Positions 1 to 64,000 of a stretch of DNA of 64,000 nt are shown piece after piece. The notes under the pieces were generated by a model, which did no database searches, was not told the origin of the DNA, and was given only the letters and a program-made list of their open reading frames with translations. Every line of letters begins with the position of its first letter. Positions within the stretch are counted from its first letter, which is position 1. Both the position numbers and the translations under genes were made by a program. Origin of the DNA: Diplonema japonicum (lineage: Eukaryota; Protista; Euglenozoa: Diplonemea); contig OZ025697.1 in assembly GCA_964019335.1 (NCBI GenBank), positions 472,374 through 536,373 of the forward strand. Direction: 5' to 3'.

Positions 1-602
1 TCCTTTTCTTTCAGGTGTTTGGCAGCCAGCATGCACCCTGCCGCCACCACCAGGGCCAGCTGTACGGCCCACCCCTCTCTGCCCCCCAGCAGTCGGCACG
101 TCCCATGAGCACTTGTCATGAGAACCTTTCTTTTTTTTGGGGGGGGTGGAGGGAGATCCACGCCAGCCACAAAAACAATGGTATGAGGGGGGGGGGGGGG
201 GGGGGGGAAGGATCGTGACTATACAGCAACAGCTGGTGCTTTGAAGAAAAGAAAAAGAAAAAAAAAGAGGGGTGTTTCATGGCTGCTATTTCTTCAATAT
301 TTAAAAAAAAAAAAAGAAAATGGTGTAAATGGTGTGTTTTTTTTTTTTACAAGTTTTTATGGGCGTAGGCTGCGGCAACTTCTTTTGACTTTTTTTTTTT
401 TTTTTTTTCCCCTACTCTTTTTCTTTTTCCATACGGAATGCCCGTCACCTATTCTTTGAAACACGCTCGACGCCTCCATAGATCCTGCCACAGAGGGTCT
501 TGCATAGTTTGGCGTCATGTCGTTGTGGTCTAGAGGATTCTGCCCCAGTGTAGGAACATCAAGCGTTCCCCAATCCCCTGCAAGAGTGTAGGCATGTACC
601 AT
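1..602 (-). CDS. Hypothetical multi-exon protein, runs off the left edge
   Basis: Coding-like segment (MVHAYTLAGDWG...IGDGHS) ends at a GTATGG donor, and there is a further open coding-like segment at 1-125. They are separated by homopolymer-rich sequence. No recognisable family. Confidence 0.35.
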
Positions 603-844
603 GAGGGCTGTGTGAGGGAAGGGGGAATAGGGTTTTTTTCTTCTTTTTTTCCCCCCCCATGAATGTTGCCAACATAAAAAAAAAACGAAATAAAGTGAAA
701 AAAAGAGGGGTTCGTCTAAAGGGGGGGGGGGGGGGGGACACTAAACAAAAGGGAAGAGAAAAAAAAATGTGATCAAAAGACAAAAAAAAAAAAGAAAAAT
801 CATTCGGGCTAAGGGAGAAAAGAAAAAATAGGGGGGGGTATACT

Positions 845-939
845 CTACTCTGCTTGATCGGTTTCGAGATAAATAGCTTTTCCGAACTTTGCGTACAAAT
901 CAGCCTTTAGGCTTTTCATTACATCGGCTATTGCGTCCT

Positions 940-972
<33 letters not shown>

Positions 973-1333
973 TAAACCACACACCAATTCTCCATTCAGA
1001 ACACCTAATTGTTTTTCGGTTTCATCTTTCGTTTGGTTCAGCAGGGTGTCCACCTCGTCCGTGTCCATGGCGACGAAGGACTCCCCGAGTGTGAATTTTA
1101 TGTCATCCGCAATGTAGATTTCCGTCTCAGCATCATCAATGTGCTCCTTTTGTTTTTTTGTTTTTTTTTTTTTTTTTCCCCTCCCTTCAGTAATATACCA
1201 ATCGCTGGTTCAACAAGGCGACCTCCTCTTTCACTTCCAGCTCCCTCTTGTGCAGCCTCCCAAAGTTGCAAATTTTCTTCTGATCATCCCATGTCACGCT
1301 CACTACTGCTGGCTCGTTGTCCTTTGACGCCAT
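845..1333 (-). CDS. PFDN4: Prefoldin subunit 4 (3 exons; missed by the ORF track)
   Basis: Manual translation gives MASKDNEPAVVSVTWDDQKKICNFWRLHKRELEVKEE / EHIDDAETEIYIADDIKFTLGESFV / DAIADVMKSLKADLYAKFGKAIYLETDQAE*. This matches the PFDN4 hallmarks VTxEDQxKI, GxxF and LKxxLYAKFG. Confidence 0.9.
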
Positions 1334-1430
1334 TTTTTTTTTTCCTTTGGTTTTTTTTTTATATTTCCTTCTTCGAAAATAAGGGGGGGGGGGGAATGGG
1401 GCTATTTTTTTTCCTCCCTTCTCTACGCCT

Positions 1431-4400
1431 TCACTCCAACCCCATGAAGTAGCCCCCGCTCCCTTCGGGTATTGCGCTCGTTATTGTGCTGTGGTGTGTT
1501 ATGCTTTTCAGGGGGGGGGGGATGTACCTAGTCAGGACTTGCCAGTGTGGTCCTGCAAGCCTCTTTCCTACTGTCGCAAATCTAGGACAAATAGCCTTCA
1601 CAAGCCCTTGGAGGTAAGGTGGTGCTGTTGTGGAAGATGCCATGTGCGGGTAACCTGTATGTGTATGTGTATGTATGTGTTGTGTGCATACATTGTACCA
1701 GCTCTGACAGCAGTGCCGGGGCGTATGGGTCGCTGGAGGCGTGGCACACCGCTGCGAAGATAACTGCCAAGGACCATACAAGCAGCACTCCTTCTTTCTT
1801 CGTGCAACCGTCGACGAGTGCCTGCACCCACACCCACGAAGTCTCGTCTTCCACGTCACCTACCACTGCCTCTTCGAAGCATCCACACAGAACACGCGGC
1901 AGAACCACAGGCAGAAGTGAATGGTGCGAGCTAGTCAGCAGCAGTTCCTGCAGTGCCAAAGGCATGCCATGTTGCCAGTGAAGCCCCCGTAGAATGATGC
2001 ACCCCACAGCAGCTACCACTGTCTCTGACGTCTTCTGCACGGACCGCACCCTCAGCAAATGCAGCAGGTTCACCACCTGCCTGTGCGAGGCATCATTGTC
2101 CTCGCTCTTGTCCCGGCGCCCCCTTGTTGGGTACACCGCGCACAGCATCACTCCTAGCATCAGCAGCGGCCGTGCTCCCCGAAACAAGACGTTGCTGTCG
2201 TCTCTTGCTATGGAGCCCCGCCTGTTGGACTCGGGCAGCTCCGGTGCGGGCGACGACACGCTACTCAAGGCTGCTATGATCTGGCGCTGCGCGTGAGAGA
2301 GTGAGTAGTGTAACAGCATGCAGTAGGCTTGCGTGAAGACAGCTGTCACCTGACGTGAGGTGATCTTGCCCTCCTTCTCGTTGGATAGCATGTCCCACAG
2401 CGCCTCCCACGACTTCCTTGTAAACATGGTAGACTCGCACAACGACGGCGAGACCTCGATGCAGCAACTTACCATCTGCACCACAGCCATGAAGAAGCAA
2501 GACAGCCCGGCAGGCAGCGCGATGAGCAGCGAAATGTCGCCACAGACCCTGCTAGCCACGTATGGAATCACTTTCTCGAGAGAGGAGCACTTAGGGTCGA
2601 TCTTCTTGCCCTGCGCGAGCAGGGTCACGCACAGCGGGAAGGACGGTGCAGCAAACAGGTGTGCATCGGACAGGTTGATGAGCATGGTAGGGAGGTCCCT
2701 CGCCGTCCCCATCACAGTGAACAGCACAGCCACACTCTCGCAAACAATGGGTTCCACGCATGTGAGTTGCGCTGGTGTCACACAGTCCACTGCAGCAAAG
2801 CACTCCGTGAATCCGTCCCGTAACACATCTTGAGCATCCTTGTTCAAACGTGATGTCTCGCGAAGGGGCATCACGTCCTTCGGCATCTTGTCCATGAGCA
2901 GCACAAGGTGGTGCGAGATAGTCGGCACGGCAGGCATGCTGCCGATCTTGAAGAACTGAGTCGAGATGGACAACATCACGCACAGTTCTTGCAGCAACGT
3001 GAAGACCACTTCTGAACTCATCCTGTCGCATTTGGAAAGGGCAGGCACAGCCTTCAGCAGGGAATTCAGTAAACACCCGCCACCTGTGCTCAGCATCAGT
3101 GTGTGGTGCCCCGGCCTTGGGAGTTGTGTCGGCCAGTGCATATTCCTTCGAGAGTAAGCATCGTCGTGCCACCACCCACCGTAGCCACGGCACTCCGCTG
3201 GAGTCATCATGTTCGTTGCGCACACCATCTGCGTCAAGATTAAAGGGTGCTCGGAGATGTTTCTATACTTCTCTGGCGCTATGTGCTGGTGGGGCCCGTC
3301 CTTCGTGGACACCAGGCACACCATCGAGGTCGCGAGCCGCACCCCAATAGCGAAGGATTCCATCTCTTTCTCCGTGTTGGGTATTTCATCCAGCAGCGGC
3401 TGCAGAATATTCTGAGTCACGGTCGCCCCCCACGGTTTGGGGCATCCCACACCCGCGATAATTAGCTGCAGTTTCTTCGCCGCCTTCTTCAACCCTACGC
3501 CGTCTTGGATGGCCATCTCCAACTCCATCACTGTCTCTTCAAACACAAGCGTCGGTGCTGCTTTCGCGATCTCCCACCCAAGGAGGACTGCGAAGCTAGA
3601 GGTATTCGTGTCAGCTGCTTGCATTAAGATGTCGCCCGTAACCTGCAGCAGCTTGGTAAAGACTGGTGTAGAGGGCAGGGCTGCGTGTTTGTCGTACTCA
3701 AAACCTATCCCATGCGACGAGAGGAAGTAGTGGGCAGCACGCGTGACGAAGGCACGCCAAGCCACTTCCAAAGGGATGACAGCCGTCACGACCTCCGTCA
3801 CAGACGAACCAGGAGTGTTGGTTGCTTGCCGTGCTAGTGCAGTCCATTCGAAGGCTGCTTCGTTGCTGCCCATAGGGGTGGCGAGGAGGTCCACGCTCAG
3901 GTCCGGTGATTCAGACGAGTAAATAGCAGCAAATAAGGATAGCAACAGTGTGCTGACTTCCCACCGGTGCAAGTACGACTCTTCCGGGAAGCTGTCGTCG
4001 TATGCCAAGCAGAAGGATATGAGGAACAAGTGCGCATGGCGTGTCATCCCTTGATAAGAGCTCAGCTCGTTCAGGTGGTCACGTAGGAAGTAGCCAACTG
4101 CAACAAGACTCTCACGCAGCTGCGGCATGCAAGCAGCAGCCTCCTTGGTGAAGCTCTCTGTCATGCGATACACTACTATGTTCGATAGCGCCTCGAAGAT
4201 GGTGTGCATATCGGTGGCAATGCTTGCCCCGCCGTTCCCCGACACGGCAGAGGCTGCGTGTGCAAGCACCATCGGCGAGGCGCTGGTCCCCACACAGTGC
4301 AGGATGTCGGCAAGAATGGCACTCTTCTCATCATCACGACAGATGAGCGACGCCAGCGCATTGTGCACGTTGAACCTGTTAGTCGGGTCGCAGATCTCCT

Positions 4401-7400
4401 TTCGCAAATCGTATGCCTCAGAGCTTTTATCTTTCATCGTTTCAAAGAAAGCTTGTTTCTCGGTTCTGAAGTACTCCAGCACGTTAGGTCCAAAAGCGCC
4501 GTCTTGGCTGATTGAGAAGGCGAATATGACCGCTCTGTCAGAAGGGTGGATTACTTTGAGAACTGCACTGAGTGCATTGTCTACTTTTGGATGCCTACAG
4601 CCGCCCCTGACACTGTTGATGGTGTCGATGAAGGCAGTGTAGATGACATGATTCCTGTGGCATCCGAGGAACAGGCACAGCAGCATGGTAGGGGATGTGA
4701 TGGCAGCCGCCCAGTGCTTAGTCGTACACGACAGCAAGTACGCCACAGCGTCGAACAGCAGCACGACTGAGAACAGCACAGTAGAAGGTACGGGTGGTGG
4801 CTCTCGCTTTGAGATCCAGTCCTTCAGCAGCTCTTCCAGGCATGCCTCCAATGTCTTGTACACGATCGCTGATCTTGCCAACTTCGTCTCGAGCTTCTTC
4901 TTTACTAACCTTCCCATTAAGATGGCAACTCTGCTGTCTGTCGATGGCGTGATCTTCTTCAACAGCTTGCACATAGCTTCTGCTGACACCTTGGCAACGT
5001 CCAGCAACAGTAAAACCTTTAAGACCCCCGATCTATGCGGCCACCAGGCAGAGGGAGTCTCAAGGAACAAGAGAAGCTTTTCAAAAACTATGCCGTGATC
5101 GATACCTAAGCAAAGAGAGGCTGCCAAGCTGATGGGGTCGTGCGCAGCTTCAAGGGTGTCCTTCAAGGAGCAAGCGTCTGCATCTGACAGTAAAGAGCAC
5201 ACTTCGCACAGCACATCTACAGTGTCCTTTGTGCACTCGGCGCCTTTCCAGTTGCGTTGCGACCACTTCGCTAAGTAAACAACCACGTGAGCGGTACTCA
5301 ATTCGGGGAAGTTTCGTAACAGCCTCGCGCACACTCCCAGGCTATGGCTGCCACAGTACAAGTCGTCACCTGCAAGGCACGTCACAATGGTCTCAGCAGC
5401 AACGGCAGACTTCCCAGACCCCGATAGCAAAGGGACAAGTGCGTCCAGCAGCTTATACGTCTTGGACTCCACAGCCCTGTCAACGATCCCGCGGACGGCT
5501 TCTGAAATCTCACTGTTACGGTCCACCTCCTTCGCAATCACAGGCAACACCTGGTACAGCAGCCTCAACAGTGGCACTGGCGCATATAACACTCGCTGCA
5601 GCTCCTCTTGGTCATCCCGTGACCCTGACCATCCTACAAGCTGCGTTTCTGCAGCAGAAACTAGTCTCTTGGCTAATTCTTTCTGAGGGTCGAGCCTGCT
5701 GAAGTCAACTCCACGGCAGTACAGAGTGTAAAGTAGCCGCAAGGCCGCACATGGGACCGCAGGGTCCATCGATCGGAAATAAAGTTGCAACGCTTCTAAG
5801 ATTGGATTCAAGAAAAAATGCAGAGGGGCTGCCTTTTCACTACCCTTCAAAGTACGTGTTCTCCTGATGGCACCCACAGGACTGAACTCACTGGGGAGGG
5901 GTGTGTGGCGGGACATGTCGGGGTGCCCGTAAGACGTGCGGAACATGGACCGCAGCAAGTCCAACACTAATTTAGATTGCGAGTTCCGGAAGAGTGCTAC
6001 AACGCGCAGCATGGGGTCCGTCAGCGCGCACACCAACTTTTGGTCAGCACCCTCCTCGACGAGCGAGACGAGAAGAGACAGTGACACTTGGCAAAGACCA
6101 CTGAAGCCCTCCGGCAGTTCATCAGTTGCTTTCTTAGAGATCGCCTTGTGTGCCACAGCCTTCGACCCCACAATGCAGTTAACCACAGCTTCGTTCAAGT
6201 ACATTTGTGACGTGTCTGTAGTCGAGTCTAAGTTGCACGACGCAAGCTGCGAGGCTACAGCCCTCAGTATCTCCTGCGGCGACACCTGAGAGTCCGTGAT
6301 GGCCGCACGTTGCGCGATGGCTGCCGTGACAAGGCACCACTGAAGTGCCACCTGCACCAACAACGAGTGGTACGTAGATGTACTCATATGCTGAGCGGAT
6401 CCTGCGAGAAAGCCTTGCAACGTCATCAACAGCACAATGATGTGCTTCAGCTGCGGATAAGGTTGGTTTATCAGCAGTTTCATGGCCTGAAGGAGGATAG
6501 AAACAACGGAATTGCTGTGGATGGCGTGCAGGCTAGCGTATTCGCAGCCGCTGTAACCAAACGTCTTCGAAAGAGTGTGCAACACGCGCAAGTAACCAGA
6601 CAGCTTGGAGGAGAGTCTGTTCCGCCCGGCTCTTGTGCCCCCAACGATGAATGCCAACTTCGACAATGTGAACCGCATGGCCTCCGCCACATTAGCGTGG
6701 GTGGCGTCCTCACTCATAATGGTGCTTGCGTTACTGTGCCATTCCTCAGGTCTAGTTTGCGCAAAGAGGCAGGCGTCAGTAATTGTGTATCCCGACTTGG
6801 GACAGGGCACGTTCGTAGAGGCAGCTGTCCCCCAGTTGGGGGGTGCGATGGCATCGATAGACAAGATTGTCGGCACTCGCGACAGCATCGTGCACAACGA
6901 GACACCCGCCTTAGACCGCACCCTGTCATCGTTGTCGAGACACAGCACCAAGCACCACCACAGCCCTGCGTTGGCCAGCCTGGAGTCAATAGTCAGTTTC
7001 CATGGTATAACTGCACAGAGGGAGAGTAGCTCGTTCGGCACTGTCCACACACCGCCCCACCTACCGAGTTCTTTCGCCGCTGCATGGTCGCAGAGAGTGA
7101 TCCCCAGCAAGTTGTGTGCTGCCACGAAGCACTCACGCGACTTGTCCTTCAGCATAACAGGGAGCGCTATTGACAGCGCATGAAGGCAGCTCTTTTGTGT
7201 ATAAGTGCATGGCCGCTCATCGAGCTGCAGTGTCGACGCTTGCTTGCTTCTGATAAGCTTGAGCAGCAGCAGAGCTTCCCCGTGAACTCCACAACTCATA
7301 AGACCACTTATAGTTCTGCCTGTGGCCACGATGGCAGCGCTGCTCACAGCAGTGTCGTGGTGTTTCGATAGCGTAAAAAGAAGCTTGCTGCATTTGCGAA

Positions 7401-8514
7401 GTAATTCAGGTGTCTGGTTGATAGAGCACGTAAAGCCCATTTGTTGGATGCAGTACCCTACTGCTGATTCCTGTCCCTTGCCCGGCCACTCCTGCAGCCA
7501 TTCAATGAGAGATGTGAGTTGCCCTGCAGAAGAGTCCACCCATCCTGCGGTGTTCAGGATTGCGAGCATATTGTTGCTGTCCTCTACGAGAGTCAGAGCG
7601 TGTCCGTAGGCATCCAGCGCTGCAGTGAGCAAAGAAGCGTCGCCCTCTTGCGACGTGAAGCTTTCCACAGCGTGTGCGGTGATGGCATTGATGCCAGCCA
7701 GCATAGGGATGAGCGCCTCTTTTTCAACGTACGGCTGCAACGAGACTATCTTCGTCAACTCGGACAGAGTCGTGATGATGCCTTTAGCTTCTGCTGCTTC
7801 GCACCCGCTTAAGTAACGTGCCTGCAACTCAGCGGCGAATGGAGCCACCGCGCAGGGCCTGCTGTACGCCAGTATAGTTGCAGCGGCCGTGGAGCATGAT
7901 CTTCGAAGTGCGTCCTCAGGGTGCGCAAGCAATGACTTCGTTGGTGTCCACAGTCTGTTGAAGAGCGCGTCGGGGACACCGGGCAGGATGTGCGGTGCGA
8001 AGTCCTTGGCACAGCTACCTATGACAGTAAGCACCTGTGCGTGCTTTTCTTCTAACAACTCGGACAGGGGCATGACAAAGCCTTTCACTAACACGGGTTT
8101 CAGTGTGCCATCAACGAATTTGCACATTGCCGACGCGACCTCCAAAGCTGTTCTCTGCACGTGTGGGGTACCGGGCCTTAGACCTTCAAGCAGCTTCTGG
8201 AACACCGCCTTTTCACCCTGCCCTCTGTGCACCATCTGCCACGATACCAGATGCAAAGCATCCCGCACTGTGTCATACAGGGTCAGGTCACCTTCAGCGG
8301 ACGCGTTCCCGCACAGCTTGAGCAGCACTTGAATCGATCTGTGGAGGCAACGCTGTGCATCGGGTGCATCGTTCAACCCTGGTGTCGACAGGAGCTGTGC
8401 CACTCCTGTTGACAAAGATGCGACGCTGCTGGGCACAGACCCATTGCCCCCTTCAAGGCATTGATCTAGGTTGTCAAGTATCTTGTCACATGAGCTTATC
8501 TTAGAAGACCACAT
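1431..8514 (-). CDS. HTT: Huntingtin-like large HEAT-repeat protein (about 2300 aa; probable short 3' intron 1655-1691)
   Basis: Colinear blocks resemble human huntingtin: CLDNDDRVRSKAG ~ LGDEDPRVRHVAA; PILEALQLY...LRLLYTLYCRGVDFSRLD ~ PLVIKALKQY...LDLLAQLVQLRVNYCLLD; LMLGVMLCAVY ~ AALGLMLTCMY; WSLAVIFAAV...DPYAPALL ~ WSLSCFFVSA...SPWVAAIL. The ORF tail HTTHTYTYTY reads through an AC-rich GTATGC...CAG intron. Confidence 0.75.
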
Positions 8515-8588
8515 GCCTCGCCCTGTGTGGCTGGTTGCGGTACAGAATAGAGAATAGAGGACTGTACTAATCTTGTAAAAGATTCATG

Positions 8589-9002
8589 TCACGGCTCTAC
8601 TGTTATTTTTGTTTTATCGGCCTGTTCACTCTGCTGAAGTCGAGTGTGCAGTCTCTCTAAATCGTTCTTCCACCAAGTCGCGTACTCCTGCGACCACCAC
8701 TGGTCGTACTCTTGCACCCATGTCATGGTGCCCACGTAGCGTGTTCTGTATTCGAAAATAGGCTTGAAACGCTCGCCGTATTGCTGCTTCCACGTCAGTA
8801 GGACTTCTGTATGCCACCGTAGCCATGCTTCTTTTGTCTTCCTGTTCAAGTCTCTCGCCTGTATACTGGGCAGCGAAGGGGGCGGCTCTTCCGTCTCGAC
8901 AACCACAGTTGCTTTGCAGGCTTTGCTACTGACAGTGCCTCTCCCGTCACCGTTCACACCGCACCACGGCACCTCGTCCACCTGTGAACAAGACTGTCCC
9001 AT
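8589..9002 (-). CDS. Hypothetical Trp-rich small protein with possible N-myristoylation/palmitoylation motif (MGQSCS)
   Basis: 137-aa ORF on the cluster strand that fills the gap between neighbours; N-terminal MGxxCS. Confidence 0.7.
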   Translation of the reverse strand: MGQSCSQVDEVPWCGVNGDGRGTVSSKACKATVVVETEEPPPSLPSIQARDLNRKTKEAWLRWHTEVLLTWKQQYGERFKPIFEYRTRYVGTMTWVQEYDQWWSQEYATWWKNDLERLHTRLQQSEQADKTKITVEP

Positions 9003-9125
9003 TACCTAAGTGCGATAAAAGATACATGAAACGACTAATAACTGACAATAACACTGCAGCTTGAGCTGGAGTACCAGATGTTTCAAGTAAATAAAATAAC
9101 GTTTTGGATTCTGTTTGTCTTCTGC

Positions 9126-10373
9126 TCACACTACGACACGTCCGTCTCTAATAACCGAGCTCGTAGTGTGCCCTGAGATGTGCTGCAAGAGTGACTGCAT
9201 GATGGGGGGTTCACCCGGAGGCGGTGTTTGCAGTGACATGTCCGCGATGGAACCCTCCCCGATCCACCCAAGGTCAGCACGCCCAAGTGCCCGTCCTGCA
9301 TTTCTCGTAATACCGACAAGTGCTTCCTCCATGGTGAGGCCCTGCACGATGCAGGACAGGGTGGCGCACAACCACAGGTCATGCACGGGAGAAGAACCAG
9401 GATTGAGATCGGTAGCCACCGCAATGGGGATGCCGTTCTCGCGAAGCTGAGTCACGGGCGGGGAGGTATCCCTTAAGTAAACCTGTGCACCGGGTAAGAT
9501 CACGGCAACCGTGTTGTTTTCCTTCATTGCTGCGATGCCGTCGTCGTCGAGCCTCTCGAGATGGTCCACTGAAATGGCACCCATCCTGGACGCAGCCGCG
9601 GCGATGCCTGTGTGCGCCACCTGCTCAGAGTGCGCCTTGATCGCAAGACCAAGGTCCTTGCCTGCCTGGAGGATCCTGATGCCCTCTTCCAACGTAAAGG
9701 CGCCCTTGTCGCAGTACACATCTATAGCGTCGCTGTAGGGTGCCACGAGTGGCAACTGCTCATTGACCACCTGGTCTACATAAGCCGCTTTGTTGTCGCG
9801 CCACTCCTGCGGTGTAGTGTGCGCACCGAGGAAGGTAGTGATCACACGTACTGTGTCGTCGCAGGCCTTCGCGGCTTTGAGCATTTTGAGTTCGTCCTGG
9901 GGTGTGAGACCGTATCCTGACTTTATCTCCACTGTGGTAACACCCCTGCGGAGCATGCGGGCAACCCTTTGTTTGGCCGTCGCTGTAAGCTGTTCGACAG
10001 TTGCCTCGCGTGTGGCGTTCACAGTGCAGAGAATGCCACCACCGGCTTCGAGAATCTCGGTGTAGGTTGCACCAGCAAGCCTCTTGCCGAACTCTTCACT
10101 GCGCGTGCCTGCGTGTACTGTGTGTGTGTGGCAGTCTACCAACCCCGGGACACCGACCATCCCAGTGCCGTCGATCATCTTCTCGCCCTCTGGAGCAGCA
10201 TCACTCGCACCCACGTACACAACCTGCCCGTCCTTGAACGACACAGCTGCATTCTCAATCAATCCCAGGTTGCCCGCTCCTATCTTCTCGTTCATCGTGT
10301 ATAAAGACGAAATAGAATGCACTGTCACATCGGACATCATCCGTCTGCCCATCTTCGTGACCGCACCGAGCAT
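9126..10373 (-). CDS. hutI: Imidazolonepropionase (amidohydrolase, histidine catabolism)
   Basis: Motifs PGLVDCHTH, GGGILCTV, GVTTVEIKSGYGL, FLGAH, DVYCDKGAF, KAHSEQ, SVDHLE, ATDLNPGSSP. The N-terminus resembles a mitochondrial presequence. Confidence 0.95.
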   Translation of the reverse strand: MLGAVTKMGRRMMSDVTVHSISSLYTMNEKIGAGNLGLIENAAVSFKDGQVVYVGASDAAPEGEKMIDGTGMVGVPGLVDCHTHTVHAGTRSEEFGKRLAGATYTEILEAGGGILCTVNATREATVEQLTATAKQRVARMLRRGVTTVEIKSGYGLTPQDELKMLKAAKACDDTVRVITTFLGAHTTPQEWRDNKAAYVDQVVNEQLPLVAPYSDAIDVYCDKGAFTLEEGIRILQAGKDLGLAIKAHSEQVAHTGIAAAASRMGAISVDHLERLDDDGIAAMKENNTVAVILPGAQVYLRDTSPPVTQLRENGIPIAVATDLNPGSSPVHDLWLCATLSCIVQGLTMEEALVGITRNAGRALGRADLGWIGEGSIADMSLQTPPPGEPPIMQSLLQHISGHTTSSVIRDGRVVV

Positions 10374-10542
10374 TTTGCTTGCTGTTATGTAAAGTGATGT
10401 TGTTGGATATGCTTGATAATAATGTTTTGAATACGCAGTTTCTGGGAGCCAGTTAAGATGTGGTGCGTTCTTTCAACAGGCTAGAAACGCACCGTAGTAG
10501 GCACCTTGTTGTTCTCCCAGAAATGCAAAACAAACGGGAATA

Positions 10543-12360
10543 CTAAAATACTATCTGGTCGTCTGCCAGAGGGATGTATTCCTTAAGCATCTTCCTGAGG
10601 TCGATGTCCCCGTCGTGATTGAAGTAGCAGCTGAGCTTGTCGTAGGCGCCATCGTGGCCTGGGCCCAGCCTCTTGTTGATAATGTCAATGGCCTGCTCTC
10701 TGGGGAGGACATCTGTGTCTTCCGATGTCACAAGAGGGATGAAAAAAGTGAGGAACTCGCTGGGTGTGATCCACCCGTTGTTGTCGGCGTCCATGATGTT
10801 CCACACGTTCTGCAGCACGATCTTGCAGAAGTCGCCCTGTTCCTCTGCAGTCTGCAGGAATTCCTCGAAGGTGATGAGGCCGTCCTTGTCACTGTCGATC
10901 ATGTTGAAGGTGAGGTGCAGCTCCTTCATCGTGTAGTTCCACGCCGTACGCGAGAACCTCGACACCAGCGTGTCCTTCACGTCTCTGGAAGCCTCGATAT
11001 TGAGCGGCACCTCAAACCGTGCCACAGCCTCGTGCAGGGGCTTGATGTCATCCATCTTCTCTGCCGCCGCATGGTACAGCACCACCACATGGTACTGTCT
11101 ATCAAGATCTAGAGGCACTCCCTTCAAATGCGTCACCACGTTGTCTTTGATGGTGAGAGCATCGCAGGTCTGGAGGTACGCACCAGTTTCAACAGGCGGG
11201 TCCCTCATGCTGGGCTCTCTCGCGTGTGCTATGGCATCACGGATCACCTTCCCAGATAGAGAAACGCATACCAGCCTTGAATCAAAGGGGATCTCTTTGC
11301 GTAGGTCCCTGTACGTAAAATCGTGGCCTTTTGTGTATGTTGTGGACCCTCTAATGGAACCAGAGTTTATCATGCCACAGTCTGCACGGTAGGCGTCACG
11401 CATGCACGAGACGAGCACAGCGGCCAGAGAAGTGGGCCCCCTGCGCATTCCCACGCTCGTGAGCTCCTTTTGTGCCCTGAAGAGCGTGGCATGCTCGAAC
11501 TTCTCTAGCACTTTCATGTGCTGGCGTGCCACCATCTCCACTTCAGGATCCTTCCCGAAGGTATGTGACTTCACTGTCATGATATCCACCTCCGGTGCTT
11601 CACCCTCTTGCAGCGTCAAGTCAATCACGCCTATCATCTCAGCGTCCTTGCCCACTTTCAGAATAGTACTGCCATTCACCACCTCGCGGTACGCAGTGTG
11701 GTCATGCCCTCCTATTATGAGGGGGAACTTGTCCCCGAAATGCTCTGCGAACGCCCTGTCATCCTCGATGCCCTGGTGCGTCATTGGAACGATCATGTCG
11801 ACCTTGCCCTTCAGCAGCTCGTACATCTCCTCTGCCTTCTGGATGGTGGGTGTCATTGTTGCACCGTTAAAGCGGCTGCTCGGGTACAAGCTGATGTCTG
11901 GTGTCAGGAGGCCAAGCAGGGCAATCTTAAAGGCTCCGACATTGATGATCTCGAAGAGAGGCAACTTGCCGTCCACCATCCAGGGGAGATCACGCACCTT
12001 CTGCGGCAGCGGTGGGTCCATGTTGCTGCTGATCCATGTGAACTTGCTCTCACAGATTCTCTTCATCAGCTCAGCGTATGGGACATCATTCTCGTGGTTC
12101 CCAAGACACACGTAGTCAAGTGCGCAATGGTTCAGCACGTCTACCATTCCTATACCGTTGTCAAGCTTCGACAGCACGGAAGGTGCTAAGAAGTCTCCAG
12201 CCAGCACCTTGATCGTCTGTCTGTCGCGGCTCAGCTCTCTTGCGCCCGTGGCGTACGGGGCCATGTTGTCAAACTCGTAAACATCGTTCTGTTCGCGTGT
12301 CGTTGCTCATGTCCATACCAGCTGCAGGATCCTCAGCCGCGCTGCTGCTCTCTTCGTCAT
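10543..12360 (-). CDS. 5'-nucleotidase (metallophosphoesterase + 5_nucleotid_C) with C-terminal EF-hands; intron 12289-12318
   Basis: Splicing a 30-nt intron restores ILQL-NDVYEFDN. Motifs AGDFL, LGNHE, GGHDH, NSGSIRG are present. EF loops DSDKDGLITFEEF and DADNNGWITPSEF. Confidence 0.9.
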
Positions 12361-12445
12361 CTTCTGTCCTGTGTGGTTGCGGTGTCAATATGGCTACAAA
12401 GTAGACTACAACTAAACAACTAAAAAGTACTCTAGGTCGTATCGT

Positions 12446-15400
12446 CTAGTCTTCCAGCTCCAGTGCTTCTGATAGCTCTGCCACCAGCAGCTGAGACTCT
12501 TTCAGTTCATGTTCTAGCCTAATCTTTTCCGCAGCTGCAGTCTCTAATGCTTCTGCTGCTTCGTTTTCGAGTCTTCCGTGCTCCTGTTGAGCTTTTGTTC
12601 GCTCTGCTGACACTTTTGCCAGTTCTTTCTGCAACTCTGCCATCGCGTTCCCCGGTGCCGTCGATATGGCAACCATCTCCAGCTCTGTGCGAAGGGATGC
12701 GATTGTCTGCCTGCTTGTCTCTTCGGTCGTCTGCAGCTCTTTCCTTGATTCTTCTGTTTCCATCTGAAGTGCCGTTGCTTCTTCTAATTTCTTGCCCACT
12801 TCTTCGAGTTTTGAAACGTTTGACTTCAGCTCATATTTGTTCTGCTTCAGCTCTTCTTCTAATTCTTGTATTTTTGTCTTTGCAGTCGCTATTTTTGTGT
12901 TCAGCTCACTGCACAGCTCTTTGTGCTTCTCGACTTCGCTCCTGAGGCCTGTTTCTATCCCTTCCCTCATGCTATCCGCTGTATCATTCTCTGCAAGTGC
13001 GGACTCCAGCTCTTCTATCTCGCTGTTTTGTTGACTAATGCGTAGCTCCAGGTTCTGCACTTCGTTCTCATGCATCACCCGCTCAGCTTGGATCTCTTGT
13101 TCCACAAGGCCCATCTCGTAGCGCAGTCTTTCCTTGTCCTGTTCTATCCTAGTCACCGCGCCTTCTAGAGCGCTGCAGGCCTTGCTTGCTTCTTCGAGCT
13201 GTGAACACAACCGTGCCTCCTCTACTGACCACGATTCGTTTCTGTTTGCGAAGGCATCGCCCGCGCCCCGCCAGTTCTCCAACGACCGCTCATTCATGAC
13301 TGCCAGCATTCTTGCCATGTGTGCTTCTGTAGCAACTTCCATCTCGAGTCTCTCGATGGTCTCGTCGTCCTCTACCTTCATCTTCGCTGCGCTGTCCAAG
13401 GCGTCAGCATGCAGCAAGATCGCAGCGTCTTTGTCGGCAATGATGGCCTCAACACCCTCCATTGCGTCCCTCTGCATGAGGGACACTTCCTTCTCCAGAT
13501 CGTCCACTCTGCGGTTTGCAACTTCCAGTTCCACATCAGTCTCCGCCAGCTGCTCTGCCATCGCACCTAGCTCTGCAGCCAGCTCCTCACGTACGGTCTC
13601 GCTCTCCGTGAGCTTCTTCTTCCATCTGTTATTGAGCTTTGTCATCTCTTCCTGCATTTGTTTCCCAAGCGTGGCCCTCAGTTTCTGTACGGATTCTTCG
13701 TCAGAAAGGAAACCCTCGGCATCAGGCCATTGCATGCTCGCGTCCTGCTTAGGCGGCCCTGCGAAGGATTCTTCGAGTCTCTTGCAGCGATCGTAGCTTG
13801 CTCCAAGTGCCAAGTCGCTATCGTTGGCATGTGCCTTAGTTGCCGCATCATGGAGCTCCTCCGCTAGCTGTGTGAGACTAGGTGCTGCGTCCGGGTGTCG
13901 TGTTGCTGCTGCTTTGGCCTCTTCCGAAAGGCGTGTGAGTTCTGCGCTGTCGACGGTCCCTCCTGCGGTCACTCTGGTAGAAAGCGCGAGTGTTCTTGAA
14001 GCAAGGTCTGCAACAGCACCAGCAGCACCGCGCACTGGAAGCCCTGCGGCCATGGCCGCAGTGTCGCGCAGCCTTCCCAACACAGGGACATCAACGTTGA
14101 GGGTCTCTGCGATCTCTTGCAGACTGTTTGCCACGTCACGCAACTCCTGAGTAGCATGAGGGTCCTCCAATCTGTTCGAGCCTTCGAAAGCCTCCTCAGA
14201 TAAGGTCACCAGGTCCTTGCGGGAAGGTTGGATACCATATGCAGCACAAGATTCCAGTCCCCACAACGACCTCGCCACACGGCGGGCGCTGCATGAAGCA
14301 CTTGCTGCACCTTCACACAGCTCCCTTGCACCTTGGAGAGAGGCAAGAATGGCATCGGGGACTTGCTTCTCCATTGCATCGTAAATAAGAGACTCCACCG
14401 TCTGCATAGCTTTAGCGACAATACTGGTGCCCGATTGTCCCTTGAGGGCATCTCTAGTTGCTGATCGCATTTCCTCAGCGTTGTCCTGCAGCGTGGCACC
14501 ATTTGCTAATGACTTTTCAAGGTCGCGTAACTTAGCCGCTAGAGCAGAAGCAGCAGCTTCACCAGCTGAAGGACCTACTTCGGTGATCTCTTTCTCTGCT
14601 GCCACCACGTCAACAGGGGAAGGGAAACTGTGCAGAGTTTCAGATGCCTCAGCAGGTAGGTGTCCCTTCTTCTGCAGTGCATCCAGCATGCCCCTCAGTC
14701 GCTCGGCGATAAGTCGTGAGGCAGCCTCGTCGCCACCTATCTTCCCGCCAATTTTCGAAAGCTGAGAGTTTAGAACAAGAATGTCAGCGGACGACGGTGT
14801 GCGTTGACTGCTGTCTGCAACCGAAGCTTTGCACCTGGCTGCTACACCCCTCAGTGCATCTGCTGTTTCTCCTAAGGTTCTTGAAACGCCGGTCAGCGAC
14901 GTCCTGTCGCACGCACCACTCGCTGCTCCTGCGGCATCTCCTGCTAGATTCAGTGCTATCACTGCTTCTTGCAAGGCAGGTGGGTCAGCAGCACCTCCAC
15001 CTACACCACCGCAACTATCTAGCAACTTTGCTGCATGTGTTATTTTTTCGAGGCACCTCTCGACATTCTCTTGAGCGTCAGCAACATCTGTCAGAAGGAT
15101 CGCCACTTCATCAAGGCTCTTAGTGTGGCTACTGTTCTCCATCAACAGAGCAGCGGCGTCACCCAGCGCCATGGCTATAATCGATCTCGCGGGGACGGCC
15201 TGGGCTGCCCCCTGCAGCTCGGCGACAAGCGTGTCGACACTCATAGCAGTGCAGGAACTGTCGATGGTGTTTGATTGGATTTTATTTGATAAGTCTTTGC
15301 AGAAGGTTACGCTCCTCCTTGCCACGACTATAGCAGATCGGAGACCACACCCTGTGGCGGCCTCTGCTTGCTGTGCACCCCGCCACATGTCACCAGCACT

Positions 15401-18400
15401 TGGCATCCCTGAAGAAAGCTTATCAACAGCCCCACGTATACTGGAAGAGGCTGCCTGCAAGGTGTCAGAAGAGTGGCGCATGTTGTCCAAAACAGCGCTC
15501 ACAGTGCCTGCTGCATAAGACGCTGCTGCTTGGACTTCGGAGCCCGTCTCTCCTAGTTGAAGCCTTCGAGCCGTCTCGCCGGTCTGTACAGCAATCAGCC
15601 TGATCTCTTCATAAACATCTGCAGCCTCGGACAAGAGGGCACCCGCAACTAACGGGGAATCAACCACTGTTTGACTGAACTCTGAAAGCAGCTCTGTTAA
15701 CTCCGGATGGCGCTGTATACACTGCTGCGATATTTCCGAGAGAAGAAGAAGCTCTGTCCCCGTGCTTTTTGATGCCATCTTAGCTAAGTGTCGTACACAG
15801 GACTCGGCGGCACTGCTACCCAAAGCAGCTGCTTCCAATGCACGTCCTCTCAGCCTTGAAATCTCTACCTTAGTCACTTTTTCTCCAGACGACAACCTGT
15901 GGTGCAGCTCGGCGAGGTCCGCGAGGAGGCCCGCGAGCTTGGGGTGCATCGGAACTCCATGCGCAGATGTTGCGGCGGTGTTTTCGGCAGCAGCTTGCAA
16001 AACAAGAGCAGCACCAACTGAATCGCCTGCCTGCAGCCTTCTTGTGGCCTCATCGACCAGCGCTGCTGCTGAGGCTGCACCATCAACGCGTAATTTCTCA
16101 GAAACCTCCCGCACCGAGTCGACTCTGATGTTGGATCCCCTTCGTATTCTATCGGCCAGTGTGGCCATGCTGGAGCACACAGCACCAAGCCCGTTGCCGC
16201 GAATGTCGGCGCTCTGCTTGACGTCTATCATGTTGGTGACTGCGGGGCTAAGGCTGACGCCACTGCCCTGCAATGCAGTGAGGGTTTCACATTGGCTGAC
16301 AGGATCGCCACCATGTGTCAGAACTTGTTGCACAGCTTCCTGCAGATGCGCTGGGAGCGCGTGGTTCTCCTTTATCTCCAACAAGGTCTTCTTCGCCAAG
16401 GCACTTATGCCTTCATCAACAGCGCCCTGCAGTGTTTGGCGCACATCAGATGCCGTGGAGGGGTTGTCCGCTGCTTCTTGCATAGCGTTCCGATCGACTT
16501 CAAGTCTCTCCTCGAATTCCTGCTTCATCGTAGCTATGTTCCGCTGCAATGTTTGCATTTCATCTGCTTTATCCTTCACATTCTTTTCCGACTGATGTAA
16601 TTCTTCTCTGAGCTTCTGCAGCTGCGCATTGCTAGTTGTGCCTTGTTGTTCTACTTCCTGCAATTGACCTTCGAGCAGACTGCAGGCGTCCTCCAAACTC
16701 ACGATTTTGCCCTCACGCTCGTCACCGTATTCTTCTGCCTTCTGGAGTTGCTGCTCGATGACCCCAAGGTGGTTCTTTGCGACAGATAACTCGCTTTGCA
16801 GTTGCTGCATATCGCTCTGTGTCGTCTCTTGTTTGGAAAGTCTTTCTTGCAGTTCTGCTTGCAGTGTGCTAAGGGCTGTCTCTAAACCTGCAATGGTACG
16901 CTCAGCATCACGCAGGGCGGGTACATCGCTAACTTCGCAGCCCTGTAAAAGCTGAAGAAGATCGTCACTGTCAGATAACGCATTGGTGGCCGCCTTAGTT
17001 TTCAGGACACAGCACATTTCAGCACCCGTCAGTTTCAAGGTCGCATCATCAACGTCAACCTTGTCAGTGCATACAAGTGCTGCCAGGGCCGTGTCGTACA
17101 GGGCATAGCGGGCCTCCGATGGGATGTCGACTGCCTTAGCACCTTGTGCTGCTACTTGCGCTAAAGATACATAAGAGTCTTTCAAGTCTTGCAGGGCACT
17201 AGCTACATATGGTATGTTACTCTCCTTCAACGCCTCTTCTGCGGCTCGCATGACCGTCTCTACACTGCCCTGCCCATCGACTGTGCTCAGCACCAACCTT
17301 AACGCGTCCTTTGCCCCGTCGTTGCCCTCTGCTTGCAGCACTGCAGCACACGCATCTGAGAACCTTGTTGTAAGCTGTGACACCTTCTCACTTCCTTGTT
17401 GCAGCTCTTCCCGGAGTCTATCTGTCATTTCTGGATGTGCCGTGATATGGTTCAAGCTCTCAAGCAGCGACACCTTCCCTGAACACAAGGACTTCAAGTG
17501 TTCCCTACAGCTGCTAAGGAGCCCCCGTAGCTTCGGACTCTCGGTAGCTTGGGTACTTACATCATCCAACAACGAGGCTATAGCAATGAAGTTAAATGGT
17601 TCTGTTGCTGCATCTATCCTTGAGGACAGGTCCTCCAGAACGGCATGGGAGCTGAGCGACGCAACCTTCGCTACAGCCGCTAACGTCTTTCCAGTCACGC
17701 TGCCTCCCGTCGCAGCGTCTTCTAAAGTGGCCACAGCATCCAACAAATCTACACCACCAGAGAGCATCAGTTGCTTTGCTTGCTCTGTAAGGGTATTCAA
17801 CTCAGCAGTCTGCATGTCTGCTAACGGTTTCGCGGTTTTCAGGCCTGCAGCTTCAGCAGCAGCATCACGCAGGGACTCAAGGTTTACAGGTAGACCACGG
17901 CCCTTGCGGCCAGCTGCATCGCCAAGTCGTTCTGCCAACTCTACTCCATACTTACCCGAACTTCCAGGGGCGTAACCAACAGCAGCCAAGGCACACCCCG
18001 CCAACAGGCTGAGCTGGTCGGCACTTATATCACCAATAGCCGCGGCGACGGATAGGCTGTTGGCAAGGTCTCGCAGTTTCGAGGTACAGGTGACTACACC
18101 GTCAGCCACTACCTTAGCGTCGGGGTGGTTGACATCAAGCATGCTGACCACTTCGTGCATGGCATCCCCCACAACACCGGGACAGCTCGTGAGAGTCTTT
18201 GCCGTGTCCCTCGCTACTGCTCCGGCCTCTGCAGAACGAAGTGGGTCTGTTTCACGTTCCAGATTCCATAGCCCTTCACTTAGAGCTGCAACACCCGCCT
18301 CGCCCTCCGAAGGAGGGGCGCCACTTATAAGCAACATGTCATCCAGCAGCTTCTCTAGCTGGGGTGCCTTCGATTCCTCGGGCATGTCATCAAGCTCGGA

Positions 18401-21400
18401 AAGGCGGGCTACCGCTACGCACGCGCTGTACTCTACTTTACTGCGGTTGCCACCCAAGTTGGAAAGCTGCTTTGCAATGCCATCGACTGTTGCCGCAAGA
18501 ATCATGGCAGGTGTTTCTGACGAAGCAGAAGCCACTTCGTTGAGATCTTCGTACAGATCCTCGGAGTAAGTCTTCAAGCATTCGCACAACATGGCTGTTT
18601 GGGCGATAGACGCAATGCCCTCTTCTGTTCGTCCACCGAGAAACATCCCCACGGTCTCAGTTAAGAGCTCAGCGCCCTTTGCCACCGCGTTCTGTGCGTC
18701 AACACTATTCCTGAGCCGCGAGGCTATCTTGACACACTGGGAGGGTGCCTCTTCTGATGAGAGCTTCAACTGTGACAGATCGCCAATAACACGTGCCATG
18801 CTTTTCGATATGATGCAGTCACTAGAAGAACTTTCTTGGATCACCTGCGCTTCACGCCTCAGGAAGGTGAGCTGCTCGGAAATGACAACTCTGTCGGCGT
18901 ACTCAGAGGACATGGCTTTTGAGAGCTCTGTGAGCGCTTTGCTGATTGCGATGGCTGTGCTGAGCTTTTTCTTTGTTGCACAGTGTGAATGCTGGCCAAG
19001 GACATCAATTGCATTTTGTACAAGACTAGCTGCCTCCTGCGGGTTTGTTTCGGCTGCCTCAGCAGCGCTGTTGAGAGCAGACACGGCTGCAGGCATGTCA
19101 TTCACATCAACGCCACACACAGCTAACTTGGAGCAAGCAGCTTCCACGGAATGCACGGCAGTGTTGATGCCCTCGGCACACCCTCGCGATGCGCTCCACA
19201 GAGCGTTTAAGCAATTCGCGAGCGCCTGCCTGCTAAGAGAGAAAGCATCTGTCAGATCTTCGCATGATGAGACTGCGTCTTCCATATTGCTATCCTCAAG
19301 AAGCCCCGCTGCTGTCATGAACTCCTCTGTGGCATGCCTCTTCGAGGCCGCTTTCATTGCAAATACCCCACCTGCGTTAAGCGGCACCTGTCGCATCGCT
19401 AGGCAGATACTCTCAACAGGGGCAGGGCCGATGCTTCCGATAAGGCATGCCTTTTCCTGAATGTCAGCTATGCACCCTTCAGGTACCGGGATACCCTTAG
19501 AGTACTTCTTCTTCAACTCTTGTATTGCCGCACAAAGCGAGGTGTACGTGGGCTGCACAGTGGGTACGAACAAATCTTCTGCCGAGAATGACTGCACGGA
19601 AGCTGCCTGTTCGAGAACGTTGGCGAGGCCTTGCAGATCTTCTGATAAAATGCACTTCTCAGCTTCATCAGCTAAACCCATCATTTTCAGGCTTGACGAG
19701 CGCAACCTGCCTGCAGCTTCACGCGCCTCCTCAACCAGCTCCTCACCGTTGCGTAGCCGTTCAACTAAACTGGCTACAGCAGCCGGGTTGCTGAAGTCAA
19801 GCTCTGACAGCGGATCAACACGAGAGGGGCTCAAGCCCGGGTCTAAAGAACGATGCACATGTTCCCTTACAGCAGCAAGCAAGCCCTGGAGTTCAGGTCT
19901 ATGGTTAAGTATTTCAGACAACAGCTCCAAGATTGCATCATTGTCGTCAGTGCCAATGAGTACGGACAATTTCTCAAGGTCGCTTTCGTCATTCCCATCG
20001 TCTTCATCGTTCACAACTTTAGCCAACGCCAGGAGTTCTTCAGTGCTAACTATATCGCCGCGTTCTGCCCTCTCCACATACTCATCCAGCTTTGCAGCAA
20101 CATTTTTGAGGTTTTTGTTCTTTGCAGCAGCCGCCCTGGCCTGCAATGCAGCTTTCTTGATGGCGCTGATGTCAAGAGTGTCGTCCTGCTTGCACGAGGC
20201 TAGATTCTTCAACGTGTTGGCCAATCGTGTCGTGCTGTCACTAGGTGTGCTGAACCCGGCAGCTTGCACTATTTCATCCTTCAACCTAGTGATGGTTGCT
20301 GCGGTCAGCTCTTCGTTCTCAGAAGCCTGTGTCAGCATATCTGCTAGTTCCTTGTTGCTAGGCGACGCACGTTGCAAGTCCTCAGCTAGCAGCACAAGCT
20401 CGTCACCGCTTATTTCTTGGAGTTGGGCCTTGTTCTCTAAGGACTCAAGCTGGGCAATAACAGCATGAAGTTGCGCACCTTCCCGCAAAAGGCCACCATC
20501 AGAGTGCACAGTCATGCTTTCGGGAACTACGTCACCAGAGGCCTGCAGGAGCTCTTCTTGAACCATCATATCTGCCATGCTATGTGGTGCCCTGTTTTCA
20601 TCTCCTTGCATAGGTTCCTGACCGTTCATAGCGAAAGTGTCAATAGCTGTGAACAGTTGCTCACACCCTGGGCTGAGGTTTTTCATGTGTTCGAGTTTTT
20701 TAAAAACCTCCTCCCTCTCCCTATCGCAATGTGCACTCGCCAGTAGCTGCAATGTCTCCGAGAGGGCAAGAAGGCCGGGTGCCTCCTCCGGGGGCGGTCC
20801 TTGTACGGCCGTACTGACGTCGTTCAGCACAGCTTCGAGGGCCATATCTGGTTCTCTTGATGCGTGTACAAGCTTTTCGCTTAAATCTAGGAGTTGCTGC
20901 TTTGCTTCACCTTGCAGGGGGGCGGCTGTCAATGCAAGCTCACCACTCATGATGATTAACTGGCTGGGTGTCACGCCACCAGCAGGGGGGTGTTGCAGTG
21001 TGTTGTAGACTGATTTCAGGGACTGGTTTGCTGTCAGTGTGTTAGCGCACAACTCTAACGCTTGTTGTGTGGGGGCTCCCTGGGCAAGTTCGGTGGCAAT
21101 AAGGTCCATGCTCTTGCCGAACACGCCACCTTGTGTCTCTGCCAGGTGTTTTGCCGTAGCGATAAGCTTATCAGCATTGCTGCCGTCTGTTGACAGGGCG
21201 TGTTCCAGTTTCATCTTCAATGACTCCGCCACTGACTCCTCCAAGGTAGGCAACTCGGCACTCTCTGTCGCTTGCACTATCGTCGATGAAATAACGTTGG
21301 CAAGCTCCATGTTGGTGCTATCCCCCTGAAGCCCTCTGAGAACTTCGTTGAGCCGCTCCGCGATGAACCTGGCTGTCGTCTCATCCGCCCCCGGTTCACC

Positions 21401-24400
21401 AGCCATGGTCAGCAGTGTTTTGTGGATTCTGAATGCTTCAGCTGCTGACGTGTTACCGCACGGCTCCCTATGCAGGGCATTGATCTGTTTCACAAGATCA
21501 CGCAAGCGTGCTGCTGTTAAGTCACATGTCACAGCGCTTTCAGCTGTCTGAGTAGCCTGACCAGCCTCCGACAGTGCTTGATGCGCTTGATCCACGTCTT
21601 CAGATGCGAGGTGGTCCGAAGCTTCTCTCATAGCCTTAAATGCCTTGCAAACGTTGCTGTGTCCTTCAGCTGCCCCCCATGCTGCTGCACCTGCTTTTCC
21701 TGCTGCTTCGCAAGCGTCACGGCATACTTTCCCCAAAGACAAATGCTCAGCTGCTTCAACCAACTTCTGAGTACACTGCTCTAACCCTTCTGTGACGATG
21801 GCTGATGGTTGCGACGCGCCTGCTGCATACGCCGCTTCCTGCGAGAGGATAAGTGCGTCATGAGCAAGCTGTTGAGTAGCTTCTGCTGTGATCGTGGCTG
21901 TCGCTTTCCCTCTCAGCTCAGCACATGCCGCAGCAAACTTTCGCGCCAGTTGCACAGCAGAAGCTACGCCTGTAATAGCAGCTTTGGTCACTGCAGCAGA
22001 TGCGTGCCTTGCTGTCTCAACAGCCTTGGCGGTCTCACCGTTCCGCATGTGTGCGGCTGTTGTCTGCAGTCCTGAGTGCGCTGTTGCGACGAGGGTGCCT
22101 GCTGGCGAGCCCCCGAGCAGAGTAACTGCATCGCTCGTGGCCTCTGCAGCCCTCTCAATGTCCCCAAAAACGTGTGGGCGGGTTTTGACGTTGAGCGTCT
22201 TGATCATTGCATCAATCTCGACAGCAGCAAGCCTCGTCTTGTGCAACGCAGCACGAGCCTTCTCTGCCTCCTCAGATGCTTGCACAGGCTCATCTTCCTG
22301 CAAACACGCAACGATACCGCGCAAAAAGTTTCCAATACCAGGGTGGCGGCGGGCAGCTCCTGCAGCACTACCAGAAACAAGTACCGCATCTTGTTTAGTG
22401 CACGTGGTTCTTAGCCTGCTGGCGGTGCACTCCGCGGCTCCAGGTCCAAGACCTGACAACGTACAGGCTTGGTCACGCAGGTCCGCTACCGCGGCCTGGC
22501 TGATGAGATCACCACGCGTGAGGGCTTTTTGTAACTCGGACAAACCGTTCAGCAAGGCTGATAGCCTGCTTGGTTTTGTGGGTGCGCTGTAGATAGTCAT
22601 GTCAGCAGCAGCAGCTGCTGCTGCGGCATGCAAAGCTGCGGCAGCCCCAACCGTGTCACCTAGCACGAGCCTCCTTCTCGATTCATCCGTTAGTGACGCT
22701 GCCTCGGGTGCACTGCACGCCAGGAACATACTATGCACCTCACGTACCTTGTCTTCTGCATGGTCGTCGCGCCTAATCGCGGCAGCAACCTCGGTAGCTT
22801 TAACAGTGGCTGCTGCAAGGTCTGGGGATATCTCTTTCGTGAGCGTCTGCGACCTTCCAAGGGGACGATTCGTCTCATGTGGCACTAGAGATATGGTACT
22901 GTCGCACATCGTGGCTGCGTCCTTCCTCTGAACGATGACTTCGCTCCTCAACACTGCCAACTGCCCGTCGAAGTTGTTGCTTGTTATGTCGACCCTTTCA
23001 ATTAAAGACTGCAACGTGGTCAGCTGAGACCTTGCTGAAGGTGTCAGAAGGGTCAGCGCTGTGTCGGCAACGAGTACCGAGTTCATCGCAGACTTAAACG
23101 CTAACACACGCGTTATGTTGTCGCAATACTCATCAGGCTCAAGCAAGGATCGTACCGCCACAGTCACACCAAGGCTTGGATCCGCCTGCGCTGCACTGAA
23201 GGCGCTGTAATCAACCTCAGCCAGGCCCACAGCAAGCGATGCAGCTGCAGCAGGGTGCAGCTCGTGTTTGCGCGCTTCTCTAATGGAAGAGACAAGTTTG
23301 TTACAGTTGTTGTTTAGCTCCTCTACTCTGCTTTCCAGCATGCTGATGTACCGAAGGTGCTTGGCCGCGCTTGCCTCTGACAATGCTAGCTCCCCAACAA
23401 GCTCGCTTACCCTCACAGCGGCTGTATTCATTTCCATAGTGCCATCGAATGCATCTGCACCTGTCTCTCTGCCTCCGCTGACTAGGACGGTGCTTCCCAC
23501 TTCCCTATTCCCTGTTGAACTGCAGATGCTTTCAAGTCGGTCACCCACAGCACGCATGATGCCTTTGAACTTAGGGTACGCAGCGCCCATCTCACGAACA
23601 CTGGCAGCGAGGTCTTTCGCCTTGAAGATGTCATTGCTGTCAACAACCTGTCCCACCTGGTTGGACAGCGCTTCGAGCGTGTTCAGCCACACTGACGACA
23701 TGGCCATGCGTTTCTCGTAAAAGTCAGGTTCGATCTCCATGTCCACCCCGTCGGCTCTGCTGTCGTCCGACACATGTTCCTCTGGATCATCGAATGTCAC
23801 GGTGTGACGCTCGACAGTTGCCAGGGCATCCAGATTATCAAGCAGCATATCTCCAGGCACTTCGGGGTCTGCTGCAGGGCTATAGACGCCTGCTTCCTGT
23901 TGCACTGCTTCGAAGGTGAGGTTGTCTAGCTTCCTGAGAAGACGTGCCTTCAGGTTGTTCAGCATCAGCTTCTCGCTTGTTGCTTTTTGTAGCTGCTCGC
24001 GAAGCAACTGTTTTTCGTTCTCTAATTGTGCCGAGTATCTGCCACGTGGTCTGCTCTCCAGTGCCGCCAGCCTGTCCATCAGACGCTTCATTACATTCTG
24101 CGCTTCCTGAAGCTCGGCATCTGCAGTGGTGGCCTCCTGGCCTGCTTTGGTGGTGATGGCGTTGTACTTGTTGACAACCTGCTGTTGCACGCGCCGTGCG
24201 GAAATCAAGGCCCTCCTACGATCTGCAACCTCCTGCAGCCATGAGTCGTATTGAGCAACCTCATCAAGCTCATCAGCTAGCAATACCTCAAGGGCGGCTT
24301 TCTGTGCGGGGTCAAGCCAGGGGTCGCTTAGAACCTTCCTAATCTCGTGCACTCTGTCATCACAAGGAGGGCTCGGTGTCGCGAAGGTCACATGGCTCAG

Positions 24401-25588
24401 CACATTTTTAACTGTGTCGGCGAAACGCAGCGTGTTGTAGCTCTCCTGGTAGCAAGCAGCGTGCGGGCTCACATGCGTAATGACGAGGGTTCGACTGTTC
24501 CCTCCGAGACTGTTTACAAGGACTTTCGTAAGAACGGATTCCCTTACAGGAGGTGCGAGGTCTTCACCCTGGGCCAACCTCTCGAAGGCAATGCGCAGGA
24601 CGGAAAGAGATTTGTTAGCCGCAACCGCGTCGGTAGATTCTGCTCTGGGGTTGTGCTTGCGTAGGTCCTCAGTGCCAGCAAGGTCCACCATCGTCAGAAG
24701 GGAGTGCGATGTCCTTTCAGGTGCGTCTTCCAGCGTGCGGTCGATTGACTCTACCACGTCATAGGGCGACGCCCCGAAGGTCTTAACTACTTTAAACAGC
24801 ACGATGCAGTGCGAGGTGGGCTTCCGTCTTGTACATGCCATGTGCAGGAAGTGATCGATGTCATCTGAGGAGTACAATGTGTGCCACTGCAGCTCCGGGA
24901 GGTGCACTTGCTTCTCTTCTGTACCCGTCATCATCGAGATGTGCGATGTCACATGAACCGGCAGCACGTTGCCCGGCTTCCTGCCAGGCGATGCAGGGAC
25001 TTCCTCTTTAAGCAGGTCGAAAGCCTCGTTGCGATACACAGAGATAACCCCTACTTGCAGCTTGTAGTAGCGCACTTTGTGCTTCCCGTTGTAGGCCACC
25101 ATCGCCTGGAGGAGCGAGGCTGCAGCACGGGGGATGATGCCTTCCTCGCTTTTACCCTTCCTACCGAACATGGTGTATGTCTTGCCTGTATTGGCCTGAC
25201 CATATGCAAAGACAGAGAGGTTGAACCCGTTTAACACCTGCCGTACGGGGCCCTCAAGGGGTGCATAAAAGGCCTCCTGGTCAGTGTAGGTTGCACCTGT
25301 GCGGGAAGGGGTCGTGGAGCTCCAACTGCATCTGTCAAAACAGTACGATCTGTACGAGTCAGCAGGGTTCCTAGCTAAAGGGTTCATGATGGTGACGCAC
25401 CCTACGTGCACGTCGGAGTACATTCGCACGCAGTCAGACCGCTCCCTCCCTCTGTGCCGTGTCACGGCCTGCTCCCCCTTTGTGGGTGGCCTAGCCCGTG
25501 CCCACACCTCCACTTCGATGTCTACGCACCTTGTTCTGCGTCCCCATCTAGGAGAGCGCTCGAATGGCAGCTCCTGCATAGAACTCAT
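12446..25588 (-). CDS. Giant kinesin-like protein (4380 aa): N-terminal motor, helical repeats, C-terminal coiled coil
   Basis: VEVWARARP, YCFD, FAYGQANTGKTYTM (P-loop), MVDLAGTE (switch II), NKSLSVL, PVRESVLTKVLVNSLGGNSRT, ESYNTLRFA. Single uninterrupted 13.1-kb ORF. Confidence 0.92.
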   Translation of the reverse strand: MSSMQELPFERSPRWGRRTRCVDIEVEVWARARPPTKGEQAVTRHRGRERSDCVRMYSDVHVGCVTIMNPLARNPADSYRSYCFDRCSWSSTTPSRTGATYTDQEAFYAPLEGPVRQVLNGFNLSVFAYGQANTGKTYTMFGRKGKSEEGIIPRAAASLLQAMVAYNGKHKVRYYKLQVGVISVYRNEAFDLLKEEVPASPGRKPGNVLPVHVTSHISMMTGTEEKQVHLPELQWHTLYSSDDIDHFLHMACTRRKPTSHCIVLFKVVKTFGASPYDVVESIDRTLEDAPERTSHSLLTMVDLAGTEDLRKHNPRAESTDAVAANKSLSVLRIAFERLAQGEDLAPPVRESVLTKVLVNSLGGNSRTLVITHVSPHAACYQESYNTLRFADTVKNVLSHVTFATPSPPCDDRVHEIRKVLSDPWLDPAQKAALEVLLADELDEVAQYDSWLQEVADRRRALISARRVQQQVVNKYNAITTKAGQEATTADAELQEAQNVMKRLMDRLAALESRPRGRYSAQLENEKQLLREQLQKATSEKLMLNNLKARLLRKLDNLTFEAVQQEAGVYSPAADPEVPGDMLLDNLDALATVERHTVTFDDPEEHVSDDSRADGVDMEIEPDFYEKRMAMSSVWLNTLEALSNQVGQVVDSNDIFKAKDLAASVREMGAAYPKFKGIMRAVGDRLESICSSTGNREVGSTVLVSGGRETGADAFDGTMEMNTAAVRVSELVGELALSEASAAKHLRYISMLESRVEELNNNCNKLVSSIREARKHELHPAAAASLAVGLAEVDYSAFSAAQADPSLGVTVAVRSLLEPDEYCDNITRVLAFKSAMNSVLVADTALTLLTPSARSQLTTLQSLIERVDITSNNFDGQLAVLRSEVIVQRKDAATMCDSTISLVPHETNRPLGRSQTLTKEISPDLAAATVKATEVAAAIRRDDHAEDKVREVHSMFLACSAPEAASLTDESRRRLVLGDTVGAAAALHAAAAAAAADMTIYSAPTKPSRLSALLNGLSELQKALTRGDLISQAAVADLRDQACTLSGLGPGAAECTASRLRTTCTKQDAVLVSGSAAGAARRHPGIGNFLRGIVACLQEDEPVQASEEAEKARAALHKTRLAAVEIDAMIKTLNVKTRPHVFGDIERAAEATSDAVTLLGGSPAGTLVATAHSGLQTTAAHMRNGETAKAVETARHASAAVTKAAITGVASAVQLARKFAAACAELRGKATATITAEATQQLAHDALILSQEAAYAAGASQPSAIVTEGLEQCTQKLVEAAEHLSLGKVCRDACEAAGKAGAAAWGAAEGHSNVCKAFKAMREASDHLASEDVDQAHQALSEAGQATQTAESAVTCDLTAARLRDLVKQINALHREPCGNTSAAEAFRIHKTLLTMAGEPGADETTARFIAERLNEVLRGLQGDSTNMELANVISSTIVQATESAELPTLEESVAESLKMKLEHALSTDGSNADKLIATAKHLAETQGGVFGKSMDLIATELAQGAPTQQALELCANTLTANQSLKSVYNTLQHPPAGGVTPSQLIIMSGELALTAAPLQGEAKQQLLDLSEKLVHASREPDMALEAVLNDVSTAVQGPPPEEAPGLLALSETLQLLASAHCDREREEVFKKLEHMKNLSPGCEQLFTAIDTFAMNGQEPMQGDENRAPHSMADMMVQEELLQASGDVVPESMTVHSDGGLLREGAQLHAVIAQLESLENKAQLQEISGDELVLLAEDLQRASPSNKELADMLTQASENEELTAATITRLKDEIVQAAGFSTPSDSTTRLANTLKNLASCKQDDTLDISAIKKAALQARAAAAKNKNLKNVAAKLDEYVERAERGDIVSTEELLALAKVVNDEDDGNDESDLEKLSVLIGTDDNDAILELLSEILNHRPELQGLLAAVREHVHRSLDPGLSPSRVDPLSELDFSNPAAVASLVERLRNGEELVEEAREAAGRLRSSSLKMMGLADEAEKCILSEDLQGLANVLEQAASVQSFSAEDLFVPTVQPTYTSLCAAIQELKKKYSKGIPVPEGCIADIQEKACLIGSIGPAPVESICLAMRQVPLNAGGVFAMKAASKRHATEEFMTAAGLLEDSNMEDAVSSCEDLTDAFSLSRQALANCLNALWSASRGCAEGINTAVHSVEAACSKLAVCGVDVNDMPAAVSALNSAAEAAETNPQEAASLVQNAIDVLGQHSHCATKKKLSTAIAISKALTELSKAMSSEYADRVVISEQLTFLRREAQVIQESSSSDCIISKSMARVIGDLSQLKLSSEEAPSQCVKIASRLRNSVDAQNAVAKGAELLTETVGMFLGGRTEEGIASIAQTAMLCECLKTYSEDLYEDLNEVASASSETPAMILAATVDGIAKQLSNLGGNRSKVEYSACVAVARLSELDDMPEESKAPQLEKLLDDMLLISGAPPSEGEAGVAALSEGLWNLERETDPLRSAEAGAVARDTAKTLTSCPGVVGDAMHEVVSMLDVNHPDAKVVADGVVTCTSKLRDLANSLSVAAAIGDISADQLSLLAGCALAAVGYAPGSSGKYGVELAERLGDAAGRKGRGLPVNLESLRDAAAEAAGLKTAKPLADMQTAELNTLTEQAKQLMLSGGVDLLDAVATLEDAATGGSVTGKTLAAVAKVASLSSHAVLEDLSSRIDAATEPFNFIAIASLLDDVSTQATESPKLRGLLSSCREHLKSLCSGKVSLLESLNHITAHPEMTDRLREELQQGSEKVSQLTTRFSDACAAVLQAEGNDGAKDALRLVLSTVDGQGSVETVMRAAEEALKESNIPYVASALQDLKDSYVSLAQVAAQGAKAVDIPSEARYALYDTALAALVCTDKVDVDDATLKLTGAEMCCVLKTKAATNALSDSDDLLQLLQGCEVSDVPALRDAERTIAGLETALSTLQAELQERLSKQETTQSDMQQLQSELSVAKNHLGVIEQQLQKAEEYGDEREGKIVSLEDACSLLEGQLQEVEQQGTTSNAQLQKLREELHQSEKNVKDKADEMQTLQRNIATMKQEFEERLEVDRNAMQEAADNPSTASDVRQTLQGAVDEGISALAKKTLLEIKENHALPAHLQEAVQQVLTHGGDPVSQCETLTALQGSGVSLSPAVTNMIDVKQSADIRGNGLGAVCSSMATLADRIRRGSNIRVDSVREVSEKLRVDGAASAAALVDEATRRLQAGDSVGAALVLQAAAENTAATSAHGVPMHPKLAGLLADLAELHHRLSSGEKVTKVEISRLRGRALEAAALGSSAAESCVRHLAKMASKSTGTELLLLSEISQQCIQRHPELTELLSEFSQTVVDSPLVAGALLSEAADVYEEIRLIAVQTGETARRLQLGETGSEVQAAASYAAGTVSAVLDNMRHSSDTLQAASSSIRGAVDKLSSGMPSAGDMWRGAQQAEAATGCGLRSAIVVARRSVTFCKDLSNKIQSNTIDSSCTAMSVDTLVAELQGAAQAVPARSIIAMALGDAAALLMENSSHTKSLDEVAILLTDVADAQENVERCLEKITHAAKLLDSCGGVGGGAADPPALQEAVIALNLAGDAAGAASGACDRTSLTGVSRTLGETADALRGVAARCKASVADSSQRTPSSADILVLNSQLSKIGGKIGGDEAASRLIAERLRGMLDALQKKGHLPAEASETLHSFPSPVDVVAAEKEITEVGPSAGEAAASALAAKLRDLEKSLANGATLQDNAEEMRSATRDALKGQSGTSIVAKAMQTVESLIYDAMEKQVPDAILASLQGARELCEGAASASCSARRVARSLWGLESCAAYGIQPSRKDLVTLSEEAFEGSNRLEDPHATQELRDVANSLQEIAETLNVDVPVLGRLRDTAAMAAGLPVRGAAGAVADLASRTLALSTRVTAGGTVDSAELTRLSEEAKAAATRHPDAAPSLTQLAEELHDAATKAHANDSDLALGASYDRCKRLEESFAGPPKQDASMQWPDAEGFLSDEESVQKLRATLGKQMQEEMTKLNNRWKKKLTESETVREELAAELGAMAEQLAETDVELEVANRRVDDLEKEVSLMQRDAMEGVEAIIADKDAAILLHADALDSAAKMKVEDDETIERLEMEVATEAHMARMLAVMNERSLENWRGAGDAFANRNESWSVEEARLCSQLEEASKACSALEGAVTRIEQDKERLRYEMGLVEQEIQAERVMHENEVQNLELRISQQNSEIEELESALAENDTADSMREGIETGLRSEVEKHKELCSELNTKIATAKTKIQELEEELKQNKYELKSNVSKLEEVGKKLEEATALQMETEESRKELQTTEETSRQTIASLRTELEMVAISTAPGNAMAELQKELAKVSAERTKAQQEHGRLENEAAEALETAAAEKIRLEHELKESQLLVAELSEALELED

Positions 25589-25679
25589 TAGACAGGCATC
25601 TGTGGTGTGGTAAGGTGTGCACTGACAACAAGCGTACTTACTAATCTAACAACAAGGTAATCATGGTACTCGCAGGACG

Positions 25680-26309
25680 CTAGTCACGCATGTCGAAATC
25701 GAACGGGTTGTCGAGGAGGTAGTTGCAAGCTGTGATTTGGGACTCAGCCGCTTCAAGGAGTTGCTGCTCCTGGAGGGTGTACGGGTGCGTGGGCGGTGGG
25801 GAGGGTCGGGAGGCAAGTTTGGCACGTGCCTCGGTGATATCGGCTTCGGCGTTGCGGAGGTCGTTTAGGTTGGTTTTGCGGAGTGTCTGCTCCTGGTGCA
25901 GGGCTGTTCGAAGGGTGTCTCTCTCTGTTCGGAGTAGTTCCATCTCCGCAGTGAGTCGTGCGTTAGCGGCTCGCTCATGCTCGTTCTGTCCCCTGAGGAT
26001 CCCAATAGCCTCCGTCGCTTCCTCCAGGGTTCCTGACAGCTCTTCGTTCGCTCTCCGCAGTGCCTCCAGAGCATTAGCTGCCCACTCCATCTCATCACGC
26101 CCGTCGCGCATGGGCGACACCGACAGGGAGCTCCGCCCCTCGTTCCGCATGGGCGACATCTTCTCAGGGGACACCTGCACATGGCCCGGTGTCATAGGTG
26201 TTGCGACCTCTTCAGGCTTAACGGGTGCTGGTACAGGTGCAACTGGTTTACTGACATGGAACACTCCTGTGGTGGGCAGGGAACCCCTCCCCCCTTCGAA
26301 CTCATTCAT
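25680..26309 (-). CDS. Hypothetical coiled-coil protein (possible additional 5' exon)
   Basis: ORF on the cluster strand with a Pro-rich SP-containing N-terminus and an E/L/R-rich heptad region. Confidence 0.7.
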   Translation of the reverse strand: MNEFEGGRGSLPTTGVFHVSKPVAPVPAPVKPEEVATPMTPGHVQVSPEKMSPMRNEGRSSLSVSPMRDGRDEMEWAANALEALRRANEELSGTLEEATEAIGILRGQNEHERAANARLTAEMELLRTERDTLRTALHQEQTLRKTNLNDLRNAEADITEARAKLASRPSPPPTHPYTLQEQQLLEAAESQITACNYLLDNPFDFDMRD

Positions 26310-26910
26310 CCCCTGGGTGTGCTGTGAAGAGCAGCAGCAAGAGGCAAATAAACAGGGAGAATATGGGGACAAAGTAAAAAGGGAAAAAAAGGGGGGGAAA
26401 TATGGAGGAAAGGCGGGAGAACTTTTACCTACACAAGTGGGGGGGAAGGAGGGTGAATGGGCTGGATGATGTGGAAAACATTTTTTAAGTGCAAAACGGT
26501 GCTCTAGTGTTGCTTTTCGTATTTTGTCGTGATTGCCGACCTGTCCCTTGCTCTCTATTGTCTGTGATGCATGTGTTAAGGAAAACAGCAGTTCTAGACA
26601 ACTAGTCTACGCTTAAGACTCTTCTGGAGGAAGTGAACACTGTAGTTGGGGGTAGAGTGAAGAAGGGAGGAATAGAGATAAAACCTTTTTTACTTCCCTA
26701 AAAGTGATATTTTTCCTTCAAAGAGAGACAGGCTCCGCCCTAAAGCAACTTTTTTTTAAAAAAAAGGGGATATGTCTAAAGGTTGGAAAAAAAAAGGGGG
26801 GGGTTAATGGAATTACACTTATTATTTTTTTTGTCCAGTCTATTCCTCGTCCTCAGACTCGTCATCGCTGGATTCTCTGTATTTTTTTTTCATTTTTTTT
26901 TTCCCCCCCG

Positions 26911-27480
26911 TCACTCATACTCCTTCTTTGCCTTCTTGGCAGGCTTGTACTCGGCCATGTCTTCCTTCCACTGCTCGATGGCCTCCTTGTATTCGTCCTG
27001 GTAGGTTTTCTTCTCATCGTCAGCAAGGTCGTTCCACCTGGTACCAATCTCTTTGGCGACTTCGCTGGCCTTCATGTCGGGGTTCTCTTCCTTCACGTCC
27101 CCTCTAACCTTTCCGGAGAAGGCGAAGAACGGGGTGAGGGGCTTCTTGGGGGCGTTGGGGTCCTTCTTGGCCTTGGCCTTCCTCTTGCCCTTGGTCTTCT
27201 TCGGCTCGTCCTCGCTGTCCTCGTCGGAGCTCTCCTTGTTGTCCTTGTACTCCTGAAGATCGATTTTGTACTGTTCCTTTGCTTCGTTGGCCATCTCAGT
27301 GTATTTTTCCTTGTCGCTGTCGCTTGCCTCGCTCCACTTCTTCCCCAGCTCCTTCAGGATTTCGGTCGCCTTAATGTCAGGGTTTTCGGCCTTCACGTTC
27401 TCCCTCTCATCCTTGCAGAAGAGCATGTACGAGGACAGGGGCCTCTTGGGTGCGTTGGGGTCCTTCTTTCCCTTTGCCAT
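26911..27480 (-). CDS. HMGB/NHP6-like protein with two HMG boxes
   Basis: KKDPNAPKRPLSSYMLF...LGKKW and KKDPNAPKKPLTPFFAF...IGTRW, joined by an acidic/basic linker. Confidence 0.95.
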   Translation of the reverse strand: MAKGKKDPNAPKRPLSSYMLFCKDERENVKAENPDIKATEILKELGKKWSEASDSDKEKYTEMANEAKEQYKIDLQEYKDNKESSDEDSEDEPKKTKGKRKAKAKKDPNAPKKPLTPFFAFSGKVRGDVKEENPDMKASEVAKEIGTRWNDLADDEKKTYQDEYKEAIEQWKEDMAEYKPAKKAKKEYE

Positions 27481-28608
27481 TTTTTTTTTTTTTTTTTTAG
27501 TTTTTTTTTAACTTCTAAACTTTTTGTTTTGTTTTTTTTTTTTTTTTTTTTTTTTTTTTCCTCCCAACAGTTCCGAAATACAGAATAGAGCAACGGTATT
27601 TTTTTTTTTTTTTTTTTTGATAAAAAGAAAGGAAGAATGGTGGGTGGGTGGGGGGAGAAAATTGAGGAGAAGAAGAAAAGAGGGGGAAAAAAAAACATCA
27701 CTATTGAAGAAGTGTTAGCAACGACCCACTAAAGAAGGGGGGGGAAAAAAAAGAGACATTTAAGGGTACCTGCGGTATGTGGCAGGACGCCTGAATGAAA
27801 AAAACATAAGGAAAAAAAAAGAGGGGGGGAAACACAACAAATAAAAAAAAGGAGATGCTATGAGGAAGGTTATCATGTTTCTAGGATTTTCCCCTTCACT
27901 CACTCCCCCATTATTTCTTGCTTTTTTCTTCTTCTTTTTTTTTTCTTTTTGTCCCGTAGCTAGGTTGATGGTAGTAGGTGTGCATCGTATTCGGGGTGAG
28001 GCCATTCCACTATGTTATTTCTTTTTAAAAAAAAATATAAAAAAAAAAAACTTAAGAAAGAAAAGAGAAGAAAAATAAAAAGGACAGGGAAGGGGACTAC
28101 CTAAGCATGCACCTCGGCTCGGCCTGCTTCGCGTACTGAGAGGCCAAAAAAAAGAAAAAAGAAGGAAAAATGCTAAGGCGGACATCGACCTGATTAAGAA
28201 AGATGACAAAAAATAAAAAAAAAGAAGAAGGGGGACCTGAAAAAAAACAAAAAAAAATGATGACTCTTAAAAAGAAAAAAAAAAAGTGTGTGTGGAGAGG
28301 GGGCACTATTGCTAAACGAAATATTAAAAGGAGGGGAAAGAAAAAAAGGGAAGGGGGGGGGGGGGAACAAACAAAAAAAGGGAAAGATTTCTTTAAAAAA
28401 TGAAGCCAACCACCCATCACCTGCATCTACCAGTCCAGTAGGAGAAGGCTCCTCCCTTCCTTTCAGTCCTCTTTTTTTTTTTTTTATCTTCGTCTAACTT
28501 TTTTTTTGGGGGGGAATAAATGGGGGAAACACTCTGTTTTGAAGCAGCAACGATTTTTTAATGACTTTTTTTTTTCTAAAAAGAAATTTTTTTATTTTTC
28601 ATTCCTAT

Positions 28609-29363
28609 CTAGTGGAGGAATCTACATTTCGGGCCAAAAGTGCAGTTTGGCAGATTTCTGCACTTAACTTTAGACTTTCCGAATTTGCTGCTGGAGCCGT
28701 CGGAGTGCAGGAAAGCGCAGCCCGTACCGTTTCTGCAGCCCTGGGACGTGTTGTGGAAATGACATTCGTTGGACTTGCCACCACCGCCGCCGCCGCCACC
28801 ACCACCAAGACCAGGGAGACCAGGCTGGCCGGGCTGACCCCTGCTGGAGCTGTAGGCGTTGGGGAAGGATCCCTGTGGCCGAGCCATCACCCTCTCGTAG
28901 GTGGCCATCATGGTGGCACCCTTTTCAGAAATGGGGATTTCGCTGTTGTAGCCCTTCATTGTTCTCGCCTTTTTTTTTTGTTTTGTTGTTGTTTTTTTTT
29001 TTTTTTTTTTTTTTTTTTTTCTTTCCCACTCGCATACCTCTCCAGGTTGCAGTGCATTGAATTCCGGGTTCTCCTGCTTCTGCGGCGCGACATAGCTGCT
29101 GGTAGGCGGCATCTGAGGACCGAGCTTCCCACCCATCGCCCCCGGACCCATCCCAGGCCCCATGCCTGGCCCCGGCATGCCCCCCTTTCCACCCATCATC
29201 TGCGGTTGCATCATGTACATCTGCCTATAGGCATGTTGCTGTGGTTGTGGCAGTTTAGTTTGAAAAAAAAAAAAAGGAAAGCCCGCCCAGCCGCCCATAC
29301 CTGCATCAGGAATTGAGGGTTGAAACCAGGTTGTTGGTACCCAGGTGGCATATTATTTTGCAT
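28609..29363 (-). CDS. CCCH zinc-finger protein with Q/P/G/M low-complexity N-terminus (about 3 exons)
   Basis: Two C-terminal fingers, CHFHNTSQGCRNGTGCAFLH and CRNLPNCTFGPKCRFLH. GTATG donors at 29300 and 29037; introns are homopolymer-rich. Confidence 0.8.
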
Positions 29364-29426
29364 TTTGATTACCCCCCTGAGTGGATGTTGTGTGCTGAAT
29401 GTAACAGCAAATGGCACTCGGCAAGG

Positions 29427-31220
29427 CTAGGCTTCGTCCTCCCAGGTCTCTGGTATGTCCGCTTGTTGGGTGGACTGAGCAACTGTAGGTAGCTTCCTGC
29501 GGGGAGGGACGAGTGCGATGCCACAGTCGGGGCACCTGCGGACCCAGAGCAAGAGTCCCCCTTTTCCACACGCACCGCAGCTCCACGTAGAGGAAGTCAG
29601 GCCACGCGAGGAGGTCCGAACCAAAGTCGCAGGTGGGGGCGGTGCAGGACCCTCCTGTATTTGTTCTATCTCTTCCTGTTGATGTTCTTGTGCCTCGACC
29701 TCTTGTGCCTCTTGTGCATTCTTGTCACCATTGTCATTATTGCCTTTTTTTCCCACGTTCCCGCCCTTCCCCTCAAGCCAAGCTGTGGCCCTCGCAAGCA
29801 CAGCGTCCTGTTTGTCAGTGTGTTTACCTTCGGCAAGCATACCTCGGCATCGGGCCTCTTTGGGAACTGGAAGTCCGGTTCTTTTTGCAGACCTACGAGT
29901 GCAGTGACCTCGCGTTCCTCATTCTCCTCCTCCCTCCTCTTCTCCATTGCTTGCGCCAAGTTCTCTACAACAGAGCGTGTCTCCGCCTTCACCTCAGCTT
30001 TCGGCGCTGTCATCGCTTCCTCCAGATCTTCAACGCCTGACCAGAGAGGTGCCCTTCGGCGCGAGGGTGGCGGGAGGTCGCCGATAGGGCTGTTAGCTGG
30101 AAGTAGTTCTTCTAGCGATAGTTTACCCTTGGTCATCACTGTTTTTAGTGACGGCATGGCCTCGTAGAGCTGGTTCACGATGGCTCTGAGCTCCAAGATG
30201 TCACCTACTACATAGTGCCTGAGGGACTCGGTGCCCGAGCAGTCAGGCGTCCAGTCACCCACCATGTCAGGCCTGTTGTACGCCACTGTGCACGAATATA
30301 CCTGTGTTGTGGTGTGGTCGTGGCTGCATAGGTATTGGCCATACCGCCCTTGTTGCGAAGCTTTCAATGGGCTCACTAAGCTCCAAGATGAGGACTCCTA
30401 ACACGCTCGTCAAAGGGCGCACATGCTGCGGGAGGGCCATGCGGTCTTCACCGTCAGTGTGCAGTTTGATGAAAGCGCCCGTGTGCGATGTGACCACAGC
30501 CGGACGCCATGTGCCCTTGAGGTACTGTTCGACATGCTCGTCAGGTGCGTACTGCACAGACTGCTCTACGAGGTGCATCTTTGTGATGCTTTCCATGCTG
30601 ACCCTTGCGCGCATAATGCGCGTCTCACGGAACTTCGCGAAGAGGTTCATAACGTAGTACTTCATCTTGTCTGTGTCGGGGTCGACGTAATTGTCGAGAT
30701 CCTCGTCCTCGAGGTCACTATCCTCACCTGGGTAGGACTCGAAAGAGCGCACAATGGGTAGTGCCTGTTTCTCAGTGATGGGCCACTTGTAGTTAGCAAA
30801 GAAAGAGGGAGGTGCTTCGAAGGCTTCGTAGATAAGGTACTCATTCTCGGGATCAATCTTCACGGTGAGTTGCCCCCCGTAAGCAGTTGTAATACTGTTA
30901 CTCGGCTCGTCGGGCATGCCGAAGGCTATCATCCGTAGTGTCTTCCTCCCCACGCACAGTGTCTCGAATGTTGCGGTCTCCATGTCGTCCACTTCGTCGC
31001 TTGGCTGTGGCACCTCATGCATCTTAACAATATCGCACTCTTCCGCACTGACTTCGCTTGGGTGCATCCCTTCCAACAACTCCTCAATACACCTGTTGAC
31101 ACACCACCCGCGCCCCACATCGGGGTCCGTCCCTGTTGCATATAAACTCCGAAACGCCTCAAATGATATCTGATCCAAACCCTGCCTCACGCGCAGCCAT
31201 AGTTGATTCCCGCCTTCCAT
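29427..31220 (-). CDS. Hypothetical protein with C-terminal C4 zinc ribbon (RanBP2-like); introns 30302-30344 and 29808-29842
   Basis: Three overlapping ORFs join in frame through 43- and 35-nt GTATG...ACAG introns. Zinc motif WSCGACG...RCPDCG. Confidence 0.75.
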
Positions 31221-31302
31221 GTTCTTGCCCAACACGCTTGATGCGTCCCCCTGGGTCCTGTCGTGTGATAAGTATGCTTTAATAGCTATAAATAAACTTC
31301 AA

Positions 31303-32601
31303 TCACAAAAACGGGTCCACGGTCCCACGTGAGAGCTGCTTCGTCTGAATGACTTGCTCCATGACCTGTCCGGGGGAGAGGTTCTTCATCAGTACAGACG
31401 GCGCTTGCATTGAAAGCCTGCTGTACGACTCTAGCAGCATCGCAAGGTGATCATCTGCAAAATTGAACATCTGTGCAGCTGCGTGCTCCTCGACAGTCGC
31501 TGCTAGTGCTTGTGGTGAGATACGCGCCTTGCTGTACATCAGCATGCACCGTACAGCCGTCTCTTCCCGCGAGCCGAACCACCCCCTCTCTAAGATGACC
31601 CTTTTCACCTTCGTGAACAGTGGCACAATCCTAAATCTAGGCAACCCACTCACCACCTCCAAGCACAACACCAAGTCCCTCAGTTTGAACCCACTAGTTT
31701 TTTCATTGACCATGAGTAGTAAATTGCTAGCCACATCTTTGCTGCCCGAATATTTCAACCCCACCAGGGCATGGAGCAGCACTCCTAGGTCACCTGGGGA
31801 AAGGATGGTGCTCAATCGCTCGTTTGCAAGCAACTTTACCACGTGGTTCATCAAAGCGCTGGCCTGCAGTCGCGCCTTAGAGGCGGCGTAAACGGCACCA
31901 GGAAGGGCTCTTGTGTCATTCAAGTCAAGACACTTGATCAACTGGCCGTAACACGTGGTTGTCATGGTTGCAAGTGGCTTGCTTGGATGAACTGGTTTGT
32001 AACCACTTTTGGCGAGTGCTTGCAGGAGAGACGAGACGTCACGTGCCGGCCATGCGCGGGAGTTTGTCGCCAGATCTGCAGCGAGCAGCGTATGCATGGC
32101 AGGTGTGAAGTACGACATTTCAGAAGAAACGGTCATCGCCACGGCAAGATCGCGGGGCTCCTTGAATATGGTGAGACCCCTCTTCACGACTGTCCTGTAG
32201 AGCAGCGGCAGTAGGATGTTGACAGATGCTTTCTGTGAGGACCACATCAGCGCAGCCACGAGCCCCCCATTGATATTCTCATCTCTGCAGAATTGCTCTC
32301 TTCCGTATTCAAACAAGTACGGAGCGTCGACATCGCACCTGACGCTTCCCCACAGCACCCACCCCCACTGCTGTTTGTATCTCTGCATCCCCTCCCTCTT
32401 GCAGTTTTCCGTAATGTTATCCACCACTTTCACCTTCACGCTGTACGGTACCCCTACCGTGTTCACACATGCCCACAACACCTGCAGTTCGTGGCCATAC
32501 CACATATCTTTTCTGTGCCGCACGTATTTCTTAACAACATCGCAAGCTTCGTTGTGCTTCCCACTCTGCACCAGTCGCTTTAAGGTATCTATCAGGTGCA
32601 T
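31303..32601 (-). CDS. Helical-repeat (OPR/HPR/FAST-like) putative organellar RNA-binding protein
   Basis: Degenerate 35-40 aa repeats: PRDLAVAMTVSSEMSY, ARDVSSLLQALAKSGY, PGDLGVLLHALVGLKY, LRDLVLCLEVVSGL, DDHLAMLLESYSRL. The true start is uncertain. Confidence 0.7.
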   Translation of the reverse strand: MHLIDTLKRLVQSGKHNEACDVVKKYVRHRKDMWYGHELQVLWACVNTVGVPYSVKVKVVDNITENCKREGMQRYKQQWGWVLWGSVRCDVDAPYLFEYGREQFCRDENINGGLVAALMWSSQKASVNILLPLLYRTVVKRGLTIFKEPRDLAVAMTVSSEMSYFTPAMHTLLAADLATNSRAWPARDVSSLLQALAKSGYKPVHPSKPLATMTTTCYGQLIKCLDLNDTRALPGAVYAASKARLQASALMNHVVKLLANERLSTILSPGDLGVLLHALVGLKYSGSKDVASNLLLMVNEKTSGFKLRDLVLCLEVVSGLPRFRIVPLFTKVKRVILERGWFGSREETAVRCMLMYSKARISPQALAATVEEHAAAQMFNFADDHLAMLLESYSRLSMQAPSVLMKNLSPGQVMEQVIQTKQLSRGTVDPFL

Positions 32602-33430
32602 GCATGCCTGTGGGTCGCAAGGTACGGAACGATACAGAATAAAATATGAAAGGGGAGAGTGAGGGGGGGGGGGGGGGGGGCGAAAAGGCTGGAAAGGGAA
32701 TATATTTTTCAAGGAGAGGCCGAAGTACCACAAAAGGCCACACTCGTGACTTATAAGAAGAAAAAGAAGAGAAGGGAAAAAAAAAACTTCTAATTTCTTT
32801 TTTAGCCGTATTTCAAAAAAGTTATTTGGGGGGGTACTCAAAAAAGAAAATAAAAATATTAAGGTATGAACGTTTACAGAGATTTCAGATTCCTCTTTAG
32901 AATTCAATTTAAAAATATTTAATGATTTAAAATACGGTAATCAACGGGGAGGGGGGGGGAGATAAACCCGCAAGTTTCCCTAAGGGGACCATAGATCGTG
33001 GGAGCAGGGAACACCAATTTTGGAGGGGCTGCATAAATGCTACACGCAAGGAGGCTTGCGGTGCCCTCTTCCTCGATCGGCTCACGCGCTGTGCTTGCTC
33101 TCCTCTGTTCCAGATCCACACTTTTTCACTTGTATCACCTACTAGATTCTTCTCAGGCATCGCCATCAACGACCCACCAAGAGCAGCAGTATGATTAAGG
33201 AGGAAAACAATTTGGGTAAAGTGGTGGCGTCCAGTTCTGGGCAGCCACATTGATAGGTACGGGAAGTGAAAGTAAGGGGGGTAAGGAAGGGAGGTTGAGA
33301 AAAAAAAGAAAAAAAACCAATCCTTCAACTGTCAAAGGATCTTTTTTGCTGTTCACAGTAGAACCATAAAAAAGGGCTTGTGGTTGGAGCGTGGGGAAAG
33401 GGGGAGGGGGAAACAATGGGATCGCAAGGA

Positions 33431-35071
33431 CTAGTTGTACTCTTCGTCTTTGCATTTGTTAACGAAAGGAGTCTCTTCCTCATCTTCCTCTTCGCTGTTC
33501 TTGTCCTTCGGTGACCACCAGATGAAGAGTGGTGTCAACAGCGTCATGAAAGTGGACGTGCCCAAGCTGATCCACACCAACTTGTAAAGGTTGGACCAGT
33601 CCATGTAAGAGATGTTAAAGTGGGAGACGATGGGTGCCGTGATCCACCCCCTGACAGAGGCACCTGTGTCCATGACAGAGAGGAAGATCGAGTAGCTCAG
33701 CAATCTCTTTTCAGGGATGGTCATCTCTGTGGCAATGACCTCTTTCGGGACCAGAACCAGCTGGCTCGTGAAGGCCATGATAGCAGTGGTTACCATCCTG
33801 TAGTGAAGGGGGTCGTAGCAGCCGCCCATGAAGTCGACGCAGATCTGCGGGGCAGAGGGCGTCATGGAGATGGGTGCTGATGCCATGGGCGGGATGTCCG
33901 TCTTGACGAACGGGATCGTCAGCATGCCCGTGAGACCTGCTAAGAGACCCATCGCAGGAAGGACCCACCTCACCCTTTGTGCGTTCGCAAGAGGGCCGTA
34001 GCACAAGGACGCCAGCAGCGTTGAACCGTACGAGATCAGACTGAGGTGCACAAGGTCGCATTGAGCAGGGAACATTTCGTACTGGAAGAAATACACCGAG
34101 CCCAGTGCACTGGGGGTGATGTTTATCAAAAACAGGAAGACCGCCGTCGCGATGCTCGGCGCGAACTTCTTGAACGCAGAATAGATCTCCTTCAAGTCGA
34201 TGCTAGCGTTGGACGCCAGGAATATAGCAGAACCCACTGCCACAGTGCTGACAGTGGCGAGCACAGGCCAGAAGACATTCTTGTCGAAGAAGGACTTCAG
34301 CGTGATCCACACAAGCACAAGTTCCATCACGAAGACCAAACCCGTCACCTTGAGTATGTCATGCTGCGATTCACGGTTCCTCTTCTCGACGACCTGAAGC
34401 TTTTTGGACTCAGAAGGCTCGGGTATCAGAGGGAATAGTGCACCGCAGGCAATGCACACAAGCCCTGTAATAAGTAGCACTGTCTCAAAACTCAGCCTGT
34501 GATGATCCCTTGAGCAGGAATACACGGCCAGCTGCAGAAGGGTTGCAACAAGCGAACCAAGACTGCGGGAGGCGGTGGCGAGCGACTGAAGGTTCCCTGC
34601 ATTCTTCATGTCCCTGTGGGCATAGTCCATCAGCACGGCACCGCAGACAAGCTCGTTGAACGCCCAGAAGAACTGCTGGATGAAAACAGTCCCGAATGCA
34701 AGCCTTGTGCTTCGCACGAAGTAGCCGTTGATGAGATACAAGCTCCCTGCGGCAAAACAAGTGATCGTTACCCAGGGCCTCCTGTGGTAACCCTTAATGG
34801 GGAGGTAGTCCATGATGTAGGCGTAGATGGGTTTCAGCGACCACGGGATGAAGGTGAAGGCTTCGTAGTTGCTGAGAGTGTCCTGCGCCATCCCGAGCTC
34901 TAAGAGCCACGCAGAGTTGGCTATCATCGGGAAGGTTTGCACCCATGCGTTCACAAAGTAGATAACAAGCAGTCCTAGAGGCAAGTAGTTCACCTTCGCA
35001 TGGTACACATCAAACTTCTCCCTCCAAGTCGTTGGCATGTCTGACATTATCCCTGTTGCGGTAGAGGTCAT
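33431..35071 (-). CDS. BT1-family folate/biopterin transporter
   Basis: Signature PWSLKPIYAYIMDYLPIKGYHRRPW; many transmembrane helices. Confidence 0.88.
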   Translation of the reverse strand: MTSTATGIMSDMPTTWREKFDVYHAKVNYLPLGLLVIYFVNAWVQTFPMIANSAWLLELGMAQDTLSNYEAFTFIPWSLKPIYAYIMDYLPIKGYHRRPWVTITCFAAGSLYLINGYFVRSTRLAFGTVFIQQFFWAFNELVCGAVLMDYAHRDMKNAGNLQSLATASRSLGSLVATLLQLAVYSCSRDHHRLSFETVLLITGLVCIACGALFPLIPEPSESKKLQVVEKRNRESQHDILKVTGLVFVMELVLVWITLKSFFDKNVFWPVLATVSTVAVGSAIFLASNASIDLKEIYSAFKKFAPSIATAVFLFLINITPSALGSVYFFQYEMFPAQCDLVHLSLISYGSTLLASLCYGPLANAQRVRWVLPAMGLLAGLTGMLTIPFVKTDIPPMASAPISMTPSAPQICVDFMGGCYDPLHYRMVTTAIMAFTSQLVLVPKEVIATEMTIPEKRLLSYSIFLSVMDTGASVRGWITAPIVSHFNISYMDWSNLYKLVWISLGTSTFMTLLTPLFIWWSPKDKNSEEEDEEETPFVNKCKDEEYN

Positions 35072-35456
35072 GCGAATTTAAAAAGAAAAAAGAAAAAAAC
35101 ATTATGGGCTGGGTAGGAGATGCTACATGCTCCTATTAGCACACAAAACGGCTGTTTGTCCGGACCTCATGATCACAGGTGCCACCAATGGTGTGTTGTG
35201 ACCATCAAGAGGCATTCGCCCCCTTTGCGGTCCACGCGAAGAGACGGCAGTGGGGGTACCAGCCGTGCAGCCGCCGTACCTGCATGCTAAACACTTATGG
35301 AGCAAAGTGGAGCAAAGATGAGGGGGAGGGGGAAGGGTAAATAACGTTTACTGGAATTTGCGCAAAAAAGGAAAAAGGAGAAAGCAGAAAAAAAAGAGAA
35401 AAAAGTATAAAGAAGTAAAGAAATAAAAAGATGCAAGTGTTATTATTATGTACCGT

Positions 35457-37696
35457 TTACTGTTCCTTCTTAGTCACAGAGACACGAGCCTTGTTCCTCT
35501 TCCCGCCAAGGACCCTCGAACGCTGGGCAAGCATGTGGGAGTAGAGACCCGAAAGACCGACAACGTAAACGCCAATGAGGAGGGGAAGGCCACCCACCTT
35601 GAAGACCTGCTGGATGGCCCACAAGTAGCTGTACTCGGAAGTTGGCTGCGAGTTAGCAACGGCGTGGTTAAGAGTGCCAATCTCACCTGCAACACCCATG
35701 GGGTACAGCACGATGAACAGGGTGTACCTAAGCCATGTCAGGACCTTCGACTGCACAGGCCCGTAGTACGAGTAGCGCACTACCTCAGTCAAAGACCAAG
35801 CGAAAAGCATCATTCTAGTCCACACGACATCATTGGTGAAGGCACCCTTGGTCTCGTTCATCACAGACACCACAAAGACTCTTGAAAGCACTTGGATGAA
35901 GGTCGTCATCACACCGCTCTTGGTAATTCCAAGCAGAGCGTGCAGAACTTCCATCCAAGCAAGCATCTGGAAGACAGTGAGGTTCTCGCCGATTTTGGCC
36001 CACAATCCGGTGCCGGTCCCCTCAATCTCGTGCTTGAGAAGGGTGTAAAGAGATGCTGCCCAGCCTGCCACCTGCCCGTAGTTGTACATAACCATGTAAG
36101 GCGTAATGATGAACATGAGGAAGACAGCCGCCAGAACCGAGGGGGTACCGACTCGGCCGAACTTGTAACCGCACCTCCAAGCACCTCCGTGGAAGGAGTT
36201 GTCGGAGAACAAGCACATAGGGTTCACGAGCTCCTTCTTGGGGTTGCTTGCGGAGGTCTCGTCGTTGAGGTCTGCAAGCAGCAGGCCTGTCATGACGGCG
36301 TTGGAGGTCTCCTGCTCGAAGACCTCAACAGGCTTGAAGTGGTGCATGCCCTTGTAGGCAAGAGCGAAGGACCTGTTGCTCACAACAGATTTCTGTGAAG
36401 TGTTCATTAAAACATTGTTCTTTACCATACCGTTGCGGTGGACGGTGCGATGTTGGTGGACACGATGCACCCATCACGGCGGGAGAGGATGGCTCTCCAG
36501 TGCTGGAGTCTCTTGGCCAGGATGTAGTTGGGGCCCTGCTCGGGGACGATGGCATCGCAGACGGACAGGTCGGTCCCTTCAACAGGCTTCTGGAAGTTGG
36601 GGGCCATCTTGAAGGAGGTGAACTGAAGCAGACCAGCACACAACTTCTGCCACATGGGCTGCCTGTTGTAGTTGGACTTAGCAGCCGCCATAGCGGTGGA
36701 AGGCACAACATGCGCATCAGTGGGTGTGCACAGGTAGGCAAGGGACGGCTTGACCTTGCGCTTAGCAACCATCTCCTTAATGATGGCGTCCATGGCTACA
36801 GAGAGCTTCACGAAGAGAGGGCCGTCCAAGTAAGCATAGGCACCCAGCACAAGCCTCTTCTCAGGGTACTGCTCCAACAACCATGTCCTAACCTCAGGAG
36901 TTTTCGAGAGAAGGTCGCACCCGGCAATTTCAGCAAGCTGCTCGTCGGTCTTCGACCCCTGGTTCTCAGACACAGGGAAGATGAGGGTCCCAGCGCTTGC
37001 CCTCGCCTGCTTGATGAGCGAGTCCCAGATTGGCTTCCGGTTGAGGTCCAGGGCGATGACGTTGGCACCCAATGACATGAGGAGGGGGTAAGGGCCCATT
37101 GCCGACGCAGCACCGAACAACACGAAGTAAGATCCAGAGAGGTCAAGCCACTTGGCCTGCTCGCTGACTTTCTGCAGGGAGCTACCACAGGACAGCTCGA
37201 CGACGCCGTTCCTCACCCACTGCTCGATCTGAGCAGAGAGCTCAATGCCGGTCAGGTCTTTGCCCTTGTAGGGCACTCTGTACTCGGTGACCCTGCTGCC
37301 GTTACCCTTGATGACGGCGGTCTTGTAGATGCTATCAGTGTACTTGGCCATGGCCTCAGGCACGGATGTCTCTGTGTCATTCCTGATGAAGCGGAACTTG
37401 TTGTGCAGGTGTTGTTCTCCAGCCTCTGCAATGGCATAAGCGTTCTTCGGGCTTTCAGCGGAAAGCTTCACCTGGTTCACAACGTGCCTGGCGTAGCCGA
37501 ACCTCCACCCCCTCTGCTTCTTCACACTGTGTTTAATGATGCTTTAAACGTGAACATACGATTCCGCTGCCTCACTGCTGACAGGGCGCACGGCAGCCTC
37601 AAAGGTGCCCTGGTTGACGGCAGTGGTGGACCTCTCACCCTTATCGTCCACAGGGAACTCCACACCGTCAGGCTTTCTTACAGGCTTCTTCGACAT
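35457..37696 (-). CDS. Fusion: N-terminal uncharacterised Rossmann-like domain + C-terminal PTPLA/HACD 3-hydroxyacyl-CoA dehydratase; introns 37527-37559 and 36393-36430
   Basis: Three ORFs join in frame through 33- and 38-nt introns. The C-terminus has the PTPLA motifs YNYGQVAGW, FQMLAWMEVLHALLG, QVLSR, AWSLTEVVRYSYY, WLRYTLFIVLYPMGVAGE, LYSHMLAQR. The N-terminal part has VLFGAASAMGP...GANVIALD. Confidence 0.85.
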
Positions 37697-38390
37697 TTTA
37701 GTAACTTCTTTAATGACCTGCAACGAGTGCAATGCACCGAAAAATATCGCAACTAGCAAGAGTACTAAACATAGGTCGTGACAAGCATGGCACGTATTGC
37801 GAACAGCACTACAGCCCTTGCATAAGAGAGAGCTTGCAGTGCCCATACAGCCAAAAAAGAGGGGAAAGAAAAAAGAAAAATCTTAATAATGTCAGTCCAT
37901 GTTACCGTATTTCATCATTCTACAAAGCAGTTGCATACATGGCCCTCAGCGATGCTAACGAGTTCTCGTGTTGCAGGTGCTTTTTATAACTACTTTACAC
38001 GCATGGATGGATGCCGAACTCTGCTACGCCGGATTGTTCGGCGGGAGTGCCATCTTACTATCCATCTTTTGCCTCTTTCTACGGGATAGGAGGCCACACT
38101 GCCGTCCCGAAAAGAAACGAAGGAAAACAGGAATAGTAAAACGAAGGGAAGAAGGAGAGAGAAAAAGGGGAAATAGAGTAAGGCAATCACCATGATGGGG
38201 AGAAGTGATACACGCAGTGGCGTCCCACTGAATGCTCCTTGCTACCTGGTTTGACGCTTATATATTTTCCAATCCGAAAAAAGAACTAGACTTGCGCACC
38301 AAAAAAAGGGGTAAAGGGTGCAAAATAGTTTTCACAGGAGGTTACTTCTAATGTCCTGCAAGGCTCTTCGGCGGCTTTATCTACTACGGC

Positions 38391-39911
38391 CTATATGTGA
38401 TGGATCACACGTGGCTCTAATGACGCTTCAGCAGGCGACGGCAGGAGAGGCTGAACACTGGGGAAGCTCTGTACCCCAACGTCCCGTATTTCTGTCAATT
38501 CTGGTTGTGCAGCCATTGCGTCGTAACCTTGTTGGAGGTAAAAGGCAGCAAGCCACGCAAGACTCGCAACGGCACACCCCGTGCACGACACCAGGACGTA
38601 CGCCCTCCACGGTGTGATGGGGCGCTCATCCTCGTCAAGGAGAACCCCCATGACTAGAGGCCCAGGAATAGCACCAATGACCCTCATAAGAAGGCTCTGC
38701 AAACCAACAGCCAAACCTCTATGCTTTTGAAACACAACACGTTGCGCAGATGTCACAACAGGAACAGACATCGTGAACTGCAGCGTCAAGGACACGGAGA
38801 TGATCAGCAAGAACGCACCCACGTCGTCAAAGAGGAAAGCGATCAACGTGAAGGGCACCGAGAGCCCTGTCGTGACTGCCATCATGAGCATGGGTTTTCT
38901 GCTGTGACCCACACCCCACCCCATTCGTTTTGGGAGGTAACCGCCCATGTAAGACCCGAATGAGATCATAGGGATCAAAGTGCCCGTCAGCAGAGATGCC
39001 GTGCTTCGTCTTACACACAGCTGCTTCTCGATATATCGAGGACCAAAGGCTATGACAGCTGTGCTTTGAAACATGTGCACAATGCCTCCTAACGTAACTA
39101 GGAGGAACCTTGTATTCGTCATCAGCGCCACGACACCTTGCTTGAAATCCTGCACTGATTGAGTAGCCTCTTCGTCGTGCATGTGGTCCCATGACCCTTC
39201 GGGAAGGTTCTCGATCGTACCGCAACACGTCGCATTGGTGGGTGTGCTGTAGTACTTCTTGCTGAAGAAGAACCAAAAACCCCACGGGGCTAAGCACACG
39301 CCAAGTATCCAGAATGGGTACCGCCATTGGTCACATCCTTCCATCTGAGGTGTTGCCGCGAAGGGGGCAGTCATGTTAAGAGCACTGCTGCAGTCATTCG
39401 TTCCTTCGGATGCGTCGGTGCACCCGCTGAGGAAACTTCCTGCGAGCATGAGGCCACCTATGACTCCAAAGGGCGCCAGCACCATCAGCCAGCCTGTGTA
39501 GTCAGAAGCAACGGCCTTGCACTGAACATTATTGTCAATGTGAATGCATCCCAACACCCATATAATAGTTCCACCTGCTCCTGCCACTACTTGCAAGATA
39601 GTAAAAAGGAAGAGATTGGAGACCATTCCAAAGAGTGCGACAGCTGCACTACAGAACACAAACCCAGCACCGATCCACCTCGTAGGGTAACGGCTCCCGA
39701 GATAGCCACAAGGAGTTGCAATGCACACAGCACCTATGTCGTAGCAAACAATAATCCACCCAAGCTCAAACGTCGATAGGTTGAAATTACTCTCCAGAGC
39801 TGTAAGTGCGCCTGTAGTGACACCGCTGATCATTGCCGCCCACATCCCCATCACAGACATCACCTGCACCATAGTCTTGAAGCTCACGTCCATGCATTTT
39901 AGCGATGCCAT
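38391..39911 (-). CDS. MFS transporter, OATP/SLCO-like
   Basis: LESNFNLSTFELGWIIVCYDIG, GCIHIDNNV, FGPRYIEKQL and RVIGAIPGPLVMGVLLD match OATP motifs. Confidence 0.8.
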   Translation of the reverse strand: MASLKCMDVSFKTMVQVMSVMGMWAAMISGVTTGALTALESNFNLSTFELGWIIVCYDIGAVCIATPCGYLGSRYPTRWIGAGFVFCSAAVALFGMVSNLFLFTILQVVAGAGGTIIWVLGCIHIDNNVQCKAVASDYTGWLMVLAPFGVIGGLMLAGSFLSGCTDASEGTNDCSSALNMTAPFAATPQMEGCDQWRYPFWILGVCLAPWGFWFFFSKKYYSTPTNATCCGTIENLPEGSWDHMHDEEATQSVQDFKQGVVALMTNTRFLLVTLGGIVHMFQSTAVIAFGPRYIEKQLCVRRSTASLLTGTLIPMISFGSYMGGYLPKRMGWGVGHSRKPMLMMAVTTGLSVPFTLIAFLFDDVGAFLLIISVSLTLQFTMSVPVVTSAQRVVFQKHRGLAVGLQSLLMRVIGAIPGPLVMGVLLDEDERPITPWRAYVLVSCTGCAVASLAWLAAFYLQQGYDAMAAQPELTEIRDVGVQSFPSVQPLLPSPAEASLEPRVIHHI

Positions 39912-39958
39912 CTTCTTCCTGTACTACATAAATATGTGCACATTTCGAAGTATACAAT

Positions 39959-40351
39959 CTACAGAGTGGAAACTCTTCGTTTTCTGCGTGGTGGAGGAAC
40001 TGGTGTGTGTATTTCCTGTTGCAACTCGCTCAATTCCTTGTAAAGTGCTTCGAGGGCGGCATCACCCCCACAGCGTTTCTCCGACAAAACAGGTTCCTCT
40101 TTTCTCAGTTTGGTTGTCCAAGGACCCTCCGTGCGTGTCCCCAATAGAACTGTGCCGTGACCCTTTCGCGACTCTAGATGCTTGAAAGAGCGGATCGCTT
40201 TTTCAATTGCACCACTCGCATTGCCAACATTGCTGCCACACTTATCCGGATGATGCTGCATTAGAAGGTTTCTGAAAGCGGTCTTTATTTCCACCCACCC
40301 TGCATCTGCATCTACACCCAATGTTTCCCTTGCCTCAGCATCTCCCATCAT
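39959..40351 (-). CDS. Small DnaJ-domain protein
   Basis: TLGV...EIKTAFRNLLMQHHPDK (HPD motif). Confidence 0.85.
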   Translation of the reverse strand: MMGDAEARETLGVDADAGWVEIKTAFRNLLMQHHPDKCGSNVGNASGAIEKAIRSFKHLESRKGHGTVLLGTRTEGPWTTKLRKEEPVLSEKRCGGDAALEALYKELSELQQEIHTPVPPPRRKRRVSTL

Positions 40352-40449
40352 GTTGCTGCAGGTGGTTCACAAAAGCTAGCAATTTGATACAAAAAAATAT
40401 CTAATGGGATAACTCTACGATACGACGCACGAGGCAAACCATGCTCATC

Positions 40450-41510
40450 TCATCTCATCTCCAGTTGACACATCCTGGCCAGCAGCCCTGCAAGCTGAGA
40501 AAAAAAATATATTAAGTGTCATTTGTGGATACCTGAAGTGGCGTGGAGGCCCCTTCAATCATTTTGTGGTGCGTCATGCCGATTAGGCGCACAAACTCCA
40601 TTTGAACTACATCGCTGAGGCCTGCCATCGTGGTGCACACCTTGAAGAAAGTGGCTATCACGTCGATAGGAGCGTACCCCTTCGCGAGCAGCTGTTCACG
40701 TGTCCGTTGTTTCACTTCCCATACCTTGTCCAGTTTCTTTTGCCCGTCGGAGTAGTTCGCGTTGGCACAGTCCCGCAGAACGTCTTCGATAATGGTAGGG
40801 TGTGGCTGGTCAATCACCTTAAAGATGGTGTCTGCCGTCACAGTGCCGTAGCCGCTGAACGCCGCTTGCAGCGTGTTGATTGCGTTTCTCAAGTCACCTT
40901 CTGCGATATACAGAAGCGACTCGATCCCGTCCTCTGTGTACGGAACGTTCTCAGCTCTGATGACAGTCATGAGCCTCTCGTGCACGTCGGCATTGTCTAA
41001 TCTTGTAAAACGCAGCACCGCGCACCTCGACTGGATAGGCTCGATGATCTTGCTAGAGTAGTTGCAGGCAAGGGCAAAACGTGTTGTCGCTGAGTGCAGT
41101 TCCATTGTCCTCGTGAGTGCTTGTTGCGCTGTTTTCATCATTGAGTCCACTTCGTCCAGGATTATGATCTTGTGCCGCCCATTAGGTAGTGTGACCTTTT
41201 TCTGTGCGAAGGTCTTGATTTTGTCCCTCACAACGCCGATTCCCCTCTCGTTCGACGCGTTAAGCTCCAGCACTGCATCATCGTACTTGTCACCGAGAAG
41301 CTCTCGCGCCAAGGCGCCTATGCTTGTGGTTTTTCCAGTACCGGGGGGGCCTGTTATTATAACATTGGGCATATTACCATCCCTGGCCACAACCTTCAGT
41401 CGCGCGACAGTGTCCTCATTCCCTACTACGTCTTTTATGCTCTTTGGGCGGTACTTCTCCACCCATGGCACCAGGCTTGCGTGCCCTTGCTCTGCGTCAC
41501 CGCCGCTCAT
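40450..41510 (-). CDS. RFC2: Replication factor C small subunit (human RFC2 / yeast Rfc4 type); introns 40692-40724 and 40495-40532
   Basis: PWVEKYRP, MPNVIITGPPGTGKTT, LELNASNERGI, IIILDEVDSM, IQSRC. The final exon LAGLLARMC is recovered after splicing. Confidence 0.93.
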
Positions 41511-41590
41511 TGCTGTTGTGCTATAGGTGAGAGGATGTGAGAAAGCAACTAATAAGTTAAAGCGAACTGTAGAAACAAGTCCAGGTCTTT

Positions 41591-41968
41591 CTACTCCTCC
41601 TCGTCGTCGATGTTAAGTGTCCCACTCAAGATCTGCAGCAGTGTCTTGGCCTGCTCGTCCATTAAAGCCTTTCTTTTGAGTTCAAAAAGAGATTTCTTGC
41701 CGCTGGTGGCTTCCTGCTCGCGTTTTGCTTCCTCTTCACCTACTTCTTGGAGTACACTGACGACACCCAAACGCTGCTTCAGTTGGTCAATATTTACCTT
41801 TTCCGTCCCGTGCTTGGTGCGTTGGGAAACTTCTTCTCCGGGATCACTGTCGTACATCAAAAAGGGTGTGTCTGGGTGCGTGATCGGCTCCCGTGTGCCC
41901 CTCAAAGCGTCGTGTTGCTTCAGCTCTTCTTCGTCCCATTTGACATGTCTATTGTGGTCACCACCCAT
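41591..41968 (-). CDS. Protein phosphatase inhibitor-2 (IPP-2) family protein
   Basis: VKWDEEEL, PITHPDTPF and FELKRKALMDE. Confidence 0.75.
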   Translation of the reverse strand: MGGDHNRHVKWDEEELKQHDALRGTREPITHPDTPFLMYDSDPGEEVSQRTKHGTEKVNIDQLKQRLGVVSVLQEVGEEEAKREQEATSGKKSLFELKRKALMDEQAKTLLQILSGTLNIDDEEE

Positions 41969-42015
41969 TGCTGCATGAGCGGTGCGGCAGTGAAATAAAT
42001 ACATGAAATAGCAAG

Positions 42016-42576
42016 TCAGTTCACGGAAATGAACGGCTGCGTATCTTCCATAAGCACAACAATGGGGCCACCACACGTTATCTTGCCTCTTTGGCTAACT
42101 TCGCGTTGCAGTTGGCAAAGATTACACATGCAACAGAAGCAACCAATAACGCAGTCCGACACCCATGACCCGTTGCTGATGCCATAGCCTGTGCGTATCT
42201 CGTTACGGAGGTAAATAGAGGTGCAGAACGGGTAACACAGGGCACAACACATGTTCAGCAACAGGGGCGTCTCCGAGAAGTTGGTTTTTGTTTCTGCTGC
42301 CGAGACACACGGGCAGCAGCATGTTTTGATACACCCAGAGCAGTTCTGGTGGCATTCAAAAAGCGTTGTCCCCCACGCTGTGCGGTCATGGCGCTTTTGG
42401 TCTGACAGCACCTGATCTTCTGCAACAGCCTTGTTCACATCCTCCTTGCTCTTGTTGTCTTTTTCGTCTTTCTCCTCGTTTTTCTTTTCTTTTTCTTTTT
42501 CTTTTTTTTGGTCCTTATCTTTGTCTCCGTCTGTGTTCGAGGGTAAAGCGAACCCTACTTTCTTCTCATCTGCCAT
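42016..42576 (-). CDS. PLAC8-family Cys-rich protein
   Basis: WGTTLFEC...CCCPC...RNEIRTGYGI...DCVIGCFCCMCNLCQLQREV. Confidence 0.9.
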   Translation of the reverse strand: MADEKKVGFALPSNTDGDKDKDQKKEKEKEKKNEEKDEKDNKSKEDVNKAVAEDQVLSDQKRHDRTAWGTTLFECHQNCSGCIKTCCCPCVSAAETKTNFSETPLLLNMCCALCYPFCTSIYLRNEIRTGYGISNGSWVSDCVIGCFCCMCNLCQLQREVSQRGKITCGGPIVVLMEDTQPFISVN

Positions 42577-42645
42577 CTGGGGTGATCAGGGGAGGTAACT
42601 AACAATATCGATAACAATCATCAATAACAATCTAATTACTGTAAT

Positions 42646-43302
42646 CTACACCATGTACATATAGTCCCCTTGAGGGGACGCTGGCGGCCTTGGCGGTGAG
42701 ACGTACTGCTGCTGCTGTTGTGACTGCTTCGCTGGCGCCTGTTTTGTTGGCGTATCGGCTTCAGCCACTTCGTTGTGGTTAGCCATAATACGCGGGGCTA
42801 TGAACTTCATGATTCTGCGGTAGTTGTAAGAGCAGACAAGGATCACAACGAGGATAGTAGCGATCAGGGCGAGGGGGAAAAGCATTTTCGTTTCGCTCTT
42901 GATTTCCTTAGCTGTGAATAAAGCACGTGCTTGTATGTACCTCGGGAAGCAAGATAGAGGCATGGAGCTCGGATCGAAACGCAGCTCCCATATTTTAGGC
43001 TGCCCGTCGATGCTTCTGACTGTGAATTCGTTGTTGTTGTCTATGTCATAGTTTTTGAAAGGCTCGCAGTCCGTGCCGTTGCACAACCAGTCCCGCACGT
43101 TAGCAGTGCTGCACTCACCTGTTGCATCAAACCCTTCCCACTCCCTGCAACGCACCGTCAACACAGTGGTTTCAGGTGAGCTCAGCACGCTAATCATGGC
43201 TGTGGTCTTCCCCACAAATATGTTGTTGCTCTGCCTGAAGCCTGAGGTCGACGAGCTGCACTCGGCGTGCACATACAACACCCCCAGTAGCAAGGTTGCC
43301 AT
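42646..43302 (-). CDS. Hypothetical single-pass membrane protein
   Basis: Signal-peptide-like N-terminus, Cys-containing ectodomain, TM segment LFPLALIATILVVILVCSY, Q/P-rich tail. Confidence 0.75.
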   Translation of the reverse strand: MATLLLGVLYVHAECSSSTSGFRQSNNIFVGKTTAMISVLSSPETTVLTVRCREWEGFDATGECSTANVRDWLCNGTDCEPFKNYDIDNNNEFTVRSIDGQPKIWELRFDPSSMPLSCFPRYIQARALFTAKEIKSETKMLFPLALIATILVVILVCSYNYRRIMKFIAPRIMANHNEVAEADTPTKQAPAKQSQQQQQYVSPPRPPASPQGDYMYMV

Positions 43303-43397
43303 GCCTGTGGATGATAAATCTCGATATCAAAGTGGCTTAATAACTACAACAACTGGGCCATCTAAGCCCTTCTAGGGTCTAGGGTGGAGTATCTGTC

Positions 43398-44402
43398 CTA
43401 ACTTTCCCACTTCTCGGTTGAACTCCTCGAATTCCTGTGATGATTATGAAAATATTGCTTCGTTCCCTCCACACACCAATTTAAGTTCTCGAACAGGTGT
43501 GCTGCCTGCTGTGGTTCTTTCGTCGACACGCGTTCGCAGCTCCTGTGCTGAATGTGAGCCAGTTGTGCACATACCGCAAGCATTCTCTCCACGTGATTGA
43601 GTTGGCGCCAGGCGTCGGTTTCCAAGTTCTCCCTCCTTTTAGAGTACTCTGAAAGCTCTCGGTACCTGGTTTTTCCTATGTGCACCTGTTCTTCGAGCGA
43701 CATCTGATTTTTATCAAGGTTGCGATAGTCAATGGTGGCTTCTTGCAGGCGTTTTTCTAGTGTTTTGTTTGTGGCTATCAGTTGGTCATGCTCCGTCTTC
43801 AGCTCTTGGAAGGCTCGTTTCGTGTCTGCTTCCTGCTTTTGGCATATGTTGAACAGCTTGCTTGTCTCGTAGTGCAGTCGTTCTATTTCACGCTCTTTTT
43901 CGTCGCATTCTTGCTGTAGTTTTTGAATGCGGTCACCTACTACACGCTTTTCTTTTCTTTCCGTCTCGTAACCGTCCTTGAACCCTCTATGAGTAGCCAG
44001 CTGCTGGCGCATCACCTCCACTTCGCTCAGCAGCGAAGCGTTCTCAGCCGCATAGGCATCTCGCTCATTCTTCGCCTCCTCCAACGCTACCACAAGGTTG
44101 TTGCAGTGTCTAGCATGGATAGCATCGCCGCGGCGGATCTCCTCTTCATGCTTGCCTGCTTGCTCGTCCATAACCTTCTTGTGGTCATCTGCATGGATCA
44201 ACCCTCTACTGATGTCTTCTTCTCTGTACGACCGCAGCGCGTTCTTCTCCGATGGCGTCATGGGTGAGGGCCTCAACGAGTCGTCCAGCCCTGTCAGCAC
44301 AGACCTGTCTCGTTCAAAGGCGCGCTCCCTACTCCTACTGGGCCGCACAGGACTGATCTCCGATAACCGCATCCATGGCTTTGTCAGCTCCGTGTCATTC
44401 AT
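43398..44402 (-). CDS. Hypothetical coiled-coil protein
   Basis: 334-aa charged heptad-rich ORF on the cluster strand. Confidence 0.75.
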   Translation of the reverse strand: MNDTELTKPWMRLSEISPVRPSRSRERAFERDRSVLTGLDDSLRPSPMTPSEKNALRSYREEDISRGLIHADDHKKVMDEQAGKHEEEIRRGDAIHARHCNNLVVALEEAKNERDAYAAENASLLSEVEVMRQQLATHRGFKDGYETERKEKRVVGDRIQKLQQECDEKEREIERLHYETSKLFNICQKQEADTKRAFQELKTEHDQLIATNKTLEKRLQEATIDYRNLDKNQMSLEEQVHIGKTRYRELSEYSKRRENLETDAWRQLNHVERMLAVCAQLAHIQHRSCERVSTKEPQQAAHLFENLNWCVEGTKQYFHNHHRNSRSSTEKWES

Positions 44403-44792
44403 CGCTCATATTATATCTGTAAAACATTTTAGGGAGCTGCTTACTGAATATAATGAAAGCCCGCACTATGCCGTACACAAAAGAGATGGGTACTCCCCGT
44501 TTCTCTCATGCTGTTGGACCATCAGACAGCACTGACGGTGCGGTACTCCATTGGACCATATGATATAGTACCAAACTGACTGAACTGAATAATACAACTG
44601 ACCATGTGGGTGGGTTTGTGGATAAAAACCACCAAATTCCTTCTGCGATGGAACATCCTGGACCGTCGGCACCGGTTGTCAGGAGGGAGGGAGCTATTAA
44701 GGTTAGAAAGGAAATATGGAACATAAAGCCTATCACAGCTTTATAAATAGCAAACAGCATATGTCACAATCGGCAACCTTCCAGTTGCCATC

Positions 44793-47700
44793 TCAGGACC
44801 CGACCCGCTCCCCTGTAAGGGGCATCTCATCGGGGAGCAAGAGTAACATGGTTGGCAGTGCAACCATCGCCATCGGCCGTTTGAAGTAATGTCTCACAGA
44901 CTTTGTGAGGCAGCAGCGTGCAATATCAAGTGCCATTTTGTTAGTAACCTGTAATGGTATAATGGAGTAGGTGAGATGCTGTAAATGTTGGTTTACGCTA
45001 TAACCCAATTCAGGTGTCTGTCGATCTTCGTGGCAATATCACGCAGTACTTTAGGTTGCTTAGGGTGAAGGAACCTAGATGCTAGAACAAGTACCTCTTC
45101 AACAAGAGGCTGAACAACCTGATGTACGTGCTGTTTGTGCAAAGGGCATACTTGGCTTCTGTTGGCCGTGAATTTAAAGGCATTGGGGTCTTGCCGCTCC
45201 CTTGAGAGTTCATCTTTTTGGGTGTGTGGTATCATTATCAAGGCTAGCAACAGACAAGAACTCTGGAACTTAAACAAAGCGGTGTTGCTGACGTACTCTG
45301 CCCTGTTAGTTGTGCGTTGTTATGTGTATGTGTCATACGTTGCCCCAGCGAACTCGTGGAAGATATGCGGCGACAGAGTGACGTGATAATGCAGCAATGG
45401 CCACAGCTCCTTCCTGATGCGGTCTTCCATGAAGTCCCGACTGTACACAAGTAAAAAGAGAGCCACTTCGTTGATGTGCAATGCACACGCACCAATATCA
45501 ATTGTAGGCAAGCTCCATTTAGCTTTCTTCTGTCGAGGAGTTGGCGAATTGTAGTATTTAATGTGCTCTGCCGTGAGCCTGCTTGTGATATCTTGCGGGT
45601 TGGTCATGCCTGCCGGGTAGAGCCGTGCGACCAAAGGCGACCACATTAGGTGCAGGTTGTGCAAAACCTTTGAAGCCACACCACCTCTGAAAACAGGGAA
45701 GCCTTCAAAAGCACTGGGCCCGTCGCCTACTTCCGCTTCTGCCGCTGCCTTCTTCCATGTCTGTAGAATATTTACCACTTCACCATCCTGGATAGCAGGC
45801 ACAGGTGCAACCCGTCCCCTGCCGCTCTGTAGCTTGTCTGCAACCCCGTCAAAGGAGCAGCTGATAAGTATGCACGACTGGATACAGGAACACAGCACAT
45901 TGTGGTCTAGTCTTCTCGAGGTGCTCATGTGATGTTTTATAATCTCAAGAATTGTAAGCCCCAGTTCCTTTTCCACTTTGCACATCAAGGCTTCCTCACT
46001 GCATGCTTCGACTTCAGTGAAGCCGATTTCTTCAGCAACATTCTCCGGAGGATGGATCAGGACACACGAGCAGCATGCGGCAAGCACAACAGCAGCCACA
46101 GACGCACCATGTGGGTAGGCACCGCTCTCATAGAGATGGGCTTGCTTCAAGCGCACAGAGCGGGAGAGCAACTGCGAGACCTTCGAGAGCATGATGAAGA
46201 CACCTGTGTCGTACTTGACGCGCTGCTCGATCCTAATGAGGGTGCCCGTTACATTATGAAGTATGTGGTACAACATCGCCAGCAGTCTTGCATCGGCCCC
46301 TTGTCTGCTTAGCAAGATGTCAAGGAGCTCTATCGATGAGGTGAGGACCCTCGGAGTATCAGGGTAGTCTGTTATGAACTGCAGTCTCATGATTACAGCG
46401 TCAACTATCCAATCAAAGCATTCAAACACTAGGCTCGCAACGGGCCGATCAGGAGCTATCGAAGTTTCAGAGCACTCCCTGGCAATCAGGGACAGAACGT
46501 CCACAGCTGTGTCTGAGATTTCCTTGTGCGAGGACGGCACCTTCTCAAGCACTAGGTAGACAACAGTCTTGAGAAAAGTGTCCCTCACAGAAAGTGTTTT
46601 GCAGATGCCATCGTCGTACGAAAAGAGAGACAAAGAAGCGTTCGCTATCACTTCCAAGGTTAATCTACACAAGGCGGTGCAGTGCGTGATGTCGGCCAGA
46701 TCTTTCGTCTCCGCAAAGTACCACTGCTCTGGTATCGACACCAGCCTTGTCACTACAGCAATTGAAGTATCACATAGTTGAGTGGCTTTTTGTAAATAGA
46801 TATTCGTGTGAGAGTGCAGCATGACACTCTTCAGCACCCACAGTGTGGCGTGATGCAGCCTCCATCTATTAAATTCTTGCATGTCAGTTAGCAGCAACTC
46901 AGTAATAGTAGTAAGGGGAACGTACTTCGCAAGGCTCTTGCATAAAGTGTCAAGGGCACCGAACATGCTGCCATGCTGCTTAGAAAAGGATTTGAAGTCC
47001 GAAGAGTTGGCCGTCGATGCAGTTTGCGCAATCTTGCGCACCAGCGAGCACAAGTAGTCATCGGATATCAGTGTGAACTCCTGTTGTGCGTTGACATTAA
47101 AAATAATATTATGTCACACCTTCAAGCTGTCTTGTTTCAGCACGTGTTCCATCCAGCCAGATATGATTATAGCGTTCTGTGAGTTTTTCTTCAAACTCAG
47201 CAACAGCCTTTCTAAGTGAGACCGCAGGTCCTGACCGCAGCCTGTGACATTCTGCATATATTGAAGTGACATACGTGACCCAGCGAATCGCTTAGACACG
47301 ACCAAAGTGGCAGGAAGGGGTGCCCCATCACGTGCTGAGGACAGGTAACCTACATCAGTGAGAATGGGAAGCAGCGGGCTGAGGACCTGCGAACACGCTT
47401 CTAGTACCTTTTCAGCAAAATGCCCGAATGCCTTTAGATGTGGGTGTGCACTGGCGTTGACCATGCCCCTCCCACTGCACTTGCTCACTATCTTCAGAAG
47501 CTTTTCGAGAACCTCCGTTAACTTCACACGAACTGTTTCTATCCAAGTTTTGTCACGCCCGACCATATTCAAAGCCTCGTGTTCTCTTCTCGAAGGTGTC
47601 ATTGTCTGAGAAGGCCTGTCTACCTGCTGCTTGAAGCCGTTGTACGTTGTTTCCAAGTCAACTTCAGCTAGCAAGCTAGCATTGTCAATGTCATTGCACA

Positions 47701-48264
47701 CTTTTATAATGGCTCGTGCCAGTAGGTCGATGCACGCAGTGACGTACTTTCTTGGCAGGCGTTTGTCGTGAGACTGTGAAAGCACTTTGCACAACTCTGC
47801 AACGGTACCAGGAAGGTAGGCAACGAGGCTCCTGACACTTACTAAGTTCCATATTGAACTCACGCATTCCAATGATTTTATTTTTAGTTCAATGCTCTTC
47901 TCCGTCTCCAGTCGTCCCAAGAGCGTGTGCATCACAAGAGCAGAGAAAAATGCGGCATGTTCATGACTTTCGAGCGGCCCACCATACACACGGTGTGCCT
48001 CGAGCAGTGAGATGACCACATTTATCGTGTGCAGTGTAAGCTCTTCCGTTGACGCAATACTTTTTTTCCTTCCTGAACTCACATTTTTCGTAAATATTTC
48101 CTTTTTTTTTTTTTTTTTCGTGATTACACCAATACCTGTACAAGTGTCACGTGGCCTTCCGACGACTTGCCTTGTTTCAGAAGAAATGCAAGCGTCTCTA
48201 GCGCGCTCTCTTGCTCTCGCAATGGGAGGCTGTCATCCAGCAAGCGCTTAACTAGCACTTCCAT
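44793..48264 (-). CDS. TTI1: TELO2-interacting protein 1 homolog (TTT complex), multi-exon; introns include 47081-47119 and 45303-45338
   Basis: Colinear TTI1-like blocks: AYLPGTVAELCKVL, RDKTWIETVRVKL, FDWIVDAVIMRL, LHLMWSPLVARL, DFMEDRIRKELWPLL, YVSNTALFKFQ, FLHPKQPKVLRDIA. First and last exon boundaries are approximate. Confidence 0.75.
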
Positions 48265-48309
48265 ATCCTCCTATCGTGCATAAATGCTGGTTGCCCTGAA
48301 TAACACAGA

Positions 48310-51067
48310 TTAACATGCAACAAAATTAGTGTCCTTTACCAGCTTCGCCAGGGTAAGCAGCGATTTGCGTAGGCGAAGGCTGCCCTGCGAAGTGCATTGC
48401 ATGCTTGATACAATTGCAACACACTTCTCTGGACTTACATCGTCTTTAGTCAGGATTTGCTGAATACGGTGCATTTCGCTCTCGAGGAGACAAACCACCT
48501 TTGAGCAACTTACGTTGCATTGTGCAGCCCAGGAATGCAAGATTGATAGAACAACGCAGGACAGGGTGCTGTTCTGGGGGACAAACACACCGCTGAAAAC
48601 GACGTGGAGAGAGGTCAGTTGCTGCTTGTGATTTAGTGACGCATTACTAAGACACGTCAAAGCATGTTCTAGCAAATCCTGCGAAAAGCAAGGGATGAAA
48701 GTAGAAGAAAAGCCTTCTGTTAAGAGCATGGGAATGACGTGCTCGGATGATGCCAGTATTTGGAGTGTGGTTGCAACTCGTGGGATGACATGGGGGGAGG
48801 CACGGACCAGGGGGTTAAGATTGTTCATCAGTCTCAATGCAATGACAGCGCTTTGGGAGATGCGGACTTTTTCAAACTTCCCCCGTTGCACCTTGCAGTA
48901 GCCACCCGTGGCTTTGATATAGTACTCCACCACTTCAAGGTGGAGCAGTGCCTTGTGATGATCCTTGTATACTGCTGGCGTGACGTTGGTGATGAGTTCT
49001 GGTAAATAGATGCTTGTGATAACATCACCATCACACTCAGGCTGCAACAGGAACGGTGCGTCATTTTGCGATGCTGGGCTAGCGTTCCACAGACACTTAA
49101 GCATGGCAATATAGCCTGCCTCAGGATGCTGCACACAGTATGCCTCCCACTGTTCTGGCCGGCCATCGAGAGCGGCTTCCGTCCCCAATGTGTCAACAGA
49201 CCGAACGGGCTGCTTCGTGATCACATGAGGCATCACCTCTTTTGCACTCTTCATAAGATGTGCATGAAAAGGGGTGTCTATCCCCACTTTCAGCAACTTG
49301 CACAACGGAGCCTTCAAAAGCTCGATGTACAATTCAGATTTGTCTACATCACCTTGTACAGCAAGTAAGGCAAGTGCTGCCAATGCCACGCCTTTTACAA
49401 TAAACATGCTGTCGTCCGATGTCACTGCTTGTTCAATCTGAGACCGCACGTCGCGTGGCGACCAGGCAAAGCGAGGCAAGTGCTTTTGCACAAGGAACAC
49501 AAGAGCCGTAAAGGCATCGTCATTCAACAAAGCGGCCCCTGTCGTCAGTCCAAGCAACTGGACATCAAACCATCGTGAGAGAGTGTAAACATCCTCTTGG
49601 AAGGTGTCCTTGTACTGTGGTGTGTTGTCTAAGATTTACTGTGTTTACTATACCTGCATGCTTGTCGTGAGGCTCTTTACAATATTTTGGAATATTGGCA
49701 AACCTCGCAGAGGCGCAGTGTCGAGGCCTTGCAGGTTCAGCCCTGTCATAAGCTCCATAATATCGCCTAAAGGCAGCACGCTAGTGAGCATGGTCCTCCC
49801 ACCATCACCAAAGAGCAGCTCTGGTGAGTTCCAGCCTAATTGAGAGGACTCCATGCCACAAAGCAAAAGAATAAAGTTGCCCACTTCACCGTAACTTGCC
49901 GGGGTTCGTTCGTGCGCTTTCAAAGAAAACAGAATGCACAGGAGAGCTGCGTTAGGGTCTTTGTTGATGACGGAGAGGATTCCATTGGCATCAGTTTGTT
50001 GTACTTCAGGTAGTAGTACAGTTGCAACCAGTCCCAGAATGTTACCCCTCGAACCTTCCAAACCAAAGGCTTCCGAGGCGATGTCCCTGTACTCATCAAG
50101 GGCAACCTCCTTGTCGTCAATCATGTCGTGTATCAGCGACAGCATTTTAGCTTCAACATGAAAGGATTGTGTAGTAAAACTGAGTAACGGCCAGTCTGTT
50201 ATGCGACGTTTTTTATCTCGCTCGCTTCTCATTATCTTAACAAGTCTCGACAGATCGCCTGTACAGAGAAGCGTGCAGGCCTCATTTTCAAAGGATTCAG
50301 GTGGCTTTTGCATGACACGCAGTACTGCCGAGTTATCATTCGTACTGATCCAGGTCTTCAACACTTTCCAATAGAGGGCTTGCGAAGAGGGCTCTATGAT
50401 ATCGAGCACCGCATTCATAAGTTTTGCATTAGTACCCCCACAGCGCAATGCCTCATGAAGCCATGTAGGATCGTCTTTGTTGAGAAGAAGCCTTGCAAAG
50501 CACTCAGCCTTTATTTGCAGGGGACCGTTGTTCCACAGGCTGTTGATAAGTTCAGACCCCAGCTTCCCTCGGCTGTGCAGCACAATGGTTACAATAGACG
50601 ACAAACTCAATTCCACAACATCGGTATCGGCAAATACCTGTGGTTTGGGAATAGTCTTGTGTAATTGAACATACCAGGTTTTCAAGCCAAGCGGCCTGCA
50701 TAACATGATCGACGACAAGTGCAGGAAGGGCCTGCGGCCTGTGGAGCGCGCACTCCCACAAGCTGTTGCATGTCATACTGCTTTGGTCGTCAAGCTTTTT
50801 TTGGCCATTTTCATTAATACAAACCCCAACAAGCGACCTTATTGAGCGCAGCAGTAATCCATGAAAAGACGCCCCGTGCTTTTTGAAATAGCTGATCAAA
50901 ACTCCTTCCAAACGAATTCCCTCTTCCCCGCTGTTGATAATACTGCAGAATTTAGGCAGCAATTTACTTACAAAATCCACATCCATGGTCTGTAGCTGCT
51001 CGCTTGAAGCATTCTGCATGTCTTTCAACAAACAATTGAGGTCATGCCGCTTGCGCTTTTCACCCAT
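48310..51067 (-). CDS. Hypothetical alpha-helical (ARM/HEAT-like) protein; introns 50638-50674 and 49615-49653
   Basis: Three ORFs join in frame through 37- and 39-nt GT-AG introns; Leu-rich helical composition. Confidence 0.7.
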
Positions 51068-51126
51068 TTTGTGTGCTACTTGTGGTGATGACAAAGATTA
51101 AGCTCGCACAATAAAAACTGTTACTT

Positions 51127-51618
51127 TTAGAAAAAAGTATAATTGGCACGCAAACGTTTGTATTGTTTCTTTAACAGCAATAGCTGCTCGATCTGGTAGC
51201 GATTCTGGTGCTCAGATCTAATGGAGATTTCTAACATTTCGAGCTGCTGTCTTGTTGTTGCCTCCTCATCGACCGCACCTATAAGGGGGAAGGGTGTGGT
51301 TAGGAGCGAGAGCCTCTCGAAGAGTTCACAGTAGTGGGCATCTAATTTCTTCAAATACACTACGTCTGGATTGGGATCAAATTTCTCAAACCTCTGCGCC
51401 TGGCTGATCACAGTAAGCATAAGGTCGAGTGGCTCCTGTGCTTCGTGTCCTTGTTCGTCCCCGATGATGGCGCTCCCTTCCTGCATTAGTTTGCTGTAGT
51501 AGAGTCTGGTATCAAGTTCATTGTCGGGGCACATCACCCCGCTCTCCAGAAGCTCTATATCTGCAAGCAATTGCTCACATTCCGCGTATCTCCTAGCACT
51601 GTCGGAATTGAACGGCAT
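51127..51618 (-). CDS. Hypothetical protein
   Basis: ORF on the cluster strand from MPFNSD; helical and charged. Confidence 0.65.
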   Translation of the reverse strand: MPFNSDSARRYAECEQLLADIELLESGVMCPDNELDTRLYYSKLMQEGSAIIGDEQGHEAQEPLDLMLTVISQAQRFEKFDPNPDVVYLKKLDAHYCELFERLSLLTTPFPLIGAVDEEATTRQQLEMLEISIRSEHQNRYQIEQLLLLKKQYKRLRANYTFF

Positions 51619-51854
51619 TTGTATGTTGTGGCCATAACTGTGTGACCAGCTCGTGCAAAGAAGAAAGCAAACAATTGAGCAAACAATATAAAAGGCAAGA
51701 CATAAAGGGTGCTTCGCGTTGTTTACATTGAAGTCTAGAAGCAAGATTACTTTTGGCAGATTATTGACTGCAGTGAAAACTGAAGGTGTGTGTTTTAGCA
51801 ATAAAACTGTGACAGAGCTCGTCACCTCAGTGGCCACCCAAACTGCTCAGCTAT

Positions 51855-53166
51855 CTATCCACTTATGAATTGAATGTCGGAAACTAAACTGAAACGGTTG
51901 CTACTCAAGCACAGGCAATAGCCATTCAGAGACCACATCTATCGGAGAGGCAATATACTCCTGCAGTTAGTTTCAAGAATAAAAAAGGGGGGGATATACC
52001 TGGATAAATGGGAGTTTCAATGCATCGTTTGCTTGTGGCCTCTGCCCTGGGTCTTGCTTCATAAGTGAGTGCACAAACTCAGTCAAATTCTCGGAGCAGT
52101 CGGGGAGCTGCAGGGTGGTTGACGCTGTAATCTGTTCAAGGAGCTGCATGATGACGTGCCCAGTAGGAACAACGAAGGGAAATTTTCCAAGTGCCATCTC
52201 AGCCACTATAAGGCCGATGGCCCAAATATCAGCTGGTGTGCTATACCGCCCGCCCCTGTGGGTGTTGTGATAATACGCAGCATGCATACTTGATCCTTTC
52301 GGGTGACATGTAGGGTGGGCTCCCTACCATCGTGCTCTGCCCCATTGTCGCCACCTCAACTGTGATGCCGAAGTCAGCCACCTTACATTCTCCTTTTTTG
52401 TTCATCAGGATATTGGCTGGCTTAAGATCTCGATGCATTTGCGATTTGCCCCCTTCAGTTTTCCTTGACACGTGCAGCTGGTTCAGTCCTTCCAGCACCT
52501 GCCTAGCTATCACAGATATGACTTCGTCCGGAGCTTTGATGGTTTTTGTTTTACAAGACTTTAGAATTTCTTCCAGATTCCCAGCATCCATGTATTCTTG
52601 TATCAGCATCAAGGAGTGGTCCTGTTTCACAAAGGCCTGGATGGTCCTCACAAGGCAGGGGTGTGACACTAGCAGTCGCTTTACCTCTTCATCGAGTATT
52701 CGCTTCGTGTGTTGCGCACAGGGGATTTGTTTCACTGCATAATTCACCTTTAAAGAACAATGCACAATAAAAAAGCACACACCTTTGTCTCTCTGTCTTG
52801 CGCTAATTTCACTTCACCAGATGCACCTCTGCCGAGTACCTTAATGAATTCAAGGTTCTTCAATTTTATTTCAGTGCCCGACGCGACTGAACTAGTTGTC
52901 TCACCTTGTCGAGGGTTGACATGCACTCCCGCTGGGGTGACCCGTAGGGCTTCTCTGTCGGAACTTTTGGGTATTACTATAGTGCATTTTTGTATTAAGT
53001 TTTACTTAATAATCATACCAAAGGCACCGCTCTGTGTCCATCTGTCATTTTCGTTGGGCTGCGGACGTGGTGTTTGAGTTGGCTTTTTTTGTAGTACAAT
53101 AAGCTGAGGGGGTTTGAATTTACCCCGTTTCACAGGTGGTTTAGGCGGCGGTGACGTTTCAGACAT
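51855..53166 (-). CDS. MAP kinase kinase (STE7/MEK family); introns 52977-53018, 52748-52782, 52256-52289 and a 3' intron
   Basis: N-terminal docking motif KRGKFKPPQLIV, LGRGASGEV, YAVK, EYMDAG, HRDLKPANIL, DFG...TMVGSPPYMSPERI, ADIWAIG, EMALGKFPF. The 3' end is approximate. Confidence 0.9.
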
Positions 53167-53407
53167 TTTAATTTCTTCTCACCTGCTGCACAACAGTGTA
53201 ACGGAAGGGAAGCCAAAACTGTTAAACAAACAAAGGTAAAAAAGACACGTTGGAATCAGCTGTGGCAGGTGGCTGCTTCTTTTTTTTTCTTTCTTTTTCC
53301 CAGCTTCTTTCTATTTTTCTGGCAGAATAAAGAAACTTTAAAAATAAATAAAAAACATGTATAAAAAATGGGTATTTCTTTTGCAAAGACTTATCAACCA
53401 TTATATT

Positions 53408-53857
53408 TTACATCAGGAGCTTGATGCCAAAGAACAAGTTGATCAGAAGGCCTCCAACAAAGAAGATAGCCCTGAAAGGCTGGAGCCCTAAGGCATAGCA
53501 AATTGCATGGAGGACACGTGTAGCACCATAGGCAAGGACCATCTGGGCCATTTCACCTGTGGGAGTACCAAACTGTAAGTTGGCAAAGGCTGCCAGGAGG
53601 AAGTAGGGTTCGTTCTCAATCGAATTGCTGACAATGCCATGCAATCTGTCAATGGTGCTGATAGCAGGGCCATAGGCCACAAGCATGACCCTAAACAGGT
53701 CACCCAGCCACTTTAGACCACCACCAGTAAAGGACGAATCCTCACTCGTCTTGAACCTGTTCGAGATGAACCTGTTTCTGATTGTGAGAACATGCACCAG
53801 TGCCATCTTCACAACAAGGACACCAACAACCGTTTTAAGAGCATCGTTGTAAGTCAT
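53408..53857 (-). CDS. MAPEG family protein (microsomal GST/PGES-like)
   Basis: VKM...TIRNRF, IDRLHGIVSNSIENEPYF, RVLHAICY...QPFRA; four TM helices. Confidence 0.85.
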   Translation of the reverse strand: MTYNDALKTVVGVLVVKMALVHVLTIRNRFISNRFKTSEDSSFTGGGLKWLGDLFRVMLVAYGPAISTIDRLHGIVSNSIENEPYFLLAAFANLQFGTPTGEMAQMVLAYGATRVLHAICYALGLQPFRAIFFVGGLLINLFFGIKLLM

Positions 53858-53986
53858 CTTGGTATTTGTGTTTCTGTGTTGTTGTTTAAATGGAAAAGGG
53901 TCTCTTAATGAAGAAAACAAAGAATATAAGAGTTAAAGGAGGTTGGCGACGCCCTGCACAAGAACTGTCTACTTGATTACAGGGGG

Positions 53987-54301
53987 CATTGCAGCTGAGC
54001 AGTGTTGGTCCAGACCCTTGAGGGACTCAGGGGACTCCAAGGGACAGGACAGGAGTCCCCTGAAATTTTCAGGGGTCTGGAGGGGGAGGGGACTCAGGGG
54101 ACTGGAGGCACTCAAGGGACTGGAGGGGACTCAGGGGACTCTTGGGACCAAAAAATTTCTTTGTGTTTTTTGTGTCACAAAGGCCCAAATTTAGGCTGGG
54201 GCTTGCATTTTTTTGGTACTTTTGGTTTCAAAAGTTCAAAAAAAGAGGTCCTAGGTTTGAGTGGGATGTGAGGCAAGGCTCATACTACCTTGTTGTGACT
54301 A

Positions 54302-54358
<57 letters not shown>
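53987..54358 (+). repeat. 318-bp direct repeat, copy 1, followed by long poly(A)
   Basis: Appears identical to 56605-56922 (the same ORF translations recur); internal GGGACT sub-repeats; A-run 54305-54358. Confidence 0.92.
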
Positions 54359-54360
<2 letters not shown>

Positions 54361-54889
54361 AAAAAAATGTCAGGGGGTTTGGAGACCTGCTTTGAAAAAA
54401 ATATTAAAAAGAGGCCTGTACAATGCAAAAAAAAAAAAAAAAAAAAAAAAGTAAAAAAAGGGATGGGCAGTGTTGGCCAGACTGGTGGTCTGAGGGGTCT
54501 GGTCTACAAACCACCCCAACACCACAAATTTTCGACCACACCATGTGGTGTGTTGTGACATATTTTACACCATATTTCACATACCTGATGTTCCACATGA
54601 TGTATGCAACACAGGGTGCACAACACAGCACGTGTTTTATAACATGTACCACTATGCTGCACAGGGAAAAGCAGGTGTCACAATGTGCACCTCCTGGTGC
54701 ACAATATACAAAAAAAAAAAAAAAAAAAAAAAAAAACAATAAAATTTCAGTGTGCATGGGGGTGCTGACTGTTGGTAAAAAAAAAAAATAAAAAAATAAA
54801 ACTTTTATCTTCTTTTTCAGGTGGTGGGGATAACATGAAAATATAAGAAAAACATCAGATGTGTTGTTCGCTGTTGACCTCCTCATCTG

Positions 54890-55165
54890 AAACAGAATGC
54901 AGAAGAAGCTACAACTCGGCCGCCGGCCATCGTGATTAAGGAAATGATGCGGAACACAAAAAGCTACAACTCGGCCGTGGTGATTAAGGACACGATGCAG
55001 AACGCAGAAGAAGCTACAACCCGGCCGTGGTGGTTAAGGAAATGACACGGAATGCAAGAAGTTACAACCTGGCTGCAGTGATTAAGGGCACGATGTGGAA
55101 TGCAGAAGAAGCTACATCCCGGCCATGGTGATTAAGGAAACGATGCAGAACGTAGAAGAAGCCTA
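54890..55165 (+). repeat. About 50-bp tandem minisatellite (about 5-6 degenerate units)
   Basis: Unit approximately GTGATTAAGGACACGATGCAGAACGCAGAAGAAGCTACAACTCGGCCGTG. Dispersed copies at 57.5-59.1 kb and an inverted copy near 59.18 kb. Confidence 0.88.
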
Positions 55166-55397
55166 TCCAAATACAACATTTGATGCGGAAAGCAGAAACA
55201 ACAGCTTGGTTTAGGTGTGCGAAAAAATGTGAGAAGACAAGAAAAAAAGAAGGGGAAAAAAAGAAAAGGTAAACACATCATGTATGTCAAAAAAAAATCA
55301 AGGATTTTTTTCTCTTTTTTTTTCCCATTTTTTTTTTTTTTTTTTCCAAAGGGAAAAAAAAAAAAAAAAAAAATTTGCAAAACTATCAAAATAATGA

Positions 55398-55519
55398 CAG
55401 TGTTGGGGAGAGTCCTGTGAGTCCCATGAGTCCCATCGAGTCCCATCCTGTGGAGTCCCATGAGTCCCATCCAGGCCTGTATTCCGTTTTAGGGGACAGG
55501 ACAGGACTGACCAACACTG
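55398..55519. mobile_element. MITE-like element with CAGTGTTGG terminal inverted repeats
   Basis: CAGTGTTGG...CCAACACTG ends with extended imperfect IR (AGTCCTGT); internal GAGTCCCAT sub-repeats; no exact TSD. Confidence 0.6.
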
Positions 55520-55520
55520 C

Positions 55521-56590
55521 ATCATGTGCCTGCAAGAGACGTGGAACAAAAACCGCATCACAGTGACTGGGTACACTGCTACCAACAGAACAGAACAGTA
55601 CCCTGCTGAAAGGACAAGCCCATCGAGGGAGGCAGAGTTGCAACACTGGTCAAGGACACACTGATCACAAAACAAGGTGTCACCTACAAAGGAAAAGTGA
55701 CAGAGTGGATCAATGTAGTAGTGAAACAAGGCAATGGAGCAGACTTGACAATCTCAAATGTGTACAGACCATTGTTCACAAAGTCAAAAGAGGATGACAG
55801 GCAACATGATTTTGAGGCAACAGAGCTGCCATGTGGAGCAAACACATATGTGGTGGGAGACTTCAACCTTCACCATGAAGCCTGGGACCTGCAAGCACAG
55901 CCAGACCATGGTGGCACACTCTTATACCAGTGGCTGGCAGAAGTAGGAATGTGGATCCAGAACAACCCCAAGCAGCCAACGCAAATCCAAGCAAAGCAGA
56001 GGTCAAGTCTGGACATAGCAATTGCCCCACAAGGAGTAGCAGCAAGCTGGAACTACTCGAAAACTGTGGCTCAGACCACACACCCATCCTGATTACCTTA
56101 TGAAGGCACAATGCAAAAGCAAGGCACAGGAAAAAAGGTGTGGTGCTGGAACAAAGCAGACTGGGTCAGGTACATGGCATACATGGAAACGAAGGGAAAG
56201 AAGGTGCTGTGGTGCAATGAAGCACAGGAGGCACTCAACAGAATGACAGCTGCAATCCTGGAGGCAGCCAAGATGATGATACCATGGAAGTGGCAAGCCG
56301 TGAAGCAGAAGCAGAGCAAGTGCTGGTGGTTGGAGGAGATCCGGGAGGCGATTGGAGAGCAGAATGAGACGATCAGACAGGAAGAAGGAAGAGGTGACAG
56401 ACAAAGAGGTCAAGAAGGCAAAGGAGCAAGGGAGAAGGTGCAAAAACTAGTGGATGAGCAGAAGGAAGCACTGTGGAAGAAGGAGGTGGAAGGGTCAAAG
56501 GAAAGAACAGGAGCTGCAAGCTGATTGAAGGCAACAAAGCAATCTTTGCAGCAATGGAGCAAGCCAACATACTTGGGAAACATTATGCAG
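55521..56590 (+). mobile_element. Degenerate non-LTR retrotransposon fragment (APE endonuclease + linker; no RT)
   Basis: IMCLQET, SNVYRP, VVGDFNLHHEAW, SSLDIAIA, GSDHTPI (frameshifted), WNKADW and CWWLEE; stops and frameshifts present. Confidence 0.85.
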
Positions 56591-56604
56591 ATGTGTGTAA
56601 GACC

Positions 56605-56932
56605 CATTGCAGCTGAGCAGTGTTGGTCCAGACCCTTGAGGGACTCAGGGGACTCCAAGGGACAGGACAGGAGTCCCCTGAAATTTTCAGGGGTCTGGAG
56701 GGGGAGGGGACTCAGGGGACTGGAGGCACTCAAGGGACTGGAGGGGACTCAGGGGACTCTTGGGACCAAAAAATTTCTTTGTGTTTTTTGTGTCACAAAG
56801 GCCCAAATTTAGGCTGGGGCTTGCATTTTTTTGGTACTTTTGGTTTCAAAAGTTCAAAAAAAGAGGTCCTAGGTTTGAGTGGGATGTGAGGCAAGGCTCA
56901 TACTACCTTGTTGTGACTATGTAAAAAAAAAA
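56605..56932 (+). repeat. 318-bp direct repeat, copy 2, with A10 tail
   Basis: Appears identical to 53987-54304. Confidence 0.92.
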
Positions 56933-57093
56933 CCACCAGTTCTACCAGTTCTGCCAAGTTCTGGTTCCACCATTCTGCCAAGTTCTGACTTTTCAGTTTG
57001 GTGGAAGGGAATGGAACGACCCACCCCTGCATGAGCAGAATCTGGTTACCAGTGTTGTTATGGGAAAAAACCCAGGGGGGCACAGGGCTGGGG

Positions 57094-59369
57094 CAGTGAT
57101 GGGTGAATCCTAATTAGGACTAGACCGGACTGGACTGGACCAGACTGGATCTGGCATGAATTTCGACCCAATTATGCCAGACAGTACAAGATACAACCAC
57201 AACACCACACCCCCCCCTTTTTTTTGCTGCAGAGTTCAAACGTATAAACAGATGTCTACAAGAAAAGATGTTACACAGGTACTGAGAGACGACAACAACA
57301 ACAAAAACAATGAGAAACAAAGAAGAAAAAAAAAAAAAAAAAAAAACCTTTATCTTCTTTTTCAGGTGGTGGGGATAACATGAAAATATAAGAAAAACAT
57401 CAGATGTGTTGTTTGCTGTTGACCTCCTCATTGGTCATCACCAAGCAAACCACACGAGCAGAATCTTGGTTACCCAGGGTGCCCCGGCTAGGGTTGAGCT
57501 GAACCCCACACACATTAAGGACACGACACAGAGCACAGAAGAAGCTACAACTCAGCCACAGTGATTAAGGACACGATGCAGAATGCAGAAGAAGCTACAA
57601 CCCGGCTGCAGTGCACCCCCTGTAATCAAGTAGACAGTTCTTGTGCAGGGCACTGCCAACACCAGCCTCCTTTAACTCTTGTATATTATTCTAAAGGTGG
57701 TGGGGATAGCATGAAAAAACATCAGATGTGTTGTTCACTGTTGACCTCCTCATCAGTCATCACCGGTAGCTCCCGAGTGGAAGAACATAATGCAGATGCT
57801 TAGGGTGACAAACAGGCAGCAAACTACACCACACACATTAAAGACATGACACGGAATGCAGAAGAAGCTACAACTCGGTTGTGGTGCACCCCTGTAATCA
57901 AGCAGACAGTTCTTGTGCAGGGCACCACCAACACCAGCCTTCAGTCTTTTAACTCATATATATATCATTCAGGTGGTGGGGATAACATGGAAATATAAGA
58001 AGTACATCAGATGTGTTGTTTGCTGTTGACCTCCATGTTGGTCATCACCAGTAGCACCCAAGTGGAGAACATAATGCAGATGCTCAGGGTGATGAATTGG
58101 CAGCAAACTGCATGAGTGCAGAATCTTGGTTACCCCAGGTTGCTATGGCTGGGGTTAAGCTGCACACTGCACACATTAAGAACACAACACAGAACACAGA
58201 AGAAGCTACAACTCAGCTGCAGTGCCCCCCTGTATCAAGTTAACAGTTCTTGTGCAGGCACCGCCAACACGATGAACAGGCATTTCCTCCATCCACTTGG
58301 CCAGTCATCACCTGTAGCTCCCTGAGTGGAAGAACAAATTGCAGATGCTCAGGGTGAGTAAACTACTTAGGGCACCAGCTGGGGTTGAGCTACACACTGT
58401 ATGCATTAAGGACACGACACGGAATGCAGAAGCGGCCAAGGTGCACCCCCTGTCACTGGTCTCCTTTACCTCTTTCATGTTATTTGGTGGTGGGGATCAC
58501 AGAAATATGGAAATATAAGAAGTACATCAGATGTGTTGTTCACTGTTGACCTCCATGTTGGTCATCACCAGTTGTGCCCGAGTGGAGGAACATATTGCAG
58601 ATGCTCAGGGTGATGAACTGGCAGCAAACTACACAGGCCCAGAATCTTAGTTACCAGGGCCATGGCTGGTGTTGAGCTGCACACTGCACACATTAAGGAC
58701 ATGACACGGAATATTGTGCTGTCAGTGTTGTGGTGATATAGTCACCACTTTCAACCTTGATAATGCAAAGAGGAAAAAAAACGGGGGGGGGGAAAACTAG
58801 TTTGACACTCCATTTGTTTGTGTGCACGAGCAGAATTTTACCTAATAAAATAGCTCATTACACTGCCATCAACTAGTTTTAGTCTCGACAATAATATTGT
58901 TAAAACAAAAAAAAAAAGTAAGGAATTCCCTGTTCCACCAAGTTCTGGTTCTGCCATTCTGCCAAGTTCCGACTTTCAGTTTGGTGGAAGGGAATGGAAC
59001 AACCCAATCCTCACAAGCAGAATCTTGGTTACCCAGGATGCCCCGGCTGGGGTTGAGCTGAACACCACACACATTAAGGAATGACACGGAATGCAGAAGA
59101 AGCTACAACTCGGCTGTGGTGTACCCCCTGTAATCAAGTAGTCTTGTGCAGGTCCTTTAACTCATATATCTCTCACCGCGGCCGGGTTGTAGCTTCTTCT
59201 GTGTTCCACATCGATCACCACAGCCAGGTTGTATTACATCCAAATACAACATTTCCAGACATTTGTACATACCTGCAGCTGCAGTGCACCAGAGTAGATA
59301 GGTGCAAATGGCTTGATGGAGCTGTGCATGTCTGTGGTATGAAGAAGAAGAAAAAGAAAAAAAAAAAAG

Positions 59370-59402
<33 letters not shown>

Positions 59403-59542
59403 GTTGTCCAAAAATATTTGAAAAAAAAGTGTTTGCAGGTGTGTCAAAAATTGCAGAAAATTTTTGAGTCTGGTCAGTCTGGCCGATCCAGTCAGTCCGG
59501 TAAAATGGGTACACCAGACTGGACCGGATTCACCCATCACTG
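57094..59542. mobile_element. Non-autonomous hAT-like DNA transposon nested in the outer element
   Basis: Perfect 17-bp TIRs, CAGTGATGGGTGAATCC (57094-57110) and GGATTCACCCATCACTG (59526-59542). Flanking direct repeat GCTGGGG(G). Subterminal GACTGG/CCAGAC repeats. No transposase ORF. Confidence 0.78.
57350..58710 (+). repeat. Complex satellite of recurring modules (about 270-540 bp period)
   Basis: Recurring blocks GGTGGTGGGGATAACATG..ACATCAGATGTGTTGTT..CTGTTGACCTCC, GCAGATGCTCAGGGTGA, AGAATCTTGGTTACCC and AGAAGCTACAAC. One block also occurs at about 54810-54886. Confidence 0.85.
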
Positions 59543-60889
59543 GCTGGGGGGGTGGGGGGGGCAAAAAAATTTATTTTTCTAGGGACCCTCACTCATTTAG
59601 CACCCTCAAAACAGACTTTTTTGGAAATTTTTGGCCAAAAAAAATTGTTTTTTTTCCCAGGGGACCCCAAACTTGGAAAAATCACTTTAGGAATTTTCCT
59701 TAGGGTCTAAATGGCCACCTGAAAATCACAAAATCAAGCTTCATTTTAGAATGGTATTTTTGGAATTTTGGCCTAATTTTGGGTGATGATAAGCAAAATT
59801 CCCCTTGAAGTAGGTTTCCCAGCTGTGGTTACCTAATTGAATTTTTTTGTGCTTACTTTTTACTTCAGAATATAGTTTAGAGATGTGTATTCCACCTAAA
59901 CACCTTTCTGAACTTTTTGGTTTGCAGAAATGGTTTTTTAAGGTGTTTTTAATATAAATTTCATGATTTCTGGCTTTTTCCAGAAAAAAATTTTTGGGGT
60001 CAAAAATGGCCAAAGTGACCCCAAGTTTGGGGTCCCCTGGGAAAAAAAAAATTATTTTTTGGCCAAAAATTTCCAAAAAAGTCTGTTTTGAGGGTGCTAA
60101 ATGTGTGAGGGTCCTTAGAAAAAAATTTTTTTTTTTGCCCCCCACCCCCCCAGCCCCCCTGCCCCCCCCGTGCCCCCCTGGGTTTTTTCCCATAACACTG
60201 GCCCCCCCACCCCCCCACGCCCCCCTGCCCCCCCATGCCCCCCCTCCTGGGTTTTTTCCCATAACAACACTGTTCCCAGCTGTGGTCACCTAATTGAATT
60301 TTTTTTTTCTTCAAGGGATCAACTTTCTTCCGAAAATTTAAGATTTATATCATTCTACCACCTTTTTACTCACTTTTCAGGAAACACACAATTTCACACA
60401 TTTGAATTTATTCTTTAGTTTTTTTCTGAACCTATTTAATTTTTAAACCTAATAAAGAAAGTGTAAATCTCCTAATCAAGATTTTTTAGTCCCAGTGTTG
60501 CCAAAATGGGTTGAAAATTAAAGTACCCAGCTGTGGTTACTTAATCAAAAAAGAATTTAATAGCCCATTTAACCTATGTATTCAAACCTTTTACCCTTAC
60601 TTGGTTTTTTTTGTGGAATTTATTTCATTCTTTTGGTTCCTTGCCCAGCAATAGCAGTTGGTCTTTCCTCTTGGCTGCAATCTCCTTCACCTCCAGTGCT
60701 TGCCAACAATAGCAAAGTGTCAGTGGTGGCACCTTCTTCACCTCAATCCTGGGACCTTTCAACCCCAATATTGCCAGCCATGCCCCCTTTCCACCCAAGG
60801 TAGGCTATCAGGTAGTCTTTTCTGACAGATTTGCTGGTGCTATTGGGGTGTCTTGTTGGGTTAGGTTATTTTTTAAAACAACCAACCTG

Positions 60890-61600
60890 CCAATAAAGTA
60901 CAGTAAAAACAGGGGGGGGAAATACAAAGAATGAGAAAGGTAAGTTATAAAGGAAAGAAAAATGACAGATGGACCATTACTAGGCCAAGTACAGGTGCCC
61001 TTTGTGAAAAAAATCTTTTTTTCTGAGGTAAAATATCACTTTTCAGGTGTTTTTGACAATTTTTTTTGTGAGGAAAAAAATTCTTTGGGCCCTTTTTTTT
61101 GACCCATGACCATCTCACTTTCACTATTAGCCTCATTGAGGTCTAGAATAGGTATTTTTGAGGGAAAAAAATTTTTTTTGAGAAAAAATCAATTTAAGGG
61201 TGTTTTTGGCCACTTTTTTTGGGAGGAAAAACAATTTTTTTGGACACTATTTTTTTTTTTTTTTCCAGCACCCCATGCACCCAATAAAGTACAGTAAAAA
61301 AAGGGGGTAAATACAAAAAATGAGAAGGGTAAGTCATAAAGGAGAGAAAACCAACAGATAGACCATTACTAGGCCTGATATAGGTACCCTTATGGAAAAA
61401 AAATCAATTTTTCTGAGGTAAAAAACCACTTTTCAGGTGTTTTTGACCACTTGTTCATGTGAAAAATAATTTTTTTTGGGCACCTCTTTTTTTGACCCCC
61501 AAACATCTCACTTTCACCCCACTTCACTAAAAGCCTCTATTAAGGCCTAGGATAGGTACTTTTGGGAAAAAAATTTTTTTTTAGAAAAAAAATCAATTTT
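60890..61600 (+). repeat. Degenerate AT-rich direct repeat pair (about 390-bp offset)
   Basis: CCAATAAAGTACAGTAAAAA...GACCATTACTAGGCC...TTCTGAGGTAAAA..CACTTTTCAGGTGTTTTTGAC...CATCTCACTTTCAC occurs twice. Confidence 0.8.
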
Positions 61601-61809
61601 TGGGTGTCTTTGACAACTTTTTTTGGGTGGAAAAAAATTTTTTTTTTGCCCCCCACCCCCTGTGCCCCCCCGAAAATCTTGGGGGAACCCATTCTTGTAA
61701 CAACACTGGTGGCCACTGTGTCACATACTGCATGGCACCACTAAAATCGAGACAACTTTTTTATTTATTAACCTACAATCCTTCACATTATTACAGGGTG
61801 GGTTCAGAC

Positions 61810-63216
61810 ATGTTGAGGAGACTCAGCATAGTACACCCTCGTCCCTGGGCACAGCTTTCAAGACCGCGTACCTGCGTGAGTCTGGGTGTCAAGAAAGATA
61901 ACCATGACTCAGAAGGGAAAGGCTCAGGTGGTTCAGAAGAGAAGAGCTCAGGTAGTTCAAATTGGAAGCTGGATAATAACAAATGGTGGCTATTAGCATG
62001 CTTTGCGTTTCTTGGTGGTCCAACCTGTCTTGATTTGCTCCGAACTTACATTTATACTCCACACCAAATAAGAAGCAGCATCACACAATTACTTCGATCT
62101 ACCCTTGAGAAGCCTGACTTTGCAAATACATTCGTGCGCGAGGAAGTGAGGGTATTGGCTGAAAAGTTGAACAATTACCTTGACGACTTCAATCCCAACC
62201 GAAGAAATGTATTCGTTGTGGTTGGTGGTCCTAAAGCAGCAGGAAAGACATCAGCCATAGAGCTTGCATTCGGAGGCAAGGACGGAGTGGTATTTATCGA
62301 AACCACCCTTGAAGGCAATAGCCCCCAGACAGGTGACATCTTTAAGAATTCTCTGAATGCGAAGTATGGGAAGAACCATCCTTTAAGTGATGATGCCAAT
62401 GCCATTCTCGAGCAAGCGTTCAAGCAGTCAATGGAGAAGGACGGGCAACCCTTTTTGATCTACTGGAAGATACAAACCAAGAACCTGCAACTCGCAGACC
62501 TTAAGAATGTTGCGAAGATAGCTGCAGGGATGGGAAGGCAGATGACCTACGACCACGCAGGCAGGAACATTCCTGTGATCATCGAGACCTCCAACCCTAC
62601 AGTATGCCCTTTTAATTTACTTGTTAACATTTTACAGCTCGGTGCCTTAATTCCGAAGGTCCATCAGACGTGTGACAACTGGTATCTTGACCACATGAAC
62701 TACAACGACCTTGTGAAGACCTTCGATTGCGATCCTGAAGCCAAACCTTTCAAGGAGAGGCTTGGGGGCAATGCGAAGTACAAGGAACACCTGAGGGAGT
62801 ACTACTCGCACTTCGGAGGGAACATGCGTGGGCTGAAGCAGGAATTCCTGAGACCTTTGGACGGAGTTAAAGACCCTGCAGAGTTCCGGAAGGAGTTTAC
62901 AAAAGAGATCAGTAGGATATTTAAGCAAAATATCGTACTTTGGAATTTAGCAAAACTTGATTCGGACTTCGAATTGGACCTATGCCGCAAAATAGCCAAG
63001 GCTGGACCTCAAGGATTAGCTGACTTTAGTGTGGATCAGCTGGAAGCCATTGCCATTATTGAGAGGAGGTCACTGGATATATTCAGAAACCACAGGAACA
63101 CCTACCGTCTGCACCACATGGCATATGTGCGTCACTTGCTTCAGGGAGAGACGGAGGAGGAGACAACGGCAGCAATGGTGACTCATGGGTGGCTGCCCAA
63201 GGCGGGTGATTCTTAA
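61810..63216 (+). CDS. Putative mitochondrial membrane-anchored P-loop ATPase; in-frame intron 62602-62637
   Basis: Presequence-like MLRRLS start, hydrophobic segment WWLLACFAFLGG, Walker A VVVGGPKAAGKTS, and an FGGNMRGL box. First gene of the opposite-strand cluster. Confidence 0.75.
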   Translation: MLRRLSIVHPRPWAQLSRPRTCVSLGVKKDNHDSEGKGSGGSEEKSSGSSNWKLDNNKWWLLACFAFLGGPTCLDLLRTYIYTPHQIRSSITQLLRSTLEKPDFANTFVREEVRVLAEKLNNYLDDFNPNRRNVFVVVGGPKAAGKTSAIELAFGGKDGVVFIETTLEGNSPQTGDIFKNSLNAKYGKNHPLSDDANAILEQAFKQSMEKDGQPFLIYWKIQTKNLQLADLKNVAKIAAGMGRQMTYDHAGRNIPVIIETSNPTVCPFNLLVNILQLGALIPKVHQTCDNWYLDHMNYNDLVKTFDCDPEAKPFKERLGGNAKYKEHLREYYSHFGGNMRGLKQEFLRPLDGVKDPAEFRKEFTKEISRIFKQNIVLWNLAKLDSDFELDLCRKIAKAGPQGLADFSVDQLEAIAIIERRSLDIFRNHRNTYRLHHMAYVRHLLQGETEEETTAAMVTHGWLPKAGDS

Positions 63217-63601
63217 ACAGCAAATAAATAACCTCGCTTCCCTCTGATTTTCCAACACCACACGTCTTAAAACGCTTTTTGGCGTTACCCTGCATGTCTC
63301 ATATGTGTGCAATTGACATGTTTCCCCTTGTTTAATTCTGAACCCCCCCTTTTTTTTTGCTCCTTTTTCCTCTTCCCTTTTTTCATTATTTTTCACGTTC
63401 TTTCCACAAATAATCACACCACATCACAGGATCAAAGAAAGAAAAAATAACTATTGATTTATGAAAAATAAAGTCGACTTTATTTCCTGCAGCTGATAAT
63501 CTGTCCCGAGGGGGTGATTTTCCCTCGCTTCGCTAGATAGGCCAGCGGGGGCGTGGGGCTGGTCCCCCCTCACCATAGGAAGATTTGAAAAAAAAAAAAG
63601 G

Positions 63602-63945
63602 GACCCCCATGCCATCATCCACAAGGTGGCCATTTACCTCGGCACTGCTCTGGGTGGGCTTACAATGACAGGCTCGTTGGTTGCGTTCACCAAGCTTCAA
63701 GGAGAAATCTGCGGGTTCAAGTTCTCCGGCAAACCTTTAAGCTTCCCTAGTCTGGGGCTGCTGAACGGGGCGCTCGGGTTGGCCCTTGCCGGAGGGATGG
63801 TGCCGTTCCTCATAGCACTGCACCACGTGCACTTTGTGAAGTACCTCATCGCCAATGCGGCGGTTTCATCTGTTCTGGGGTACCATCACGGCGGGGATTG
63901 GCGGCGCAGACATGCCGGTTGCAGTAACGGTGTTGAACAGCTACT
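63602..63945 (+). pseudogene. NNT: NAD(P) transhydrogenase beta-domain fragment, frameshifted and interrupted
   Basis: IYLGTALGGLTMTGSLVAFTKLQG...GY(H)/TAGIGGADMPVAVTVLNSY. Frameshift near 63885. Homology stops abruptly at the SL sequence. Confidence 0.8.
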
Positions 63946-63983
63946 ACCAACGATTCTAAAGCTACAGTTTCTGTACTTTATTG
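63946..63983 (+). ncRNA. Diplonemid-type spliced leader (mini-exon) sequence, 38 of 39 nt
   Basis: ACCAACGATTCTAAAGCTACAGTTTCTGTACTTTATTG. The 3' half CAGTTTCTGTACTTTATTG is the conserved kinetoplastid/diplonemid SL core, and the 5' ACCAACGATT is diplonemid-like. Confidence 0.9.
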
Positions 63984-64000
63984 GTCGTTCGTGTTCTGCT

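Follow-up and report, generated by a model that had tools for sequence, protein, structure and literature searches.

How does a copy of the spliced leader (SL) come to be fused to a coding sequence in genomic DNA? The question is raised by the end of a 64,000-nucleotide stretch of Diplonema japonicum DNA (the window), whose final base is also the last base of its contig (C50, position 536373). Here a fragment of the beta subunit of NAD(P) transhydrogenase (NNT) meets an SL at 63945/63946; the codons for VLNSY and one further T directly abut the SL, with no spacer and no microhomology, and this junction is real in the assembly. Positions 63946-63983 match the SL of the genome's own SL RNA gene exactly, minus its first A, and continue into GTCGTTCGTG; chance cannot account for an exact match of 38 nt, which is far beyond it. 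An earlier note on this DNA had already read the sequence as an SL lacking only its first base and joined without a spacer, and comparison with the SL RNA gene bears this out. No SL promoter-proximal sequence lies upstream of 63946.

The stretch from 63946 to 64000 is identical over all 55 positions to the head of a near-full-length copy, on contig C75, of a retrotransposon that we designate subfamily A. By this sequence identity, the end of the window is very probably the 5' head of a CRE/SLACS-like non-LTR retrotransposon of about 10 kb (Table 1), and on its own the NNT-SL joint is an ordinary retrotransposon 5' end. The earlier note had proposed the 5' junction of a reverse-transcribed, trans-spliced RNA, derived from either a retrogene or an SL-bearing retroelement; the retroelement part of that proposal stands, while the host retrogene falls away.

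Table 1. Features at the right end of the window, with the evidence for each assignment.
Feature	Positions	Strand	Basis
Older degenerate piece of the element family (stop codon, start of 3' UTR)	63524..63590	+	81%, 73 columns, subfamily A 8757-8828, E 2e-10
A12 run and 11-nt linker, left joint of the NNT scrap	63588..63610	+	sequence
NAD(P) transhydrogenase beta scrap, 335 bp, 5 substitutions, 2-nt deletion after 63881	63611..63945	+	98% to C12:37701-38037(-)
SL nt 2-39, probable 5' head of a retrotransposon copy	63946..63983	+	SL RNA gene exon (L038) minus nt 1
Subfamily A 5' UTR (probable), first 17 nt, interrupted by contig end	63984..64000	+	55/55 identity with C75 head

An SL RNA gene at one end of contig C15 displays a conserved upstream flank, a AACCAACG start, a GTACCC intron, an Sm-like site and a T run, and is adjoined by a 5S gene; we take the SL of this genome to be 39 nt long, with its AA start given by the SL gene sequence. 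A truncated element copy immediately precedes this locus (L038:1012-1130 and 1410-1900), where SL RNA genes follow one another at a spacing of 350 bp and the 5S gene is encoded on the opposite strand. Only 6/17 of the bases following the SL in the window are identical to the SL RNA intron, which indicates that the window copy is not an SL RNA gene. It has neither the upstream flank nor a GTACCC intron with Sm-like site and T run, and as a candidate SL RNA gene it was rejected. The variant SL RNA gene offered as an alternative in the earlier note, taken together with the retrocopy of a host mRNA, is hardly credible: a GT does directly follow the SL, and the genome does contain SL-headed retrocopies of other RNAs, but the features of the true gene are lacking and the whole 55 nt are identical to the element head.

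The DNA to the left of the joint is a short decayed duplicate. A DNA search of the genome returned a single other match, C12:37701-38037(-), and Pfam comparison aligns the scrap with PNTB positions 109-197 and 199-217 in two frames, because of the 2-nt deletion. VLNSY thus lies in the second frame and not in the main NNT-beta frame, as had been supposed, and this frame does not stop right after VLNSY; it runs on into the SL as YQRF*. The NNT gene on C12 is open through and past NSYSGW. As the scrap is short and decayed and the C12 gene is open, no working NNT copy was disrupted here, contrary to the insertional disruption that had been suggested; the surroundings are a patchwork. The scrap spans no intron of the gene, so it is compatible with capture as RNA or as DNA alike. 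In the neighboring sequence, positions 61796-63216 contain a gene with no Pfam family, with paralogues on C73 and C81 and a 36-nt GT-AG intron that is spliced out in a contig of run X4, and positions 63434-63534 hold a repeat of approximately 100 bp that is scattered across many contigs.

Since the joint lies within the last 55 bases of C50, it could be an assembly chimera, in which a 55-base repeat tail was put on the contig end. None of the contigs listed from six public runs (X1-X5 and X8) bridges the joint or carries the scrap's own alleles; since contigs drop variants, absence from those listed weighs neither for nor against the joint. A contig of run X1 that covers 63547-63644 crosses the left joint of the scrap without a single difference. 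Several further observations make a chimera improbable: the SL of the window starts at nt 2, as do most element heads; contig C46 likewise breaks off within this head, after 68 nt of it; and at other ends, repeats cap heads that are 36-167 nt long. Neither end of C50 carries telomere repeats, and the 64-kb window contains no 12-mer of the telomere repeat described below; the right end of the contig may be an internal break rather than a tip.

A search of the assembly, as the earlier note had advised, recovered 92 exact copies of the SL followed by GTCGT on 58 contigs, and the sequences of 87 of these heads were examined. The element occurs in two subfamilies. Subfamily A is about 9.6 kb long, and in the copy on C75 the frame is broken once, after the AlkB domain; subfamily B forms tandem units of 10.6 kb on C24 with a frame of 3005 codons. 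A single protein contains an AlkB-type oxygenase domain, zinc fingers, an OTU domain, a reverse transcriptase (RT) and a restriction-like endonuclease (RLE), of which AlkB, OTU and RVT_1 were identified by Pfam. The RLE motifs (C-C-H-C, RHD and R/KPAD) are intact in both subfamilies and follow the RT in the pattern CCHC, RHD, R/KPD given in the available text of PMC12857005. This arrangement, with one ORF, zinc fingers and a poly(A) 3' end in both subfamilies, is that of the CRE clade. Among named relatives, SLACS of D. papillatum ranks first (45%), and the PDB matches are R2 proteins; by sequence, the element appears to be CRE/SLACS-like. The D. papillatum match and the linkage of SL and 5S genes also point to a diplonemid host. 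At the N-terminus of the ORF (for example L013:6696-7601), the AlkB domain bears an HxD...H...R motif; one may speculate that it removes methyl groups that block reverse transcription. Copies are 5'-intact and 3'-truncated, and many are mosaics, with patchworks of element pieces, A/B chimeras and scraps of host sequence.

The heads are concentrated at scaffold ends and point toward them. Within 20 kb of an end lie 80/92 heads, where 8% would be expected by length, and 84/86 of the heads within 50 kb of an end point outward. The RT bodies behave likewise: 38/41 placeable hits point to an end that lies within 20 kb (6/47 hits were not placeable). Contigs that break inside repeats would mimic such end-biased, outward heads; however, in one set of repeat-capped ends, chosen for the presence of a head, 38/38 have an outward head facing the repeats, so contig breakage alone is insufficient to explain the orientation. 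Identical flanks precede heads at several ends, for example on C39, C104 and C13. Taken together, we consider it likely that the window ends in a copy of an SL-headed, CRE/SLACS-like element that resides at chromosome ends and points outward, this copy having been made from a capped RNA and joined bluntly to the NNT scrap. Some observations count against this explanation, among them that the repeat-capped left end of C12 carries an antisense copy and that none of 94 heads is an SL-less, AG-preceded master copy.

The absence of such a master speaks for a classical SLACS element, with masters in unassembled SL RNA arrays that use the SL promoter, the SL of the head being the target or a co-transcribed leader. 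CRE-clade relatives do insert into SL RNA genes, according to the accessible portion of PMC12278014; the SL arrays of this assembly lie at contig ends, where they are probably collapsed, and 12/45 distinct element 3' ends pass from poly(A) into a following SL. By contrast, the upstream flank of the SL gene is present at 0/87 assembled heads, an SL with the GTACCC intron follows 0/45 element 3' ends, and the heads lack nt 1. The strict SLACS hallmarks of a fixed SL RNA gene site and a target duplication were not found in the copies surveyed, all of which lie in assembled DNA. A classical SLACS origin is therefore unlikely, though it retains a somewhat better claim than a chimeric contig.

The lost first base is a general property of the heads. 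The SL is intact from nt 2 in 65/87 of them, and the base before the SL, across 57 distinct flanks, is C in 17, T in 12, A in 10 and G in 7, with poly(A) in the other 11. An A thus precedes the SL in only 10/46 distinct flanks other than poly(A), so loss of nt 1 is the rule, and what the earlier note had observed at this one joint extends to the family. At five loci, from both subfamilies, the SL is followed by a second copy of its own last 16 nt, beginning right after an AG within the SL. This doubling matches the relic-SL signature and would be consistent with re-trans-splicing; slippage of the RT is an alternative. The assembly holds 187 exact SL copies, and most of those that were read also lack nt 1. 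Other dispersed SL-headed families (L035, L036, L037, L041, L042, L031, L033 and others) continue from the SL into GTATCGACC, GTGTCCGA or GTGGTGG. L032 (C2:150571) consists of an SL RNA copy with its intron and without the upstream flank, followed by an ORF of 458 codons, and is possibly a chimera of SL RNA and retroelement.

The repeats at the scaffold ends have an unexpected polarity. Arrays of (GCAAACCC)n run with the C-rich strand to the tip at 56/87 fetched ends and with the G-rich strand at 0/87; the remaining 31/87 have no perfect array by the test used. Ends that were not chosen for a head (n = 27) gave the same picture, with 14 C-rich and 0 G-rich. Six scaffolds (C5, C19, C22, C68, C75 and C84) are C-rich at both ends, and at five ends the repeats cap DNA that does not belong to the element. 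Termination of the arrays is not random: 30/50 stop in one register (p 3e-15) and 40/50 within the C run (p 1e-9). This shared register fits physical chromosome ends, as seen in the assembly only; alternatively, the array ends could stem from trimming, from hairpin ends or from inverted arrays in internal positions. Three tandem copies of TTAGGG have 0 matches in the assembly. Across the genome, the (GCAAACCC)n of scaffold ends (for example L014, L024, L107 and L175) includes stutter variants that carry an extra C or A. At L028 (C30:334.6-335.7 kb), L012 and L026, repeat-capped ends are joined to one another by 200-N gaps within scaffolds, and these are probably scaffolding joins.

A candidate telomerase is encoded by a 1070-aa ORF (L126:648-3860, on C41). 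Its RNA-binding and RT domains are TERT-like, RT motifs are present, and toward the N-terminus there is a weak match to a CCCH zinc finger; the ORF scored 28.4 bits in one scan, above the cut-off of 25, and 23.8 bits, below the cut-off, in another. A search for the telomerase RNA with one guessed template pattern gave 58 matches against 20 in the control, and none of the 30 loci inspected, 20 of which were scanned with Rfam, is a candidate. The GGGTTTGC in the 5' UTR of subfamily A was considered as a template for the repeat and rejected, as the subfamily B head examined does not have it. On balance we lean slightly toward mirror-image telomeres, in which telomerase would add the C-rich GCAAACCC from a G-rich template and the SL-capped, CRE-like element would be primed on the G-rich strand, in outward orientation in the subtelomeres. 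In the literature open to us, which excluded most subscription papers, our searches met neither this repeat described as telomeric, nor telomeres of inverted polarity, nor a telomeric element headed by an SL. PMC10161547, in the parts available together with seven supplements, names SLACS-like ORFs and gives no telomere repeat, a matter on which its other supplements may bear; a term search of the main text of PMC13598402 returned 0 passages.

How might the element be placed in this orientation? The one 3'-OH available at a chromosome tip would give antisense copies. Sense copies that point outward therefore call for a nick in the other strand, here the G-rich one, with the primer on the tip side of that nick. 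The RLE would nick that strand, (GGGTTTGC)n, which runs from tip to center; the primer would then lie on the tip side and the element 3' end would face the tip. The RT would copy the capped, SL-bearing RNA as far as nt 2 of the SL, and at the present copy the cDNA would have been joined bluntly to the NNT scrap. A methylated A adjacent to the cap may block the RT and cause the loss of nt 1, an idea based on the trypanosome cap 4. End-to-end jumping is a known behavior of R2, and jumps of the RT onto other RNAs or broken DNA ends could give rise to the sense-oriented patchworks; the passage of 3' ends into a following SL is as such jumping would give. Broken ends would be re-capped by C-rich repeats on seeds of 1-4 nt, which would leave many copies 3'-truncated. 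Of 43 repeat junctions, 22 were not placeable; 18 of the other 21 have seeds of this length, with a mean of 1.8 nt where random joining would give 0.7, as in de novo healing. For priming on an inverted telomere, we put the chances at about even.

By two counts, insertion into repeat tracts is not the common pattern. A telomeric 8-mer is found within 60 nt upstream of only 9/87 heads, and only 5/45 distinct element 3' ends pass straight into repeats; with no repeats in the window either, this makes the patching of breaks without a specific nick a serious rival. The same element would then act with no telomere-specific nicking, its cDNA or DNA patching broken or eroded subtelomeric ends through template switching or break-induced replication, with repeats added later. 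The 78/87 heads that lack upstream repeats, the patchworks of element and host sequence, with A/B chimeras among them, the flanks shared between ends and the five repeat-capped ends without element DNA are all in keeping with it. Break patching alone leaves unexplained why the sense strand runs toward the tip in nearly all near-end copies and why the RLE motifs are intact; we regard it as a substantial possibility, though the less probable one.

For a specialist, the surprising part is the inverted polarity of the telomeres and not the joint itself, which is ordinary. Should the polarity prove physical, a G-rich 3' overhang could not be the basis of end protection, the reason for telomere polarity would become directly testable with telomerase assays, and standard telomere finders would flag such ends as misassembled. 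The SL heads, in turn, offer a natural record in a euglenozoan of three events: the arrival of the RT at a modified cap, end-to-end joining, and re-trans-splicing. If correct, the outward-pointing element is the reverse of the telomeric retroelements in the cited papers, as far as their accessible text goes (PMC7367193, PMC12857005, PMC10088271).

Comparison with known systems places the element between several of them. According to the reviews PMC9498494 and PMC12134996, it is as a rule the G-rich strand that forms the 3' end of a telomere. The present ends resemble canonical telomerase telomeres in their short tandem repeat with G- and C-rich strands, in seed-based addition and in the TERT-like gene (PMC9498494, PMC12134996, as above), and differ in that the C-rich strand occupies the 3' end wherever an array was seen and the G-rich strand at no end runs 5' to 3' toward the tip. 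In HeT-A arrays, poly(A) lies toward the centromere (PMC10088271, available text), whereas the copies described here are oriented oppositely, outward. Genomic SLs mark reverse-transcribed, trans-spliced RNAs in the relic-SL retrogenes of dinoflagellates, where a further round of splicing at an AG inside the SL results in an additional, incomplete SL (PMC5585692, in the portion available); here, by contrast, in a euglenozoan, it is the retrotransposon itself that travels with the SL. With SLACS, CZAR, CRE1 and CRE2 the element shares a single ORF that encodes zinc fingers, an RT and an RLE, as well as internal repeats, poly(A) and a tie to the SL (PMC12278014, in part). It differs from them in location, its assembled copies being subtelomeric and none of them within an SL RNA gene; in that the SL, minus nt 1, is its own 5' head; and in the added AlkB and OTU domains of a protein of about 3000 aa.

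MoTeR1 of Magnaporthe (PMC7367193) and FoTeR of Fusarium (PMC12857005) are, in the accessible sections of both papers, CRE-related RLE elements at chromosome ends in head-to-tail arrays, with shortened copies that are repeat-capped on 1-4-nt seeds and with the sense 3' side beside the C-rich repeat; FoTeR 3' ends are followed by that repeat (PMC12857005). Confinement to chromosome ends is common to these elements and the present one. The 5' end of MoTeR is always at the tip (PMC7367193), while here the 3' end faces it in 84/86 copies. Copies here are also 5'-intact and 3'-truncated, and most heads have no flanking repeats, so that repeats on both sides, as in MoTeR and FoTeR, are not the rule. 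Priming of the element would nevertheless follow the strand chemistry of MoTeR and FoTeR, mirrored by the telomere. In sum, this is an element of CRE-clade anatomy that departs from the defining targets of both SLACS and MoTeR and would work like MoTeR and FoTeR.
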